The notes under the pieces: generated by a model
Databases searched by the model: none
What the model saw: only the letters and a program-made list of their open reading frames with translations
What the model was told of the DNA's origin: nothing
Program-made: the position numbers and the translations under genes
IMG/VR virus record: IMGVR_UViG_3300025534_000012
Span: 1-48,932 of that record
Source: a virus
Taxonomy: Duplodnaviria > Caudoviricetes
Direction: 5' to 3' (one strand)
Length of the DNA stretch: 48,932 nt
Shown here: positions 1 through 48,932 of the stretch, one piece after another
How positions within the stretch are numbered: position 1 is the stretch's first letter
Layout: every line of letters begins with the position of its first letter

Positions 1-446
1 AAGCTTAAATTATTTAAAATGAGTGTTGACCCTGCTAGTACAGTAAAGTTTGACATACTTTTAGTTTCAATCGGTTTATTTCGCGTAGGAATTGCTTGGC
101 TGTCTGCAAGTATACTCCCCGTTAGTTGAGTATTAAGCGTTTGATTCAATCGGTCATTCGTCGCTTGAATCTTCGACTCAATATCCGCGAGCTTCGTTAA
201 AACATCAACATCTTTCACCGCTTGCTCAGCCGGAAACGTAACATCAACCGGCAACTTGTTCTCGCTATCGATCGGATTACCGTTTTTATCGACTAGCGTA
301 ACATTAGGCTGATTGATAACTTTCGTATGAAGCGCGCCGTCCGAGCCCTTCGAATACTCGAAGTCGCCCATCGCGTCATTGTAGTGCTGTGGCGCAACCT
401 TACCGCCATTTGCCGTTTTTAAATTTCGTGTCTGCGGACTTGCCAT
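1..446 (-). CDS. tail-associated hypothetical protein (runs off the window edge)
   Basis: GGGGTG RBS and ATG at 446 (MASPQTRNLKTANGGKVAPQHYND...); open to the window end; lies in the tail cluster. Confidence 0.7.
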   Translation of the reverse strand, partial: MASPQTRNLKTANGGKVAPQHYNDAMGDFEYSKGSDGALHTKVINQPNVTLVDKNGNPIDSENKLPVDVTFPAEQAVKDVDVLTKLADIESKIQATNDRLNQTLNTQLTGSILADSQAIPTRNKPIETKSMSNFTVLAGSTLILNNLS

Positions 447-451
447 TCGTA

Positions 452-769
452 TCACCCCAAATCGATATTTATTGTCAGCGGAATAAAACCGTTATCCGGA
501 AACGTTTCCTTGCGCCCATCTGGAAACGTAACTTCAAATTCCGCTTTATACGCGCCAGCCACGCTTGTTGCTTCTTCGCTAAATACGTACCAAACAATGC
601 CGTTTGCCGCGTCTAATATTTCCGCAGGCGCGTCGATAACCACACGGTATGCCGCGTCGGCCATGATAAACCGAACCGCGCAATCGGTTAAATCGACAGG
701 CCCCGATTCACTCCGCGATAATTGCGCCTTTAACGGAATTTTCGAGTCGCCGCGCTTAATCGAAAACAT
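452..769 (-). CDS. BppU-like baseplate upper protein N-terminal domain
   Basis: MFSIKRGD...PVDLTDCAVRF...GAYKAEFEVTFPDGRKETFP is typical of BppU_N-like Ig-fold proteins. Confidence 0.7.
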   Translation of the reverse strand: MFSIKRGDSKIPLKAQLSRSESGPVDLTDCAVRFIMADAAYRVVIDAPAEILDAANGIVWYVFSEEATSVAGAYKAEFEVTFPDGRKETFPDNGFIPLTINIDLG

Positions 770-927
770 TACGGGCTCACGTCCTTATTATTTTCGTATA
801 CTTGCGTTGGGCTTACGAATGAGTATTCGGTATCCACGCGTGAGGGTAGCAGCATTACCAGTCGTGCTTCTTCGTTTACAACCGCTACAACACGCGATTC
901 ATCATTCAACACCGTTACTTGATTCAT
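769..927 (-). CDS. small hypothetical protein (52 aa)
   Basis: ATGA overlap with the upstream gene and TAATG overlap with the downstream gene; MNQVTVLNDESRVV... Confidence 0.55.
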   Translation of the reverse strand: MNQVTVLNDESRVVAVVNEEARLVMLLPSRVDTEYSFVSPTQVYENNKDVSP

Positions 928-1115
928 TCGCTTGCCCCGCTCTCCGTTTGCGGGATAACGGTTTTTACGTTTATTCGCGAAATGACCAAATCGCCGATTG
1001 CCACCGTATTCAAATCGTTATTGTTAAGCGCGTCATTTAATGTAGTCGGGTCGTAATTATCGGCGTTAACGGTATATTCCACGCCGTCATGCGTCGTAAC
1101 TAAAAGCGTCACCAC
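924..1115 (-). CDS. small tail-region hypothetical protein
   Basis: GAGGAGG RBS, 63 aa, translationally coupled. Confidence 0.65.
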   Translation of the reverse strand: MVTLLVTTHDGVEYTVNADNYDPTTLNDALNNNDLNTVAIGDLVISRINVKTVIPQTESGASE

Positions 1116-1128
1116 TTCGTATCCCTCC

Positions 1129-3063
1129 TCAATAGTTGCCGCCGCCGCGCGACTGAATAAATAGACGCGTCACCACGTTTGCCGTTACACGCCCGAGGTC
1201 GTTCGGCGTGATCGTTATCTCGTGCCACGTACCGCGCGTTACACGCCCGTCGGAATCTTTCGCGAGATATGGCGTGATGTCAACGCCGTCCTCGCTAAGT
1301 CCGAGCCCGCTTACCGTTGTGCCGTCGACTTTTACCGTTACGCTCGTTGGCTTTGGGCCAATGTAAATGCCGTAATCAATACCGTGCGTATGTGCGGGTA
1401 TCGTTACCGTGTGCGTGTGGTTCGGTATGGTCACGGAATGCGAGTGATCCGGTATGGTTACGTTATGGTTATGATCTGGTATTGTAACTCTATGCGTATG
1501 GCTCGGAATCGTGACGGAATGCGTATGGTTGCCACTGCTACCAGCGGTATATAAATCGTCGGGGCTGGCCGATAAGTCCACAAGGCGCCCGTTCGCGTCT
1601 GTGAATCGGTATGTGTTGACGGCACCGGATACGTTCGGGTTATATTTAAATACTAAATGTCGGTGATCGCCGCCGCTTGAGCTCGTTTGGGTAGTGTCCC
1701 CTCCACTAGACGTTGTTTGCGTTGTGCCGCCACCGCTTGTGGTCGTTTTCGTCGTTCCCCCGCCACTAGTCGTTGTCTGCGTTGTGCCGCCACCACTCGA
1801 GCTTGTTTGCGTTGAGCCACCGCCCGATTTCGTTGCTTTTGAATAGGCGCGAAACTCCGTTACTTCGTAGTTAAGCATTACGGAGTTAACGCGCACCGCA
1901 TCTTCCGGCACGTAGAACCGGATGGTCGCCGGATTGTTGGGGTCGCAGTTGTCCGAGTAATCGTTCGTATAGATATTTGTCGCGCCTTGCGCGTAGAGGT
2001 CGTTAATCAGTTGCCGTTCCGTTAGACTTGCGATTTCGTCCGCGATATTGTCGCTCTTATTCGCGAGTGTAATCGTTACGTCGCCGGGATTGCCTTCCAC
2101 GTCGGACTTCGATAAACCGACAATTCGCGTTTGAAAATGCTCGCCTGCTTCCGTATCATTCACGTCAACCATCGCGCCGATTTCGAATTTGTCGATGGAA
2201 TCTCCGGTGATACGATACAAGTCCGCGGCACTGACCGTATAAGTTACGCGAGGCGTTTTTAGGCCGTTTAAAAGCGCCTTTGAAGCGTTTAATAACTCCG
2301 TGGCATCTTCGTAGGACTTATCGCTAAATATGCGCGAAATAACGCCGTATGTGCCAATGGTGTCCGCGTCGATGTACGGTTTGCCGCCGTTGACTTTCTC
2401 GATGCCGAGCTGGTTGTCGCCGTCGCCGTAACCGAGCGCATACAACCGCGTGCATAATTGCGATGTGTCGATTTCTTTCGTGATGCCGCGTAAATTCTTG
2501 CCGTAGCGAATATAAGCGGACGGTGCATCGTCAAGCGCGATAAGGTTAAGCGTCCACGGGTAAACCGTTGTGTCCCACGTCCACATATACGCGTCAAGAA
2601 ACGGTTTTGTAATCGAGAATAGCGCCGACAAGACGTTTGTGTTCGACCAGTTGTACGAAAAATTGTACGAAAAGTCGACGCGGCCAACGACCCAATTCAA
2701 ATCGGACTGAAACGCGAGCAGCGACGAAATATTATCGTATGTCGTCAGGTTGTCGGTTTGGAAGCCGCGAAAAATAACCGTGTCGAGTAGCGTGCTGAGC
2801 ACGTGTTCGCATTGATACGTGATGAGTTTCGTATTTTCGTCGACCGCTTTGGTTGGCGTGATGATCCGAAACAAGTCGACGCGCTCGTCGCCGTCAAATA
2901 TTTCCGCATAATAAAACGGCTGACAAAACGCATTTTTTACGTCGTCAGCCGGTAAGGCGAAGGTTGCCGTCCAGACTTCGTTCAGCCGTTTGTCGTAACC
3001 GATGGATACGGCGTTTTCGATGATGGCGACTAGTTTGCGGTTTTGGTCGTAGATTTTAATTAT
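1129..3063 (-). CDS. tail spike / Tal-like phage tail protein
   Basis: YIRYGKNLRGI...TRLYALG prophage tail domain; frame extends to ATA at 3063 behind GGAGGTG, giving (M)IKIYDQNRKLVAIIENA. Confidence 0.8.
   Translation of the reverse strand: MIKIYDQNRKLVAIIENAVSIGYDKRLNEVWTATFALPADDVKNAFCQPFYYAEIFDGDERVDLFRIITPTKAVDENTKLITYQCEHVLSTLLDTVIFRGFQTDNLTTYDNISSLLAFQSDLNWVVGRVDFSYNFSYNWSNTNVLSALFSITKPFLDAYMWTWDTTVYPWTLNLIALDDAPSAYIRYGKNLRGITKEIDTSQLCTRLYALGYGDGDNQLGIEKVNGGKPYIDADTIGTYGVISRIFSDKSYEDATELLNASKALLNGLKTPRVTYTVSAADLYRITGDSIDKFEIGAMVDVNDTEAGEHFQTRIVGLSKSDVEGNPGDVTITLANKSDNIADEIASLTERQLINDLYAQGATNIYTNDYSDNCDPNNPATIRFYVPEDAVRVNSVMLNYEVTEFRAYSKATKSGGGSTQTSSSGGGTTQTTTSGGGTTKTTTSGGGTTQTTSSGGDTTQTSSSGGDHRHLVFKYNPNVSGAVNTYRFTDANGRLVDLSASPDDLYTAGSSGNHTHSVTIPSHTHRVTIPDHNHNVTIPDHSHSVTIPNHTHTVTIPAHTHGIDYGIYIGPKPTSVTVKVDGTTVSGLGLSEDGVDITPYLAKDSDGRVTRGTWHEITITPNDLGRVTANVVTRLFIQSRGGGNY
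1383..1830 (-). repeat. intragenic tandem repeats: 30-nt (S/T)SGGGTTQTT units and 27-nt HxHxVTIPx units
   Basis: Visible directly in the translation. Confidence 0.85.
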
Positions 3064-3084
3064 ACGGAATCACCTCCATGCCAT

Positions 3085-4680
3085 TTAAACTTTTGCGATT
3101 TCAATATTCACAGTGTTAACTGTTACACTCCCCGCGCTTGTTTGTTGTATATAAAAGTCATAACTAAATCCACTTTGCAAATAGACCAATCTTGAAAAAT
3201 TGAGTACTTGTTGTCCTGTGCCGCCACCTATTGGTTGTTTATAAGTGCCATTCTCATACAGTCTTAAATAAGCATTATTTGGTACTTGGGCAGCAAATGT
3301 GATATAAGCTGTTATGAGGTAAAGACCTGACTCTTTTGCAATAAATGTACTGCTTGAAAGTTCCCTATTTATGTCAATGGTTACTGTATCAAAAGAAACA
3401 CGGTAATCTTGGTTTGGGTCCGCAGTGATTGTAGATGATCTTCTTGCAGCTATCTTCGTAGGGAGGGTATGCCTTTCCATGCCTTTTAGATGCTTAAGGT
3501 CTGCACCAAAGGTTAGGCCAATGCCGTACTTTCCTTCTTTACTTATGCCCGAATAAAACACATAGTATATGCCGTTGAATTTAGTAACTCCAGTTCTATA
3601 AATACCTTTATTATCCCACGTAAATTCCTGTTTTGAGGGTGTTAAAATTTTTGTGGCCATTGAATACGTTATATTGTCATTTGATACGCTATAATACAAC
3701 GGCATTATTTGTCTATTGTTTTTATCAGGCGTCGCAACAATAAATAATTCGTACCCAACATCCGTGTGAATACAATCGATGTGCCACCCATAGACATTAT
3801 CTTCATACGTGATATTGAGATTCCTATAGGTACTCCATGTTGATCCGCCGTCAGAGCTTTCTGTATACCATATAGACCAGTTTGCCACAAACCACATTTT
3901 ATAGACGCCATTTTCATATATAATAGCAGGACTAACAAAATCCTGTACGCTTCTTGTTGCCGAAATAAACGTGTCGGTAGTCGAAAAAGTAACCCCATCC
4001 GTTGATGTCTTTCTATAAATATAGACTTTGTCTGCGACATCATCGACATATCGCCAAAATAGTTCCAAACGATTCAGATCAGGATTATAAAGCAAGTGAG
4101 TATCTGAATTATATTGCTTCGATGGGTCACTTCCGGCTGGTGTATTGATTGGGTTTGTTAATCCAGTTGGTTTCACCCAATTTATCATATCGTTACTGGC
4201 TAATATATGTGGGTTTTCTTTTGATTGGTCTGCATTCGGATACGGAGTGAAAGCCATCCAATATTTATAACCATTCCACGCAGTGTCAAACATTACAACT
4301 TTAGGATGATAAGCTTCGTTATCGCCATATGCACTAATCAAATTAAGTTTTACTTGAGCATTTTTATAACTAATGGCCGACAAACTAGCCGCATTGTCAG
4401 CTAGCCGCGCGTCGCTATCATCCAATCGTGCTTTTAACGTTGTGAACGTCGTACCATTCGCCGCAACCCTAGCCTGCGCTGCCTCAACGGATGAGTCACC
4501 GTTAATCACAATCGTATCTAGTTGCGTTTGCGTGTTTTCCGAGTTTACTAACGCTTGGTCAGCCGTTGACTTCGCATCATTTGCCGTTGTTATCGCTTCG
4601 TTTGATTGGTCGATTGCCGCGTTTATTTTATCGGTGCCTTGGCGTAGCGTATCGGAATAGTTGATATGTCCTACCGCCAT
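3085..4680 (-). CDS. receptor-binding/baseplate protein with a glycoside-hydrolase-like beta-propeller and C-terminal beta-sandwich
   Basis: Coiled-coil N-terminus (GDSSVEAAQARV); HPKVV...YWMAFTPYP...ENP and Asp-box-like SxDG motifs; C-terminal part is AT-rich. Confidence 0.65.
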   Translation of the reverse strand: MAVGHINYSDTLRQGTDKINAAIDQSNEAITTANDAKSTADQALVNSENTQTQLDTIVINGDSSVEAAQARVAANGTTFTTLKARLDDSDARLADNAASLSAISYKNAQVKLNLISAYGDNEAYHPKVVMFDTAWNGYKYWMAFTPYPNADQSKENPHILASNDMINWVKPTGLTNPINTPAGSDPSKQYNSDTHLLYNPDLNRLELFWRYVDDVADKVYIYRKTSTDGVTFSTTDTFISATRSVQDFVSPAIIYENGVYKMWFVANWSIWYTESSDGGSTWSTYRNLNITYEDNVYGWHIDCIHTDVGYELFIVATPDKNNRQIMPLYYSVSNDNITYSMATKILTPSKQEFTWDNKGIYRTGVTKFNGIYYVFYSGISKEGKYGIGLTFGADLKHLKGMERHTLPTKIAARRSSTITADPNQDYRVSFDTVTIDINRELSSSTFIAKESGLYLITAYITFAAQVPNNAYLRLYENGTYKQPIGGGTGQQVLNFSRLVYLQSGFSYDFYIQQTSAGSVTVNTVNIEIAKV

Positions 4681-4692
4681 TGAGCCGCCTCC

Positions 4693-5565
4693 TTACAAGT
4701 ATTTAAAGGGAAACTTAACCGTGAGATTAAAATTCAACCCGCTACCGTCGATTCGTACGTCATTATCCCCGGGCAGCAATTCTAAAAAATCGCCGCTAAA
4801 ATCGTTCATTTTGCTAATTTCCGTCCAGTTTGATGGAAGTTCCGCGGGAAAATTCGGTGCCAAAAAGTATTGATCGTATTCCGTTAACTCAACTTGAAAA
4901 ACGAAATAACGTTCCCCGTCGATATACCACGATTTATTCGTAAAACTCGGCAAAGTAAACGATTTACCGTTCGCGTTTATCGTAAGCGTACTGGCGCTTC
5001 CGGTAATAATAAACGTGGGGCGCGTATTCATGCCAGCGTTTGATACGGTTATAGTTTGCGGATACTGTACCAATTTAACGTCGCTCGTGCCTGTTAACCC
5101 CATCGTATACCTCGCCTGAAACGTTATCGCTTCGCTTCCCCACGTTAATTCCGTGCTATCAACGATTGACCTCGCGTATGGGTCGGCGCAAAGAAACGTA
5201 AGCGTTGCCGTGCCGAACGTTACTAACTCGCTTAGCACGGTGTCACCGGTCAGTCGCGCCAAGTAATATTTGTCGGGCTCATCGTCAAAAACGAGTTGCT
5301 TCGGTTTTCGGTCATCCGGTAGCAGCCACGCCGCCACATCGCGCACGAGGTCACGGTATTCTTGCGGGCTATTCGCGAGTAGCGTCACTTGCACCGGAAT
5401 TTCGCGCACACCGAGTTCATAACCGTAGTCCCACGCGCCAGCCCGTCCGGGCACCGTCAGCAACTTCGGTGCGATCGGAGGGGCGATTTGGCGTTCTTTT
5501 GCGTTGACAATGAAAAAGCCAGCGCTATGCTGGCCGTTAAACGTAAATCCGTTAGTATTCGCCAT
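4693..5565 (-). CDS. distal tail protein (Dit)
   Basis: FTFNGQHS...VPGRAGA...LVFDDEPDKYYLAR...FLCADPY; directly follows the tape measure gene. Confidence 0.85.
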   Translation of the reverse strand: MANTNGFTFNGQHSAGFFIVNAKERQIAPPIAPKLLTVPGRAGAWDYGYELGVREIPVQVTLLANSPQEYRDLVRDVAAWLLPDDRKPKQLVFDDEPDKYYLARLTGDTVLSELVTFGTATLTFLCADPYARSIVDSTELTWGSEAITFQARYTMGLTGTSDVKLVQYPQTITVSNAGMNTRPTFIITGSASTLTINANGKSFTLPSFTNKSWYIDGERYFVFQVELTEYDQYFLAPNFPAELPSNWTEISKMNDFSGDFLELLPGDNDVRIDGSGLNFNLTVKFPFKYL

Positions 5566-8421
5566 CTATACGATGCCCCTCCTTCGTTTCGTTTCGCGAA
5601 CGGTTGCGCCTTGGGCGCGCGACACCGATGGCTCGATTTGCTTGCCGTCAAGCATAACGACAATATCGCCGCCCGATTCGCGGATAGCCCGTTCGATTGC
5701 CGCGAGTAATGCGTTGGTTTCCGTAAAGTCGGCGCTGGCCTGCGGTAATTGCGCGTTTTTAATCCACCGGAATAAATTCGCTTGTTGGCCTTCCGTCAGA
5801 ATCATTTCGTTGCCGAGAACCCGTATATCCCTTTCGGTGAACATTGGCGGCGTCCAATCGAACGCAGGCGAGCCGCCTTCGTGATATTTCGGCAATTCGA
5901 ACGCGTTAGGACGTACAGGTCCGCCTTGATGACGATTGCGTACCATATCGTTGTACGCCTTCGTGCTGTTTACGAGAAACCGTTGTTGGTCGACCGTTAA
6001 ATGAACGGTTTTGAATACGGCTTTCTTGAGGTCATCGTCGATTTTTACGATAGATGGGTCGGTTTTAATCTTAACTTCTTTATAAATAGTTTTGCCTGCG
6101 ATGTCATTCATTTCGCGTAATTCGCCTTGTGCCGTTTTAATCCGCTTAATCTGATCGTCGATTTTTTCAACTTGGGTTTCGTATTCTTCCGTATTTAATT
6201 TTCCTTGCGAATGAAGCAGGCCGAGCTTCGACTTTTGATCTTCGAGTTTATCGAGTTGCTTTTGTAAAACTTGAAGGCCTTTGCCGCGCTCCGAAGTCAA
6301 CCCGACGCTCGATAGAATTAACTGTTCATAAGTCGCCTTTGTTTTTTCAAGCTCCGCAATATCCTTTCGCGTTGTTTCTAATTCTTTTTGTTTTCCGATG
6401 ATTTTATTTTGAATCGTTTGAAGTGCTTTACGTTCTGTTTCAAGCTGCGCTTCTGCTGCGCGTTTCGACAAAAAGGCTTGGTTTGCTAAACTTTGCTCTT
6501 TTTCATTTTGAGAATCCTTATATTTGTTTATTGTTTCATTTGCTTTTGCAATAGTATCTTCATGCTTGCGTATATTATCGACGATACCCTCTCTATCTTT
6601 TTCTAAAGATTGTATCTCAGAAATTAAATCCTTTTCTTTCGCGAGTTTATCGTCAATACTATTCAAAAGCTCTATAAACTTCCCTTTTGTTTGTGCTTGA
6701 AGTAATTCATACTTCGCCTGCGCTGCCTTTTTAGCAGAATCAGCGTTTTTCGCAAGTGCATTACCTTCCGCGGATATGGCGCGTTCAGTTTCCGGTGACG
6801 CTTCGATAATCTTCTTGTTTGCGTCAAGAAATTTCTGCAATTGGTCGTGCGACAATCCGCTTTTCTTTTCGAGTTCGGCCATTTCGTCTTTAAGCGCCTT
6901 AATTTTGGACGGGTCGGTTGTTTTTTGTAACTCGCTTTGGATGTCCATGTAACGCAGTAATTCGGCATTTGTTAACGCGTTTTTATTCCGCAGTTCTTCA
7001 AACGTGTTCACTGCGTCATCTATTGTTTTAACTTGGCTTTGTGTTGCCTTTATGGTTTCAATTGTAACCTCATTGGTTTTCGACATTGAACTACGCAAGC
7101 CAACGAATAACCCCGTTAATAACGATATAGCCGTAATGGCCGCGCCAACTGGTGTTAATGCGAAAGCCCGTAATGCCAACGATATTTTCGTTATCGCGGT
7201 CAATAATAAGCCAACACCCGCCGCAGCCCCAGCCGCTTCCAAACCGGTTGTGATTAACGCAGGGTTTAACTTACTTAGCCACTCGATAAAGTCCGTCGCG
7301 CCGTCGATAATTTTACGGAAAGTCGGTAAGAATTCTTCGCCTATTTCGATGCTGAGCGTTTCGAGCGCGCCTCTAAATTCTTCAAACGATCCTTTCAACG
7401 AGTCCATTTTCGTTTTCGCCACGTCAACAGCTTTTACTTTCGACATTTCCTTCCACATTTGGTTGACGCCGTCGGCTCCGGCACGAAACATAATATTCGC
7501 AGCACGCACGGCATCCGTTCCGAAAAGGATTTGTAGCGTTGCTTGACGTTGCTCGTTCGATAAGTTTTTCAATTTATCGTGAAGAATCCCGGAAATTTCC
7601 GCAAAAGACTTTAGCTTACCGTTAGCGTCGTAAAAAATATTCGCGCCATCTTTCGTTACGAGCCCGAGTTCTTTGAACAGTTCTTTTTGTTGCTTTGTTT
7701 GCGGAATCAAATTGAGCAACATCGTTTTTAGCGAAGTACCAGCATCCGAACCACGTAACCCATATTGCGCGAAAAGCGCCAACGCGGTAGACGTATCTCT
7801 AAACGTCATGCCCATTCCGCTAGCAACCGCCGACGCTTGCGACAAGCCCATCGCCATTTCTTTTACGTCCGTGGCCGAAGCGTTGGCCGCGCCCGAAAGT
7901 ATATCGGCTGCGTCCGCCACTTTTAGATGATCGTCACGAAACGCATTCAACGCGGTACTTGCGACTTGGGCCGCGTCGGCTAACGAAAGCTCGCCGGCTG
8001 TTGCGAGGTTTAGTGCGCCTTCAAGGCCGCCGTTGAGGATGTCGGTCAGCGAAACGCCGGCTTTGATAAGCTCCTCGATGCCTTCGGCTGCTTCGGCTGC
8101 GCTATATTTCGTTTTGGCGCCCATTTCGATCGCGAGGTCGTGAATCTTCGCCATTTCTTCGGTTGTTGCCCCGGAAACCGCTTTGATGTCCTGCAATTTT
8201 TGCTCAAAGTCAGCCGCCATTTTTACGGTTCCGCCGATAGCCGTCGCAACCGCTCCACCAACAACTAGACTCGCTTTTTGAATCGCTTTAATATCTTTCG
8301 AAACCTTTTTCGCTTTGTCGCCGAGTTCGCCCGCTTTTTTCTTGGATTCATCAATCTTGCGCATGAACTCGACGTTGTTGAGCGTTACCCTCGCCCTTAT
8401 TTCGCCCACATCCGTTGCCAC
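5566..8421 (-). CDS. tail tape measure protein
   Basis: TP901-type core (AADFEQ...TKYSAAEAA...GSDAGTSLKT), long coiled coil, 951 aa. Confidence 0.92.
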   Translation of the reverse strand: MATDVGEIRARVTLNNVEFMRKIDESKKKAGELGDKAKKVSKDIKAIQKASLVVGGAVATAIGGTVKMAADFEQKLQDIKAVSGATTEEMAKIHDLAIEMGAKTKYSAAEAAEGIEELIKAGVSLTDILNGGLEGALNLATAGELSLADAAQVASTALNAFRDDHLKVADAADILSGAANASATDVKEMAMGLSQASAVASGMGMTFRDTSTALALFAQYGLRGSDAGTSLKTMLLNLIPQTKQQKELFKELGLVTKDGANIFYDANGKLKSFAEISGILHDKLKNLSNEQRQATLQILFGTDAVRAANIMFRAGADGVNQMWKEMSKVKAVDVAKTKMDSLKGSFEEFRGALETLSIEIGEEFLPTFRKIIDGATDFIEWLSKLNPALITTGLEAAGAAAGVGLLLTAITKISLALRAFALTPVGAAITAISLLTGLFVGLRSSMSKTNEVTIETIKATQSQVKTIDDAVNTFEELRNKNALTNAELLRYMDIQSELQKTTDPSKIKALKDEMAELEKKSGLSHDQLQKFLDANKKIIEASPETERAISAEGNALAKNADSAKKAAQAKYELLQAQTKGKFIELLNSIDDKLAKEKDLISEIQSLEKDREGIVDNIRKHEDTIAKANETINKYKDSQNEKEQSLANQAFLSKRAAEAQLETERKALQTIQNKIIGKQKELETTRKDIAELEKTKATYEQLILSSVGLTSERGKGLQVLQKQLDKLEDQKSKLGLLHSQGKLNTEEYETQVEKIDDQIKRIKTAQGELREMNDIAGKTIYKEVKIKTDPSIVKIDDDLKKAVFKTVHLTVDQQRFLVNSTKAYNDMVRNRHQGGPVRPNAFELPKYHEGGSPAFDWTPPMFTERDIRVLGNEMILTEGQQANLFRWIKNAQLPQASADFTETNALLAAIERAIRESGGDIVVMLDGKQIEPSVSRAQGATVRETKRRRGIV

Positions 8422-8437
8422 TTTGCCCCGCCTCCTT

Positions 8438-8818
8438 TCACGCTCTATTCGCGCCTTTTGCCGTCAACGCGCGCAACCGCTCGAACGCGGCACGATCGAA
8501 TTTGTTGCCGTTGTTAACGACTGCGCCCGTTTCACGAATAAGGTCGTTAATCATACGTTTTGCATCTTTTTCTTCGTAACGGCCAAACGCGATCTGCATG
8601 TCTTGAATACGCTCCAAACGCTCCATCGCGCGCCGCTTCCGCAATCTATCGATAATGGCCGGTAAATCGACCATGTAATATTCGTTTTCCAATACAGTTT
8701 GTGAAACGCCGAGCGTTACCGCAGCGTCGCGTACATAATCGTCCAGTGTATACGTAAAGCCTTCCGCCGGTTCGGGGTCTGCTGCGCCTACTTCGACAGA
8801 AGGCTTTTTACGTTTTTT
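8438..8818 (-). CDS. tail assembly chaperone -1 frameshift extension (gpGT-like)
   Basis: The -1 frame is open from the slippery A AAA AAC at 8818-8812 to the stop at 8438. Confidence 0.75.
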   Translation of the reverse strand, partial: KKRKKPSVEVGAADPEPAEGFTYTLDDYVRDAAVTLGVSQTVLENEYYMVDLPAIIDRLRKRRAMERLERIQDMQIAFGRYEEKDAKRMINDLIRETGAVVNNGNKFDRAAFERLRALTAKGANRA

Positions 8819-9147
8819 AACGCGGTTGAAAAATCGTTATGTTTTATCATTTCAACTAAGTAATTCGTTATTTGCGTAAGACTTGCGTTTTCATCAATGT
8901 ATTTTTCGTCAATCTCGGATAAAACCGCGACAACCTTAACGACTTCGCTCATAAATTCGTTGACAACGGCGAGCATATATGTTGCCGGGTCTTCACTTTT
9001 CATCGCGGTAAAAATATGCATCGCTAATAACGGGATAACGTTTGTGACTTCGTTCAGTTTCCGGAATTTTGCCGGTGTTAGTTTGCCGACCTTTGCGGGC
9101 TTGTCGCCGAGCATTACGGAATCTGTTCGACTAAACAAAAGACCCAT
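8788..9147 (-). CDS. tail assembly chaperone (gpG-like)
   Basis: Between tail tube and tape measure genes; slippery site near the 3' end. Confidence 0.75.
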   Translation of the reverse strand: MGLLFSRTDSVMLGDKPAKVGKLTPAKFRKLNEVTNVIPLLAMHIFTAMKSEDPATYMLAVVNEFMSEVVKVVAVLSEIDEKYIDENASLTQITNYLVEMIKHNDFSTALKNVKSLLSK

Positions 9148-9167
9148 ATTGCGCCTCCTTCGCGAAA

Positions 9168-9190
9168 TTTAAAGCGGGCCGAAGCCCGCC
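9168..9190 (-). terminator. intrinsic terminator/attenuator after the tail tube gene
   Basis: GCGGGC-TTCG-GCCCGC followed by TTTAAATTT. Confidence 0.65.
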
Positions 9191-9195
9191 GTACA

Positions 9196-9726
9196 TTATG
9201 CGTTTGCTGATTCGTCACCGAGGATATAAAGCAATCCGTTGGAATCCGGATAGCCGCGGAATGTAATATTGTAAACACGCTCATTATCGCTATCAAACGT
9301 GAGCTCCGGATCAGTTACAGGCGCAGCCAACGGAATCGTAATCCAGTCGTTTGGTGTGCTGTTCGGGTCAGTCGGCTTAATAACGAGTTTGTCGGCCGCA
9401 TTGATTAAATCAAAACCGGAGTTTGCGTTAACCTCGAGTTTCTTTTTATTCGGGTCGGATGAATCCGTAATAAGCGTCGAGTTTGGAATAGCCTTTGCAA
9501 GTTTGTCGAGGTCATGCAACGCAAAAGGAATTGTCACTTGGCATGTTACGCCTTTGATGATGGATTTAACCGGCGTGTCGCCGTATTGATCGACAGTTAC
9601 ATCTTGCGTCGATGTCGACGCTTGAAACTGAATACCGCCTTTGGTGATGTCGAAAACAATCGGGTTAGTCGTACCGTACTCAACCGTTGCCGGTCCGATT
9701 GGTACATTTACCGTATTTGCTGGCAA
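9196..9726 (-). CDS. major tail (tube) protein
   Basis: TKGGIQF...VTVDQYGDTPV...ERVYNITFRGYPD; position in the tail cluster. Confidence 0.8.
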   Translation of the reverse strand: MPANTVNVPIGPATVEYGTTNPIVFDITKGGIQFQASTSTQDVTVDQYGDTPVKSIIKGVTCQVTIPFALHDLDKLAKAIPNSTLITDSSDPNKKKLEVNANSGFDLINAADKLVIKPTDPNSTPNDWITIPLAAPVTDPELTFDSDNERVYNITFRGYPDSNGLLYILGDESANA

Positions 9727-9768
9727 TCTTTCGTCCCCCTTTTCGGAATTTAAAAACGCCGCCGACCG

Positions 9769-10164
9769 TTACGGTCGAACGACGCACGTAAAATTCATTG
9801 AGTATATTGGTAAACCGTTATCATCATCGCCGATATAAATCGGTGCGCTATTATTCGCGCGAATGATAACGACGGAATCATTTCCTATCGTTACATTTTC
9901 GATATTTGTCAACGCTTCGTATATCTCGTATGCCTTCGCCTCACAGCCGGGAATATCAACCATACCGTTAGCATCGTGGCCACCGCGCACCATAATCTGA
10001 AATGATGGCCGTTTAGTACCGAGATCGCTCGGCGGAAATCCGCCCGTTAACTTTACCGTCGCGCAAAATTCCGGCACGTACTCGCTAGGCAACGGAAAGC
10101 TGTTCGGATAATAGTCGAAAGGGACTCGCGAGTTTACGAAGTGTATAAGGTCGAGTATTTTCAA
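9769..10164 (-). CDS. tail terminator / minor capsid family protein
   Basis: PSFQIMVRG...PIYIGDDDNGLPIYSMNF. Confidence 0.7.
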   Translation of the reverse strand: MKILDLIHFVNSRVPFDYYPNSFPLPSEYVPEFCATVKLTGGFPPSDLGTKRPSFQIMVRGGHDANGMVDIPGCEAKAYEIYEALTNIENVTIGNDSVVIIRANNSAPIYIGDDDNGLPIYSMNFTCVVRP

Positions 10165-10601
10165 CGATCATCCACCGCCTTTCCGATTGCGCCAACGAGC
10201 CATTCGAGGTATTTGCGCGACTCGCCCGCAAGTGGTCGCTCGAGGTATTTATTCCCGACTTCGTAACCGTCCACGCCCGGAGCTTGCCGCGACCGCGGGC
10301 CGAGATTGTAATCGGCTTCATGCGTCCATAACGCGTAGTTAAACCGGCCATAGCCCGGCGACACTTCGGTCACGCCAAACGTAACTTCACCAACTAGCGT
10401 TTGTGTTTTTGGTGTCCTGCGTACGTCCGTTTTTACCGATTTACGAAGCGCAGTTGAATCGATTGGCGCGATATTCGAACTGATTCGCGCAAGGTCGTCA
10501 ACAACATCGTGCATAGCCGTTTCTTCCGCCGCCATCGTGACGAGTTTCTTTTTGTCCATATGCGCAAAGAACTTCGCTGCGTCAAACTCAAACTCGCTCA
10601 T
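10161..10601 (-). CDS. HK97 gp10-like tail completion protein
   Basis: APIDSTALRKS...NYALWTHE...KYLERP. Confidence 0.7.
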   Translation of the reverse strand: MSEFEFDAAKFFAHMDKKKLVTMAAEETAMHDVVDDLARISSNIAPIDSTALRKSVKTDVRRTPKTQTLVGEVTFGVTEVSPGYGRFNYALWTHEADYNLGPRSRQAPGVDGYEVGNKYLERPLAGESRKYLEWLVGAIGKAVDDR

Positions 10602-10930
10602 ATATACACCACCGTTAATATCGGCTTACCGTTCAATCCGCGCTTCACATCGATTTGTTTCGGGTTTCGCGTGACGGTTATGCCGAGTTCGTTCGTGAAC
10701 GAAATTTCGTCGGTGTATCGGATGTCGGCGAGTTTGTCGAGTAGGATTTTCGCTTCGGCCACGATAGTTCCGCTCTGCACGATGCCTTCCGAGTGCTGGA
10801 CGGTTAACTGCGACCCTTCGTCAATCCGGCATTTTAACGTAAATGTTTGCGTTGGCAACGGCCGCCCCCATTCGTCAACGCCGCCGCTACGCCGCACGGT
10901 TATCGTTTGTTTTAACGGTACGACCGCCAT
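10598..10930 (-). CDS. head closure protein
   Basis: DEWGRP motif; position in the neck cluster. Confidence 0.6.
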   Translation of the reverse strand: MAVVPLKQTITVRRSGGVDEWGRPLPTQTFTLKCRIDEGSQLTVQHSEGIVQSGTIVAEAKILLDKLADIRYTDEISFTNELGITVTRNPKQIDVKRGLNGKPILTVVYI

Positions 10931-11332
10931 CTATAACACCGTCCATTTCACGGCGCGGCCCGTGCCTAATCGCGGCAGGTCAGCGTTTTTGGGCTCAGCG
11001 TTAATCAATTCGACGGCCGTGCGCGGTATCATATCGTAAATATCCTTACGCGCGCCTTGCTTATCGGTCCACGAGCCGACGCCGGTTATCGAAAACCCCG
11101 CGAGGCCTTGCTGAAATAGCCGGTTTGTATCGTTGAAATTAACGGCCAACACCGCGCAAAACTCGTAAACGGCGTTGTCCGGTATGGTGTAGCCCGGAAA
11201 TTTTTCCGCGAATATCCGCTGCGCCGTACTGAGTATGCGTTGTTTTTGTGCCGTATCCGCGTCGAGCCAATCTTCGGCCATGATGACGTTGGCGTCGATA
11301 TATACGTCAGCGTCCGCGATTGTTGCCGCCAT
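10931..11332 (-). CDS. head-tail adaptor protein
   Basis: ATIADADVY...W...KQRILSTA pattern; position. Confidence 0.6.
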   Translation of the reverse strand: MAATIADADVYIDANVIMAEDWLDADTAQKQRILSTAQRIFAEKFPGYTIPDNAVYEFCAVLAVNFNDTNRLFQQGLAGFSITGVGSWTDKQGARKDIYDMIPRTAVELINAEPKNADLPRLGTGRAVKWTVL

Positions 11333-11350
11333 AAGCGTTCCTCCCTCCGT

Positions 11351-11560
11351 CTACTTTCCGGAGGACTTTGCGCTCGCTTTCGGCTTGGCCTCCGATTTTT
11401 GTGCTTCCGGCTTGTCAACGCGAGTAACGTCGGGCAGGCCGTCAAGCACCGCTTGAATCTTTTTGTCGTCGGTTTTAAAAACGCCGTGGGCGAATTTATA
11501 GCGCACGCCATCGACGTAAAAACCGAGCTGTTGATACCTTGATTTATATTCCGCCACCAT
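11351..11560 (-). CDS. small head-associated hypothetical protein
   Basis: AAGGAGTG RBS and ATG at 11560; Lys/Ala-rich tail. Confidence 0.6.
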   Translation of the reverse strand: MVAEYKSRYQQLGFYVDGVRYKFAHGVFKTDDKKIQAVLDGLPDVTRVDKPEAQKSEAKPKASAKSSGK

Positions 11561-11571
11561 ATCACTCCTTG

Positions 11572-12384
11572 TTAACTCACTTCTTTCAATTCTTGATAAA
11601 GTCGTTTTAGGCATTCATCCTTATCGGTTTTAAGATCATTTTCCCAAACCGTGATAACTTTATATCCACTTTGTTCGAGAGCTTGTTTTTTACGTGAATC
11701 CTTATTCATTACTCTTTCGTGGTATTTGTGTAATGGTTTGAGTTTACCGTAAATGTCAGGATTGGCATGCCAAAAATCTCCATTTACTTCTATAGCTATA
11801 TTGTCATCCACGACAAAATCAATTGTCATTCGATTTATTGGTACTTGTTTCTTGAAGTTAAAATTATTATTCTTTAAAAATGTTTCGACCTCTAACTCAA
11901 TCCAAGTATCGCATTGTTTTCTGCTAGATAGATAACATTTTCGAGAACAAAACTTTTTGAATTTATTGCTTTCGGGATTGACCATAGATCGATTCTTACA
12001 CCCAAAAAATTCACCACATTGTGGGCATTTTCTGTAAAAGATGCGTTTTATGTTGTGCCTTCTCATCTCTCGCCTTAATGTGGTTTCTTTACATTTTAAT
12101 TCGGAAGCAATTTCCGAAATGAGCTTGTGCTCATAATTAAACTTCTGAACAAGTACTTCTTTATCTATTCTCCTAAAATAAATGTTTGAGTGTTGTTTGC
12201 GTTTAAAATCACAATCAATTCGGTGCATTTCTTTCAAACGCTTTGATGCTAGTTCAGAAACACACTTTTTTGAACAACATCGCACAAACTTCTTTTTATT
12301 GGTTGGATCATGTTTGCAAGGCATATCAACTTCGAACTTAGCCCCGCAATTTTTACAGATGTTTATAAACGTTTTCTTAGACAA
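11572..12384 (-). CDS. free-standing Vsr/DUF559-like endonuclease with zinc-finger repeats (putative homing endonuclease)
   Basis: CxxC...CSxxC repeats, HTH, IDF...IEVNGDFWH...D..K...GYKVITVWE; AT-rich; TTG start at 12384 after GGCGGAG. Confidence 0.8.
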   Translation of the reverse strand: MSKKTFINICKNCGAKFEVDMPCKHDPTNKKKFVRCCSKKCVSELASKRLKEMHRIDCDFKRKQHSNIYFRRIDKEVLVQKFNYEHKLISEIASELKCKETTLRREMRRHNIKRIFYRKCPQCGEFFGCKNRSMVNPESNKFKKFCSRKCYLSSRKQCDTWIELEVETFLKNNNFNFKKQVPINRMTIDFVVDDNIAIEVNGDFWHANPDIYGKLKPLHKYHERVMNKDSRKKQALEQSGYKVITVWENDLKTDKDECLKRLYQELKEVS

Positions 12385-12504
12385 AATATCTCCGCCTTTA
12401 AGATATTCGCCTAATAAAAACACGAAGTCTCGGACGTAGGCGTTCGTCCTTCGCGCTAGTTCGCGACGCTAGCGTTTGACTTCGTGTTTAATCATAAATT
12501 TAAA

Positions 12505-13846
12505 TTAAGATAAACCTTTCAGGCGACCGTGAGCTTTTTCTTGAAGAACTTCGAGAGTGTACTCCAATGTGTTACCCTACCGGCTTTTTATCCGATAGCT
12601 CTTACGCTTCCTATTCGCGTAAGTTCAGCATACCTTTTCGCCTCGTATCAAGGCGGCGCGGCCTCGTGGATGGATTATATTCTGCATAAGCAGGTTCACC
12701 ATCTATGCGTTGCCCCTGACTAAGATTTTACCCTTAGCCTTCGGTTCGGGTTAGCGTCTCAGCTTTCCCGCTTAATTCCGCGCTTTTCACTAATGAGTTA
12801 CCTCATTAGGCGGCAAGTGTTTTACCGACGATCATACCTTCGCGATAGTCGCCCTTCTCACCTAAATATTTGTGGAAGAAGTCGCGACCAACGAGCGGAC
12901 GGATGGCCAAACGGTTAGCGTCAACCAAGAATAATTCATCCGGCGCAAGGTTGTTGTTGACGTGGATTTCGAATTGACCGAAGTCAGAAACGAACATGTC
13001 GACAACTTGGCCGCGAACGTTTTCAGCGCGCTCCAAGCGAATTTTATCTTGGTCTAGTGCGCTAAGAGCACGTTTTTGTTTCGCAGGCACGATAATAACG
13101 AATCGGCCACCGTTTGCGAAACCGCCAGCTTCGTAGATGTCTTGCGCGAGATTATTGATCGCATCAGCCGTCAAGGCTCCGCCAACGTTAGTGACGTTGG
13201 TTTGGATGAACGAACGCAAACCGGCCATTTGACGGATTTGACCGTTTTCGTATTTAACACCGTTGATTAACGCTTTTTCGAGCTGAAGCGCTAATTCCAA
13301 TTGTTTCTTTTGTTTTTCATATGCGTATAAATCGTTGATACCGTATTGCGTAACAGCTTCGGCTGTGCCGCTAATTTGGATCGTGTCATCGAAAATTTGC
13401 GTAAGGTTGGATACCTTTTTACGTGCTTTAAAACGGGCAGCACGGGCATCGGCACCTTCGACACCTTCCGTAAATTGGAATTCAATTTTAGCGCCGTCAG
13501 CAATAGCGGCAGCGGTAGTTTCGGCGTAACCGCGAACAACAGTAAGGTTATTGCCGTTGACAGCCGTAATTTTCATCAATTCGTCCCCGACTTTTACAAC
13601 TTGATCGACGCGGAAAGGTTCTGCGTCGGCTACTGTTACGGTTGTTCCGTCAACAGCGACGGCGCCACTTACCGTAGATTCGTCCGCGAACATTTCATCT
13701 TCAAACCATTGGTGCTCAGTTTGTGTAACCGGTGCAGCAAAGCCAAGCATGTTGATGAGCGGCGTTTGGTGCGGATTCAACAACAGAATTTCATCAACAA
13801 CAGACTCTCTTTTTCCGATTAGGCTAGCATCGTAGATCATTGACAC
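12505..13846 (-). CDS. major capsid protein (DUF5309/SU10-like), spliced: exons 13846-12824 and 12564-12505, 360 aa
   Basis: TPLINML, HQWFED and NLTQIF motifs; splicing restores IVG|EYTLEVLQEKAHG. Confidence 0.88.
12565..12823 (-). ncRNA. group I intron (259 nt, no ORF) in the major capsid gene
   Basis: Exon ends in U, intron ends in G; P1 CGGU/GCCG with U.G pair; P7-like GCAUA/UAUGC; removal restores the frame. Confidence 0.85.
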
Positions 13847-13858
13847 TTATAATTCCCC

Positions 13859-14566
13859 CTATTTTCCAAGTTCTTTTTTGAGTTTTGTATAGGCAACAAA
13901 GTCCTCGATCCGACCGGTTTTCCGCGCCTTCTCAGCCGCTTCCTTGAGCAACTGTTCCGCAGTTTTTTCTGATTTTTGCTCGGGCGCATGGTTCGACGCG
14001 TCACCGATTGTCCGGGGCTGTTGTTGCGCGAGTAAATACGGCTTGTTTTTTACCAGCGCCTCTACAATCGCTTCTACGCCGACAGGCTTGCCGTCCTCGC
14101 CGAATTCAACCGCGGACAATTCCGCTTCGGCGAGTTTTAGCGCGTCCTCAACGTAAGCGATATTGTGCGCGGTCGCCGCTGTAATAAATGCGTTATGCAC
14201 TTTTTCGCGTTTAACCTGCGCTTGCAATTCTTCGAGTTGTTTGGCGTATTGTTGCGCTTGTTCTTCCGCTTTTCTTGCGATTTCCTCAGCGCGTTCTTTT
14301 TCACTCATTTCGGCTAAACGCTTTTCTTCGAGTTCCTTTTCGTATTGCTCCGCTTTCTTCTTGAGTTCCTCGAAGCCTTCGTACTTTTTACGCTCGCGCT
14401 CGATTCGTTTCGCGATAATCTCGTCGAGTTCCGCTTGCGTAAATGTTTTCTCGGGTTGCTCCGGTTTTTCTTCGGGTTTATTTTCCGGTTCCCCAACCGT
14501 TTGACTTTCCGGAGTAGTTTCGGGTTGTTCTTGTTCTGCGAAAAACTGAATATCGAATTTTTTCAT
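13859..14566 (-). CDS. capsid scaffolding protein
   Basis: DIQFFAE, KTFTQAELDEIIAKR, KPYL; charged coiled coil upstream of the capsid gene. Confidence 0.88.
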   Translation of the reverse strand: MKKFDIQFFAEQEQPETTPESQTVGEPENKPEEKPEQPEKTFTQAELDEIIAKRIERERKKYEGFEELKKKAEQYEKELEEKRLAEMSEKERAEEIARKAEEQAQQYAKQLEELQAQVKREKVHNAFITAATAHNIAYVEDALKLAEAELSAVEFGEDGKPVGVEAIVEALVKNKPYLLAQQQPRTIGDASNHAPEQKSEKTAEQLLKEAAEKARKTGRIEDFVAYTKLKKELGK

Positions 14567-14658
14567 TGCGTTTCCTCCCGCGTTTAAAGTCCGCGTAGAC
14601 TATGGATTTTACCGAAAGTTTAACGCCATTTCGTAAGGCAAAATAAAAACACCGCTGT

Positions 14659-15680
14659 TTACGCGATGTTTTCTGGATTTCTTATAGGACTTATATGGTG
14701 GCGACATTTTGGCTTTCTGTAATCTCCGATTTCCCGGAGTGTCGGACTATCCCACGCACTCTATAAAGAGTGCCCGCCATTATAGTCTCTGCACGTTCCC
14801 TTTACGGGCTTCGCTCACGGTTACCATAGCAAAATGCCGTAGGCTTCCCTGAATTTAGACGGTTATTCGACGTGCGTCACCGCACGAAGCCACCCGTTTG
14901 TCGATGGAATAATTCCCTATTGGGAATGTCGCCAACATACGTATAAGGACCCGGCGCATCCGGCACGAGCTTCACGATTTTGCCTTCCCACTTACCGCAA
15001 CCATCCGTAGCACCGTGGCGCGAAACCACACCGTAATAAGCTCCGCGCTGCACCGCTTCGTTTATCGTTACATCGCGGTAAAGTTGCGATAGCTTCGTAT
15101 GCGTCACCATATCAACGTAAACGTCCGGTTTCCAGCGACGGCCCATTGCGTCAATGATGCCGGTATTGACCGCTTGGCCAAGCTCGGCTTGGATTCGCGC
15201 GAGAATATCGTGTGCTATCGTGCGTCTGCCGTTGATGTTCTTCGCCAAGTTTGATCGCATGGCCTCGGCACTGGCCCGACGAACGGCCGACCGCACTTTC
15301 CGGTCAACGTTTTGTGTGACCGCCAATAAATCGGCTTGCGTGTCCTCGATAGCCGCTTTAATAACCGCTTGGTTGGCGCGGTTGAACGATGCGATTTTTT
15401 CCGCTTCGGCCAACGTTTCAACGACGCCGAGCGCGAGAATCGTTTGCTCAACTGCGAGCCTAGCCGCAGCCGGCACGTTTTCTTCGACCCATTTGCGCGA
15501 GTCCTCGTTTAGCTGCGCGAGTATATCGCTAACGCTTTTTAGCGTCGCCATAATGTGAGCGCGCTGCATATCGGTAAGCGACAACCGGGATAATTCGGCC
15601 TGTAAATCGCGGATAGCACGCTTGTAATAGCGGACGATTTGCGTGACTTGTGCGTCGAAGTTCGGGTCGTTATTCGCCAT
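14659..15680 (-). CDS. minor head protein (SPP1 gp7-like), spliced: exons 15680-14904 and 14712-14659, 276 aa
   Basis: GRRWKPDVY, HGATDGCGKWEG; splicing restores the conserved LFH|PKCRH. Confidence 0.85.
14713..14903 (-). ncRNA. group I intron (191 nt, no ORF) in the minor head gene
   Basis: U/G boundaries; P1 CCAU/GUGG; P7 GCAGAGACUA...GAUAGUCC. Confidence 0.88.
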
Positions 15681-17277
15681 TTACGTTGGCTCCTTGGTCG
15701 GCAGCGTTAAATATCGACGAATCAACCGTATCGTTCATACGCTTTTCATCGTCATCAATTCGCGCGATAACCTCACGCGCTTTCTCATCGTCCACCTCGT
15801 CAAGCAGCTTAATCGCGCTAAGTTGGTCGATAGTCGGCTTATTGCCCGTCCGAATCTGCATGATTTCCGCGAATTCTTTTTCGTCGCGCGGAATACCGTC
15901 TTTCCACTTGATTGTCGGGTAAACCGGCGTATATTTTTCGAAACCAGCCACGCCTTGATTCGCATAGTTTTCGAGGATTTGCGCCGTCCATAGCGCGTCG
16001 CGAATCGCTTTGTCATAGTGCGTGCGAATCCGTTTAATCTTCGACAATATCGGCATGAAGCGCGCTTTAATCGCAACGCCGTCCGTGTGCGACGTGCCCG
16101 AGCCACCTTTGTCCTCGACCATTGTCGTGCCGAACAGCCACTGCGGCGTTTCCGCCATCATGAACACGATGCCGAGCAGCATATCGAGCTCGCGGAATGC
16201 AGCGTCAAGCTGACCGTTCCATGTGATTGCGCCCGGGGTTGCGTCCTCTTTTGTAAGCGGAATATATCGACCGCCGAACCGCGCGGAATTACTGTCGAAG
16301 CCTTCGAGATCGGGTCCGTAAATCGTCGGGTCCGAATGTTTCCATAGGATATAATCGATTTGCATCAACCGGTCGTTTATCGCGGCCAGCACTTCTTCGA
16401 TCTTTTCGATGCCGCTTACGCCCGCCCAGTCGTCATCAACCGATTTGTACGGCGCGTGGTGCACGAGCAAATACGGCACGCCCGTTTCTTCGACGTCTGA
16501 GTCGCGGCCTGTTGGCACGCGGTCGCCAATCGTGAATACTTGCAGCGGCACGCCATACTCGTTGTTTATCGTCGGCTCATATAAACGGAATCGCTCATAC
16601 GTGATGTAGCCGGGCACGTGACGCTCGACGTTGAGAAACGGCACTTCCTCCGTTTCGCTTTCGACCCATTCGACCCACGCAATATTTACCGCTTTAAACT
16701 TCTTAACGTTGCCGCGCGATGTTTCCGGAAAAACATAGTCGGCGCGAACATGCTCGATAATCGGCCCCATTTCGGCGCCCTGCGGAATGCCGACGCCAGC
16801 GGGCAGCGCGGAAAAGTCTTGGTAATAGCCGTAACGCACTTTAAACCATGCGTCGCCGCGGTAGCCGTTGCCGATGACCGATTCGTGTAGCAGCGCATTT
16901 AAATCGTTGTTCTCGACAATCCGGTTGAGCGCTTTTTGTTCCGGCGAGTCGTCGGGCTTGCCGCTTTCGTACTGCGGTGGCTCGCCGACCATTAAATCGG
17001 CTGGTTTCGTCAGCAAAATGTCCATCAAATTGACCGCGATGTATAACGAGTTTAGCTGCGATGCTTGCGGAGTGTCGGCAAGTAGCTTCGTTGCGCGCGT
17101 CAGTATATTGGGTTCACCTAAATACGCCGGCTCGGAATACCGCGCATTAAAAATAGCGCGCCCGCGCCGGTACTTTGCGATTCGTTCGAGCGAATCAATC
17201 GGCGGGTAAAGCGCGCCGGGCTGAAACAGCCGGTAATCTTTCGTGTGCTCGTAAAAGTCGTTGTATATCGTCGGCAT
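15670..17277 (-). CDS. portal protein (SPP1 gp6-like)
   Basis: 535 aa; position between terminase and minor head genes; WKDGIP motif. Confidence 0.8.
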   Translation of the reverse strand: MPTIYNDFYEHTKDYRLFQPGALYPPIDSLERIAKYRRGRAIFNARYSEPAYLGEPNILTRATKLLADTPQASQLNSLYIAVNLMDILLTKPADLMVGEPPQYESGKPDDSPEQKALNRIVENNDLNALLHESVIGNGYRGDAWFKVRYGYYQDFSALPAGVGIPQGAEMGPIIEHVRADYVFPETSRGNVKKFKAVNIAWVEWVESETEEVPFLNVERHVPGYITYERFRLYEPTINNEYGVPLQVFTIGDRVPTGRDSDVEETGVPYLLVHHAPYKSVDDDWAGVSGIEKIEEVLAAINDRLMQIDYILWKHSDPTIYGPDLEGFDSNSARFGGRYIPLTKEDATPGAITWNGQLDAAFRELDMLLGIVFMMAETPQWLFGTTMVEDKGGSGTSHTDGVAIKARFMPILSKIKRIRTHYDKAIRDALWTAQILENYANQGVAGFEKYTPVYPTIKWKDGIPRDEKEFAEIMQIRTGNKPTIDQLSAIKLLDEVDDEKAREVIARIDDDEKRMNDTVDSSIFNAADQGANVNGE

Positions 17278-17294
17278 TCATCCGCCTCCTTTCG

Positions 17295-17735
17295 TTACTC
17301 GTCGCTTTCAAGTTCGCGTTCGAGTTCCGCAATTTCTTCCGCGATTTTTTCGTCCGATTGATCTTCGTTATCGTCGACCACTTCCGTAATTTGCCGTTCG
17401 GTAAGCAACCCGAACCGTTTAAAATACAAGTCCATCGCCTTAACCGACGGTTGTTGTGCGTTAATCAACCGCATCATTTGCCGGTATACGCCCGGCCGAT
17501 ACGACGCGAGAAAATCGTCCGCAATCATGTTCATATAATCGATGAATATGCGGTTATGGTGCTTCCAGCGGTATAGCTGACGCTCGCTGATACCGACTTC
17601 GGCCGCGATTTCCGACATTTTGCGTTTGCCGCCGTCGGCCGCATCGATCATGTCATTTTGAACGAGGATTAACGCCGCTTTACGTTGCTGCGGCGTGAGT
17701 TTCGCTTCAAGCGCCTTGAATTTTTTCGTAGACAA
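17295..17735 (-). CDS. phBC6A51-family HTH protein, putative terminase small subunit
   Basis: EIAAEVGISERQLYRWK HTH, PSVKAMDLY, acidic tail. Confidence 0.7.
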   Translation of the reverse strand: MSTKKFKALEAKLTPQQRKAALILVQNDMIDAADGGKRKMSEIAAEVGISERQLYRWKHHNRIFIDYMNMIADDFLASYRPGVYRQMMRLINAQQPSVKAMDLYFKRFGLLTERQITEVVDDNEDQSDEKIAEEIAELERELESDE

Positions 17736-17750
17736 TTCGCAATCACTCCT

Positions 17751-19511
17751 TTATAGCCAAATTGGCTTGTCGATGATTTTCACCTTAGCCCGCTTAGATA
17801 CGGATATAGCCATTTCGAGCGCATCCGGCAGGTCATCGTGCCAGTTACTTCCGTAGCGTTCAAATTGTTCTAACAAAAGTTGATGGCTTTTATGAAAAAC
17901 GATGCTGCCGTTTTCAATATCGGGCAACATCGCTTCAATGCGTAATTCTTTACGCGACCTTTGTTGAATTTTTGTCACGCGCGAGTAAGCCGGGTAGCCG
18001 ACGCTTTGCAAGTTTCGTTTTAAGTGGTCGACGAAAAACTCTTGCGCCATTTGCGCCTCAGCACCGATTCTGTCCGGCTGGTATTTACGCACCTTTTCGA
18101 TGATCACCTTCATAAATTCGTCCGGGTGTATCCGATCACCATACGCATCAACAACGTAAATTTTACCGGTTGCTTTATGCTTCGCGACCGTTACGATTGC
18201 CGAATAGTCGCCGCGTTCTTTACCGAGCGCGAAGTCAATGCCCATGTAAATACCGTAATCGCGATGGCTAAAGTCGATATGGTCATAGTAATAAAATTGC
18301 TCCGGCTTGAATATTTGCGATTCTTCGTCGATCGGGTTATTCATAAATTCGGTGTTAAACGCTTTAGAACCTAAGTTGAGTTTTTCGAGCATAAGTTCCG
18401 CGATAGGAAACCGGCCCGGCCACAATACTTCGACGTTTTCGTCCATTTCCGCTTTGTGTTCGTTGTAAAACCGTAAAGCCGCTTCGGCGTTAGGCGTTCG
18501 CTTTTTTTCGGCGGCAAACTCTATCGCCTGTAATTCTTCTTCCGTCGGCTTGTATTCGCGGTAAATCCGCTCGAACTCCGCCCATAAGTCCATCCGCTTT
18601 GGTGGCGACAAAATAGCCGGAAACTTATTTTTAATAAAGTCTTGGCGCTCGTTAAGTACGTAGTTCAAAAGTGAGTCAACGTGTACAATCGTACCCATGA
18701 ATATAATCGCGGTACAAGTCGGATCATAAGCCGGCATTAAGTCTTGGTTGAACCAATCTTTCGCCTTTTGACGCAACTCCGGCGTGTTATTGGAATCGCG
18801 CGACTCTAAGTCGTCAAGAATGATTAAGTCCGGCCGCTGCGACCCATTACGGAAACCACGAATCTGCTTACCTAACGAGGTCGACTCCATTTTAATGCCG
18901 GTGCTCGTTAAAAACGCTTCTTCCGAGTCTTTTTCGTTTTGCGATTTTTTCGGGCTCAGCACTTCACCAAAATCAGCACGTAGCTTTTCGTTGTATTTTA
19001 ATTGACCGCTTACCCACCGTATAAATTTCTTCGAGCCTTCGCCAGTTTCCGAGATAATGAGAATCATTTTGCGCTTGCGATAGACGATCTCATGCACCGG
19101 AAAGGCGTTGGACAAATACGCTGACTTCGCGTGGCCCCGGCTGGCCGCCCATGCGATTCGCGCGGTCCGGTTATAATTCGATACAGAATCGAGAATACGC
19201 GACAGCTTAACGTGAAAGTCGGGCGCGTCGTCCATGTTAACGGAGGGGTCCGGCACAAGGTTATCGGGGTTGCCGGGGTTGCGTGCTTCCGAAAAGTATT
19301 CGTAAAAGAAATACAACATATCGACTTCCGCCCGGTGCACGCGCTTAAGCCGCTCCAGCTCCGCTTTGTCCTCGCGCAACTTTTCGATGTGGTAATCGGT
19401 CGCCTTGCCGGCTTTATAAAGCGCAAGCAGCTTACGGGCGCGTTCCGTGATGAGGTCGATACGCCGTTGCCGCGCTTCCCTATCGAGCCATTCACCGTTT
19501 ACATACGCGAT
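17751..19511 (-). CDS. terL: terminase large subunit
   Basis: Walker A SRGHAKS, Walker B LIILDDLE, nuclease GIDFA...HDDLPDA; frame extends to ATC at 19511 behind AAAGGAGG. Confidence 0.92.
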   Translation of the reverse strand: MAYVNGEWLDREARQRRIDLITERARKLLALYKAGKATDYHIEKLREDKAELERLKRVHRAEVDMLYFFYEYFSEARNPGNPDNLVPDPSVNMDDAPDFHVKLSRILDSVSNYNRTARIAWAASRGHAKSAYLSNAFPVHEIVYRKRKMILIISETGEGSKKFIRWVSGQLKYNEKLRADFGEVLSPKKSQNEKDSEEAFLTSTGIKMESTSLGKQIRGFRNGSQRPDLIILDDLESRDSNNTPELRQKAKDWFNQDLMPAYDPTCTAIIFMGTIVHVDSLLNYVLNERQDFIKNKFPAILSPPKRMDLWAEFERIYREYKPTEEELQAIEFAAEKKRTPNAEAALRFYNEHKAEMDENVEVLWPGRFPIAELMLEKLNLGSKAFNTEFMNNPIDEESQIFKPEQFYYYDHIDFSHRDYGIYMGIDFALGKERGDYSAIVTVAKHKATGKIYVVDAYGDRIHPDEFMKVIIEKVRKYQPDRIGAEAQMAQEFFVDHLKRNLQSVGYPAYSRVTKIQQRSRKELRIEAMLPDIENGSIVFHKSHQLLLEQFERYGSNWHDDLPDALEMAISVSKRAKVKIIDKPIWL

Positions 19512-19565
19512 GATAACCGCCTCCTTTCGTTGGGTTTGCGTCTATGTAGCGCGCACATGCCGTTC

Positions 19566-19665
19566 TGAGAGCCGTAAAGGCGTCTATGAGCCGTTTTCGT
19601 GTGTTGCGGGTATAATTCGTTAGGGTTGCGTAGAAAACGCGCGAGAGAGGCGTTTACGGCGCTCA
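19566..19665. repeat. imperfect inverted repeat upstream of terL
   Basis: Arms 19566-19585 and 19646-19665 match at 17/20; inner CGTTTTC/GAAAACG pair; central GGGTATAAT. Confidence 0.6.
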
Positions 19666-20706
19666 CAGACGCATTACATACGTTTTAATACGGTTTACGC
19701 TACATTTTCGTTAATTATTCGTTCAAATTCGCTAATCTTTTCTAAAAAATGGGGCTTATAATCATTATCAAGATAATCTATTAGGCTGTAAACACTAACT
19801 AAATTAGTCTTATTAGTTACCCAACGACTTCCGCCTTACGAGATATTTCGCACAAAAATCTTACCTATCGAGTTAGAAAAGTGCTACGCCAGGTTTTTTC
19901 AAGAGTTGGCGCCCCTGCGCGGAGCCGCCTGGGGGTCGCACGAAAAACGAACAATCAACGAAACAAATTCGTTTTCATTCGGAAATTATCGCTTTTAAAC
20001 CGATCATCAATCGTTATCATATACGTTATTGACTTCGGCTAAGTAAACCGTTCACTATCGCTATCAAACGTTGATTTCATGCGGTTTTCAATCGTTTATC
20101 AAACGAAAGCCAAACGCAAAGGCTAGCCGCATGTGCCGGCCTATTGCGCGGTGCCTTAACCGGCGTTGTGCCGTAAAGCCCGTAACGACGCGGTTTCCGG
20201 AAATTGTCGGAATTGTACTTAATTACGTCAAATATGTGTTATACGTACTTATCTGTTTTACGGTTGACTTCGGTTTGGTTACGTGAATGTTCGGGTCTGG
20301 CCGGCTACCCCCGTGAGTTCGGAAGGCGACGCGGTCGGCGCGGCCGGTGCTGGTGCCGCCATATTTGCGGTGACGTGCGCCGTATTTTCGCAACCATACG
20401 CCACCCCGAAACCTTCCGTATTATATGCGCGGTGAAACCGTGGCCGATGCCGGATGTCAGTCGGATGCTTATCGCGAGCATGAATCGCTAGACGGCGGCG
20501 CGGCGCGGCGGTCTTGCAAACTAACTTCATGAATTACTTCTTTGAATACACTTCGTGAAATACTTACGCGATAAGATATACACACGCCTATATACGTTTG
20601 TATAAAAGTTAGTTAGCGCGGCAAAGGTATGAGCGATAGCGAATGCCTTTGCCCGCAATTACGTAAATCTATATACGTAAATATAAATACTGTAAATCTG
20701 TATAAC

Positions 20707-20766
20707 TCGGAAATTCTCCGATCCATAATCGGAAGTTCTCCGATAATGAATCGGAAATTCTCCGAT
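20707..20766. repeat. three 16-bp iteron-like repeats at 22-bp period (putative origin)
   Basis: TCGGAA(A/G)TTCTCCGAT at 20707, 20729 and 20751; adjacent AT-rich repeats. Confidence 0.8.
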
Positions 20767-20780
20767 TATGCTTTAGCGCG

Positions 20781-21239
20781 CTAAATTAAATCGTCGATAT
20801 CGAACGCCTGCTTAACGCTTTCCAAACGTTCTTTATCCGATTGCGCCCGCTCATTTAGCCGTTCTTCGCGCGTCTTATAATCGCCAAGCAGCCCGCCATA
20901 TTTCGCGTTAAATGCCGGCTCATCAAGCGGCAACTTTACGTAATAACGGTTATTGCCTCCGAAATGATTGCGCGCCACTCGTTCGATTAGATCGTATTTT
21001 TCGAGCACATCGCGGCGTTTCTTTATCGTCTTGTCCGTCCAGCCCGTGCGCAATTCGAGGTCTTTTATCGTTGGGAAACTGTAACCGTATTCCTCGTTAA
21101 AGAAGGCGAGAAATATCACGTAAAGCATCGCATGTTCCGCGTTAAAGTCCGGCAGCCGCGTATAAAGTTGCCATAGTTGATCCGGTACCTTCGTAAAATT
21201 CCGTTTAATGTCGTCCTTTGACCGTAAATAATCGCCCAT
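20781..21239 (-). CDS. HTH replication initiator-like protein
   Basis: NFTKVP...LY...GYSFPTIKDL...TIKKRRDVLEKYDLI...NRYY pattern; iterons immediately downstream. Confidence 0.7.
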   Translation of the reverse strand: MGDYLRSKDDIKRNFTKVPDQLWQLYTRLPDFNAEHAMLYVIFLAFFNEEYGYSFPTIKDLELRTGWTDKTIKKRRDVLEKYDLIERVARNHFGGNNRYYVKLPLDEPAFNAKYGGLLGDYKTREERLNERAQSDKERLESVKQAFDIDDLI

Positions 21240-21271
21240 ATAATCGTTCCTTTCGCTTAATTTTGTTTCGC

Positions 21272-21454
21272 CTAATGCTTGCGCTCATCATACTTCGCCA
21301 AGGCCTCGTCAAGCGCCGGCCCGCGTTCAAATAGCCAAAATAGCCGGTCGGTTTTCGGATGCTTTGCGTAAGTAATAAAGCGCAGCCCGCACTCGCGAAT
21401 CAAAAAGTCGGCGAGCCGTTTCGAGTATACGAATTTAATTTTGTCGTTCAACAT
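21272..21454 (-). CDS. small DUF5659-like protein
   Basis: YSKRLADFL...HPKTDRLFWLFER. Confidence 0.55.
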   Translation of the reverse strand: MLNDKIKFVYSKRLADFLIRECGLRFITYAKHPKTDRLFWLFERGPALDEALAKYDERKH

Positions 21455-21473
21455 ACGTAATCCCCTTTCGCGT

Positions 21474-21503
21474 AAAATAAAAAAGCCCGCTAATCAGCGA
21501 GCG
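21474..21503 (-). terminator. intrinsic terminator
   Basis: GCTCGCT-GATT-AGCGGGC followed by TTTTTTATTTT. Confidence 0.65.
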
Positions 21504-21684
21504 ACTTCGTAATAATGCGCCCACGGCCGTAACCGCGAGCGTGCGAAGGGCCGTAGCCACATCGCGTTATTCCCTTTTCAAAAACGGCAGACAATTCGCT
21601 TGTTCACGTTTTGCCGCCTTCATTTGTTCTAGTACGCCTTAATTTGCGTTTGTTCACGTTTTAAAAATGCGATACACGATTTTG

Positions 21685-22242
21685 TCACTTTTTACCGTTA
21701 AAGTTCACGTTATAACGGCGCATCGATCCGTTAAATTTACGTTTATCTTCGTTATCACTCGGCATTCTAACGTATTCAAAATGCGATCCTTTTTCGTCCA
21801 TTGACGGCTTTGGTTCACGATATGTGTTACCGTCATCGTTCATTATTTTTCCGTCAATTAACATGTCCGGCAATTCGCGTTTTTTGCGTCTATACCGTTG
21901 TGGTGCGGTTAATACTTCCGCGTCAATGTCGCCGTGTTCCGCCCCTTTCAGTAACCACGTCGCCAGCCGATCGAGTTGCCTTGCGTCGGGCCGCTCGCCG
22001 GTTGCCGCGATGTATCGCTCGATCAATTCGTCGACTCTCCGGATCTTCTCCGCGAATAATTGCGCTATCGTATCGAGATCATCTTCGATTTTTTCTGCGA
22101 CTACCTCATCCGATTTAACCATTTGTAGTTCGTGTTGCCATCGTTTTATTTCCGCATTCAGCTCGCCAATCCGCGCATTCAAATCGCTCGCCCACAAATT
22201 GTCGACCGCGGCGACAAAAATCGATTTATAATCGCTGCTCAC
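21685..22242 (-). CDS. hypothetical protein
   Basis: 185 aa, GTGA-coupled. Confidence 0.65.
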   Translation of the reverse strand: MSSDYKSIFVAAVDNLWASDLNARIGELNAEIKRWQHELQMVKSDEVVAEKIEDDLDTIAQLFAEKIRRVDELIERYIAATGERPDARQLDRLATWLLKGAEHGDIDAEVLTAPQRYRRKKRELPDMLIDGKIMNDDGNTYREPKPSMDEKGSHFEYVRMPSDNEDKRKFNGSMRRYNVNFNGKK

Positions 22243-22628
22243 TCGCTGCTACCCGCCTCCATCCATTTGTGTATTTTCGGTCTAAACGTATCTATCAGCT
22301 GGATATAAGCTGTATCGTACCCGACAATCGGAATACCCCAGCCGACTTGCGAAGTTCGGCGCCAAACATATTCTTCAACGTCCGCAGTAGATTCAAAATG
22401 ACGTTGTAAATTCGTTTCCAACAACCGTTCTACCCACGACTCACAAGCGATGTAGTATATTAATCTAGCGTCCGTTTTTGGAGGACGCTTTAGTATTGTT
22501 TGAGTTCGCGACCAACCCAGCGCTTTGTCTATGATTGATCGCATGAGGTCAGCGTTGAAATGTTCGAGTGTTACTTCCGAATCTATTAGCGATTTAAGTT
22601 CACGAAAGTATTGCTGCTGTTTCGTCAT
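22239..22628 (-). CDS. hypothetical protein
   Basis: 129 aa, RBS present, coupled to the next gene. Confidence 0.6.
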   Translation of the reverse strand: MTKQQQYFRELKSLIDSEVTLEHFNADLMRSIIDKALGWSRTQTILKRPPKTDARLIYYIACESWVERLLETNLQRHFESTADVEEYVWRRTSQVGWGIPIVGYDTAYIQLIDTFRPKIHKWMEAGSSE

Positions 22629-22649
22629 TCAATCACCGTCCATTTTCCG

Positions 22650-23642
22650 TTACTCGGTATATTCGTCACTCACGTTTTCGAGGCGCTGATTAGCGATCTT
22701 AACGTATTCCGGCTCGCGCTCGAATCCGATGAAATTTCGTTTCAATTTCGCCGCAGCAACCGCTGTTGTTCCGCTTCCCATGAAGCAATCGAGCACAATC
22801 GCGCCTTCGTTTGAACTGTGGCGAATGATATTTTCGATTAGTTCAACGGGTTTTGGCGTTATATGGCCGATTTTCGGGGCGATTTCATAATTCCAAACGG
22901 AATGGTGCGTTTTTTGATTGTTGAATACGTAGCGTTGATTTTCGTATTCTTCGCGAAGTGATTCGTAGTTTCGGAAACCGCTCCATTCATCGATTTTGAA
23001 AACATCAATCAATTCGTTATATGTCTCGGTGGTAGGTAAATCCCATTGTGTCGATTTCCAATAAAAAGCGTGCTCTGCCTTTCGATGCCCTAGAGTTTTA
23101 TTTATTTCGCTAATTTTTAAACCTATAAAACTTTGCAATTCGCGAAAGTAGTTTCGTAGTGACTGAAATCCGAATCCTTCTTTATCCACTCCGTAATCGT
23201 CCTGAAACGTATAAAACAAACAATATTCCGCCATTTGCTGATAATTTCGAAGTCCGCCCGTTTCTACAAACCCGTCGAGAAATCCTTTATTCCGCGCGCC
23301 TTCAAACCGTTTATTCCATACGATAAACTGTTTAAATACAAACGTTGTATTTTCGCAAAGCGCCCGATGCAACTCGACGATCTGCTCGAAATCGTTGTGA
23401 AACCAGTAAAACGAACCGTTCGGCTTCAACACGCGTTCACACTCGCGAAATACATCCGTCATCCACGCCACGTAATCGTCAACGCTCCGCCATTTATCCC
23501 AACGTTTGTCCTTTCCTATGTTATACGGCGGATCAATCACGATAAGGTCAACGCTATCATCCGGCAACAATCGCATCCCATCGATACAGTCCATCTGATA
23601 TATCCGGTCAAGTTCGAGATCACCGAGTAATTTTTTCGTCAC
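22650..23642 (-). CDS. beta-class N6A/N4C DNA methyltransferase
   Basis: DPPY motif before HITPKP and DCFMGSGTT; GTG start at 23642. Confidence 0.92.
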   Translation of the reverse strand: MTKKLLGDLELDRIYQMDCIDGMRLLPDDSVDLIVIDPPYNIGKDKRWDKWRSVDDYVAWMTDVFRECERVLKPNGSFYWFHNDFEQIVELHRALCENTTFVFKQFIVWNKRFEGARNKGFLDGFVETGGLRNYQQMAEYCLFYTFQDDYGVDKEGFGFQSLRNYFRELQSFIGLKISEINKTLGHRKAEHAFYWKSTQWDLPTTETYNELIDVFKIDEWSGFRNYESLREEYENQRYVFNNQKTHHSVWNYEIAPKIGHITPKPVELIENIIRHSSNEGAIVLDCFMGSGTTAVAAAKLKRNFIGFEREPEYVKIANQRLENVSDEYTE

Positions 23643-24042
23643 ACAATCGCTCCCATCCATAATAAGATCGCGCCCATTCCGCGTACACGTCTTCGCCGCC
23701 CCAACCGTTGGCCTCCGCCATCCGCGCAATCGCCCGCTGAATCAAATTATTCACGCCCGATTTGCTCGCGAGGCCAAGCGCGGCGGCCGCCTCCTCCTGC
23801 GTCATCCCCTCGATAAACACCGCAACAATCGCCGCAAATTGCTTGTCGGTTAGCTCCGCGCGGTCCATCGTCACGAAAAAATCGAGCAACACGTCGACCG
23901 CATCGTAGTCACCCGCTTCGACCGCGGCAACCAATCGCCAATAATCGTCAAGCACCGCGCGAATCCCGTAAGGCGTATCGAGCGGGTATTTAGCGTCATA
24001 CTCGCGAGCACGGCGTTGAGTGTCGATGTGCGAAACTCCGAT
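23620..24042 (-). CDS. sigma-70 region 4-like HTH regulator
   Basis: LTDKQFAAI...EGMTQEEAAAALG; frame extends to ATC at 24042 after GGAGTGAGG. Confidence 0.7.
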   Translation of the reverse strand: MGVSHIDTQRRAREYDAKYPLDTPYGIRAVLDDYWRLVAAVEAGDYDAVDVLLDFFVTMDRAELTDKQFAAIVAVFIEGMTQEEAAAALGLASKSGVNNLIQRAIARMAEANGWGGEDVYAEWARSYYGWERLCDEKITR

Positions 24043-24087
24043 AAGCCCTCACTCCCTCGGTTTTATCTCCGTTTCGGACCGCGCCCA

Positions 24088-24513
24088 TTAGCCGTCTACC
24101 TCAATTTCTTCCAACATACGTTTGATTTTCGCCCAACTTCCGCCTGCTATGCCGATTTTCGTCCATTCCGGGAATTTCGTCTTGTTAATCGCTTCTTTAA
24201 ACATATTGTCGCGAAAGTATTCCTCTAGTATTGGCATCCATACAAGGCCAATAAATAACGTTTCTATACATGCGTCCCATAACGCTCGAATATCGAACTC
24301 ATGGCGCCGAACGTAGTTAATGTATACATTACGCATGACGCCTGCTGTATGGCTGCCTTTTAACGCGATTTCGGTGAGGTTTTCCGGTGTCAATTTGCCA
24401 CTAAGGACTTCATATTTTGCACGAATAAATTTTTCGTATTCGATATAATCTGTTACCCCTTTTAATAGTGCGTCACTCATTACGTTTACCTGTTGGATGA
24501 ATTCTGCGCCCAT
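24088..24513 (-). CDS. hypothetical protein
   Basis: GGAGG RBS and ATG at 24513. Confidence 0.6.
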   Translation of the reverse strand: MGAEFIQQVNVMSDALLKGVTDYIEYEKFIRAKYEVLSGKLTPENLTEIALKGSHTAGVMRNVYINYVRRHEFDIRALWDACIETLFIGLVWMPILEEYFRDNMFKEAINKTKFPEWTKIGIAGGSWAKIKRMLEEIEVDG

Positions 24514-24538
24514 TAGTCGGTCGCCTCCATCGCGCTTA

Positions 24539-24736
24539 TTATTGGCGTATGCTCGCCGCCCATTCTTGCGCAAGGCCGTCGTCGGCTGGCGTAAAGAAAC
24601 GTTCGCACTTTGCGTTAGTGCCGTCCGAGCACGGGTCAAGCGTAAAATGAAATTCGTCATTCAACCGATCGAAAAACGCTTGTGGCGTCGCCCATAAATC
24701 GGTATTACTCGAAAATAACGCCTTGTTTATCGTCAA
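24539..24736 (-). pseudogene. truncated phage Dam-like N6-adenine methyltransferase
   Basis: FSS.TDLWATPQAFFDRL..EFHFTLDPC...DDGLAQEW, then a stop before the NPPY motif. Confidence 0.75.
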
Positions 24737-24762
24737 TTTATCGCCTCCTGCGAATATTCCGC

Positions 24763-24791
24763 TTGTTTTCCGTCAATACTTCGTATATAAT
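24763..24791 (+). promoter_or_regulatory. sigmaA-like promoter
   Basis: TTGTTT-17-TATAAT upstream of the gene at 24824. Confidence 0.55.
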
Positions 24792-24823
24792 AACCATAAA
24801 TAACGCTGAACGGAGTGTGACGT

Positions 24824-25210
24824 ATGCAATCTTTCGAATGGATTTCGAGTGAAACGCGTACCGGCGAATACATTACGATCGACTCGCTCTCGCGCCTATA
24901 CTTGTCGTCGGGCGCCGCGAAGTTGCTTGGCATTACCGAATGGCCTGCGCATGTTTACGTTGGCTACGATAAAGTCAATAAGCGCATTATTGTCGGTAAA
25001 GCCGGCGTCGTGCGCCCGGCCGACGTAAGACCGTACAAATTCGATGAGCGGCGCTATGCTTACGCGAAGCAATTCGTAGGCGCGATTGGCTTAACGAAAG
25101 CCGATTTGCCGCAGCGGTATGTTTACGTTGGGCGCGACCACTCGGTTGGCGTGCCTGATGGCGCGATGTCGTTCCAACTAGAAGGTTACACCGCCCCGGA
25201 CGAAGGTTGA
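24824..25210 (+). CDS. hypothetical protein, possibly AbrB/MraZ-like
   Basis: Own promoter and GGAG RBS; ITIDSLSRLYL resembles a swapped-hairpin start. Confidence 0.6.
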   Translation: MQSFEWISSETRTGEYITIDSLSRLYLSSGAAKLLGITEWPAHVYVGYDKVNKRIIVGKAGVVRPADVRPYKFDERRYAYAKQFVGAIGLTKADLPQRYVYVGRDHSVGVPDGAMSFQLEGYTAPDEG

Positions 25211-25794
25211 ACTTTTTCACATATGAATCTAAAATAGAAATTTCTATATCGTGACATAGCATGTCTATTACATTGCATTGATACAGTGCTAATAGGCACG
25301 CTATTTTCTTTACTCGCCGCAAATACACTCGGATATATTTTTATTAATTTCCCAGTAAGATCATATTTCCCTACTTGTTTTGCGGATTTTTTACCATTTA
25401 TTGCCCCATATTTACTACCTAGTTCCCGCGCATGCTTTGATACTTTCTCTTTATTAACTAGTCCTAATCTAATTGCATGAAGTTGATTTTCGCTACTATT
25501 CACCCACTCCAAATTACTGACATTATTATTATCCTTGCGCCCATCGATATGATTTACTTGGGTTTTATCTTTTTGCATGGGTATAAAAGCTAGTGCGACT
25601 AATCTATGAATCTTATATGTCTTCCTCTTTCCGCCATAAAACAATTCAACATACGGATAACCATCTTTATCATTATTCGATTTTCTGATTTTTCCAGTTA
25701 ATATAGATCGAACATTTCCAAAAGAAGATACTTCATAATTATTGCCACACTCGACAACGCCTTTTAAGGAATGCCATTGTTCAACCCCAGTCAA
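25186..25794 (-). CDS. NUMOD4-HNH-NUMOD1 homing endonuclease
   Basis: YEVSSFGNVRS, HRLVALAFI, VNHIDGRKDNN..SNLEW; AT-rich; TTG start at 25794. Confidence 0.92.
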   Translation of the reverse strand: MTGVEQWHSLKGVVECGNNYEVSSFGNVRSILTGKIRKSNNDKDGYPYVELFYGGKRKTYKIHRLVALAFIPMQKDKTQVNHIDGRKDNNNVSNLEWVNSSENQLHAIRLGLVNKEKVSKHARELGSKYGAINGKKSAKQVGKYDLTGKLIKIYPSVFAASKENSVPISTVSMQCNRHAMSRYRNFYFRFICEKVQPSSGAV

Positions 25795-26000
25795 TCCTCC
25801 ACCTCCTTTGCGTCCTGCTCTTCGCCCCAACAACTGATGCATAACGTCCGGTGGTCGGGCGTCAACTTCGCCATATCGTTCCAGCCGATTTCCTTGCGGC
25901 ACTCATCGCAATATTGACGTTCCTCGCGCGACCCTGCGTAATGCATGTCGGGGCCGTCGGCGTCAAACCGCGCCATTTCGCGCAATTGCCAATCGCTCAT
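25791..26000 (-). CDS. small zinc-finger protein
   Basis: CDEC...CISC. Confidence 0.55.
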   Translation of the reverse strand: MSDWQLREMARFDADGPDMHYAGSREERQYCDECRKEIGWNDMAKLTPDHRTLCISCWGEEQDAKEVED

Positions 26001-26725
26001 TCAACCGCCTCCTTTGCGAACATCGTGTTAACCAACCGCGTTAAGTCGCTTTCATGCCCGCGCGGTACCGGATTTACGATATGTTCCGGCATTTGTCCGG
26101 GCGATTCCACCAATGGTTCATAACGTTTCTCAACCCACTCAACCGCAAGGTACTTCGCTAATTCATCCGTATACGGCATTACGTTGAGTGACGAAAATGC
26201 GAGGTGATTATCGGTATCATTTTGAACGAAAAATGCGCCGTATGCCTTGCGCGACAATACGTCACAATGCACGATAACCGCGTTCATACCGCGAATTAAC
26301 GTATTGAACAGCAGAAACGGAATTGCGCGGTCGCTCAACTCCTCGCAATGGTAAACGTACCACGACGGCCGGTAATCGAATGGGCTATGTTTGTAGCGGT
26401 CATTATTCCACGCGGTGATCGTCATACCGCCGGTGCCTGCGCCCGGTTCATAGCGTAAGCCGTCGTCGGTTGGCGAGTTGCCGACTAATTTCGTAACTAA
26501 TTCGGCTACACTTTGTGGCGTAAAGTCTTGCTTATGCGTTTTTCGTTGTGCGTGTTCCTCCTGAAAATAATCGTGAAACCAGTCGTACGTAACATCGTAA
26601 TTAAACGCCTCTAAAAACCGCTTGAATAGCGCTTCTCGCCGCGGCCGGTTGCGCAATATTTCCATTAGCTTGCCCGGCGCTTGGTATGAATCGTTAATGC
26701 CGAGTAACTCGTTAATAACGCTTAT
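25997..26725 (-). CDS. N-6 DNA methylase-like (HsdM-type SAM-binding) protein
   Basis: QDFTPQSV, EPGAGTGGM, ELSDRA; probable ATA start at 26725. Confidence 0.75.
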   Translation of the reverse strand: MSVINELLGINDSYQAPGKLMEILRNRPRREALFKRFLEAFNYDVTYDWFHDYFQEEHAQRKTHKQDFTPQSVAELVTKLVGNSPTDDGLRYEPGAGTGGMTITAWNNDRYKHSPFDYRPSWYVYHCEELSDRAIPFLLFNTLIRGMNAVIVHCDVLSRKAYGAFFVQNDTDNHLAFSSLNVMPYTDELAKYLAVEWVEKRYEPLVESPGQMPEHIVNPVPRGHESDLTRLVNTMFAKEAVE

Positions 26726-27306
26726 AAAAACCGCCTCCTTTCGCGCCGCGGCTCAACGCCAAGCGTGCGCATGATTTCGTCGACTTGCGTCCATAAATCG
26801 TCAAGCGAGCCGTCGTTTGTCACCTCGTAATCAACCGCAAACCCGTCCACCGCCATTTCCGTCGGGTGCTCGAAGTCCCGCGCGCTAAAGTCGTCGCCCG
26901 CCTGCTTGGCGCGAGCCAGTCGCAATTCGTCCGGCGCCGTCACGCGAATAACCGTAAAGCCCTCCGCGCGCAGCCGATTGAGTTCGTGCTGCTTGCGTAA
27001 ATCCGTAATAGCGATGCGGCTAACGTTCTCTGCGCCAAGCCAGCGAATATCATCGGCAATTTTCGTAAATGTGGCGTCGATGAAAATGTCGGGGTCGTAT
27101 TCGCAAAGATGCTCGCCAAGCGTTTGCAACAGTGCGCGCGGTTTGCGATCGGCGTCGAATTTGTCGCGGTAAAGGCGCTTGGCAACGTCTTTGAGCGCGT
27201 CGCCAAATGCATACGTATGAAAGCCGTATGTGCCCGCTAAGTGCACCGCAACCGTGTCCTTGCCGGCTCGCGCCTTGCCGCAGAGGGCGATTTTAGCCGG
27301 CTTCAT
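26722..27306 (-). CDS. deoxynucleoside monophosphate kinase
   Basis: GKARAGKDT P-loop, AFGDALK, RALLQTLG, ITDLR, NDGSL. Confidence 0.85.
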   Translation of the reverse strand: MKPAKIALCGKARAGKDTVAVHLAGTYGFHTYAFGDALKDVAKRLYRDKFDADRKPRALLQTLGEHLCEYDPDIFIDATFTKIADDIRWLGAENVSRIAITDLRKQHELNRLRAEGFTVIRVTAPDELRLARAKQAGDDFSARDFEHPTEMAVDGFAVDYEVTNDGSLDDLWTQVDEIMRTLGVEPRRERRRFL

Positions 27307-27851
27307 TCGTCCATCGCCCGCATTTGTGTTATTTTCTCTAGCCTTTCGTTATGCAACCGTTCGGACTCGCGAATTAAGTCGAGCCGGAGGTCAAGCGGTA
27401 GGTCGGCGCGAAGGATTGCGAGCTGGAGTTCGGCCATTGGTGCGGTGTGTTGCGAGTTCGATTCGTCTAAGTCCGCTTCCACGTGGCCTAACCGCGATAA
27501 TATCTCGTCAATAGCGGCTTCTTGTGCGTCGACCTTTTCGATCAGCTTCGCAACTTTTAACGCAAGGTTGGCGATGGCTTCGTGTTGTGTTTGCGGGCCG
27601 GTTGGCGGTTCAATCGGTTCGAGTACGCGATAGCCATTAGGGCCAAATCCGCCTACTTCTCCGCCGTCCTCCGTTTCATACCATTCAGATTTATCAAAGA
27701 AAACCCACCCATCGTCGTTAATTTTCGTTACTGTTACGACGATGCCATTCCTCATTCCGTTATAAACATACGTTACTTTATCGCCAACTTCCGCCTTGCG
27801 ATCAACTTCGCGGTAAAATTTACCGTCATGCTCGATAATTTGGCTGCTCAT
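27303..27851 (-). CDS. hypothetical protein
   Basis: 182 aa; YREVDRKAEVGD SH3-like start plus coiled coil. Confidence 0.65.
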   Translation of the reverse strand: MSSQIIEHDGKFYREVDRKAEVGDKVTYVYNGMRNGIVVTVTKINDDGWVFFDKSEWYETEDGGEVGGFGPNGYRVLEPIEPPTGPQTQHEAIANLALKVAKLIEKVDAQEAAIDEILSRLGHVEADLDESNSQHTAPMAELQLAILRADLPLDLRLDLIRESERLHNERLEKITQMRAMDE

Positions 27852-28046
27852 TCATTCGCCCTCCTTCGCTATAAAACAGTGGAAATCGTCGTCGCAGCTT
27901 TCGTGCGCCATGACTCTAATCCCTTTCGCTTCACAAATGCCCTCACCCGCAAAACCGTCCTTACCTTCGTAATCATCGCGATAGTGAATACAAAAATCGC
28001 AAATCGGACCAATCTCGCGGCAAGCATCGGAACAAAAAATCGCCAC
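27852..28046 (-). CDS. small Cys-rich protein
   Basis: Seven Cys in 64 aa. Confidence 0.55.
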   Translation of the reverse strand: MAIFCSDACREIGPICDFCIHYRDDYEGKDGFAGEGICEAKGIRVMAHESCDDDFHCFIAKEGE

Positions 28047-28442
28047 TTATTCGTCGCCCCCTTCGTTAAAAATCGTCACCGTCACGTGCTCACGCCGACC
28101 CCACGCCAGCGCATCGGCCAGCCGCGGAATAAACACGTCAATTTCACGCCCGTTAATCGCCCCGCCAACGTCGCCAGCAACCGCGTAGCCGTAGCCATCG
28201 ACGTACACACGCGAGCCAAGCGGAATGACCGCAGGGTCTACCGCAATGACTTTACGATCGGGATGCGCTCGTAAATCGATGCCCGTCGCGGTCACGCCGG
28301 AACAACCGAGACAATAGGCGGTGTAGGCCGTTGCCGTGACGTGAATGCGCTTCGGTGGCGGCGGCGGGTGTGGGTCGACTACAGCCGTAGGGTCGCCGCG
28401 AAATAGAATAAATGCCGTCAGTAGATTCGTTAGAATATTGAT
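28047..28442 (-). CDS. 3D-domain (MltA-like) cell-wall protein
   Basis: TATAY, IAVDPAVIPLGS, AGDVGGAI.G.EIDVF; hydrophobic N-terminus; probable ATC start at 28442. Confidence 0.88.
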   Translation of the reverse strand: MNILTNLLTAFILFRGDPTAVVDPHPPPPPKRIHVTATAYTAYCLGCSGVTATGIDLRAHPDRKVIAVDPAVIPLGSRVYVDGYGYAVAGDVGGAINGREIDVFIPRLADALAWGRREHVTVTIFNEGGDE

Positions 28443-28446
28443 ACGA

Positions 28447-29163
28447 TCACTCCTTCGTATGTGCGAGCAGTTCCGGTAAAGCAACCGGAAACTTTTCGCG
28501 AGCTAATTCGTGGACTGCTTTCGCGTATTGTTGAATTTCGTACTGCGCGTCGTGTTCCAGCCGTTGCGCGAGGAAATGCGCGACTGATTGCAGGCTTGCC
28601 GTCCAGTACCAACGTACGTACATACCGTAGGCCGGAAGGAATAAACGGGCTTGCTCGGGCGCGACTCCTAATTCCATAGCCTTTTCGTATAACCTGACGC
28701 CTTCCTTGATATATTCTTCTAACCTATACGTCGTTTCCTCAGCAATTAAAAAGTCGTCTATTGGGTCGCCGGAGCCTTGCTTTTTGTTTTCCGGAGCCGA
28801 ACGCCACTCGTCGACTTTCGGAACATAAAACGTTGGCTCTTCGGTTACATAACGCCGGCTCGACTCGTTCCATGCGTTTTGACTTTCGAGATGCGCGCTA
28901 GATACCGCATATTTATACCACTGCCGTGCGACCATCAGCGGCGCATATACCTCGAATTGCAGCGTTGCGTGCCGGAATGGCGACGTGTGGCCGTTCCGCG
29001 CAAGGAACCGAATCAGCCGCTCGTCTTTTTCGCGAAGTACATCCGTTGCCTTATCGTAGCTCACTCGCGCGGCGTTAACGATGGTTACGTCGGATCCCAT
29101 TACGTCGACTAAACGGACGTAACCGTGATCTAGGACGTTAATTTTAGTCGTAGTTTCGGTCAT
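28447..29163 (-). CDS. thyX: flavin-dependent thymidylate synthase
   Basis: AARVS, HTSPF, NESSRRY, EQARLFLP, HDAQYEI. Confidence 0.92.
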   Translation of the reverse strand: MTETTTKINVLDHGYVRLVDVMGSDVTIVNAARVSYDKATDVLREKDERLIRFLARNGHTSPFRHATLQFEVYAPLMVARQWYKYAVSSAHLESQNAWNESSRRYVTEEPTFYVPKVDEWRSAPENKKQGSGDPIDDFLIAEETTYRLEEYIKEGVRLYEKAMELGVAPEQARLFLPAYGMYVRWYWTASLQSVAHFLAQRLEHDAQYEIQQYAKAVHELAREKFPVALPELLAHTKE

Positions 29164-29183
29164 ATTTACACCATCCTTCCGTA

Positions 29184-29212
29184 TTGACTTTGCGTTGACT
29201 TTGCGTTATAAT
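29184..29212 (+). promoter_or_regulatory. near-consensus sigmaA promoter
   Basis: TTGACT-17-TATAAT. Confidence 0.75.
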
Positions 29213-29244
29213 ATCGTAAAACAGCCGTAAAGGAGTCGATTACC

Positions 29245-29433
29245 GTGACAAAACTCGATAAAGCCGTTCGCCGAATCGAATTTTACACACGTAAGGTAGC
29301 GGAATGCGGCGACCGTAGCCGTTGGGTTGGCCGCTGGGAAGCGCGAGCCCGCCGCAGCCAACGATTGATTGCGTACAAACCTCGACTCAACGCTTGGCTA
29401 AAGGAACAACCGAACCCTTTTCGTCAAACGTAA
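29245..29433 (+). CDS. small basic protein on the antisense strand
   Basis: Own promoter, AAGGAG RBS and GTG start. Confidence 0.6.
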   Translation: MTKLDKAVRRIEFYTRKVAECGDRSRWVGRWEARARRSQRLIAYKPRLNAWLKEQPNPFRQT

Positions 29434-29539
29434 AGCCATTCCGTTCGGCAATCGCTAGCACTTCGTCATAGTCGGGCTCGCGTGGGTCGGCGATAATGGC
29501 GAGCAAGCGGGCGAAGTCCTTTTCGTTAATTTTACGCAT
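29387..29539 (-). CDS. small hypothetical protein (about 50 aa)
   Basis: Overlaps the dut stop; MRKINEKDFARLLAII... Confidence 0.5.
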   Translation of the reverse strand: MRKINEKDFARLLAIIADPREPDYDEVLAIAERNGFTFDEKGSVVPLAKR

Positions 29540-30155
29540 TGGCATCGTCCTCCTCGTAAATCTCGTCGCCTTTGCCCCACGGGTCAGTCGACATAATGTG
29601 CGCGCTCACTCCCGTTGAGCCAAATCCGCCAGTGCCGCGTTCGCTTTCGCTCAGTTCATTAACTTCCGTAATGATTGCGTGAGGAACGGCGTTAATGACG
29701 GCTTGCGCGATGCGGTCGCCTTTGCGGATTAAATATGACCCTATCGCGAATTCATCCCATACATTGAAATAATCGGATGCACGTAAAATGTTACCGGTGA
29801 TGTCGATTAGTTCGTCATCATAAGGACCGGCGTCATAATCGAAGTTATCGACAATCACGTTAATCTCGCCCCTATATGAAGCGTCCACCGTGCCGAGTTG
29901 CACGCGCAGTTTCGTTTTTAGCGTAATTCCCGATCGCGGCCGAATTTGCATTTCGTAGCCCGGCGGTAACTCAAACGCAAGGCCTGTCGGCACCTTAACG
30001 GTTTCGCCCGGCTCGACGATTACGTCCTCTACCGCGACTAAATCGAAGCCCGCGTCGCCTTCGTGTGCATATTTCGGTATTACTGCGTCGGGGTGTAGCC
30101 GTTTAACTTTGACGGGAATTTGCGGTTTGATGATTTGCGCGTCGTGTTCGTTCAT
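29532..30155 (-). CDS. dut: trimeric dUTPase
   Basis: AGFDL, RPRSG, GTVDASYRGE, GDRIAQ, RGTGGFGSTG. Confidence 0.95.
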   Translation of the reverse strand: MNEHDAQIIKPQIPVKVKRLHPDAVIPKYAHEGDAGFDLVAVEDVIVEPGETVKVPTGLAFELPPGYEMQIRPRSGITLKTKLRVQLGTVDASYRGEINVIVDNFDYDAGPYDDELIDITGNILRASDYFNVWDEFAIGSYLIRKGDRIAQAVINAVPHAIITEVNELSESERGTGGFGSTGVSAHIMSTDPWGKGDEIYEEDDANA

Positions 30156-30156
30156 T

Positions 30157-30318
30157 TTATCGACTCCTTCGTTTCACTAATTCGTTATATTCTGCTATCC
30201 ATTCAAGTGGTATCAGGTGCTCTCCGTCCATATACCGAGTGACTGCGTCAATTATTTCGTTCAATCGCTCGTATTCCCTTACGAATCTTGGCGGTATTCC
30301 TAACGGTGGTTTATTCAT
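30157..30318 (-). CDS. small hypothetical protein (53 aa)
   Basis: MNKPPLGIPPR...PLEWIAEYNEL; tightly packed between neighbours. Confidence 0.55.
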   Translation of the reverse strand: MNKPPLGIPPRFVREYERLNEIIDAVTRYMDGEHLIPLEWIAEYNELVKRRSR

Positions 30319-30648
30319 TTATTCGCCCACCTTTCGTAGGATATATAACTTTCCGTCATGGTCAACGATTTTATATCCGTTATGATATACCGCATTGAAA
30401 TCGGTGACTTTTGCCTTGTAGGTAACGTCTGGGCCAGCATAAATACATGAGACAGTACCGAAGATACCGTATAACATAAACGATGCACAGATAATTAACG
30501 CTATAACATTGTCTTTAGAAAACCCACCACTTACTATTTCTAAAATTACCCCAACTGTCGCTAACCCCGTAAACAATGCTACCGCGCTAAACAAAACGAG
30601 CATAAATACAAATAAACCCCAATGCGTCGTCTGTGCTAAAATTTCCAC
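30319..30648 (-). CDS. membrane protein
   Basis: Two hydrophobic segments. Confidence 0.6.
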   Translation of the reverse strand: MEILAQTTHWGLFVFMLVLFSAVALFTGLATVGVILEIVSGGFSKDNVIALIICASFMLYGIFGTVSCIYAGPDVTYKAKVTDFNAVYHNGYKIVDHDGKLYILRKVGE

Positions 30649-30745
30649 GTTATCACCCCTTTGTATTTACATTGGCGGGCGTATCCACCCGCCTTGCCTT
30701 CCTAACGTATTATACAAACGTGATTTGCATTTCGCACAAATTCGT

Positions 30746-33414
30746 TTATAAGCCGCATTTTAACTGCGCCCCACAATTATCGCAAGTAGCGCAGCCACCG
30801 ATCTCGCGCACGGTTCCTTCACGGCAAATCGGACACGTATCGCCGATTTCATTACCGATATTTACGTTTGTCGATCGAACATCTTTGACGGTGTTAGTAA
30901 GCACGATTTTTGGCGTTATAACGTCATCAAACGTATTTTCCTCGGCTGTCAGCGATAACACTTGCGCGTCGCGCGACCCGTCAACGTAAACCGTTCCGCC
31001 TTTTGCGCCGCCTTTGTAAAGCCGTTCGTAAATTCGCTGTACTTGGTCGACGCCGTAACCTTTCGGTGCGTTAACGGTTTTCGATAACGACGAGTCTACC
31101 CAGCGTTGAATAACGCATTGTGTGTCCGCGTGTTGTTCCGGTGATAAGTCCATCGCGCTAACGAAATAGTCCGGTAGATTATCGCCATCAAAGCCGAGCT
31201 CCGTTACGATGTCCGCGTTTACTTCGATAAACTTGCCGAGTCGGCCACTGCGGTAGTATTTAAACGAGAAATACGGTTCTAGACCGGTGGACACCCCGAT
31301 CATGGTGCCGGTTGAACCCGTTGGCGCAACGGTAAGTAAATGCGAGTTACGGATTCCGTATTTTAATACGTCCTCGCGAATATCATCGGGCATATTGCGC
31401 ATATAACCAGTCCAGACGAAATTGTGTCGGTTACCATAACCGTGTTCATCGTCTAAAAACGGAAAACTTCCTTTTTCCTTCGCTAATTCGATAGACGCGC
31501 TGTAAGCCGTTGTTGCGATTGTCTCGAATAATTTGTCGACTAACTCATTGGCTTCCGCGCTCCCGTAGGTCAGTCCGCAATAAAGAAGTAAGTCATGCAA
31601 GCCCATGACGCCAAGTCCGATACGGCGTTCGCCAAGCGCTTGCCAGCGGTTTTCTGCGAGAAAGTACGGTGTGGCGTCGATAACGTTGTCCTGCATTCGC
31701 ACGCCAACTTCTACGGTACGTTTAAGTTTTGCCCAATCTACGGTTTTATTCGCTTTGTCCGCCATGTTGGCGAGGTTTACTGCGGCCAAATTACATACAG
31801 ACCACGGTGCGAGCGGTTGCTCCGATTGCTCGCGCCTGCGTTTCCGCAGGGATCGGACTATCGCTTCACCATTACGGTGCCGAATCGCTTAGTCTCTCAC
31901 GCTGCACGGTTTACACCTGCTTGCGCCCTGTTGCCCGCGGCTTTCGCCGGTAGGGTTCCAAGTCAATCAGATTCGGTTTTTAACGTGAGGCAAGCCGTTT
32001 AATGCATACCACACGGGTTCGTTGCGACGACCTTTTGACCGTATGCCTTTGCGTTGGTCTTGTCGTTTGCGTTGTCGATAAAGAAAATACCGGGCTCAGC
32101 GCTGTATGTTGCGCAGAAACAAATCAATTGCCATAGCTCACGAGCCTTAACGGTTCGGTACGTTTTAATCGCGAGTGGCCATTCGCGCACGTCGCCGCAC
32201 TCGTGCCAATGCTCGTTATAATACGCCATTTCTTCGGCGTTGTACGACTCAACGTCTGGGAATCGTAATTCGTACTTTACGTCGTCCTCGACGGCTTCCA
32301 TAAAATCAGCGGTAATCGCAACAGAAATGTTAGCACCGGTTAAAAAGTCGGGGTTAACGACTTCATATGTGCCGCCGTCGGCTAGTTTTTCTTGCGCTTT
32401 TTTATATGCAGTCGAACCTGGATCAAGCCGCAATAACGCCTGTTCGTATATTTCACGGTCATCGTCCGATAACGGTTTAAATTTCAGTTTCGCTTTGGCT
32501 AACCGCTTAATTTCGGGGTCAGCGAAGTTTTCCGTAAGATACCGCAAAATGCGTGGGTTTTGCATTTTTGAGATGATAAATTCGATAATATCGGGGTGCC
32601 AACATGCCAATAAAATCATTTGCGCTCCCCTTCGCGAACCGCCTTGCTCGACTAAATGCGTTAACTGCGCAATATCGTTAAGCCACGAAACCGATCCGCT
32701 AGACTTGCCGCCAACACCACGCGCAAGGGCAAGGCGTGGCCGTAACGTGGATCCGTTTGTGCCGACGCCGCCGCCTCGCGCCATGATTTCCATAACTTTA
32801 CCGCGATGCTCTGCGATTCCTTCGCGTGAATCTTTCGGGTACGGCATTACGAAGCAATTAAAGAATGTAACCTCATTACCACTACCTGCTCCGTAAAGTA
32901 TGCGTCCGGCGGGCACGAAATTATCTGATACGATTTCGCGGTAAAAATCGGCGTGTGCTTGCTCGCGTTTTGCCTCATCGGTTTCAACCGCAGCCAATCC
33001 TCGTGCCACGCGGTCAGCGATTTGCTCGTAGAATATTTCGAGTGGCTTTTCGATCAATTCGAGTGGGCGCACAACAACGCCGGTTTTCGCTTCTTCTTCG
33101 GTTAGCCCGTTTGTTCCGAGAAAATCTTCGTCAAGCGCAATCGTCGCTCGGTTATGCTTACGGTCAAGCTTCGTAATAAACCCGAGCACTAGCGCCGGAA
33201 ACTTCGGATCATCGTTAACTTTGACGATAACAAAATCGCCTTCGCTCAGCGTGCGCTTTTCGATGTCTTTAAACGCATATCGGTCAAGCATAACGAGTTG
33301 GCTTACGCCTTTTCGCGTGATATGGAAATCCGGTTTTATCGGCGTAACTTGCGGAAACACCGCAATATCTTCGTTTAGTTTACGTATATATGAATCGGTA
33401 AATGTCGTTGTCAA
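30746..33414 (-). CDS. nrdJ: class II (B12-dependent) ribonucleotide reductase, spliced: exons 33414-32008 and 31822-30746, 827 aa
   Basis: TNPCG|EQPL...CNL restored by splicing; RRIGLG, APTG, C-terminal zinc ribbon; no beta-subunit gene nearby. Confidence 0.9.
31823..32007 (-). ncRNA. group I intron (185 nt, no ORF) in nrdJ
   Basis: U/G boundaries; P1 CGUGuGGU/GCCuCACG; P10 GCUU/GAGC; P7 GAGAGACUA...GAUAGUCC. Confidence 0.9.
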
Positions 33415-33623
33415 TCTCCCGCCTCCTGTTCTAGTCTCCGTATAAACTCGACTAAAGCAGCCTTGCGCGCCAGCAACCGTTCGCGCTCGGCTTCTAGCTC
33501 GATTAGTTTCGTTTGGTACCGCTTTTTGTCGCGCTCGACTTGGCGCAGGTCGTCGTCAGTGTCCGCGAGTAGTTGCCGGAACTCGCCGATCGCGCCATGC
33601 GCTGCTTGTCGGTAATGCGGCAT
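33411..33623 (-). CDS. small coiled-coil protein
   Basis: Coupled to neighbours on both sides. Confidence 0.6.
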   Translation of the reverse strand: MPHYRQAAHGAIGEFRQLLADTDDDLRQVERDKKRYQTKLIELEAERERLLARKAALVEFIRRLEQEAGD

Positions 33624-33820
33624 TAGTCATCGCCCTCCGGCTTGCTCGCGAACATTTCCGCGGTAATCATCAGCCGCTGCGTCACGCCCTCACGGTAGCC
33701 GGCGTAGTGCCCGCGTTTATACGTGATGTCGCCGGCTATCGCGATTAAGGCGATAATAGCGATTGTTATAAACGGATGGTCGGCGGTAATCGCGGAGAGT
33801 TGGCGTAGGAAGTCGATCAC
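33623..33820 (-). CDS. small membrane protein
   Basis: GTGA overlap; one transmembrane segment. Confidence 0.55.
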   Translation of the reverse strand: MIDFLRQLSAITADHPFITIAIIALIAIAGDITYKRGHYAGYREGVTQRLMITAEMFASKPEGDD

Positions 33821-33972
33821 TGCGTCATCACTCCGTGGATCGCTAACAAGCCGTTTATTACCGCCAAGGCACCGAGACACAGCGTCCAGCCCCAACGCCC
33901 TTCACGAGCACTATCCGCGGCCACAACCGTACAAAGGCCGCAAGCAAACGCGTTAAATATCGTAATGAACAT
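33817..33972 (-). CDS. small membrane protein (51 aa)
   Basis: AAGGAG RBS; MFITIFNAFACG...; hydrophobic. Confidence 0.5.
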   Translation of the reverse strand: MFITIFNAFACGLCTVVAADSAREGRWGWTLCLGALAVINGLLAIHGVMTQ

Positions 33973-33977
33973 AAACG

Positions 33978-34115
33978 TCACTCCTTCGCTTCCATTCGCA
34001 GTAAGATTGCGAGCCCTAATGAAAACAGCCCACCTAGCTTGTCACCCGCGAAGAAAAATTCGCAACCAGCATCTATCAACGCCACAAGTGATAGAATACG
34101 TAAAAATGTTTTCAC
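33978..34115 (-). CDS. small membrane protein (45 aa)
   Basis: GTGA overlap with ruvC; MKTFLRILSLVALI... Confidence 0.5.
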   Translation of the reverse strand: MKTFLRILSLVALIDAGCEFFFAGDKLGGLFSLGLAILLRMEAKE

Positions 34116-34639
34116 CTTATAATCATCCCTTGTTGTATCGCATAAGCTAGCGCAACCGCGGCCGCGTCCGATTCGTCATCAACCGCAAACTCGCCCGTAT
34201 ACCCCGTCCACTTGCGCACGGCATCAGCCACATCGGTTTTTTCCGCTTTGCCGACGCCAACCACCGTTTTCTTAACGCTGGACTGCGATATGGCTGGCGC
34301 GGTGAAGTCGAGGCCGAATTTGTTCAGCGCGCGGTCACATGCACCCCATGCGCTGTAAACAGGGTGCGCTTGTTTGCTCGTTCGGCCAACAAAATCCTCA
34401 CGTACTATTGCTTCGAATCCCTTTTCGTAATGCTTCGCGATAAACGCGATCGCCCACGCCTCAACAATTTCAGCGCGGAGTCCCTGCGGTTGTTTGCTAG
34501 ACGTAGTAACGTGCGACATGTCGAGGATTCGCGCTTTACCGTCGGCCACTTCGATTAAGGCGACGCCCGGCCGTCCCATACTCGTGTCAAAGGCGAGAAT
34601 TCTAACCGAAGGTCTGCGGATTGGCTTCGATTTAGTCAT
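34112..34639 (-). CDS. RuvC-like Holliday junction resolvase
   Basis: ILAFDTS, VRE, VKKTVVG.GKAEK..V, DESDAAAVA. Confidence 0.85.
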   Translation of the reverse strand: MTKSKPIRRPSVRILAFDTSMGRPGVALIEVADGKARILDMSHVTTSSKQPQGLRAEIVEAWAIAFIAKHYEKGFEAIVREDFVGRTSKQAHPVYSAWGACDRALNKFGLDFTAPAISQSSVKKTVVGVGKAEKTDVADAVRKWTGYTGEFAVDDESDAAAVALAYAIQQGMIIR

Positions 34640-34940
34640 CGGCTAACCTAATACCGTAATTTTGACCGCGTTTTACGAACGTCCAACGTCCTGTTACTTC
34701 TTTTCCGTTAAGGCCTTTTCTCGTCATGAGGTCGTCAAAATCCGTCATAAACATTTCGTATTGGCGATCTTTTGAATCCGTAAATGCAATTGTTGCGCTT
34801 GACCTTCCGCGATAATATGTCTTATATGTTAATGTTTCTTCGAACTCGTAATTATCTCGCCATTCGTTCGGATTGTAAGGATAGCTTTGTAAACTACCGT
34901 TCTCTGAAAATGGGATTTGATATTGTCCTTTTTTAGCCAA
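34632..34940 (-). CDS. hypothetical protein
   Basis: 102 aa, RBS present. Confidence 0.65.
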   Translation of the reverse strand: MAKKGQYQIPFSENGSLQSYPYNPNEWRDNYEFEETLTYKTYYRGRSSATIAFTDSKDRQYEMFMTDFDDLMTRKGLNGKEVTGRWTFVKRGQNYGIRLADD

Positions 34941-35933
34941 TCAAACCGCCTCCTTTGCGCGAATCTCCTTAATTTGCGCCAACGCCGACACCGGCCCCGC
35001 CTTCTGCCAATCCGGCAAACTCGAATGTCTTATGCGTCTGACTTGCCGTTCTAAATCCGCCACTTCTTCGTCGCTTAAATCGAGCGCGCACGCCGTTTTA
35101 TAGTTGTTGAAATTCCATTTCCACAGGTCGAGCACAGGCGGCCGCCCCGTTTCCACCGCGTCAAGCACATCCGCGAACTTATCGAAAAGTGCCAGTCGAT
35201 CGGCCTCCGTAATATTGATGTAAAACGCGCGGATGTCGGGATTTTTCGCGTATTTATCGTCGTCGATGACCCAACCGTCTTTTGCCGCATTTACGTAAAG
35301 AATCACGTAATGGTCAACGCCATACATTGCGCTATAAGCCACGACTTGGCGCGCGTGATCCTCCTTCGGATGGCGCAATTTATAAAGCGACGTTTGCGCC
35401 GCGCTCGTCTGTTTCGATTTTATTTCGAGGCCCACGCGGATAACTTCGCCGTCGTCCGTTGTGTATCGCATGATGCCGTCGGGCGTTCCGTAAAGATAAA
35501 ACGTATGACCGCGATGGGTAACTTCGTGGTTCTTTTTCGCGAAGTCCTCGAACATTGGCCGACCGTCGGGCGTGCGCTCGAATACGAAGCGCGGCGGATT
35601 ACCCGTTACTTTTTCGAAGTGTTTTTCGATAAACAAAATGTCGCGCTGAATGAGGTCGCCAATTGCCGTGCCTAAACGCGTCCAGCGGCCTCTATACGGT
35701 GGCTGACCGGTAACGTCCTTCTTCGCACCTTTCGCTTTGACGTACAATTCGCGCGGGCAACTGTTAGCGGCCGACGGCGAGAAGTACGGTCGTTTCGGGA
35801 AAACAACCGGCGGGTCTGCGTACCACCGGTGAATCTGCGCGTCGAGCTCGTTATCCCACGTTTCCGGGCGTGAATGCCATTCGTCGAGCATCGCGATGAA
35901 ATCGCCTTCTATTTGCGCTCCTAGATTCGTCAA
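34941..35933 (-). CDS. PD-(D/E)XK recombination nuclease
   Basis: SPS...CPRELY, GTPDG, EIKSK, QVVAY. Confidence 0.8.
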   Translation of the reverse strand: MTNLGAQIEGDFIAMLDEWHSRPETWDNELDAQIHRWYADPPVVFPKRPYFSPSAANSCPRELYVKAKGAKKDVTGQPPYRGRWTRLGTAIGDLIQRDILFIEKHFEKVTGNPPRFVFERTPDGRPMFEDFAKKNHEVTHRGHTFYLYGTPDGIMRYTTDDGEVIRVGLEIKSKQTSAAQTSLYKLRHPKEDHARQVVAYSAMYGVDHYVILYVNAAKDGWVIDDDKYAKNPDIRAFYINITEADRLALFDKFADVLDAVETGRPPVLDLWKWNFNNYKTACALDLSDEEVADLERQVRRIRHSSLPDWQKAGPVSALAQIKEIRAKEAV

Positions 35934-36185
35934 TTAGTCGCCCTCCTTCATCAATTCCGTGATTTTATCGATCGGCTGAACGCCAGTTAATCGTATTTGC
36001 TCGCCGTTGTAGCGGTCAATCAGCAAAACGGGCACGGCCGTTAAGTCGTACCGCTCGATTGCATCGGGCTGTTCCGTGATGTCGATCGTATCGTATGGAA
36101 TGCCCGCGCCGTCGAGTGCGGTTTGCATCGCGATACATGCATGGCATATCGGCTGGCTTCGTTTAATTAGCGTTAGTTTCGACAT
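35934..36185 (-). CDS. thioredoxin/glutaredoxin-like protein
   Basis: CHAC and AVPV motifs. Confidence 0.8.
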   Translation of the reverse strand: MSKLTLIKRSQPICHACIAMQTALDGAGIPYDTIDITEQPDAIERYDLTAVPVLLIDRYNGEQIRLTGVQPIDKITELMKEGD

Positions 36186-38340
36186 TGACGGCCTCCTTTC
36201 CAAACCATTCTTCCTCGCTGACTTTCATCTGCCATCTTTCCGGATATATCTCAATGTCGCATTTAATCGGGCACCGAAGTTTTACCGCATTTGCCATAGT
36301 ATCTCTGATAATATGAAGAGATTCTCTGTCAATATTGCGCGGGCAGTCAAAAAGCACTTCATCATGGCACTGCAAGAGAATATAGGAATCAAATTCTGGT
36401 AAAATCTTAACCAAGTCAACAATTGCTTTTTTCAATATTGATCCTGCGCTTGCTTGAATCGGAAAGTTGCCGGCTTGGCGTTGTGCCGCGAAAACTCTCC
36501 ACTTTTCCTTTGATTTAACTTCATTGTGAAGCCTGCGCTTACGCCCAAATATATCCGTAACATAGCCTTGCTGCATGATTTTACGGTGTTGTTCGTCCAT
36601 GTACCGTTTAATGCCGGGATAACCGCGAAAATAATCGTCAATGATCTTTTGCGCTTCTTCTTTCGTGATTTCAAGCGTATCAGCAAGTTTACTCGCCCCC
36701 ATTCCGTAAACAATACCGAAATTAACGATTTTCGCTTGCTTACGTAATTTCTGCTGTGGCGACCCGTCCGTATCCTTTTCGGCTTCGATTTCTTCATACA
36801 TATATTTACCCGCGCTTATTAACGCGGCGGTCGTTGAGTGAATATCGCGGCCGTGTTTAAACGCTTCAATAAGCACGGACTCATTCGCCATATGTGCTAA
36901 CACACGCAGCTCAATTTGTGAATAGTCAATGGAAACGAGAATACGATCGGGCCCTTTCGCTTTAAACAAGTGACGTATTTCCGGCCGCTTTGCGGGAATC
37001 TGTTGCGTGTTAGGATTCGCGCAAGTAAATCGACCTGTCGCGGCTCCATACGTGTTATGCCACGGATGAATTAAGCCGTCGCGTTTAACGTCATTTGGTA
37101 ATTTTTGCGTAAAGGCCGAACGTAACTTACCAATTTCCTTATACTCGAGAAACAACGGGATAACTGGATGTTCCTTTTTCAGCTTTTTGATAAAGCGGTT
37201 ATTGGTCGAACCCTTTCCGTAATCCGTTAAACCTAACTCACCGAAAAACTTTGCACTCACTTGTGCCGGCGAATTAAGGTTAATTTCCTCGCCGAGATAA
37301 CCGTGTATTTTTCGTTCTAGCTCCGCTTCTTCTTCAGCTAACTTCGCGTCCAACTCGCGGGCACGGTCAACGTCAAACTTTACTCCGCGTAAGTCGGCTT
37401 TGATAAACTCGCGGCACACTGGCATTTCAATCTCGAAAATCAATCGCTTAATGTCCGCGAGTCGATCGGTATTTAAATGTCGCATGATCCAATCGTAAAG
37501 TTTTAACGTTTTATCCGTATCGCCTGCCGCGTAAGGTAGCGCAACGTCAAGCGGAATCTCGTTAAACGGTGTTTTACCGAAAAGCTCATCGAAGTTATCG
37601 CTCGGTTCGTGTAACCAATCGGTCAATAGGTTTTTAAGGCGGTGGTCGCGGTTCTCATCGAGTGCCATCGCCATAATACGAGTGTCAGCGTGTAACGTAT
37701 CGATTAAGTTAATTCCGTATTGAACCGCAAACCATTTACAATCGAAAGGTGCGTTATGCATAACGCTTGGTTTCGTTTCAAGTAATTTTCGCAACTCCGC
37801 AGGTATTTCGTTAAGTTGCGTTCCAGTTGCGTGGTTTAACGGTACGTAAAACGAGTGCTCACGTGTTGATACCGAAAAGCCAGCCATGCGGCCTTTCCAC
37901 GGGTCAAGCGCGCCATCATCTTCGCCGAACGTTTCGCAGTCAATCGCGATAAGGTCGGCCGCACGAATAACATCGATCATAAACGCCATTGACTCGGCTG
38001 TGTTAACGAGATGGTAATTATCCGGCGTATTTTCGACCATTCGGCGCAGTGTTTCCGCACGCCGGCGCTCGACTAACTCCGCGTACCGCCGCAGCGCCTC
38101 CGCCTTGCTGAACGCCTTGGGCCGGCCGGTTTTCGTGTATTTATCCTCGCTCAGCCGCGTCATGCGCCCCGCGTCAAACTCCGCTTTGACTTCGATTAGT
38201 TTAGCGCGATCGGCGTCCGTTAGCTTCATCGCGAATATTTTCGCCCAATCTTCGGCTGACACTTCGGGCGCCGGCGTCTTGGCTTGCGCTTGCTTGCGTC
38301 GGGCGATTCGGCCGCCGTCGGTATTTAACCGCAAATTCAC
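36163..38340 (-). CDS. polA: family A DNA polymerase with 3'-5' exonuclease
   Basis: DCET, HNAPFD, DYSQIELR, RKQAKIVNFGIVYG, HDE. Confidence 0.95.
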   Translation of the reverse strand: MNLRLNTDGGRIARRKQAQAKTPAPEVSAEDWAKIFAMKLTDADRAKLIEVKAEFDAGRMTRLSEDKYTKTGRPKAFSKAEALRRYAELVERRRAETLRRMVENTPDNYHLVNTAESMAFMIDVIRAADLIAIDCETFGEDDGALDPWKGRMAGFSVSTREHSFYVPLNHATGTQLNEIPAELRKLLETKPSVMHNAPFDCKWFAVQYGINLIDTLHADTRIMAMALDENRDHRLKNLLTDWLHEPSDNFDELFGKTPFNEIPLDVALPYAAGDTDKTLKLYDWIMRHLNTDRLADIKRLIFEIEMPVCREFIKADLRGVKFDVDRARELDAKLAEEEAELERKIHGYLGEEINLNSPAQVSAKFFGELGLTDYGKGSTNNRFIKKLKKEHPVIPLFLEYKEIGKLRSAFTQKLPNDVKRDGLIHPWHNTYGAATGRFTCANPNTQQIPAKRPEIRHLFKAKGPDRILVSIDYSQIELRVLAHMANESVLIEAFKHGRDIHSTTAALISAGKYMYEEIEAEKDTDGSPQQKLRKQAKIVNFGIVYGMGASKLADTLEITKEEAQKIIDDYFRGYPGIKRYMDEQHRKIMQQGYVTDIFGRKRRLHNEVKSKEKWRVFAAQRQAGNFPIQASAGSILKKAIVDLVKILPEFDSYILLQCHDEVLFDCPRNIDRESLHIIRDTMANAVKLRCPIKCDIEIYPERWQMKVSEEEWFGKEAVNVETNAN

Positions 38341-38981
38341 ACGCCGACACTCCGGTATTCTTCACGGTCTGTATCGTCGATTACTTTTGCCGTCCAAAAT
38401 ATCGCCATGCGATTATCGCGGTTAATCGTATCAATATCGCGGTTATCCTGTACAACGTGCGTAAACGATTCTTTGCCGTTTAGATAATATTGAACAACGT
38501 CGCCAACCGCAACGCCTTCCGGTTTTGGCGCGTTTAGGTACTCGTCGGGCACGTCGAGCCCAAGCGCGCGACGAAGTGCGATGGCTTTACCGATGTCGGC
38601 GTTAAATACGTCATCGGGCGCGCATTTTGCGATGCCTTTTTCGTAAATTACTTCGCTACTCATACTTCTCACTAACGCAACGACCGTTCTTTTTTCACGA
38701 TTAACGATAAATTCCGGAACGGTTCTTAGATGACGAAAAACGTAATTACCTTCGTTAATATCCATGTTTTTATCCACCATTCGGTCGATCAACACATCAA
38801 CGTCGCGCATTGCCCGTGCCACGACTTCGGCGCGGGTTAGTTTTGACTCTTTCGCCAGCTTTTCGCCTATATCTTCTGTCACTTGATCGAGCCTTTCTTG
38901 TTTCCAAAATAGCGATTGCAATTCGAATATTTCTTCCGGCGTACCTTCGACTTTCCAACCGTTATTTAACGATGCTTTCAT
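38337..38981 (-). CDS. hypothetical phage protein
   Basis: GIAKCAPDDVFNADIGKAIALRRA motif common in Firmicutes phages. Confidence 0.7.
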   Translation of the reverse strand: MKASLNNGWKVEGTPEEIFELQSLFWKQERLDQVTEDIGEKLAKESKLTRAEVVARAMRDVDVLIDRMVDKNMDINEGNYVFRHLRTVPEFIVNREKRTVVALVRSMSSEVIYEKGIAKCAPDDVFNADIGKAIALRRALGLDVPDEYLNAPKPEGVAVGDVVQYYLNGKESFTHVVQDNRDIDTINRDNRMAIFWTAKVIDDTDREEYRSVGV

Positions 38982-38985
38982 TCGC

Positions 38986-39216
38986 TTATCCCTCCTCATG
39001 CGGCGTACACTCGATTACGTAACCATTAACGAGTGCACGCACAAGTGTCATAGGGTTAATATCGTTAAGAGCTTTCAATTTTTCAGACATCCAGTAATAA
39101 TCCGGATTGAATGCGCATTTAATCATATCTTCATCTGCGTACTCATAAAGTGTTTTCCGCGCATACTCAATTGCATCCGCAACTTCGCGCGGAATAACGA
39201 CTTTGCCTTCGTTCAT
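38986..39216 (-). CDS. DUF1642-like protein
   Basis: KVVIPREVADAIE...LVNGY. Confidence 0.65.
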   Translation of the reverse strand: MNEGKVVIPREVADAIEYARKTLYEYADEDMIKCAFNPDYYWMSEKLKALNDINPMTLVRALVNGYVIECTPHEEG

Positions 39217-39647
39217 AATTGCGCCTCCTTTTCGGCTAATTCCTTCGCGTAATTCGGCGTTATCTCCGTCCACCGCGACGTGTCACCGTATGCACCGCTC
39301 CAATATTCGCTTTTGCCCGTGCACGGCACTAGCCACGCGCGCGACCCGAGCACGCCGATCAGGTAATCGACTTCATCCGGCTGAAACGGCTCGCCATTCG
39401 ACTTGCGCGCGGGTATCACGTATTCGCCCCGTCGTTTTTCCGTGTCGCGCACGATGATAGTGCGTACTTGAATCCGTTTGATTTCACCGTCGGGCGTTTC
39501 CGCCCAAACGTCAGCGCCACTGTCGACTTCTGGGCGTGCCGTGTTCCAGCCCATCGCGTGTAAAGCCGACCGCGCAACCATGACGGATGCGCAGCCGATT
39601 TCAGACGTTGTCCTCGTTGTTCGCGTTTGTTTCGTTGTTGTCGTCAA
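39213..39647 (-). CDS. PD-(D/E)XK endonuclease-like protein resembling the group I intron-associated family
   Basis: D-VW...RIQVRT...DEVDYLIGV...WLVP. Confidence 0.55.
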   Translation of the reverse strand: MTTTTKQTRTTRTTSEIGCASVMVARSALHAMGWNTARPEVDSGADVWAETPDGEIKRIQVRTIIVRDTEKRRGEYVIPARKSNGEPFQPDEVDYLIGVLGSRAWLVPCTGKSEYWSGAYGDTSRWTEITPNYAKELAEKEAQL

Positions 39648-40363
39648 TTACTCGCCGCCTCTCTTTTCGTAACTGATTCGATGTCATCAAGCGGAATAAA
39701 AACGGTAGGGTGCGAAAAGAACGCTTTGCCGTAGATTAACGTTATGTGCGCTTTGACGAAATCTTCGGGGTTAGATTCGCCTTCTGCGCGGAATACATGT
39801 AAGCCGCCGGGTTTTGTTGCGACTTCGAACGTGGTGGTTTCGGGCTGGTTCTCGGCGTTAGTGGTCGGTTTTAAATCTTCGGCGCTAACCCACAGTTCGA
39901 AATCATCTTTTATTGACTTAACATGATAAGGAAGATCATCGTCATAATCGTCAATCCGGACAATACGAACCTTTTCGCCAACATCGAACGCATGACCGCT
40001 ATTATTGGCAGCAACTTCCGCGATGTCGCCGACTTTGAATCTCGGTTTTTGTTCTTCCGCGCTGTCGGCCCATTCGATGGTAGGCTCGTCGACTTTGGCG
40101 AATACTTCGAAGTCGTCACCACCAGTGTCGTAATTATCACCTGCATCATCAATAATGTGTGGATCGCCAAATCGGTCAATTTCATCAACCTCGTAAAACG
40201 CTCCTACCGTGACATTTTTAGCGGCTTCATCGACGGCAAAAGAAGTAAAACGAATCAAGTCGCCAACTTGCGCGTTACGATCAACCTTCGTATACTTCGC
40301 GCCATTCCACTCAACTTCGGTCACGTCGCCACCCTTCGTAATCCTAACGTCTAAATTCGGCAT
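39644..40363 (-). CDS. hypothetical protein with SH3-like repeats
   Basis: AQVGDLI and FKVGDIA modules. Confidence 0.65.
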   Translation of the reverse strand: MPNLDVRITKGGDVTEVEWNGAKYTKVDRNAQVGDLIRFTSFAVDEAAKNVTVGAFYEVDEIDRFGDPHIIDDAGDNYDTGGDDFEVFAKVDEPTIEWADSAEEQKPRFKVGDIAEVAANNSGHAFDVGEKVRIVRIDDYDDDLPYHVKSIKDDFELWVSAEDLKPTTNAENQPETTTFEVATKPGGLHVFRAEGESNPEDFVKAHITLIYGKAFFSHPTVFIPLDDIESVTKREAASN

Positions 40364-40384
40364 TATTTACCGCCCCCAATCGCA

Positions 40385-41083
40385 TCAAAATTGTTCCGTC
40401 GGGTCTGCCGGTTTGCTTTCCACGCCCAACCGCTCAACATCGAAACCGAACGCTTTCAAGTCGGCAACCTGCTCGTCATGCGTTTTAACGTAAAGCACTT
40501 TTTCGTAGAGCTCGTCGGGCACTTTCGCGTCGGCTGTAGCTTCGAACACCTTACGCTCGGCGTCCGATAAATCCTCGTCGTCGAGCGGGGTCAGGCTGAC
40601 CATCGTCGACGTGCCTTGGCCGTCCTTCGCGAGCTCAAACGGCTTGCGTGCGAGTTTTTTCGCGTTCTTTTCGATAGCCGCGATCAGCACCTTGGCTTGC
40701 GCCTTACTTACGTCAACGATAATCGGCTGGCCGTCGGACAAGTTGATGAAACCGAACAAATAACGCGGTTTCGGCTTGAGCAAGTACGCTTTGTTACGGA
40801 GTTCTTCGGCTTTTGCGTCGTCGCCCGCTTCCTCGGCGGCCTTGGCGTCGGCATAAAGCATGTTGGCCGCTTTCTGATACAGATTATCGGATTCAACGGG
40901 CGTCGTGTTAAACACCTTAAACACCGACGCGGCGTAGTACTCGACGTAGTCCTCGTCGCTCGCAATCCGCACTTTGTACGCGGTGCCGGACTTGAACGAG
41001 GCCAGCGCCTTGCTTGCGTTTTCTTGATTTTCGGCGGTGGCGCTCTCAGCCGCCGCTTTTCCTTTTTTAGCGATATAGCTCAC
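40385..41083 (-). CDS. putative ssDNA-binding protein (gp32-like)
   Basis: Acidic C-terminus ending in F; located in the replication cluster. Confidence 0.6.
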   Translation of the reverse strand: MSYIAKKGKAAAESATAENQENASKALASFKSGTAYKVRIASDEDYVEYYAASVFKVFNTTPVESDNLYQKAANMLYADAKAAEEAGDDAKAEELRNKAYLLKPKPRYLFGFINLSDGQPIIVDVSKAQAKVLIAAIEKNAKKLARKPFELAKDGQGTSTMVSLTPLDDEDLSDAERKVFEATADAKVPDELYEKVLYVKTHDEQVADLKAFGFDVERLGVESKPADPTEQF

Positions 41084-41123
41084 TAAACATCGCTCCTTTA
41101 CGATTTAGTCGGGCTTGCTTCGG

Positions 41124-41183
41124 TTGCCCGCGACAAGCCGCAAACGTTCGCGTTAACGTTCGCGACCTGTCGCCGGCGGGCAA
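41124..41183 (-). other. long RNA hairpin directly after cas12f
   Basis: About 26-bp stem that closes through G.U pairs only in the minus-strand transcript. Confidence 0.6.
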
Positions 41184-41188
41184 TGACG

Positions 41189-42469
41189 TCAATCCATTGC
41201 CGCAAGCTGCGCTTGTTGCGATTCTATGCGCGCTTTTATCATCGACTCAATTCCGGGCGTTGCGATATTTCGCGCGGCGTTGTAGTCGGCATTCGTTTTG
41301 AATCCGCAAAACTGGCAATGAAATTCCGCTTGTGTTTTCCGGTTGCCTTCCGCAATGTGTCCGCACTCCGAACACCGTTGCGACGTATATTTCGGTTCGA
41401 TCATCCGTACTTCGATTCCAGCCTCTTTCGCCTTATACGCGATTTTTTGTTGTAAATCGTAATATGGCCACCGTTTCAAAAACGTGCTATTCGCGCTGAT
41501 TCCGTCGAGTTTTTCGAGTTGAATAACGCCGCAACCGTGTTTAACCGCTTGCTCAACGATAAACTTCGAGTACTTATGATTCGTAGTTTTGCGGAAATCC
41601 TCGACACGCCTGCGTAATTTTTCAATTGGCTTTAACCGCGTTACTCGACCGTGTCCGCGACGACCGTGTCCGCAATACTTGCCTTGCCGTAACAATTCGG
41701 TGCGCCTGCGCTCAATTCTGCGCCGGAATTCGCTAATTTCGCTACCGCCAATAAAATGTCGCTCGGGGCTATCGTTGAACGCGATCACGGCTGCGTTTAC
41801 AACGCCTAAATCAACGCCCATCACTTTCGACTTATCGCGCTGAACTTCGTCAACTTCGTGTGAGTACGCAAGCATTAGGTAATATTTCGTTTTAACCTTC
41901 GCGATTTCGCTGTCGCACATTTTGTATTCACCGCTTATAATTCGGTCGAGTATGACGTTCGCACCCGAACCTGTTCGTAAGGTTACGTCAACTTGCGTGT
42001 CAGTTCCGCGTTCCTTAGCGCCTTCCTTCGACAGTAACGATAGTTTGCAAGCGTAAGTTTTCGCATTGATTCGCACTAGCGACTTTATCGATTGGGCGCG
42101 GATTGGGAACGATCCATCACGTCTATATGACGGAATAGAAATTTCTCCACGAAGTATTTTCGGTTTGTCGTTTTTGAATTTCTTCACCGATTCGTTTATT
42201 GCCGTATCGACAATGGATGACCCTACAAATACCGCTAACCCTTTTATTTGTCCGTTTATATCCGCGGGTAACCCCTTGCCCAGTATATCTTTTTCCTTCG
42301 GATACTCTCCGAATCGGTCGTTATACCCGAACGAAAATTGTTGCCAATCCCACGCTAATTGAGTTGCTTTATTTTTAATCCGCCAAATGGCGTATTGAAT
42401 GTCGTGTAGTAAATTGTATAAATCCTTATCGTAAGCGATTTCGTATCGCATTGTTTTCGTTATTTTCAC
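41189..42469 (-). CDS. cas12f1: Cas12f1-like (type V-F) RNA-guided nuclease, 426 aa
   Basis: GGAGG RBS and GTG at 42469; NKATQLAWDW...GEYPKEKDILG, LRQGKY...GHGR, NHKYS, WPYYDLQQKI resemble AsCas12f1 as I recall it; RuvC D (GVDLG), E (IQLEK) and D (NADYNAA) plus the zinc finger are intact. Confidence 0.88.
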   Translation of the reverse strand: MKITKTMRYEIAYDKDLYNLLHDIQYAIWRIKNKATQLAWDWQQFSFGYNDRFGEYPKEKDILGKGLPADINGQIKGLAVFVGSSIVDTAINESVKKFKNDKPKILRGEISIPSYRRDGSFPIRAQSIKSLVRINAKTYACKLSLLSKEGAKERGTDTQVDVTLRTGSGANVILDRIISGEYKMCDSEIAKVKTKYYLMLAYSHEVDEVQRDKSKVMGVDLGVVNAAVIAFNDSPERHFIGGSEISEFRRRIERRRTELLRQGKYCGHGRRGHGRVTRLKPIEKLRRRVEDFRKTTNHKYSKFIVEQAVKHGCGVIQLEKLDGISANSTFLKRWPYYDLQQKIAYKAKEAGIEVRMIEPKYTSQRCSECGHIAEGNRKTQAEFHCQFCGFKTNADYNAARNIATPGIESMIKARIESQQAQLAAMD

Positions 42470-42499
42470 TTGTAAAACCTCCAAAATGTTCGCTTTAGG

Positions 42500-42661
42500 T
42501 TCGCACCACGCGCCTCTATACGTTGTGACTTCGCACATTGAACGCCGGCCTCGGGAATTATGCTCGCTTCTCATACGCCAATACACGTTTTGACGTCTTC
42601 AGACAATGAAAACGCGGTTAAAAGTTCTTCTCGCTTCTCATACGCCAATACACGTTTTGAC
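42500..42661 (-). CRISPR. mini CRISPR array: two identical 32-nt repeats, one degenerate repeat, two spacers (35 and 33 nt)
   Basis: GTCAAAACGTGTATTGGCGTATGAGAAGCGAG at 42661-42630 and 42594-42563; degenerate copy from 42529 matches 17 of the first 23 nt. Confidence 0.85.
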
Positions 42662-42677
42662 TGCGTAATGACCAGCG

Positions 42678-42745
42678 ATTTATTGCGTATGATTTACCTG
42701 AGCGCCGTTAGGCCTCGGTTTAAGGACGGCGAGTCGCCCTATTCG
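42678..42745 (-). ncRNA. compact tracrRNA-like scaffold
   Basis: Anti-repeat UCAUACGCAAUA (42692-42681); 5' hairpin loop CUCGC is complementary to the repeat 3' end GCGAG. Confidence 0.75.
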
Positions 42746-42759
42746 TTTGACCGCGCCGC

Positions 42760-42858
42760 TTATTTCCAGCGCTCCGTCAGCTTGCGGTCAATTTCGGCAT
42801 AAACATAAGCCGCCGCGATCATGCCGACGATGGTTAGTACGATGACTGGCACGTTCAT
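42760..42858 (-). CDS. 32-aa single-TM peptide
   Basis: GGTGGTG RBS; MNVPVIVLTIVGMIAAAYVYAEIDRKLTERWK. Confidence 0.5.
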   Translation of the reverse strand: MNVPVIVLTIVGMIAAAYVYAEIDRKLTERWK

Positions 42859-42955
42859 TTCGAATCACCACCTTCGGGTCACCGTAGTAGGCGCGGTACA
42901 TGCGCTCGTACTTGCGCCGGCGGGCGTCGGCCAGCGCGACCACCTGCGCGGTCAT
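42788..42955 (-). CDS. small basic hypothetical protein
   Basis: ATGA-coupled; MTAQVVALADARRRK... Confidence 0.4.
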   Translation of the reverse strand: MTAQVVALADARRRKYERMYRAYYGDPKVVIRNERASHRTNHRRHDRGGLCLCRN

Positions 42956-43113
42956 CCCAGCCGCACCGCCTTCGGTAAGCGCACGTAGTCGGCCGGGTCT
43001 TCGTCGGCGGCCGGTGCGCCGTTGTAAACCAATTCCGGGTAGACTTTTTCGTTGTACTGCGTATATAAATCGCGTTTTTTGCGCATACTCTTCGTATAAG
43101 GTTTGCGCTTCAT
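42952..43113 (-). CDS. small hypothetical protein (53 aa)
   Basis: AAGGAGG RBS; MKRKPYTKSMRKKRDLY... Confidence 0.55.
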   Translation of the reverse strand: MKRKPYTKSMRKKRDLYTQYNEKVYPELVYNGAPAADEDPADYVRLPKAVRLG

Positions 43114-43216
43114 TCCGCTTAACCTCCTTAAAAATACGGGGTTCTATTTTTCGCACAAATGACGTATACTTATAACGTAGGGACTAGGGCGTTAGTCGCG
43201 CTTAGCCCCGAGCAAG

Positions 43217-43867
43217 TTAACGCGCAAGCAAATAGTCGCGGTGGCTACCGTACTTTTGCCGATCGAAATGGCCTGCCAGCTTTTCGATGCTGCGTTTAAC
43301 TTGCATATGGTGCAGTCCGAGTTTTTTACCGATTGCCGTCGGTTTGTACGGGCTGTCATCCTCGAGGATCGCTTTGACGATTGCCGTCGTCTTAGCGTCC
43401 ATGTTCTGCGTGAGGAAGTCGATCAGTTGCCGCTGGTCGGCTTCCGTTTTCTTTCGTAACACCTCGGTTGCCGCCGAGTTGTCGGTTTGACTTGCATTGT
43501 TGACCGCTATTTCAAACGGTGTTATCGAATCGTCGCCAAAATCGTGTCCTTCGGGAAACCCGAGCTCACATTCGAGGATTTCGTGTTGCCGTCGTCTTTG
43601 TCGGCGTTTATACAATGTCGCTCTTCTATATCTAAGTGCTTTGTTGAAATACAACTCGAAGTTATCGCCGTTAAAAAGCTCAATGCATTCTAACAACGTA
43701 TCTTCGTACAAGGCGCGTGTCTCGTGTTCATCGGCACGCAAAGACTTCGCGACTTTTCCGTAGTAATCCGCATGTCTTTCGATCAAATAACGGTAAATCT
43801 CGTTAAAATCGCTGTTACTTCGTGTTTCGCGGTACCGAAGCACTAAATCATCGATATTCAATTTCAT
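43217..43867 (-). CDS. sigma-70/ECF-like transcription factor
   Basis: Region-2-like N-terminus (FNEIY...LLECIELF...FELYF) and C-terminal HTH (TAIGKKLGLHHMQVKR). Confidence 0.65.
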   Translation of the reverse strand: MKLNIDDLVLRYRETRSNSDFNEIYRYLIERHADYYGKVAKSLRADEHETRALYEDTLLECIELFNGDNFELYFNKALRYRRATLYKRRQRRRQHEILECELGFPEGHDFGDDSITPFEIAVNNASQTDNSAATEVLRKKTEADQRQLIDFLTQNMDAKTTAIVKAILEDDSPYKPTAIGKKLGLHHMQVKRSIEKLAGHFDRQKYGSHRDYLLAR

Positions 43868-44060
43868 ATCGTTTTCCCCCTTTCAATGTATTATACAAAT
43901 CTCGGCGTATTTTCGCACAAAAAAGTTTAAAATTTTTATCAACCGGGCTTGTACTTGTATTGTAGCACCGAAACATACTGAAACTGTGTTTCTTGCGAAA
44001 ATTTACCGAGGGAAAAATGTTCAATTTTATGTACTGTTTTTAGAAAGTTGACAGTAATAT

Positions 44061-44084
44061 AAAAAGGCGCTCTTTAAGAGCGCC
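44061..44084 (-). terminator. intrinsic terminator after aimP
   Basis: GGCGCTCT-TAA-AGAGCGCC followed by TTTTT. Confidence 0.85.
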
Positions 44085-44092
44085 CAAATTAT

Positions 44093-44236
44093 TTAGGATC
44101 CGCTTCCACCACTTCCGCCGCCCGGATCACTAGTTATTTTTACTTGTGTGGCAGCGTTTTTGTCATTTTGTGTTATACCAACGAAAGAACTTGTAACGAT
44201 TAGTCCTAACAACAATGCAATAATCACCTTTTTCAC
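44093..44236 (-). CDS. aimP: arbitrium pro-peptide, 47 aa (absent from the ORF track)
   Basis: MKKVIIALLLGLIVTSSFVGITQNDKNAATQVKITSDPGGGSGGSGS; signal peptide plus DPGG; immediately downstream of aimR. Confidence 0.85.
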   Translation of the reverse strand: MKKVIIALLLGLIVTSSFVGITQNDKNAATQVKITSDPGGGSGGSGS

Positions 44237-44249
44237 GTCATGTTCCCCC

Positions 44250-45446
44250 CTATTTGAATGTTAAATTTTTAAGCGCAATTTCTGCGATCGTTCCCCAATT
44301 TCCACCAAATTTTAGTAAATCTCGATGTACTAGATTCGCGTAAAACTTTAAACCTGAGTTAATGAATGTGATTAACGATTCATAAAGCAGCACTGGGTCA
44401 TCTAATGCTAATGCTTTGTAATACTGTTTAAACACGGACATGCCTTGTTCCTTAACAGCTTGTTCAATCAATTTTAACGCTTTTTGTTTATCACCCCACC
44501 TTGCCTCCAAGTGCGCAATCTCGGAGATGTCGCTCGTTTTTATTGTTTCTAGTTCCTGGCCATGAACTATTTTCGCGAACACCATATCTTGTTCTTTGAC
44601 TATTTTAGCAGATTCTGTACGACCGTCCAATAATAAAAGATCGTAGTATTGTTTGAAGTAATTCATGGTAGCATCATAGTCATCGAACAGATATGAGTTC
44701 CCTATTGTATAATACGAATGAACTTTAAAAATCGCACAAATATCAGAATCGATAACTCTTTTTGCCAATTTTCTAGCTTTTTTGAAGTCACTATATACAT
44801 TCAAGGCTACGGTCGCCTTAATTTCGGTAAATCTAACCTTATATGAGTTTAGTATAAAATCATCTTCACAATCCAATTCATCAAACAGCGTCTCAGCTTC
44901 TCTTAGAATACGTTCCATGTGCGAGAATTCTTTTTTATGCTGAAGGATAAGGCATTTGATCGATTTTAACAATAATTTTGAGCAAACGCGTGAAGGGATA
45001 GTGTGTTCAATATCGTAAAAAACATCGTCAAAATTCCTTCTGGTTTGTTGATACCTCATAACTAGACTATATACCTTAGCGAGTTCCTTGTTTTCTTTAT
45101 TACCTTCCATAAGTTGGTTTTCAATTATCTTGTCCAAAACATCAAGAAAACGAGCTGTAGAACAGTACTCCATCGCTTCTCTGATTATGTACGGTTTTTC
45201 TGTCTCTAGGACTAAGTTACAAATTTCATACATCAATTCCAGCTCTTTATGCGGACATAAAAAACGAATGAGTTTGATGATCTTATCTAGGTGAAGCATT
45301 TTATCGCCATTCCTAAATCTTGTCACTTCGCTTGGCGTTACGTGCATTATTTTCGCGATTATGTTATTCTTTAGTGTGGTATCATGAGCAATCTCATAGT
45401 TTTCGATTTCGGTTTCGATAATTTTCACGATCGAATTTAGTGGCAA
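44250..45446 (-). CDS. aimR: arbitrium peptide receptor (HTH + TPR, RRNPP family)
   Basis: N-terminal HTH, REAMEY, ELAKVY, TPR-like helices, 398 aa, followed by a peptide gene. Confidence 0.85.
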   Translation of the reverse strand: MPLNSIVKIIETEIENYEIAHDTTLKNNIIAKIMHVTPSEVTRFRNGDKMLHLDKIIKLIRFLCPHKELELMYEICNLVLETEKPYIIREAMEYCSTARFLDVLDKIIENQLMEGNKENKELAKVYSLVMRYQQTRRNFDDVFYDIEHTIPSRVCSKLLLKSIKCLILQHKKEFSHMERILREAETLFDELDCEDDFILNSYKVRFTEIKATVALNVYSDFKKARKLAKRVIDSDICAIFKVHSYYTIGNSYLFDDYDATMNYFKQYYDLLLLDGRTESAKIVKEQDMVFAKIVHGQELETIKTSDISEIAHLEARWGDKQKALKLIEQAVKEQGMSVFKQYYKALALDDPVLLYESLITFINSGLKFYANLVHRDLLKFGGNWGTIAEIALKNLTFK

Positions 45447-45559
45447 TATTATTCACCGCCTTGAATAAAAATGTATTTTATTGTATATTGATAATATAGC
45501 ATACATGTTCAAATTTGTGAACCTTTTTCTGAAAAAATTTTTATCGGGAGGTGTAATAA

Positions 45560-45778
45560 ATGAAAAAATGCGCAATATCATATCAGCCACTTTTTAATAC
45601 TCTAAAGGAAAAACGCATGAAAATAAGCGATCTCCGACGAAACCGCGGCGAGGCCGACCTACTCCACCCGACGATTATCGCGGCGATAAACCGTAATGAG
45701 CCGATAAATTTACAACATATAGTCGACATCTGTTGTTATTTGAATGTGCCGATTGAAAAAGTTGTACGCATCGAATAA
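45560..45778 (+). CDS. Cro/C1-type HTH regulator
   Basis: ISYQPL...INL..IVDICCYLNVPIEKVV; divergent from aimR. Confidence 0.85.
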   Translation: MKKCAISYQPLFNTLKEKRMKISDLRRNRGEADLLHPTIIAAINRNEPINLQHIVDICCYLNVPIEKVVRIE

Positions 45779-45795
45779 TATGTAAAGCGGGCGAC

Positions 45796-46767
45796 TCACG
45801 CAGACCAGCGCCCCTCGATCGCCCGCCAAATCGCTTCTGGCCCGCCGCTCACCAACGCCTCATTCGCGTCTTTCCACCGCGCACCAACCTTCGCGACGCT
45901 CACTCGCTTGCCATGTCCGCGTAAGGCCACCGCTAACTGTTGCCGCAGTTTGTCGCCGGCCTTATCGTTGTCCGCGAGTATCACGTATTCCTTCACGGGC
46001 GCGCGGATCAATACGTCGACTTTCGGTTGCCCCAACGCAACCCCACCGCAAGCGACCGCAGCCAAGCCGGCTTCCACTACACTCATGGCGTCGATTTCCG
46101 CTTCGCATATAGCGCAAATATCGGGCCGCGACCGATATACAACGTCGATTCCGAAAACTAAATCGCGGATCGGCCACGGTAAACCGTAGGTGCCGCCTTT
46201 CACGTACCAAAACGCCTTACCGCGCGTTAACCGGTATTTGACGTTCGCCAGCCGACCGCTCGGCAACCGCCAGGGCAGTGCCACTGCGTTGGCCGCCGCG
46301 TCAAACCGACAATCGAATAACCGCTGTGTTTCAGCACTAATACCCCGGCGCAATAAGTACGGATGTGCAGCGCTTGATTGTGCGGGCAACACCGACTCGT
46401 CAAGCGGTTTTCTATGCCGTTTGGCTTGCGGCAACTGCAATGCGGGCAGGCGCCACTCGTCATCGTCTTCATCCGCTAGCGCGTCGCTGCCGTACTTGTT
46501 CGCGAGATACTCAGCCGTTTCGGCTTCGGTTTCATTCCGGAGAAAGGCGAGCAGTTTAACGAGGCCTCCGCGGGCATATTCCGCATCGTACGCGCCGCTA
46601 TCGCCCCAGTAGCCGGCTTTTGCGGTTGGGGTGTCGCGTAGCCACACGTAAAAAGACGGCGTGCGATCAACGCGAAACGGGCTAGCCGCGATGAGTTTTT
46701 CGTCGGACCATTCCGCATTTTTCCATTCAAAATATTCTAACTCCTCGCGGACATTTATCGACAACAT
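45796..46767 (-). CDS. DNA primase (Toprim)
   Basis: SPFRVDRTPSF, CEAEIDAMS, DNDKAG, KDANE. Confidence 0.9.
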   Translation of the reverse strand: MLSINVREELEYFEWKNAEWSDEKLIAASPFRVDRTPSFYVWLRDTPTAKAGYWGDSGAYDAEYARGGLVKLLAFLRNETEAETAEYLANKYGSDALADEDDDEWRLPALQLPQAKRHRKPLDESVLPAQSSAAHPYLLRRGISAETQRLFDCRFDAAANAVALPWRLPSGRLANVKYRLTRGKAFWYVKGGTYGLPWPIRDLVFGIDVVYRSRPDICAICEAEIDAMSVVEAGLAAVACGGVALGQPKVDVLIRAPVKEYVILADNDKAGDKLRQQLAVALRGHGKRVSVAKVGARWKDANEALVSGGPEAIWRAIEGRWSA

Positions 46768-46862
46768 TATACCTCCTTTTCCGTTACAATATCGTTACAC
46801 TTTTAATACCATTGAAATAATTATAATGTTCATTTAACGGAAAATAATATAGGCATTTCTTA

Positions 46863-48224
46863 CTAAAAATTGAAATGTGAGGATGCCGCTTCGCCTGTCG
46901 GTAGTTCTTTGACGATACCTACTTGCGGAATATACGTCAGCTCGATTTCCGTGCCCTCGCCACCATCGCGGCCTTTGTTCAGCCCGATTAGACCGCGTTT
47001 CTGCTTGTAGTCCGTGTCGACCGCGATAAGTAAATACGCATCTTCGAGTAATTGCTTCGTCTTTTTCACGTCCTCACGAGCCGGCAACTTCACTTCGCGG
47101 AACCCGTCATCGTCTTTCGATTCTTTCGTTTCCTCCGCTTGGGTAATCGCGAATATGACCGTTTTTGTTCGCCCGGCCAATCGTCGCAACTTCATTGAAG
47201 TGGCCGCCGCATCACCGCCAGCCGTCTTGCTCGTATTGCGTTCGTAGTCGAGATAATAAAACGGATCAATCACGACAACGTCCGCTTTAGTGGCGATAAT
47301 GTCCGCTTCCAGCGCTTTTAAATCGCGCTTCATGAAGTCGTCGTCATCGACCGCGCGAACAACGATATTACCGGGCACATAGTCGTTTAACTGGCGTAAA
47401 AACTCACGAAAACTTTGCTCGAAGTCGTCCGCCAGTTTACCGGCCCGCAAATCGCCAGCATCGAAGCCGGCCGCCATATCGACGCCGCCAACGTTGGCTA
47501 CCGTTAGGCCGAGCCGTGCCGATACGCTAACGTAAATCCGCACCATGACCTCGAACCAACCCATCTCCATCGACCAAATCAGCACGTTCGCGCCCTGCAT
47601 CGCGGCCTCAATCGCTTCTTCAAGCGCAATCACCGACTTGCCACGGCCCGACTTCCCGTATATCGTATAAAGGTTAGACGAAACATAGCCGCCGACCGTG
47701 GCGTTGATCTTCGGAAACTTCGATTTATAGACGCGATAAGACTCGCCAGCCTTGCGGCGCTCGTACTCGTCAAGGAACGCGTTGGTGTCGGTTTTGACGT
47801 TGTGACCGACTTTATCTCGAACGTTTGTTCTTATTTTAATCGATTCTAATTCGCGGGTCAATACGTCGATCCACTCGTCCGGCGGCACGTTGCCGAATTT
47901 TTGGCTAACTGCGCTGTCCGGCGAAAATAACGCTTGAATTTTTCGGTTGGCGACGTTCTCAAGAAAACGGCCAGCCAGCCAATCGACTGAATCGCTGACC
48001 GGCACGTAAAGTTCCGTAAACTCCGGTACCTCGGCGCAGACCGTATCGGCACTCGGTAGCCGGCCGTTCTGTTCAGCGTAGTCGCGAATGAACCGAAAGG
48101 CTTGACGTTCGGCTGGCGTTGGGAAATCGTCGTCAACGAGTTGGTACCGCGTGATCGCCGTTGTGTCGTTGGTGTCGCATATTCGCGATAATAATTCGGG
48201 TCCGTAAGACAAAGTTTCGCTCAC
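46863..48224 (-). CDS. DnaB-like replicative helicase
   Basis: GKSGRGKS, SMEM, VVIDPFY, KGRDG. Confidence 0.9.
   Translation of the reverse strand: MSETLSYGPELLSRICDTNDTTAITRYQLVDDDFPTPAERQAFRFIRDYAEQNGRLPSADTVCAEVPEFTELYVPVSDSVDWLAGRFLENVANRKIQALFSPDSAVSQKFGNVPPDEWIDVLTRELESIKIRTNVRDKVGHNVKTDTNAFLDEYERRKAGESYRVYKSKFPKINATVGGYVSSNLYTIYGKSGRGKSVIALEEAIEAAMQGANVLIWSMEMGWFEVMVRIYVSVSARLGLTVANVGGVDMAAGFDAGDLRAGKLADDFEQSFREFLRQLNDYVPGNIVVRAVDDDDFMKRDLKALEADIIATKADVVVIDPFYYLDYERNTSKTAGGDAAATSMKLRRLAGRTKTVIFAITQAEETKESKDDDGFREVKLPAREDVKKTKQLLEDAYLLIAVDTDYKQKRGLIGLNKGRDGGEGTEIELTYIPQVGIVKELPTGEAASSHFNF
47818..47861 (-). promoter_or_regulatory. intragenic sigmaA promoter with an adjacent LexA (SOS) box
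   Basis: TTGACC-17-TAAAAT followed 1 nt later by AGAACAAACGTTCG. Confidence 0.6.
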
Positions 48225-48823
48225 CTCCGTTTGTCGTCCTCACCGTCAGCCCATCCGCCGCTTTCGAAAATGAACCTTTCCAGCCGCATCCGCCCGATAA
48301 TCGCGTTAGCCTCCGCGAGCTCGCCGGCTGCCACAAGCGCGTTATATTCGTCAAGTAATGCGTCCATGCGTTTACCGAACGCCTTTCTGCGCGCCAATTC
48401 GTCACGTTCGCGTTGCCTTGCGGCTGACCCCACCGCCTTTGACGCGTGCTTACCGTTGTTGCCCATCGCCATCACTCCCGCTATTATAGTCGCATTTTGC
48501 GCCGCGCTCCGGCCGCCACTCGCGTCCATACCGTTGTTCGCGATAAATTCATCGGCAAACTCAGCGCGGCAAACCAACCGCAATTCTTCGTCGCCTTGAA
48601 AAACTTCGGCATAATCGTTCCATGTGCCGTCGGCGTAAACGCGCGATAACGAATATTCGATGTCCTCGAACGCTTCGCCTTCGGTCCGTTGCGCGTCAAA
48701 CCGCCAGCCGTCGATGTACCACAGTTCGCCCGCCCAATGGACGAGATCGCCGAGATTGTACTCGCGCTTAACGCCAAGTTGGGCGAACGCAGCTTCGACG
48801 GGGTCCTGCATTTCGTTAGTCAT
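48221..48823 (-). CDS. hypothetical protein with IDEAL-like C-terminus
   Basis: GGAGG RBS; MDALLDEYN motif. Confidence 0.65.
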   Translation of the reverse strand: MTNEMQDPVEAAFAQLGVKREYNLGDLVHWAGELWYIDGWRFDAQRTEGEAFEDIEYSLSRVYADGTWNDYAEVFQGDEELRLVCRAEFADEFIANNGMDASGGRSAAQNATIIAGVMAMGNNGKHASKAVGSAARQRERDELARRKAFGKRMDALLDEYNALVAAGELAEANAIIGRMRLERFIFESGGWADGEDDKRR

Positions 48824-48915
48824 TCGCGATCGCCTCCATTGTCGTCATATTTCGAAAGAAAAGCGTGTAAACGGTGAAGGAGGTACTCTTTTAAGTCGCT
48901 TTTTATATCGCCCAT
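48820..48915 (-). CDS. possible 31-aa ORF
   Basis: AAGGGG RBS; ATGA overlap with the next gene. Confidence 0.35.
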   Translation of the reverse strand: MGDIKSDLKEYLLHRLHAFLSKYDDNGGDRE

Positions 48916-48932
48916 TACCGAATCCCCCTTTT

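Follow-up and report, generated by a model that had tools for sequence, protein, structure and literature searches.

Arbitrium genes, a sigma-like gene and a CRISPR-Cas12f locus lie in one co-directional run of a phage genome, and the question that this arrangement raises is whether they form a dedicated module, in which a peptide switches the nuclease, or whether the nuclease is a separable passenger of the operon. The run lies in a 48,932-nucleotide stretch of DNA from a virus of the Caudoviricetes (IMG/VR record IMGVR_UViG_3300025534_000012), which has been analysed over its whole length and which we refer to as "the window"; features are on the minus strand unless stated otherwise. All the parts are found on that strand, in the sequence that the initial annotation gave: aimR, aimP, a terminator, the sigma-like gene, three micro-ORFs, tracr-like stems, the array, cas12f and ssb. 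The gene run is real, yet it is not a single module. No integrase-like gene occurs among the window ORFs scanned and the window is 82% complete, so its temperate lifestyle is deduced from relatives.

The arbitrium genes and the sigma-like gene

The aimR gene (44250..45446) encodes an arbitrium receptor of 398 aa that matches PF22871 (E 1.2e-54), NF038310 (221 bits, cut-off 70) and solved AimR structures (E ~1e-17). It adjoins the gene of a putative secreted pre-peptide of 47 aa, aimP (44093..44236), as in known arbitrium systems; the aimP model match is below its cut-off (NF033802, E 0.043), while the N-terminus is signal-peptide-like, the position is as expected, and a DPGGG-like motif is common to the window and to relatives L020 and L040. 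In contigs of sequencing runs X2, X4 and X5, a different sequence takes the place of the 3' end of aimP. An intrinsic-terminator-like hairpin after aimP (44065..44085), the only terminator-like site of the run, is a candidate site of AimR antitermination, which is known at such a terminator for phi3T and SPbeta (PMC10769878). The 6-nt inverted repeats near it that are spaced 15-35 nt apart are A/T runs only, and a 22-nt imperfect inverted pair is located at 43901-44010.

The window thus shares AimR, an adjacent aimP and the terminator after aimP with the described aimR-aimP-aimX(-aimC-aimL) systems (10.1101/2025.11.23.689978; PMC10769878), but, where the extended layout reported there has an opposing aimC after aimP and a small aimX (29-80 aa), the window has no aimC and no convincing aimX; an ORF of 42-58 aa between the terminator and the sigma-like gene has been rejected as aimX, being without a ribosome-binding site by eye. 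Instead, an xre gene (45560..45778, plus strand; Cro/C1-type HTH, PF13443), likely the phage repressor, is located upstream of aimR and divergent from it, and the first gene downstream of aimP encodes the sigma-like protein of 216 aa and is preceded by a conserved promoter-like motif of its own. The proposal that this gene occupies the position of aimX holds for the window, where it comes first after the aimP terminator, but not for the relative G319, where xre follows, downstream of and opposite to aimRP; the AimR proteins of the window and of G319 share only 20% identity. In relatives without aimR, e.g. L022, the xre family is directly divergent from the sigma-like gene.

The sigma-like gene (43217..43867) has 79 homologues and resembles sigma-70 factors through a match to TIGR02937 that is below the cut-off (E 1.5e-6, 28 bits against 42.9); Pfam and PHROG give no match, nor does a single-protein scan of viral contigs. 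The Foldseek matches listed for its model (pLDDT 74.6) are RNA-polymerase/sigma-factor complexes, the best at E 2.4e-3 and a TM of about 0.3, with none among those listed at E<=0.001. The promoter-like motif ahead of the gene, TGYGCG-N16-TGTATAAT (43890..43919), stands below the aimP terminator, with or without aimR in the locus: exact TGYGCG occurs in 20 of 26 hand-picked, non-duplicate loci of relatives (8/12 with aimR and 12/14 without it), against a shuffle rate of 0.5%. Other window copies of this motif type are located at 30738, 44738 and, weakly, 43157. The sigma-like gene is part of the conserved backbone of the phage family, and 32 of the 34 sigma loci are without cas12f; in L130, a 192-aa gene at the sigma position has a homology probability of 2.4%. 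It is followed by micro-ORF 1 (42952..43113, 53 aa, phrog_30530), a conserved family gene with homologues in many relatives, by micro-ORF 2 (42788..42955, 55 aa), and by micro-ORF 3 (42760..42858, 32 aa), which contains the cassette junction inside its last codons. The downstream backbone resumes with the ssb-like gene (40385..41083; phrog_6883 and phrog_9721).

The Cas12f protein, the array and the predicted tracrRNA

The cas12f gene (41189..42469; PF07282) encodes a type V-F1/V-U3-like protein of 426 aa, its start being most likely the GTG at 42469, in agreement with the cultured phage Mgbh1, and not 42586. Its match to the 422-aa chain 7wju is at E 1.6e-111; we take this chain to be AsCas12f1, with whose published length it agrees. 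Its size and its RuvC D/E/D residues are those of Cas12f1 effectors (422-497 aa): D220/E319/D395 are intact, being kept in 120/120 aligned homologues, and the C-terminus is complete. NCBIfam places the protein under guided_TnpB (NF040570, over the cut-off), with the Cas12f2 model below its cut-off. The 119 closest Cas12f proteins are 48-65% identical, and members of the window's clade (E<=1e-80) occur in 6/401 genomes of one order sample, in 0/301 of a second order sample and in 1/49 genomes of the G319 family. No Cas1 is found in four records (G000, G319, G741 and G742). Of the marks of an IS200/IS605 TnpB element (tnpA or IS ends, with an omegaRNA in place of an array), a TnpA family protein does not occur among 17 neighbouring proteins; an array is present. 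Directly before the cas12f ribosome-binding site, a motif (42486..42506) is conserved in 4/4 family loci, as read from the sequences.

The CRISPR mini-array (42499..42661) is composed of two identical 32-nt repeats (R1, 42630-42661; R2, 42563-42594) and a degenerate third (R3, 42499-42529), separated by spacers of 35 nt (S1, 42595-42629) and 33 nt (S2, 42530-42562); the four family loci hold 14 different spacers, as expected of a variable-spacer array. The predicted tracrRNA (42662..42740) comprises two stems (42723-42740 and 42697-42718), kept as hairpins upstream of the anti-repeat in 4/4 family loci, and an anti-repeat (42681-42692) that pairs at 12/13 positions with one gap. By alignment, 56/2000 shuffles are as good, which is modestly significant, while by duplex energy (83/300 shuffles) the result is not significant; the anti-repeat of Mgbh1 is matched by 11/2000 shuffles, and those of G319 and L130 are not significant. 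Rfam has no match for the tracr region.

The system is like the described AsCas12f1-like type V-F1 (V-U3) loci (PMC7229846) in its 422-497-aa range, RuvC residues, array, putative tracrRNA and lack of adaptation genes. It differs from them, as far as that account describes them, in its location on a phage, where it occupies a slot of an early operon that is filled in some members and empty in others, and in having the tracr directly ahead of repeat 1, the array ahead of the gene and repeats that end in GCGAG.

In consensus scans, which miss weak promoters, the minus strand has no match to the sigma-70 consensus from 44602 to 41250, and within the cassette no TGYGCG-type site exceeds a score of 6; read-through from upstream is therefore plausible. 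About 28 nt separate the cassette junction (42769) from the first tracr stem (42740) in the window, and the DNA ahead of the tracr is AT-rich in Mgbh1 and L130.

An optional cassette, independent of aimR

The tracr, the array and cas12f together form an optional cassette of about 1.6 kb (41178..42768). Contigs of close relatives from runs X2, X3 and X5 (3/4 runs, 3 studies) carry the empty site, joining 41175/41177 to 42769/42781; they were placed at 85% likeness, with short sides (33 and 43 nt) in two of the three joints. A single 1201-nt contig passes from ssb to sigma sequence (about 95% identity) with the cassette left out. Cassette pieces in X2, X3 and X4 are 0-1 letters from the window, whereas many flank pieces are 3-10% different. 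The slot is shared by the cassettes of the window, Mgbh1, L130 and G319 and holds differing fillers in relatives where it is empty of the cassette, so that a fixed locus is optionally occupied, as described for ICP1.

The initial annotation had suggested that the peptide-controlled decision might gate Cas12f. A synteny comparison of the phage family does not bear out a dedicated arbitrium-Cas12f module: aimR and cas12f occur independently, aimR being present in 2/4 loci with Cas12f and in 20/32 without it (Fisher p=0.63; the Cas12f loci are few and related phages are non-independent). The tally retains 34 of 49 loci examined, 9 having been dropped for lack of primase, sigma or ssb, and 6 as duplicates. 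An aimR match in L047 was spurious and has been discarded. The cassette is missing in close relatives that have aimR, while Mgbh1 and L130, both of them complete records, carry it with no AimR anywhere.

Spacer targets

Targets were found for 1/14 spacers from the four loci, and the one found belongs to G319 and is neither of the window's. At G319:C1:1255978-1256009, 30/32 positions agree with G319 spacer 1 (E 1.1e-6), one of the two mismatches being at spacer position 7; the best reversed-spacer control has 12 mismatches. The 5' flank of the protospacer ends in CTC, which fits the T/C-rich PAMs reported for V-U3 (PMC7229846). The target is a 17.3-kb island between 55-bp direct repeats at a tRNA-Leu, co-resident with the G319 prophage; its genes include those of integrases and an AEP-TOTE primase, as well as those of a scaffold and a tape-measure protein (38% and 46-56% identical to the prophage's own, respectively), and no capsid, portal or terminase match occurs among 21 ORFs scanned. 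The island is likely satellite-like; it may instead be a decayed prophage. Given the two mismatches and the failing of the anti-repeat test there, the G319 system may be inactive or escaped. No spacer match is found in eight other islands with the targeted gene or in 60 relatives of G319, and a single-protein scan of viral contigs with the island primase gave no match.

The window spacers have no credible target in the collections searched: their best match in their own phage has 5 mismatches in 20, blastn against phage and plasmid collections reaches E 5-6 at best, 0/301 genomes match either spacer at <=3 mismatches in 28 nt, the contigs of the four runs give no full or partial match, and 243 loci give none that is credible. 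Exact 18-mers in IMG/VR number 0 for S1 and 1 for S2 (L220); the latter, 20 nt exact followed by 9 mismatches in 33 in a 60%-GC phage region, has been rejected, since about one chance 18-mer match is expected by a rough estimate of collection size. The arrays of L130, G319 and Mgbh1 have only weak non-self matches in the phage collection (E >=0.2, non-Bacillales phages). A match obtained with the G394 array comes from intergenic host DNA past the last degenerate repeat and not from a spacer; the G031 array has no target within its own genome.

Interpretation and rival explanations

Our main reading, to which we give a probability of roughly 0.58, is that tracr, array and cas12f make up a 1.6-kb cassette that is optional, sits in a variable slot with the sigma-like gene on one side and ssb on the other, and likely acts in lytic growth as an RNA-guided nuclease against satellites or other mobile rivals; it likely serves against parasitic elements because the newest-looking spacer of the related G319 matches one. 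By analogy with ICP1 and Cas12r, the best reading is that the cassette would be a counter-defence that rides an early lytic operon. The cassette, apparently without a promoter of its own in the window, would depend on transcription of the sigma operon. The sigma-like protein may activate its own TGYGCG promoter, and AimR antitermination at the aimP terminator could prime the operon; any control of cas12f by the peptide would then come from where the cassette lies and would not have evolved for that purpose. Arbitrium control of cas12f, if any, would be indirect. New spacers would enter at the tracr end via host Cas1-Cas2 in trans. In a bolder form, which we consider rather unlikely, a self-activating phage sigma would replace the AimX antirepressor in the arbitrium of these Bacillales phages, and the promoterless Cas12f would be armed against the phage's own satellites, those with scaffold and tape-measure genes, only at low-peptide lysis and be silent in the lysogen.

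Conversely, the cassette might have its own promoter and be expressed constitutively in the lysogen, where it would shield the host against plasmids and superinfecting phages. In E. coli, V-U3 nucleases are reported to interfere with plasmids (PMC7229846); the scans would miss a weak promoter; the tracr follows AT-rich DNA in Mgbh1 and L130; and a conserved motif stands ahead of cas12f. The 28-nt gap and the lack of a promoter-like site in the cassette speak against it, and a 30/32 target beside an intact nuclease in one G319 chromosome would be easier to accommodate if the system were silent in lysogeny. We regard this as unlikely, if worth keeping in view. It is distinctly unlikely that arbitrium, sigma and Cas12f are a dedicated module whose peptide was recruited to switch CRISPR on or off: the co-directional run, its single terminator, the antitermination that AimR exerts at a comparable terminator of phi3T and SPbeta (PMC10769878) and aimR in half of the four Cas12f loci would suit it, but the absence of association, the close aimR-bearing relatives without the cassette, the two complete phages with the reverse combination, the indifference of the sigma motif to aimR, the intervening xre in G319 and the divergence of the two AimRs all count against it. 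The near-identity of cassette pieces beside more diverged flanks fits recent spread and, with the TnpB ancestry, could suggest a selfish, homing-like cassette, which would cut relatives that lack it and spread into them by recombinational copying; since the window spacers match neither their own flanks nor the four runs' contigs, and since the single target identified lies in a satellite-like island, this is improbable. The least probable explanation is an RNA-guided transcription system of the dCas12f-sigmaE kind, with Cas12f bound by the sigma-like protein, a partnership that is unsupported here and that the initial annotation had also judged less likely. The two genes are neighbours in 3/4 loci, the L130 gene being the doubtful one, but cas12f is absent from almost all sigma loci, and the match to 9n9c is weak (E 2.7e-18 versus 1e-111 for active Cas12f1); the intact RuvC and complete C-terminus make that mechanism unlikely, dCas12f being described as truncated and mostly without arrays (PMC12259090). 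The dCas12f-sigmaE systems of that account are alike in having a sigma-like gene near cas12f, and the window differs in its intact active site, true array and sigma-like gene that usually stands without cas12f.

Relation to known phage systems and significance

The counter-defence reading has two close parallels. ICP1's type I-F CRISPR against PLE (PMC11656645) is likewise phage-encoded, present in a subset of isolates and located in a fixed variable locus, and in the present family, too, a spacer (that of the relative G319) matches a satellite-like island; the present system differs in relying on one small type V effector and apparently lacking cas1/cas2, in its arbitrium-bearing Bacillales phage family with integrated members, in an island with scaffold and tape-measure genes, and in having one target, known from sequence. 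Cas12r-CRISPR of Thermus Lalka phages (10.64898/2026.04.20.719267), reported to act against tRNA-integrated elements, is also a small phage type V system with a short array and no adaptation genes, and what it targets is likewise integrated at a tRNA and encodes an AEP primase; it belongs to another effector clade and host phylum and lies among structural genes, whereas the window's cas12f lies among early replication genes, behind the sigma-like gene. According to that account, an experimentally shown role among phage-borne CRISPRs is described only for ICP1's.

No paper on a system of arbitrium with Cas12f was found in a search of openly available main texts, and an arbitrium layout with a sigma-like gene after the aimP terminator is undescribed in the literature searched, supplements aside (the Kabel supplements may contain it). 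The family also indicates that compact Cas12f proteins with a short tracr adjoining repeat 1 form a large clade. It offers a natural test set: the cultured Mgbh1 with the cassette, phi18-2 and 268TH002 without it, members with and without aimR, and the G319 genome, which has a prophage plus a spacer-matched island. If the arbitrium-timed form of our reading is true, these phages would possess quorum-timed, RNA-guided anti-satellite immunity, and lysogenic silence would let a targeted satellite share a chromosome with the prophage.

Arbitrium and Cas12f as independent additions to a phage backbone

The window phage contig (48.9 kb, estimated to be 82% complete) encodes head, tail, nucleotide-metabolism and replication genes, and its relatives include the Bacillus phages Mgbh1, phi18-2 and 268TH002, the last of which is temperate according to the accessible text of PMC9476937, along with prophages of Bacillus and Paenibacillus; the kept backbone order is helicase, primase, (xre), sigma, small ORFs, ssb and polymerase. 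The run of aimR, aimP, a sigma-like gene and cas12f that the initial annotation described is borne out on the minus strand of the window: AimR is firmly identified by family profiles and structure matches, aimP is supported by its position, by an N-terminus that is hydrophobic and by a family match that is weak and below the cut-off, and a terminator-like hairpin is located 3' of aimP (44065-44085). The 216-aa sigma-like protein has no Pfam or PHROG match, falls below the cut-off against TIGR02937 (E 1.5e-6), and its structural model (pLDDT 74.6) weakly matches sigma-factor complexes in structure comparison (best E 2.4e-3); judging from sequence and model, we refer to the product as sigma-like and not as a proven sigma factor.

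The sigma-like gene is located at the aimX position in the window, as had been proposed, but this is not always the case: in G319, a genome with a related prophage that bears both aimR and Cas12f, aimRP is followed by an xre gene in the opposite direction, which sits at the aimC position of the arbitrium of Kabel et al. (10.1101/2025.11.23.689978, in its accessible text), and the AimR is 20% identical to that of the window. At the same position in L130, another Cas12f locus of the family, there is a 192-aa gene whose homology to the window gene is not demonstrable. Several peptide types probably occur among close relatives, because a different sequence stands in place of the 3' end of aimP (44074-44157) in three sequencing runs (contigs of X2, X4 and X5) and aimR differs by up to about 9-13% in contigs of close relatives.

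Our synteny survey revealed no linkage of aimR with cas12f. Of the 49 surveyed loci, 34 remained after the removal of 9 without a marker and 6 duplicates: aimR is present without cas12f in 20, both are absent from 12, both are present in one (the window), and one has cas12f alone (Mgbh1); Cas12f-based searches added L130, without aimR, and the G319 prophage, with aimR. In these few and related loci, aimR occurs in 2/4 with Cas12f versus 20/32 without it (p=0.63), and AimR is absent from the entire Mgbh1 and L130 records. Arbitrium and Cas12f thus appear to be additions that a shared backbone carries independently of each other.

The Cas12f cassette and its empty sites

In contigs of three of the four runs aligned to the window (X2, X3 and X5, from three studies), position 41175/41177 is joined to 42769/42781, with the omission of tracr, array and cas12f; the contigs were aligned at 85% likeness, with junction sides of 33, 43 and 251 nt, and in one 1201-nt contig the junction is flanked by ssb and sigma sequence, with about 95% identity on both sides. 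These runs also cover aimR and aimP, and cassette pieces that are 0-1 letters off the window are found in X2, X3 and X4: the cassette is a presence/absence allele. A low-depth X3 contig, in which spacer 2 and one repeat are directly followed by the tracr end, suggests an allele without spacer 1, which fits array growth at the tracr end.

The window array comprises two spacers, each preceded by an identical copy of a 32-nt repeat, and ends in a third, degenerate repeat; the start codon of cas12f is probably located at 42469. The effector, for which chain 7wju (422 aa) is a close match (E 1.6e-111), fits Cas12f1 of the V-U3 kind as described in the available part of PMC7229846, and its RuvC residues D220, E319 and D395 are kept in 120/120 homologues, i.e. 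the nuclease is intact in sequence, as had been stated. A partnership of the dCas12f-sigmaE kind, previously considered less likely, is further disfavoured: with its RuvC intact, the window system departs from the traits that define dCas12f-sigmaE in the accessible text of PMC12259090.

Two hairpins 5' of the array are kept in the four family loci (window, Mgbh1, L130 and G319). The anti-repeat signal in the window is modest: 56/2000 shuffles score as well (11/2000 in Mgbh1; not significant in G319 and L130), and 83/300 are as good by duplex energy. In all four loci, cas12f has on its 5' side a motif (window 42486-42506) that contains GCGAAC twice at a spacing of 11 nt, perhaps the remnant of a repeat end or a site of autoregulation. 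A B. halodurans-type CRISPR, whose repeat we take to belong to type I-C, could have supplied spacers in trans. The 32-nt repeat, 33-37-nt spacers and GTC start (window 42499-42661, L130:5516-5900) are similar to the B. halodurans repeat shown in the Mgbh1 paper (PMC5135824), the accessible text of which mentions host spacers against this phage and no phage-borne array.

Other arrangements occur elsewhere: in Alicyclobacillus phage MMB025 (L008:4400-4960), two differing repeat sets lie in tandem 5' of one Cas12f, each after a possible anti-repeat, and in a compact element with a 56%-identical Cas12f (L132:2-6900), the 5 kb downstream of the nuclease gene hold a pair of helical regulator-like genes, a cold-shock-like gene, and scaffold and capsid genes related to those of the window. 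The window gene at 34941-35933 matches phrog_1706 (“CRISPR/Cas system associated”), with no match in Pfam and NCBIfam searches; we presume that it is Cas4-like, and it is part of the phage backbone, since homologues also occur in G319 and in another genome, G741. At 30746-33414, the ribonucleotide reductase large subunit appears as one ORF of 471 aa and one of 347 aa, with a gap of about 200 nt: possibly an intron or a split gene.

A satellite-like target in a related genome

No credible match was found for either window spacer in the phage itself, phage and plasmid collections, IMG/VR, 301 genomes, the contigs of the four runs or 243 loci. A single spacer is matched out of the 14 of the four family loci: the tracr-proximal spacer of G319 matches its own chromosome elsewhere at 30/32 positions (E 1.1e-6), with a 5' flank that ends in CTC. 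The target lies in a 17.3-kb island flanked by 55-bp repeats at tRNA-Leu (L221:345-17716, corresponding to G319:C1:1246344-1263715), whose products include two proteins of integrase families, an AEP-TOTE primase, a capsid scaffold and a tape-measure protein. Of the 21 ORFs scanned, none matched a family of capsids, portals or terminases, save for a NUDIX gene outside the island with a weak portal match.

The island scaffold and tape measure are 38% and 46-56% identical to those of the resident prophage, and 31% and 35% identical to those of the window; the prophage itself (terminase 72%, portal 63% against the window phage) is seen to be a relative of the window phage. The island resembles a satellite that belongs to this family of phages; it could also be a decayed prophage, and for a satellite a tape measure of its own would be unusual. 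The coexistence of nuclease and target in G319 could also be caused by target escape or by inactivity of the system, in line with the spacer mismatch at position 7 and the weak anti-repeat. Homologues of the 290-aa gene that is targeted occur in 8/251 genomes, and no further spacer match was found in the eight other islands that bear it or in 60 relatives of G319; a tape-measure gene and an aimR-like match are also present in L238, one of the eight loci.

Transcription and peptide control

An exact TGYGCG is located about 50-68 nt 5' of the sigma start in 20/26 relatives (8/12 with aimR, 12/14 without; shuffle rate 0.5%), usually with a CGTAT/TATAAT-like box 16 nt on. In the window, this promoter-like motif occurs on the minus strand at 43919, 3' of the aimP terminator; its score of 15.2 falls among the best shuffled-genome scores (9.9-16.9), so the case for the site rests on position and conservation. 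On the same strand, the motif scan gave a near copy at 30709-30738 and a weak copy at 43133-43157; a further copy inside aimR (44709-44738) could drive aimP, in which case signal production would be tied to the sigma-like protein. Two 22-nt stretches located 3' of the aimP terminator and 5' of sigma (43901-43922 and 43989-44010) form an imperfect inverted pair, with the promoter-like motif in one arm; this is a candidate regulator site.

The cassette is probably read from the sigma operon, because the scan for the phage motif gave no site scoring >6 inside it, the search for a sigma-70 consensus gave none on the minus strand from 44602 to 41250, and its junction is only about 28 nt away from the first stem of the tracr. 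In phi3T and SPbeta, AimR antiterminates at the aimP terminator (PMC10769878, accessible text); the term antitermination is absent from 10.1101/2023.04.27.537455, and a clear AimR site was not found in the window. By analogy, AimR antitermination could here prime a self-activating sigma. Of the link between arbitrium and Cas12f drawn by the initial annotation, the positional part stands, but a dedicated association is disfavoured by the survey, the aimR-less carriers and the empty sites in runs that cover aimR. The link is mostly positional, and peptide gating of Cas12f survives as a weak and indirect possibility; stronger results are the empty-site alleles and the satellite-like target.

Proposed role of the cassette

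In the titles and abstract openings searched, we have found no paper that joins arbitrium and Cas12f, or that treats the window system. Spacers would be supplied by host Cas1-Cas2 in trans, since Cas1 was found in 0/4 records (G000, G319, G741 and G742). The logic is that of the ICP1 CRISPR against PLE, likewise optional at a fixed locus (PMC11656645), and of Thermus Cas12r against tRNA-integrated elements (10.64898/2026.04.20.719267), as far as the available texts describe them: the cassette would be silent in the lysogen, and upon entry into lysis the early operon would be transcribed, tracr and crRNA would load Cas12f, and Cas12f would cut excising satellites or other mobile rivals.

Follow-up and report, generated by a model that had tools for sequence, protein, structure and literature searches.

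Does the short stretch of DNA upstream of a cas12f gene in a phage genome encode a natural single guide RNA, in which the roles of tracrRNA and crRNA are joined, and how is it related to the tracrRNA of the well-studied AsCas12f1 (type V-F1, formerly V-U3, of Acidibacillus sulfuroxidans)? The stretch lies in a whole phage record of 48,932 nucleotides (48.9 kb; herein the window) from a phage of a spore-former, for which ORF scans identified terminase, portal, capsid, tail, DNA polymerase, primase, helicase and the AimR arbitrium receptor. On the minus strand the gene order is AimR, a sigma-like gene, small ORFs, the scaffold, a mini-array of CRISPR repeats, a gene for 426 amino acids (42469-41189) and an SSB-like gene. 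The reading that we favor, with a probability of about 0.58, is that a miniaturised tracrRNA of the AsCas12f1 type is encoded here and acts in cis, likely serving the neighboring RuvC-intact Cas12f as its natural single guide and likely directed against rival mobile elements; that it is a functional compact scaffold of some kind is highly probable.

All elements of the scaffold are on the minus strand. Stem 1 (42740-42723) consists of 6 bp including one G-U and carries a 6-nt loop (42734-42729), of which positions 42733-42729 pair with the 3' end of the repeat to form a pseudoknot that has a known counterpart, R:AR-2, in AsCas12f1. The following segment (42694..42722) comprises a linker, stem 2 (42718-42697, with two bulges and a 3-bp GCC/GGC tip) and a conserved UAA (42696-42694). 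Anti-repeat 1 (42692-42681), which begins 2 nt past the UAA with stems 3-4 absent, pairs over 12 bp with 42638-42650, leaving a single G bulged, and is followed by a second linker of 19 nt (42680-42662) and by CRISPR repeat 1 (32 nt, 42661-42630), which is kept whole; the loop between anti-repeat and repeat is 30 nt long. The unit from stem 1 to the end of repeat 1 thus measures 111 nt (42740 to 42630), in agreement with an earlier note on this DNA, which had claimed a scaffold of about 111 nt including the repeat and had correctly placed stem 1, the 3-bp hairpin, the anti-repeat with one bulge, the 19-nt gap and the repeat on this strand. Overlooked in that note were the nature of the 19-nt linker, which is a second anti-repeat over the 3' end of the repeat and allows a competing fold, and the fact that 111 nt exceeds the length of an engineered 94-nt guide.

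Downstream of repeat 1 the mini-array continues on the same strand with spacer 1 (35 nt, 42595..42629), repeat 2 (42563..42594), identical to repeat 1, spacer 2 (33 nt, 42530..42562) and a truncated terminal repeat (42511..42529), in which 15 of 19 letters match the 5' part of the repeat. An 80-aa ORF on the plus strand across the array was taken as spurious. The repeats of the clade to which the window belongs, including that ending at 42630, end at the last base of the pseudoknot, one letter earlier than those of AsCas12f1, L022 and L043 (numbers with L denote the loci compared herein), and given this repeat end the guide register of the clade may be shifted by one.

The gene next to the array (41189..42469, minus strand) encodes a type V-F1 effector of 426 aa, a size within the 400-500 aa of this type, with a PF07282 domain, for which the closest solved structure is AsCas12f1 (E 1.7e-113 over residues 5-413) and the predicted model has a pLDDT of 87.8. 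The RuvC residues D220, E319 and D395 and the zinc finger are intact, and these three residues and the zinc-finger cysteines are invariant in all 64 aligned homologues. Type V-F1 is characterized by an asymmetric dimer and PAM-dependent cleavage of dsDNA, in AsCas12f1 at a 5'-NTTR PAM; in the alignment the AsCas12f1 dimer residues W43, F48 and Y52 are kept in the window protein, with E44 replaced by D, while the PAM-reading residues H72, Y76, S92 and K96 align to P, N, D and N. The two identical 32-nt repeats plus the truncated third beside this gene, together with the stem-1 pseudoknot (R:AR-2) and the anti-repeat (R:AR-1), agree with the organization of type V-F1 (for V-U3 definitions see PMC7229846).

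The RNA of AsCas12f1 is considerably larger, with a tracrRNA of 169 nt and an sgRNA scaffold of 171 nt. The window scaffold shares with it the pseudoknot loop of stem 1, the CCGAG...CUC-GG base of stem 2, the UAA and the anti-repeat, which supports the claimed homology to the AsCas12f1 tracrRNA, and the sequence that the earlier note had given for this tracrRNA agrees with the sgRNA published in the supplement of PMC8548392. The two loci are also alike in carrying no adaptation genes. In contrast, the long stem 2 and stems 3-4 of the AsCas12f1 type were not found in the window: 43 nt of stems 3-4 are gone and stem 2 is reduced to a 3-bp tip, so that the core, stem 1 through UAA, takes up 47 nt as compared with 70 nt in AsCas12f1 (hand count), and the proposal that the long middle stems are missing is borne out. 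The window scaffold also differs in its position upstream of the gene, 19 nt from repeat 1, and the protein in the absence of the D16/W17 loop.

The statistics of this single sequence are weak. The folding z score was -1.9 for 42630-42745 and -1.2 when the spacer was included; 383 of 24,458 16-mers in the window equal the anti-repeat in pairing with the repeat, as do 2 of 2,000 shuffles; and Rfam gave no match at the gathering score. The case for a real RNA therefore rests on covariation across loci. In an alignment of 11 cores, 92% of the cells are paired and 8 of 14 pairs are changed on both sides, a score reached by none of 500 shuffles, and controls with slid partners were 29-44% paired; the core sequences are related, the events are hence not independent, and the structure was derived from the same alignment. 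For the pseudoknot, at least 4 of the 5 positions pair between loop and repeat end in all 26 hand-picked units (17 compact plus 9 medium or long), and among 18 distinct types the cognate pairs average 4.39 Watson-Crick pairs versus 2.41, a value attained in 0 of 20,000 permutations (automatic pseudoknot lengths were excluded for the long scaffolds and for L005, L105, L146 and L166, where early false partners had been picked). The compensatory change of loop and repeat end postulated before is supported. Of 8 loci, 7 have an anti-repeat with a preference for the repeat of the same locus, the exception being L198 (1 of 40,320 permutations), and in Bacillus phage Mgbh1 the anti-repeat and repeat are unrelated in sequence to those of the window, yet form 13 perfect pairs. 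The scaffold is real and covaries as an RNA.

With a covariance model of the core, the window gave a single match, with none downstream of the cas12f gene, and across 99 sources there were 88 matches at E up to 1; the training sequences of the model score 43-56 bits by construction. Of 100 pattern-selected loci that have no Cas12f match, none scored above 32 bits and three reached E <0.01, two of which resemble orphan tracrRNAs. TracrRNA-like cores were noted at L226:2497-2559 and L214:2483-2546 with no Cas12f match in the retrieved flanks, and may represent orphan guides.

The same covariation bears on the idea that the window holds a decayed remnant, a long tracrRNA deprived of its middle by a deletion and now without function. 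No target was found for the window spacers, the junction of helix and pseudoknot is imperfect, with a gap 1-2 nt wider than that of relatives or of the engineered guide, and the long scaffold of L102 (196 nt) lies in the same clade, all of which would fit such decay. Compensatory changes are, however, seen among the compact units themselves, the catalytic residues are invariant in 64 proteins, the compact form recurs in several lineages, and a matching loop has been lost from the protein; decay is accordingly very improbable.

The compact design is not restricted to the window. In phage Mgbh1, whose protein is 51% identical, this design takes up 101 nt; two Lysinibacillus plasmids (L018 and L019) carry two compact units each, of 103-109 nt, upstream of the gene; and L198 has one unit of 105 nt, in which only 9 nt separate the UAA from the repeat. 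In a quick tree (74 rows, SH-aLRT only) these four loci and the window, which share the design at 101-111 nt, form a clade with L102 and L104 at a support of 98. The scaffold is compact in 5 of the 6 clade loci that have one, L102 being long; none was found for the truncated member L104. The clade cores measure 43-47 nt from stem 1 to UAA. Compact units of L022, L119 and L043 are placed elsewhere in the tree, that of L043 on a long branch, suggesting that the scaffold may have been reduced repeatedly. Long scaffolds, a label assigned in many cases by inspection, also precede the array in L002, L006, L102 and L123, and the co-orientation of scaffold and array is family-wide. At L002 and L021, a long tracrRNA plus array occurs twice, flanking one cas12f gene on both sides.

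In several relatives the unit is smaller still. On the sister plasmid L019, directly downstream of cas12f, a fully fused unit of 66 nt (L019:3840-3905), the shortest seen, has both its loop and the pairing partner changed relative to its sibling units; a spacer and then a full repeat come after it. Fully fused units of 66-80 nt, which have lost the 5' half of the repeat, occur in L019, L022, L042 and L043, those of 74-80 nt being L022:3857-3935, four sites in L043 and three in L042, and units of 94-106 nt were found in L143 and L177. RuvC is intact in all 10 proteins examined of the 12 neighboring such units. The units of the L042/L043/L143 type may belong to known groups with omegaRNA-like arrays. 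Distant RuvC-intact Cas12f-like genes (30-38% identity) in L042, L043, L143, L146, L148, L166 and L177 are flanked by dispersed compact or fused guide units, with no arrays. As to the range of the search, DNA pattern scans for new compact loci yielded, among loci with a Cas12f match, only Mgbh1 and L105; genome searches, at E 1e-60 to 1e-70, had matches in 2 of 401, 5 of 400 and 0 of 400 genomes; and the genome and metagenome scans gave mainly distant homologues, homologues of 55-65% identity being seen as proteins without their DNA.

A change in the protein parallels the loss of RNA. The loop residues D16 and W17 of AsCas12f1 contact flipped bases of stem 3 (bioRxiv 2023.07.03.547593), and this KPxDxxW loop of about 7 residues is missing in the proteins of the window, L018 and L019. 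It is missing in none of 20 proteins with medium or long scaffolds, and is kept by 5 of 8 with compact scaffolds. Of 119 database homologues, 116 have the anchor motif of the loop and 102 are without the tryptophan. This distribution fits an order in which the stem-3 RNA may have been lost first and the protein contact loop second, although it amounts to one event.

Whether the compact RNA works as one molecule is a separate question. By RIP-seq, native AsCas12f1 has a separate 169-nt tracrRNA and crRNAs of 40-50 nt, although the two are co-oriented (PMC8548392), and the window RNA could likewise be a compact but conventional dual guide, in which a tracrRNA of about 60 nt is cut from the array and pairs with crRNAs in trans, the adjacency being merely the usual layout. 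Full 32-nt repeats and second-position spacers are retained, that of L019 matching a real gene at 30/34; the long scaffolds are likewise co-oriented upstream of their arrays; and the long cis hairpins formed in L005, L018 and L019 could be cut by RNase III. Against this, scaffold, repeat and spacer were duplicated as one block in L018, L019 and L022, the loops of the fused units are too short to separate, and in L198 only 9 nt lie between UAA and repeat. We regard the dual guide as unlikely, and the conclusion on miniaturisation stands even if it were correct. The odds of a single guide are raised by the fully fused 66-80-nt units in relatives, and counted in its favor are also the block duplications, the protein loop loss and a topology after the UAA like that of an engineered guide, sgRNA_dS3-5_v7; counted against it are the separate RNAs of native AsCas12f1, the competing fold of the linker, the looser junction and the lack of a promoter near the scaffold, in a scan that found 1 site versus 4.3 expected. 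Single-guide use without processing appears plausible on this balance.

The linker itself gives rise to another possibility, that it locks repeat 1 in a hairpin, leaving the scaffold to pair with repeat 2 and making spacer 2 the chief guide, the alternative folds perhaps switching between guides. The duplex of linker and repeat 3' end has -17.7 kcal/mol, equalled by 3 of 3,000 shuffles; with its repeat end covered by the linker, the RNA (-34.6 kcal/mol) is 2.8 kcal/mol more stable than in the active fold (-31.8), the pseudoknot, a duplex of -6.9 kcal/mol, being uncounted; and the ensemble probabilities are 0.87 that the linker pairs with repeat 1 and, for a transcript with two repeats, 0.91 that anti-repeat 1 pairs with repeat 2. 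The fold model omits pseudoknots, protein and co-transcriptional order, and the sister units do not show such masking in their folds: their linkers lengthen the helix into the 5' half of the repeat. The linker is unchanged in contigs of a second study (X2 and X4 are identical to the window over 42632-42760, and X2 and X3 differ from it at three places, all upstream of the scaffold), but the phage of that study is near-identical to the window phage, and its conservation says little. Masking of repeat 1 is thus improbable, and the single guide formed with repeat 1 is kept as the preferred reading.

The setting of the locus is that of an inserted cassette. In phages phi18-2 and 268TH002 the order AimR, sigma gene and small ORFs is found without cas12f, in 268TH002 with an SSB annotated next after the small ORFs; RNA, array and nuclease are a cassette inserted at a site that is empty in related phages. 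A sigma-70-like phage gene (43217..43867, minus strand) lies about 480 nt upstream of the scaffold, and likewise in Mgbh1, which brings to mind the RNA-guided control of transcription by dCas12f-sigmaE of Bacteroidetes, systems that also employ natural single guides, in tandem copies and with a proposed origin by fusion of tracrRNA and half-repeat (PMC10691335 [Altae-Tran 2023], PMC13472631 and bioRxiv 2025.06.10.658880, in which long-repeat omegaRNA-like arrays are also described for neighboring active groups). Those systems, however, are nuclease-dead, depend on an obligate sigma partner, have fixed guides of 14-16 nt, activate transcription and carry no working array, and match the window protein at E 2.3e-18, whereas RuvC is intact and the spacers are of full length in the window. 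Since phi18-2 and 268TH002 have the sigma gene order without cas12f, the sigma gene is not the partner of the cassette, and none is annotated beside the plasmid loci; transcription control of this kind is scarcely credible here. No cas family, including cas1, cas2 and cas4, was found among the 39 ORFs scanned, a set that comprised, within 1-36,200, ORFs of at least 150 aa.

Other features of the phage were noted in passing. A short ORF after aimR (44033-44234, minus strand), with a terminator behind it, resembles an AimP pheromone precursor. The large subunit of ribonucleotide reductase occupies two ORFs about 200 nt apart (30746-33414), possibly owing to an intron or as a split gene. A GTGCGAA motif is conserved 20-80 nt before the cas12f start in the window (42470-42540), L005, L018, L019, L102, L119 and L198, often accompanied by its inverted form TTCGCAC 36 nt further along, and could be an operator or RNA element.

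Single RNAs with a pseudoknot and a 3' guide are also the omegaRNAs of TnpB in IS200/IS605, which are located at the 3' end of the gene. The window differs from these in having true repeats and spacers and a scaffold upstream of the gene; its ORFs as scanned contain no TnpA family match, the scores fall far below the IS200/IS607 TnpB cut-offs, and transposon ends were inspected by eye.

Among guides made by design, a like topology is found in the working guide sgRNA_dS3-5_v7 (PMC11224166, supplement; its activities are tabulated in the review PMC11641405), in which stems 3-5 are gone and the UAA is followed by a short helix, one A and the pseudoknot. It differs in being man-made, 94 nt in length, with a full stem 2 and a core of 70 nt versus 43-47 nt in the clade; the window unit is longer, 111 nt, because the linker and the whole repeat are retained. 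The engineered CasNano scaffold has 136 nt (PMC13670948). Cas12f-MG119-28 is described as having a 'naturally optimized' guide with natural loss of stem 4 (bioRxiv 2025.08.14.670346), but its sgRNAs, joined by a GAAA loop, span 129-156 nt, with 134-152 nt given for the optimized guide, and its protein belongs to a more distant family. It is already known, then, that engineered guides reach 94 nt and that natural single guides exist for nuclease-dead Cas12f. For the active AsCas12f1-like clade, no scaffold without stems 3 and 4 was described in the literature searched, and subscription papers, patents and bioRxiv supplements, outside that search, may hold one; the accessible parts of the uCas paper and of PMC11423357 contain nothing on natural compaction, and Mgbh1 is not named among the matches listed. 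The loss of stems has to be weighed against one study in which truncation of stem 3/4 abolished cleavage by AsCas12f1 and stems 3-4 were indispensable, and against the tip of stem 2, the deletion of which was harmless in OsCas12f and harmful in RhCas12f (bioRxiv 2025.08.14.670346); both the truncation loss and the RhCas12f result were counted against the single guide.

Also counted against it was the lack of a target for the window spacers, for which searches of phages, plasmids, IMG/VR, five related records and the window itself gave no convincing target; in IMG/VR, 11 exact 16-mers were found, none extending beyond 25/35. Among contigs aligned to the array, of which X5 and X7 did not cover it, neither alternative spacers nor protospacers were seen. 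In the sister loci, one spacer matches a plasmid HTH gene at 29/33, with all four mismatches at synonymous third positions, another a plasmid primase gene at 30/34 and a third, at 30/33, an open frame that lies at another place in the genome of the L198 host, two of these three gene-matching spacers sitting directly behind a compact scaffold; all other matches of the sister arrays to the phage and plasmid collections were to self or by chance. These matches suggest that spacers may be acquired from related mobile elements, with a role in competition between such elements. The 5' flanks of the three near-matches are TCA, TTC and CTC, sites that are diverged homologues and cannot fix the PAM; with the changed PAM-reading residues, they suggest a PAM that is probably other than TTR. 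The HTH and primase matches (L019:4174-4206 and W02:C1:26199-26234) are to the plasmid's own genes and carry mismatches, as might result from targeting of sister plasmids or from escape from self-targeting. The spacer L018:2112-2145, behind the first compact unit, contains a DnaA-box sequence and may target a replication origin.

From these data the single guide could operate as follows. Read-through transcription from the upstream phage operon would produce the RNA, and a nuclease would trim it to the boundary of stem 1. Anti-repeat 1 would then pair with repeat 1, while the stem-1 loop captures the last five letters of the repeat. A Cas12f dimer would bind the core, the 30-nt loop between anti-repeat and repeat staying in place or being nicked harmlessly, and the first 20 or so nt of spacer 1 would direct PAM-dependent cutting of dsDNA. 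Downstream spacers might share the scaffold, either because repeat 2 pairs with it in trans or through looping.

A wider reading, possible but short of even odds, is that a widespread, nuclease-active clade of phage and plasmid Cas12f1 evolved natural single guides, with loss of the stem-3 contact loop and a changed PAM, and that these guides are smaller than any engineered AsCas12f guide found in the literature searched (a core of 43-47 nt, and 66 nt in the fused unit of the sister plasmid). Guide trimming is a main route to better Cas12f editors, and the literature is split on what AsCas12f1 can lose. The window scaffold resembles the trimmed guides engineered for compact genome editors, and the loci form a natural deletion series from 312 to 66 nt around a constant core, in which the clade shows stem 2 to be reducible to 2-3 bp at the tip; about 100 protein clusters likely use compact guides, probably with a non-TTR PAM. 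If the reading is true, the collapse of tracrRNA and crRNA into one RNA would have been captured while an active array persists, and the second anti-repeat of the window phage may switch the spacer that is loaded. The proposed path from dual to single guide, so far drawn from nuclease-dead end products, becomes testable with these loci.

Follow-up and report, generated by a model that had tools for sequence, protein, structure and literature searches.

A minimal Cas12f1 cassette in an Mgbh1-like Bacillales phage, with guides probably directed against satellite-like islands and sibling phages

In a stretch of phage DNA of 48,932 nucleotides (IMG/VR record IMGVR_UViG_3300025534_000012; this whole stretch is called the window below), two CRISPR spacers lie beside the gene of a small Cas12f-like protein, and none of the 14 neighbouring proteins scanned matches the cas1/cas2 family. 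The locus bears on an open question, namely what purpose the adaptation-less Cas12f loci of phages serve and how they gain spacers. We consider it probable that the two spacers are guides of a minimal Cas12f1 cassette of the phage, likely cutting satellite-like islands and sibling phages at a predicted 5'-TTC, and likely supplied with spacers by borrowed type I-C adaptation. In the mechanism that we propose, the tracrRNA, the array and Cas12f1 would together carry out RNA-guided cutting of small satellite-like islands and of sibling-phage DNA, the cuts would fall next to the predicted 5'-TTC, and new spacers would be written by the Cas4-Cas1-Cas2 proteins of a host type I-C system; we infer that the cassette is expressed and cleaves.

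Anatomy of the cassette and its carrier phage

The window, a phage contig, carries genes for head and tail together with polA, a helicase, a primase, RuvC and AimR. Among named phages, Bacillus phage Mgbh1 has the closest polA and Cas12f, and the closest named terminases come from Bacillus species (78%); the carrier belongs to the Mgbh1-like phages of Bacillales and has AimR. AimR (Pfam PF22871) and an AimP-like signal-peptide ORF ending in ...KITSDPGGGSGGSGS (44096-44242 and 44250-45446, both on the minus strand) form a pair with 36% GC, against 48.5% for the window. Because no integrase was identified in the window, the label "temperate" rests on AimR and on the sibling prophages. The cassette itself is accessory: it measures 1.6 kb (41178..42768), and contigs from runs X2 and X5 bypass it, with joints 41177->42769 and 41177->42781. 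It is absent from this slot in all 61 helicase-found sibling loci that span primase to polA (0/61), one of which carries a 128-aa fragment elsewhere.

All parts of the system lie on the minus strand. The predicted tracrRNA (42662..42740; 79 nt, or about 80) directly adjoins the first repeat and doubles as the leader. It is followed by the leader-proximal repeat 1 (42630..42661, 32 nt), the leader-end spacer 1 (42595..42629, 35 nt), repeat 2 of the same sequence (42563..42594), spacer 2 (42530..42562, 33 nt), and a degenerate terminal repeat (42498..42529) that is identical to repeat 1 at 18 of 32 positions in a count by eye. The two spacers are real, as a preliminary description of the locus had claimed: the letters it quoted are exact on the minus strand, flanked by 32-nt repeats. 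Downstream of the degenerate repeat follows a GTGCGAA..AAGCGAACAT..GGAGG-like stretch, which is shared with the phage loci L089, L090 and L175. The array is directly upstream of cas12f1 (41189..42469), whose likely start is the GTG at 42469, preceded by GGAGG and giving a protein of 426 aa; longer gene models (an ORF call of 465 aa and the 449-aa database protein P0002) extend through spacer 2. The order tracrRNA, array and cas12f is kept in L089, L090/L006 (Mgbh1), L091 and L175 with other repeats and spacers, and since the layout recurs in this way in related phages, the array is not a product of chance.

The predicted tracrRNA consists of a first stem common to relatives, with a loop (ACTCGC) able to base-pair to the 3' end of the repeat (GCGAG), a second stem, and a long anti-repeat (TCATACGCAATA, 42692-42681) in the tracr region abutting repeat 1. 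The loop pairs with the repeat as CTCG:CGAG in the window, L089, L091 and L175, as CTTG:CAAG in L092, as TTCA:TGAA in L001 and L096, and as TTTC:GAAA in L177, so that four pair sets change in step across the relatives. We therefore regard the guide-sense orientation that the preliminary description assigned to both spacers as supported. Of 21 loci, 12 showed the hairpin, and the loop of L097 has no clear pairing. The computed tracr-repeat duplex has a free energy of -18.6 kcal/mol, the long pairing having two possible registers. A short repeat/anti-repeat pseudoknot together with a long anti-repeat is described for the Cas12f1 tracrRNA in the available text of PMC11246509, and the loop/repeat pairing in the window matches that short pseudoknot. 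An Rfam search gave no match. A promoter scan gave one match where 2.4 were expected, with no sigma-70 promoter found upstream of the cassette. Upstream of the cassette lies a sigma-factor-like ORF (43217-43867, minus strand; labelled by inspection, with no Pfam or PHROG hit), which could drive expression of the cassette.

For the effector, Pfam reports a Cas12f1-like_TNB match and a weak OrfB_IS605 match below the cut-off, while the PADLOC profiles give Cas12f at 1.7e-132 and Cas12u3 at 1e-126. Its closest solved relatives are the AsCas12f1 structures, with homology over the full length (E~1e-112) and the D-E-D residues aligned. The RuvC residues D220, E319 and D395 and the Cys4 zinc finger are intact, and they are invariant in 33 homologues. 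In a FastTree phylogeny, the window, L089, L090, L091 and L175 form one clade with support 0.998. By sequence and anatomy, the system can be assigned to type V-F1 (Cas12f1), because it combines a full-length Cas12f1 homologue within the 400-500-aa range, an intact RuvC site and zinc finger, an adjacent array, and tracr pairing. Two other classes were rejected: a nuclease-dead, sigma-linked Cas12f regulator, given the intact RuvC residues, the presence of an array and the much greater distance of structure 9N9C (E=2e-18); and an IS200/IS605 TnpB with a 3'-overlapping omega RNA and no array, as here a tracrRNA and an array lie upstream instead.

Targets of the two spacers and of those in sister phages

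The proposed comparison of the two spacers with genomes (here, sampled Bacilli among others), phages and plasmids returned no credible protospacer for either, and the earlier statement that the window holds no full protospacer is borne out, the best ungapped matches being 20/35 for spacer 1 and 22/33 for spacer 2. In INPHARED the best matches were 21 and 23 nt (E>=1), and the array had no match in PLSDB. Exact 5' 18-mers gave zero (spacer 1) and one (spacer 2) matches in IMG/VR; the latter, in record L005, was dismissed as chance (20 nt, flank GATAT, in DNA of 57% GC, 24/33 overall). The 3' 18-mers and 16-mers gave four and eight matches there, with best overall agreement of 22/35 and 26/33, and were rejected for mismatched seeds. 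A 23-mer of spacer 1 retrieved from JGI metagenomes the array itself in two records and nothing else, and a 22-mer of spacer 2 retrieved nothing from GTDB. For both spacers, no credible target emerged from 91 genomes searched by pattern with three mismatches allowed, nor any target from five virus records or from two weak searches of 61 genomes (a 1.7-kb query, five candidates scored each); BLAST of 401, 91 and 12 genomes gave weak matches in housekeeping genes, which were rejected. One lead came from a frame of spacer 2, RTLNAGLGNYG, which scored 35 against an integrase of genome G489 (P<0.005 among 47 frames). It was dropped because the DNA agrees at only 18/33 positions, the flank is CGC, and homologues keep another motif. 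A 20/33 match of spacer 2 to a tRNA-Leu end is at null level. Runs X2, X3 and X4 did not cover the spacers and X7 did not cover the array, from which nothing follows.

We then turned to the four sister phages L089, L090 (Mgbh1), L091 and L175 and mapped their 15 spacers against a target set in which islands and sibling phages were over-represented, a bias towards these two classes, although the first match came from unbiased whole-genome BLAST. That match is of the leader-end spacer 1 of L175, which agrees at 30/33 positions (E=1e-6; two of the three mismatches synonymous) with a 17.4-kb element on the same chromosome, G629. The element is bounded by a 64-bp att repeat of a tRNA-Leu end. Its genes include those of integrases, an AEP primase, a scaffold-like protein and a tape-measure protein, and none of the 15 ORFs scanned in it matches a capsid, portal or terminase in PHROG. 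L089 spacer 3 agrees at 30/34 positions with the primase gene of another element of this family, which is 13.4 kb long and sits at a tRNA-Gly of G489 (flank TTC, peptide 11/11, sole match in five genomes, E=5e-6). L091 spacer 1 agrees at 25/36 positions (flank TTC) with the homologue, in genome G371, of the gene targeted by L175 spacer 1; its peptide matches a family member at 11/13 residues, and eight of its ten top matches fall in one column. These three spacers of 15 map firmly to a single family of satellite-like islands (13-17 kb), tRNA-integrated where checked. A fourth firm assignment, of L175 spacer 4, is to a terminase motif of sibling phages (29/36 and 28/36; 27/36 in its own prophage), with a peptide score of 54 against null scores of 29-41. 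Two further assignments are moderate: L089 spacer 2 to an island gene (25/35, above 150/150 shuffles, 8/11 aa, flank TAC), and, by peptide only, L175 spacer 2 to the integrase motif RVSPHTCRH. For 9 of the 15 spacers, both of Mgbh1's included, neither a firm nor a moderate target was found. We rejected a 21/36 match of L175 spacer 4 in L341 and left out two matches based on peptide only, that of L091 spacer 4 to an integrase N-terminus and that of L091 spacer 2. In INPHARED, the arrays of L089, L091 and L175 gave nothing beyond E>=1, and in PLSDB the L175 array had no match.

The flanks of the mapped protospacers are TTC, TTC, CTC (the G629 resident), TTC/TTT (26 and 12 of 38 L175 spacer 4 loci, respectively) and TAC (L089 spacer 2). 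The CTC and TAC flanks can become TTC only via a synonymous codon. From these flanks, we predict a 5'-TTC PAM. The T-rich 5' flank looked for in the preliminary description stands beside several of the relatives' protospacers as TTC or TTT; CTC and TAC depart from TTC. The mismatches and the CTC flank may explain how island and prophage coexist in G629. In L091 (5481-5900), an A follows five of six repeat copies, so that its repeat may be 33 nt long and its PAM register off by one.

On the analogy of the sister phages, we think it fairly likely, somewhat more so than the reading as a whole, that spacers 1 and 2 share the target class of the relatives' spacers, and from their gene content and integration sites the islands would be true satellites of this phage family. 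The strongest rival is that the cassette acts mainly against complete rival phages or plasmids, as superinfection exclusion, with both spacers in that class and satellites secondary. The terminase target of L175 spacer 4 fits this, as does the occurrence of the L175 spacer 2 motif in sibling-phage integrases too. However, islands account for three of the four firm assignments, spacers 1 and 2 do not rise above the null level in 4.7 Mb (both strands) of loci taken mostly from sibling phages, the INPHARED searches with L089, L091 and L175 gave nothing beyond E>=1, and the PLSDB searches with the window and L175 gave no matches; we regard this rival as a serious contender that is nonetheless rather unlikely.

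A family of integrative islands is seen in L311 (10315-20000) with L312 (1-7724), L363, L364, L365, L366 and L367. They carry an integrase, an HTH replication protein, an AEP primase (in two), a tape-measure protein (in some), and a protein of about 250 aa of no known kind (an Atlas cluster of 1337, no Pfam). The island of G434 has an AimR homologue of its own.

Spacer turnover and acquisition

Spacers do turn over among relatives, a point that the preliminary description had raised. All 17 spacers of the clade (window and four sisters) differ from one another. Both spacers of the window recur in a record that is 99.98% identical to it. A soil contig of a near-identical phage from run X5 has an identical spacer 2 and a single repeat that continues into the tracr side, apparently without the leader-end spacer 1; its depth is 2.5, collapse of the 32-nt repeats in the 31-mer graph is possible, and loss is as possible as gain.

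Comparison with host CRISPR repeats had been suggested as a way to recognize borrowed adaptation, and its outcome is divided. The clade has 32-nt repeats and spacers of 33-37 nt, and host type I-C arrays have 32-nt repeats and spacers of 33-36 nt, the array of G204 being confirmed as type I-C by Csd1. Aligned without gaps, the clade repeats agree with three host I-C repeats at 15-19/32 positions (P=0.0002-0.019). With the ends fixed, the similarity holds for the four relatives (P<=0.01) and is marginal for the window (P=0.066; 0.019 unfixed), whose repeat is the least I-C-like (15/32) and ends in GCGAG where host repeats end in GAAAT. The I-C Cas4 of B. halodurans processes at GAA-3', which equals 5'-TTC (available text of PMC6519985). 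This species, a model for I-C adaptation, is the reported likely host species of Mgbh1 and holds spacers against it (available text of PMC5135824 and PMC6519985). Borrowing of host type I-C adaptation is thus plausible, since repeat length, spacer lengths and TTC fit. Nevertheless, we judge the case for it to be evenly balanced, because Cas1 is scarce (none in G629, none in five genomes of its family, present in 2 of 61 genomes of another family), G489 has a system with 30-nt repeats and 34-40-nt spacers, the 3' end of the window repeat diverges, and a leader-end CG is found in four of four host I-C leaders and in 5 of 11 phage loci. We take the 30-nt-repeat system of G489 to be I-B-like. The more distant Cas12f of L177 (genome G701) has a 30-nt repeat very close to that host repeat, which suggests that the type of host adaptation suited to a Cas12f array differs between Cas12f lineages.

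Spacers could alternatively be captured without a host Cas1, by a Cas4-like nuclease of the phage together with recombination genes, or by exchange of cassettes between phages. A Cas4-like gene indeed lies 5.3 kb from the cassette (34941..35933, minus strand; phrog_1706, PADLOC Cas4 at E=1.4e-5), Cas1 is absent from G629 and most sampled Bacillales, and the repeat 3' end is unlike host repeats. However, the gene is also present in 16 helicase-found sibling loci, while the cassette occupies the slot in 0/61; it is not linked to the cassette and is a candidate for spacer capture in this rival. As TTC and the lengths of repeats and spacers are consistent with type I-C, and the leader-end difference of the X5 contig fits polarised Cas1 integration, we hold Cas1-free capture to be unlikely.

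Taken to its furthest, our reading would be that Mgbh1-like Bacillales phages use a 1.6-kb Cas12f1 as a programmable anti-satellite weapon against undescribed tRNA-integrated satellites with scaffold and tape-measure genes, that the tracrRNA of about 80 nt, transcribed as a fusion with the first repeat, makes a natural single guide of the newest spacer, and that host class 1 (I-C) adaptation writes this class 2 array and has thereby shifted the PAM of Cas12f to TTC. We offer this combination as possible, though doubtful as a whole.

Regulatory and transposon readings, and known systems

The preliminary description had noted MKTRLKVL in the reverse complement of spacer 1 and, as a speculation, likened it to the start of an XRE repressor. 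The reading exists and belongs to one of three stop-free frames, and the resemblance to a repressor found no peptide support: LQTMKTRLKVL(E) scored within shuffle nulls against sibling-phage proteins, within the null against six satellite-like regions (P=0.155), and within the null against 152 members of one satellite protein family, and the 11 nt 5' of the ATG inside spacer 1 hold no ribosome-binding site. In three of the relatives that were mapped, an in-frame Glu codon of the opposite strand forms the complement of the PAM, and by analogy LQTMKTRLKVL-E would likewise fit an internal coding stretch. A role of the guides in controlling or attacking a gene of the host or of a phage, for instance an XRE repressor to which spacer 1 would correspond, could draw on this peptide and on the sigma-like gene upstream, as sigma-linked nuclease-dead Cas12f regulators exist (available text of PMC10691335). 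Yet the catalytic residues are intact, the 401, 91 and 12 genomes gave no convincing chromosomal match, no host gene is among the relatives' firm targets, and the sigma-like gene also occurs in siblings without the cassette, which leaves this reading very improbable. A last reading takes the locus for the remnant of an IS605 tnpB in which a duplication arose by chance. The description of Mgbh1 ORF53, which names an IS605 element and a 33-bp direct repeat (available text of PMC5135824), and the sub-threshold OrfB_IS605 match might point to it. It is largely refuted by the regular arrays with distinct spacers, the covarying tracr-repeat pairing, the synteny in sister phages and the real protospacers of relatives, and is hardly credible.

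Returning to the reading of the spacers as Cas12f1 guides, the closest effector of solved structure is AsCas12f1 (type V-F1, formerly V-U3; PDB 8J12, 7WJU, 8DZJ), which the window system resembles in full-length homology, in a tracr pseudoknot with long anti-repeat (available text of PMC11246509), and in having no adaptation genes beside the effector. It differs in being carried by a phage, in an array upstream of the gene, in a tracrRNA of about 80 nt abutting repeat 1, in a repeat ending in GCGAG, and in a predicted PAM of TTC instead of NTTR. Cas12 arrays usually lie downstream of the gene; V-F spacers match phages and plasmids, and the greater Cas12f branch is without cas1/2/4 (Altae-Tran et al., available text of PMC10691335). 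In function, the cassette would by analogy work most like Cas12r of Thermus Lalka phages (bioRxiv 10.64898/2026.04.20.719267): the available text of the preprint describes a phage type V effector with a short array and no adaptation genes, spacers matching tRNA-integrated, primase-bearing elements, and a proposed host type I adaptation. As described there, however, Cas12r is a separate TnpB lineage of 564 aa that needs no tracrRNA, has ARG as its PAM and is accompanied by a 29-nt repeat of I-E-like type, whereas the window has a tracr-dependent Cas12f1 with I-C-like geometry in Bacillales; we set the two apart by that description and by the best profiles of our effector being Cas12f. ICP1, according to the same available text, likewise directs a phage CRISPR system (type I-F) against chromosomal satellites, the PLEs, but with a multi-subunit effector and its own adaptation module, compared with one effector in 1.6 kb here. 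The nearest locus of all is gp53 of Mgbh1 (NC_041879.1), which shares the layout, the genomic slot, a 51% identical protein and a 32-nt repeat ending in GCGAG; its spacers differ, and its annotation names nothing beyond an IS605 transposase and a direct repeat. In the open-access literature, bioRxiv supplements excepted, we found no description of Cas12f directed against satellites.

The system itself is of a known type. Its clade now has a defined target class and a testable acquisition model, and offers named test cases: chromosome G629 holds both a prophage cassette and the matched island, and the cultured phage Mgbh1 carries the locus. The cassette also points to a satellite-like family, homologues of the L175 spacer 1 target gene being present in 5 of 221 sampled Bacillales genomes, and it provides a small nuclease whose guide scaffold is predicted to be unusually short and whose PAM is predicted to be TTC.

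Other arrangements of Cas12f-like genes and arrays were seen along the way. In L002/L094 (5400-5905 and 7228-7560), one cas12f has a tracr-like stem and an array on each side, with different repeats. In L115-L117 (7109-7262), Cas12f-like genes stand beside arrays with a 61-nt period and a 28-29-nt repeat that resembles those of type I-E. Many large phage contigs among L133-L168 combine Cas12f-like genes with two or three separate mini-arrays whose repeats differ.
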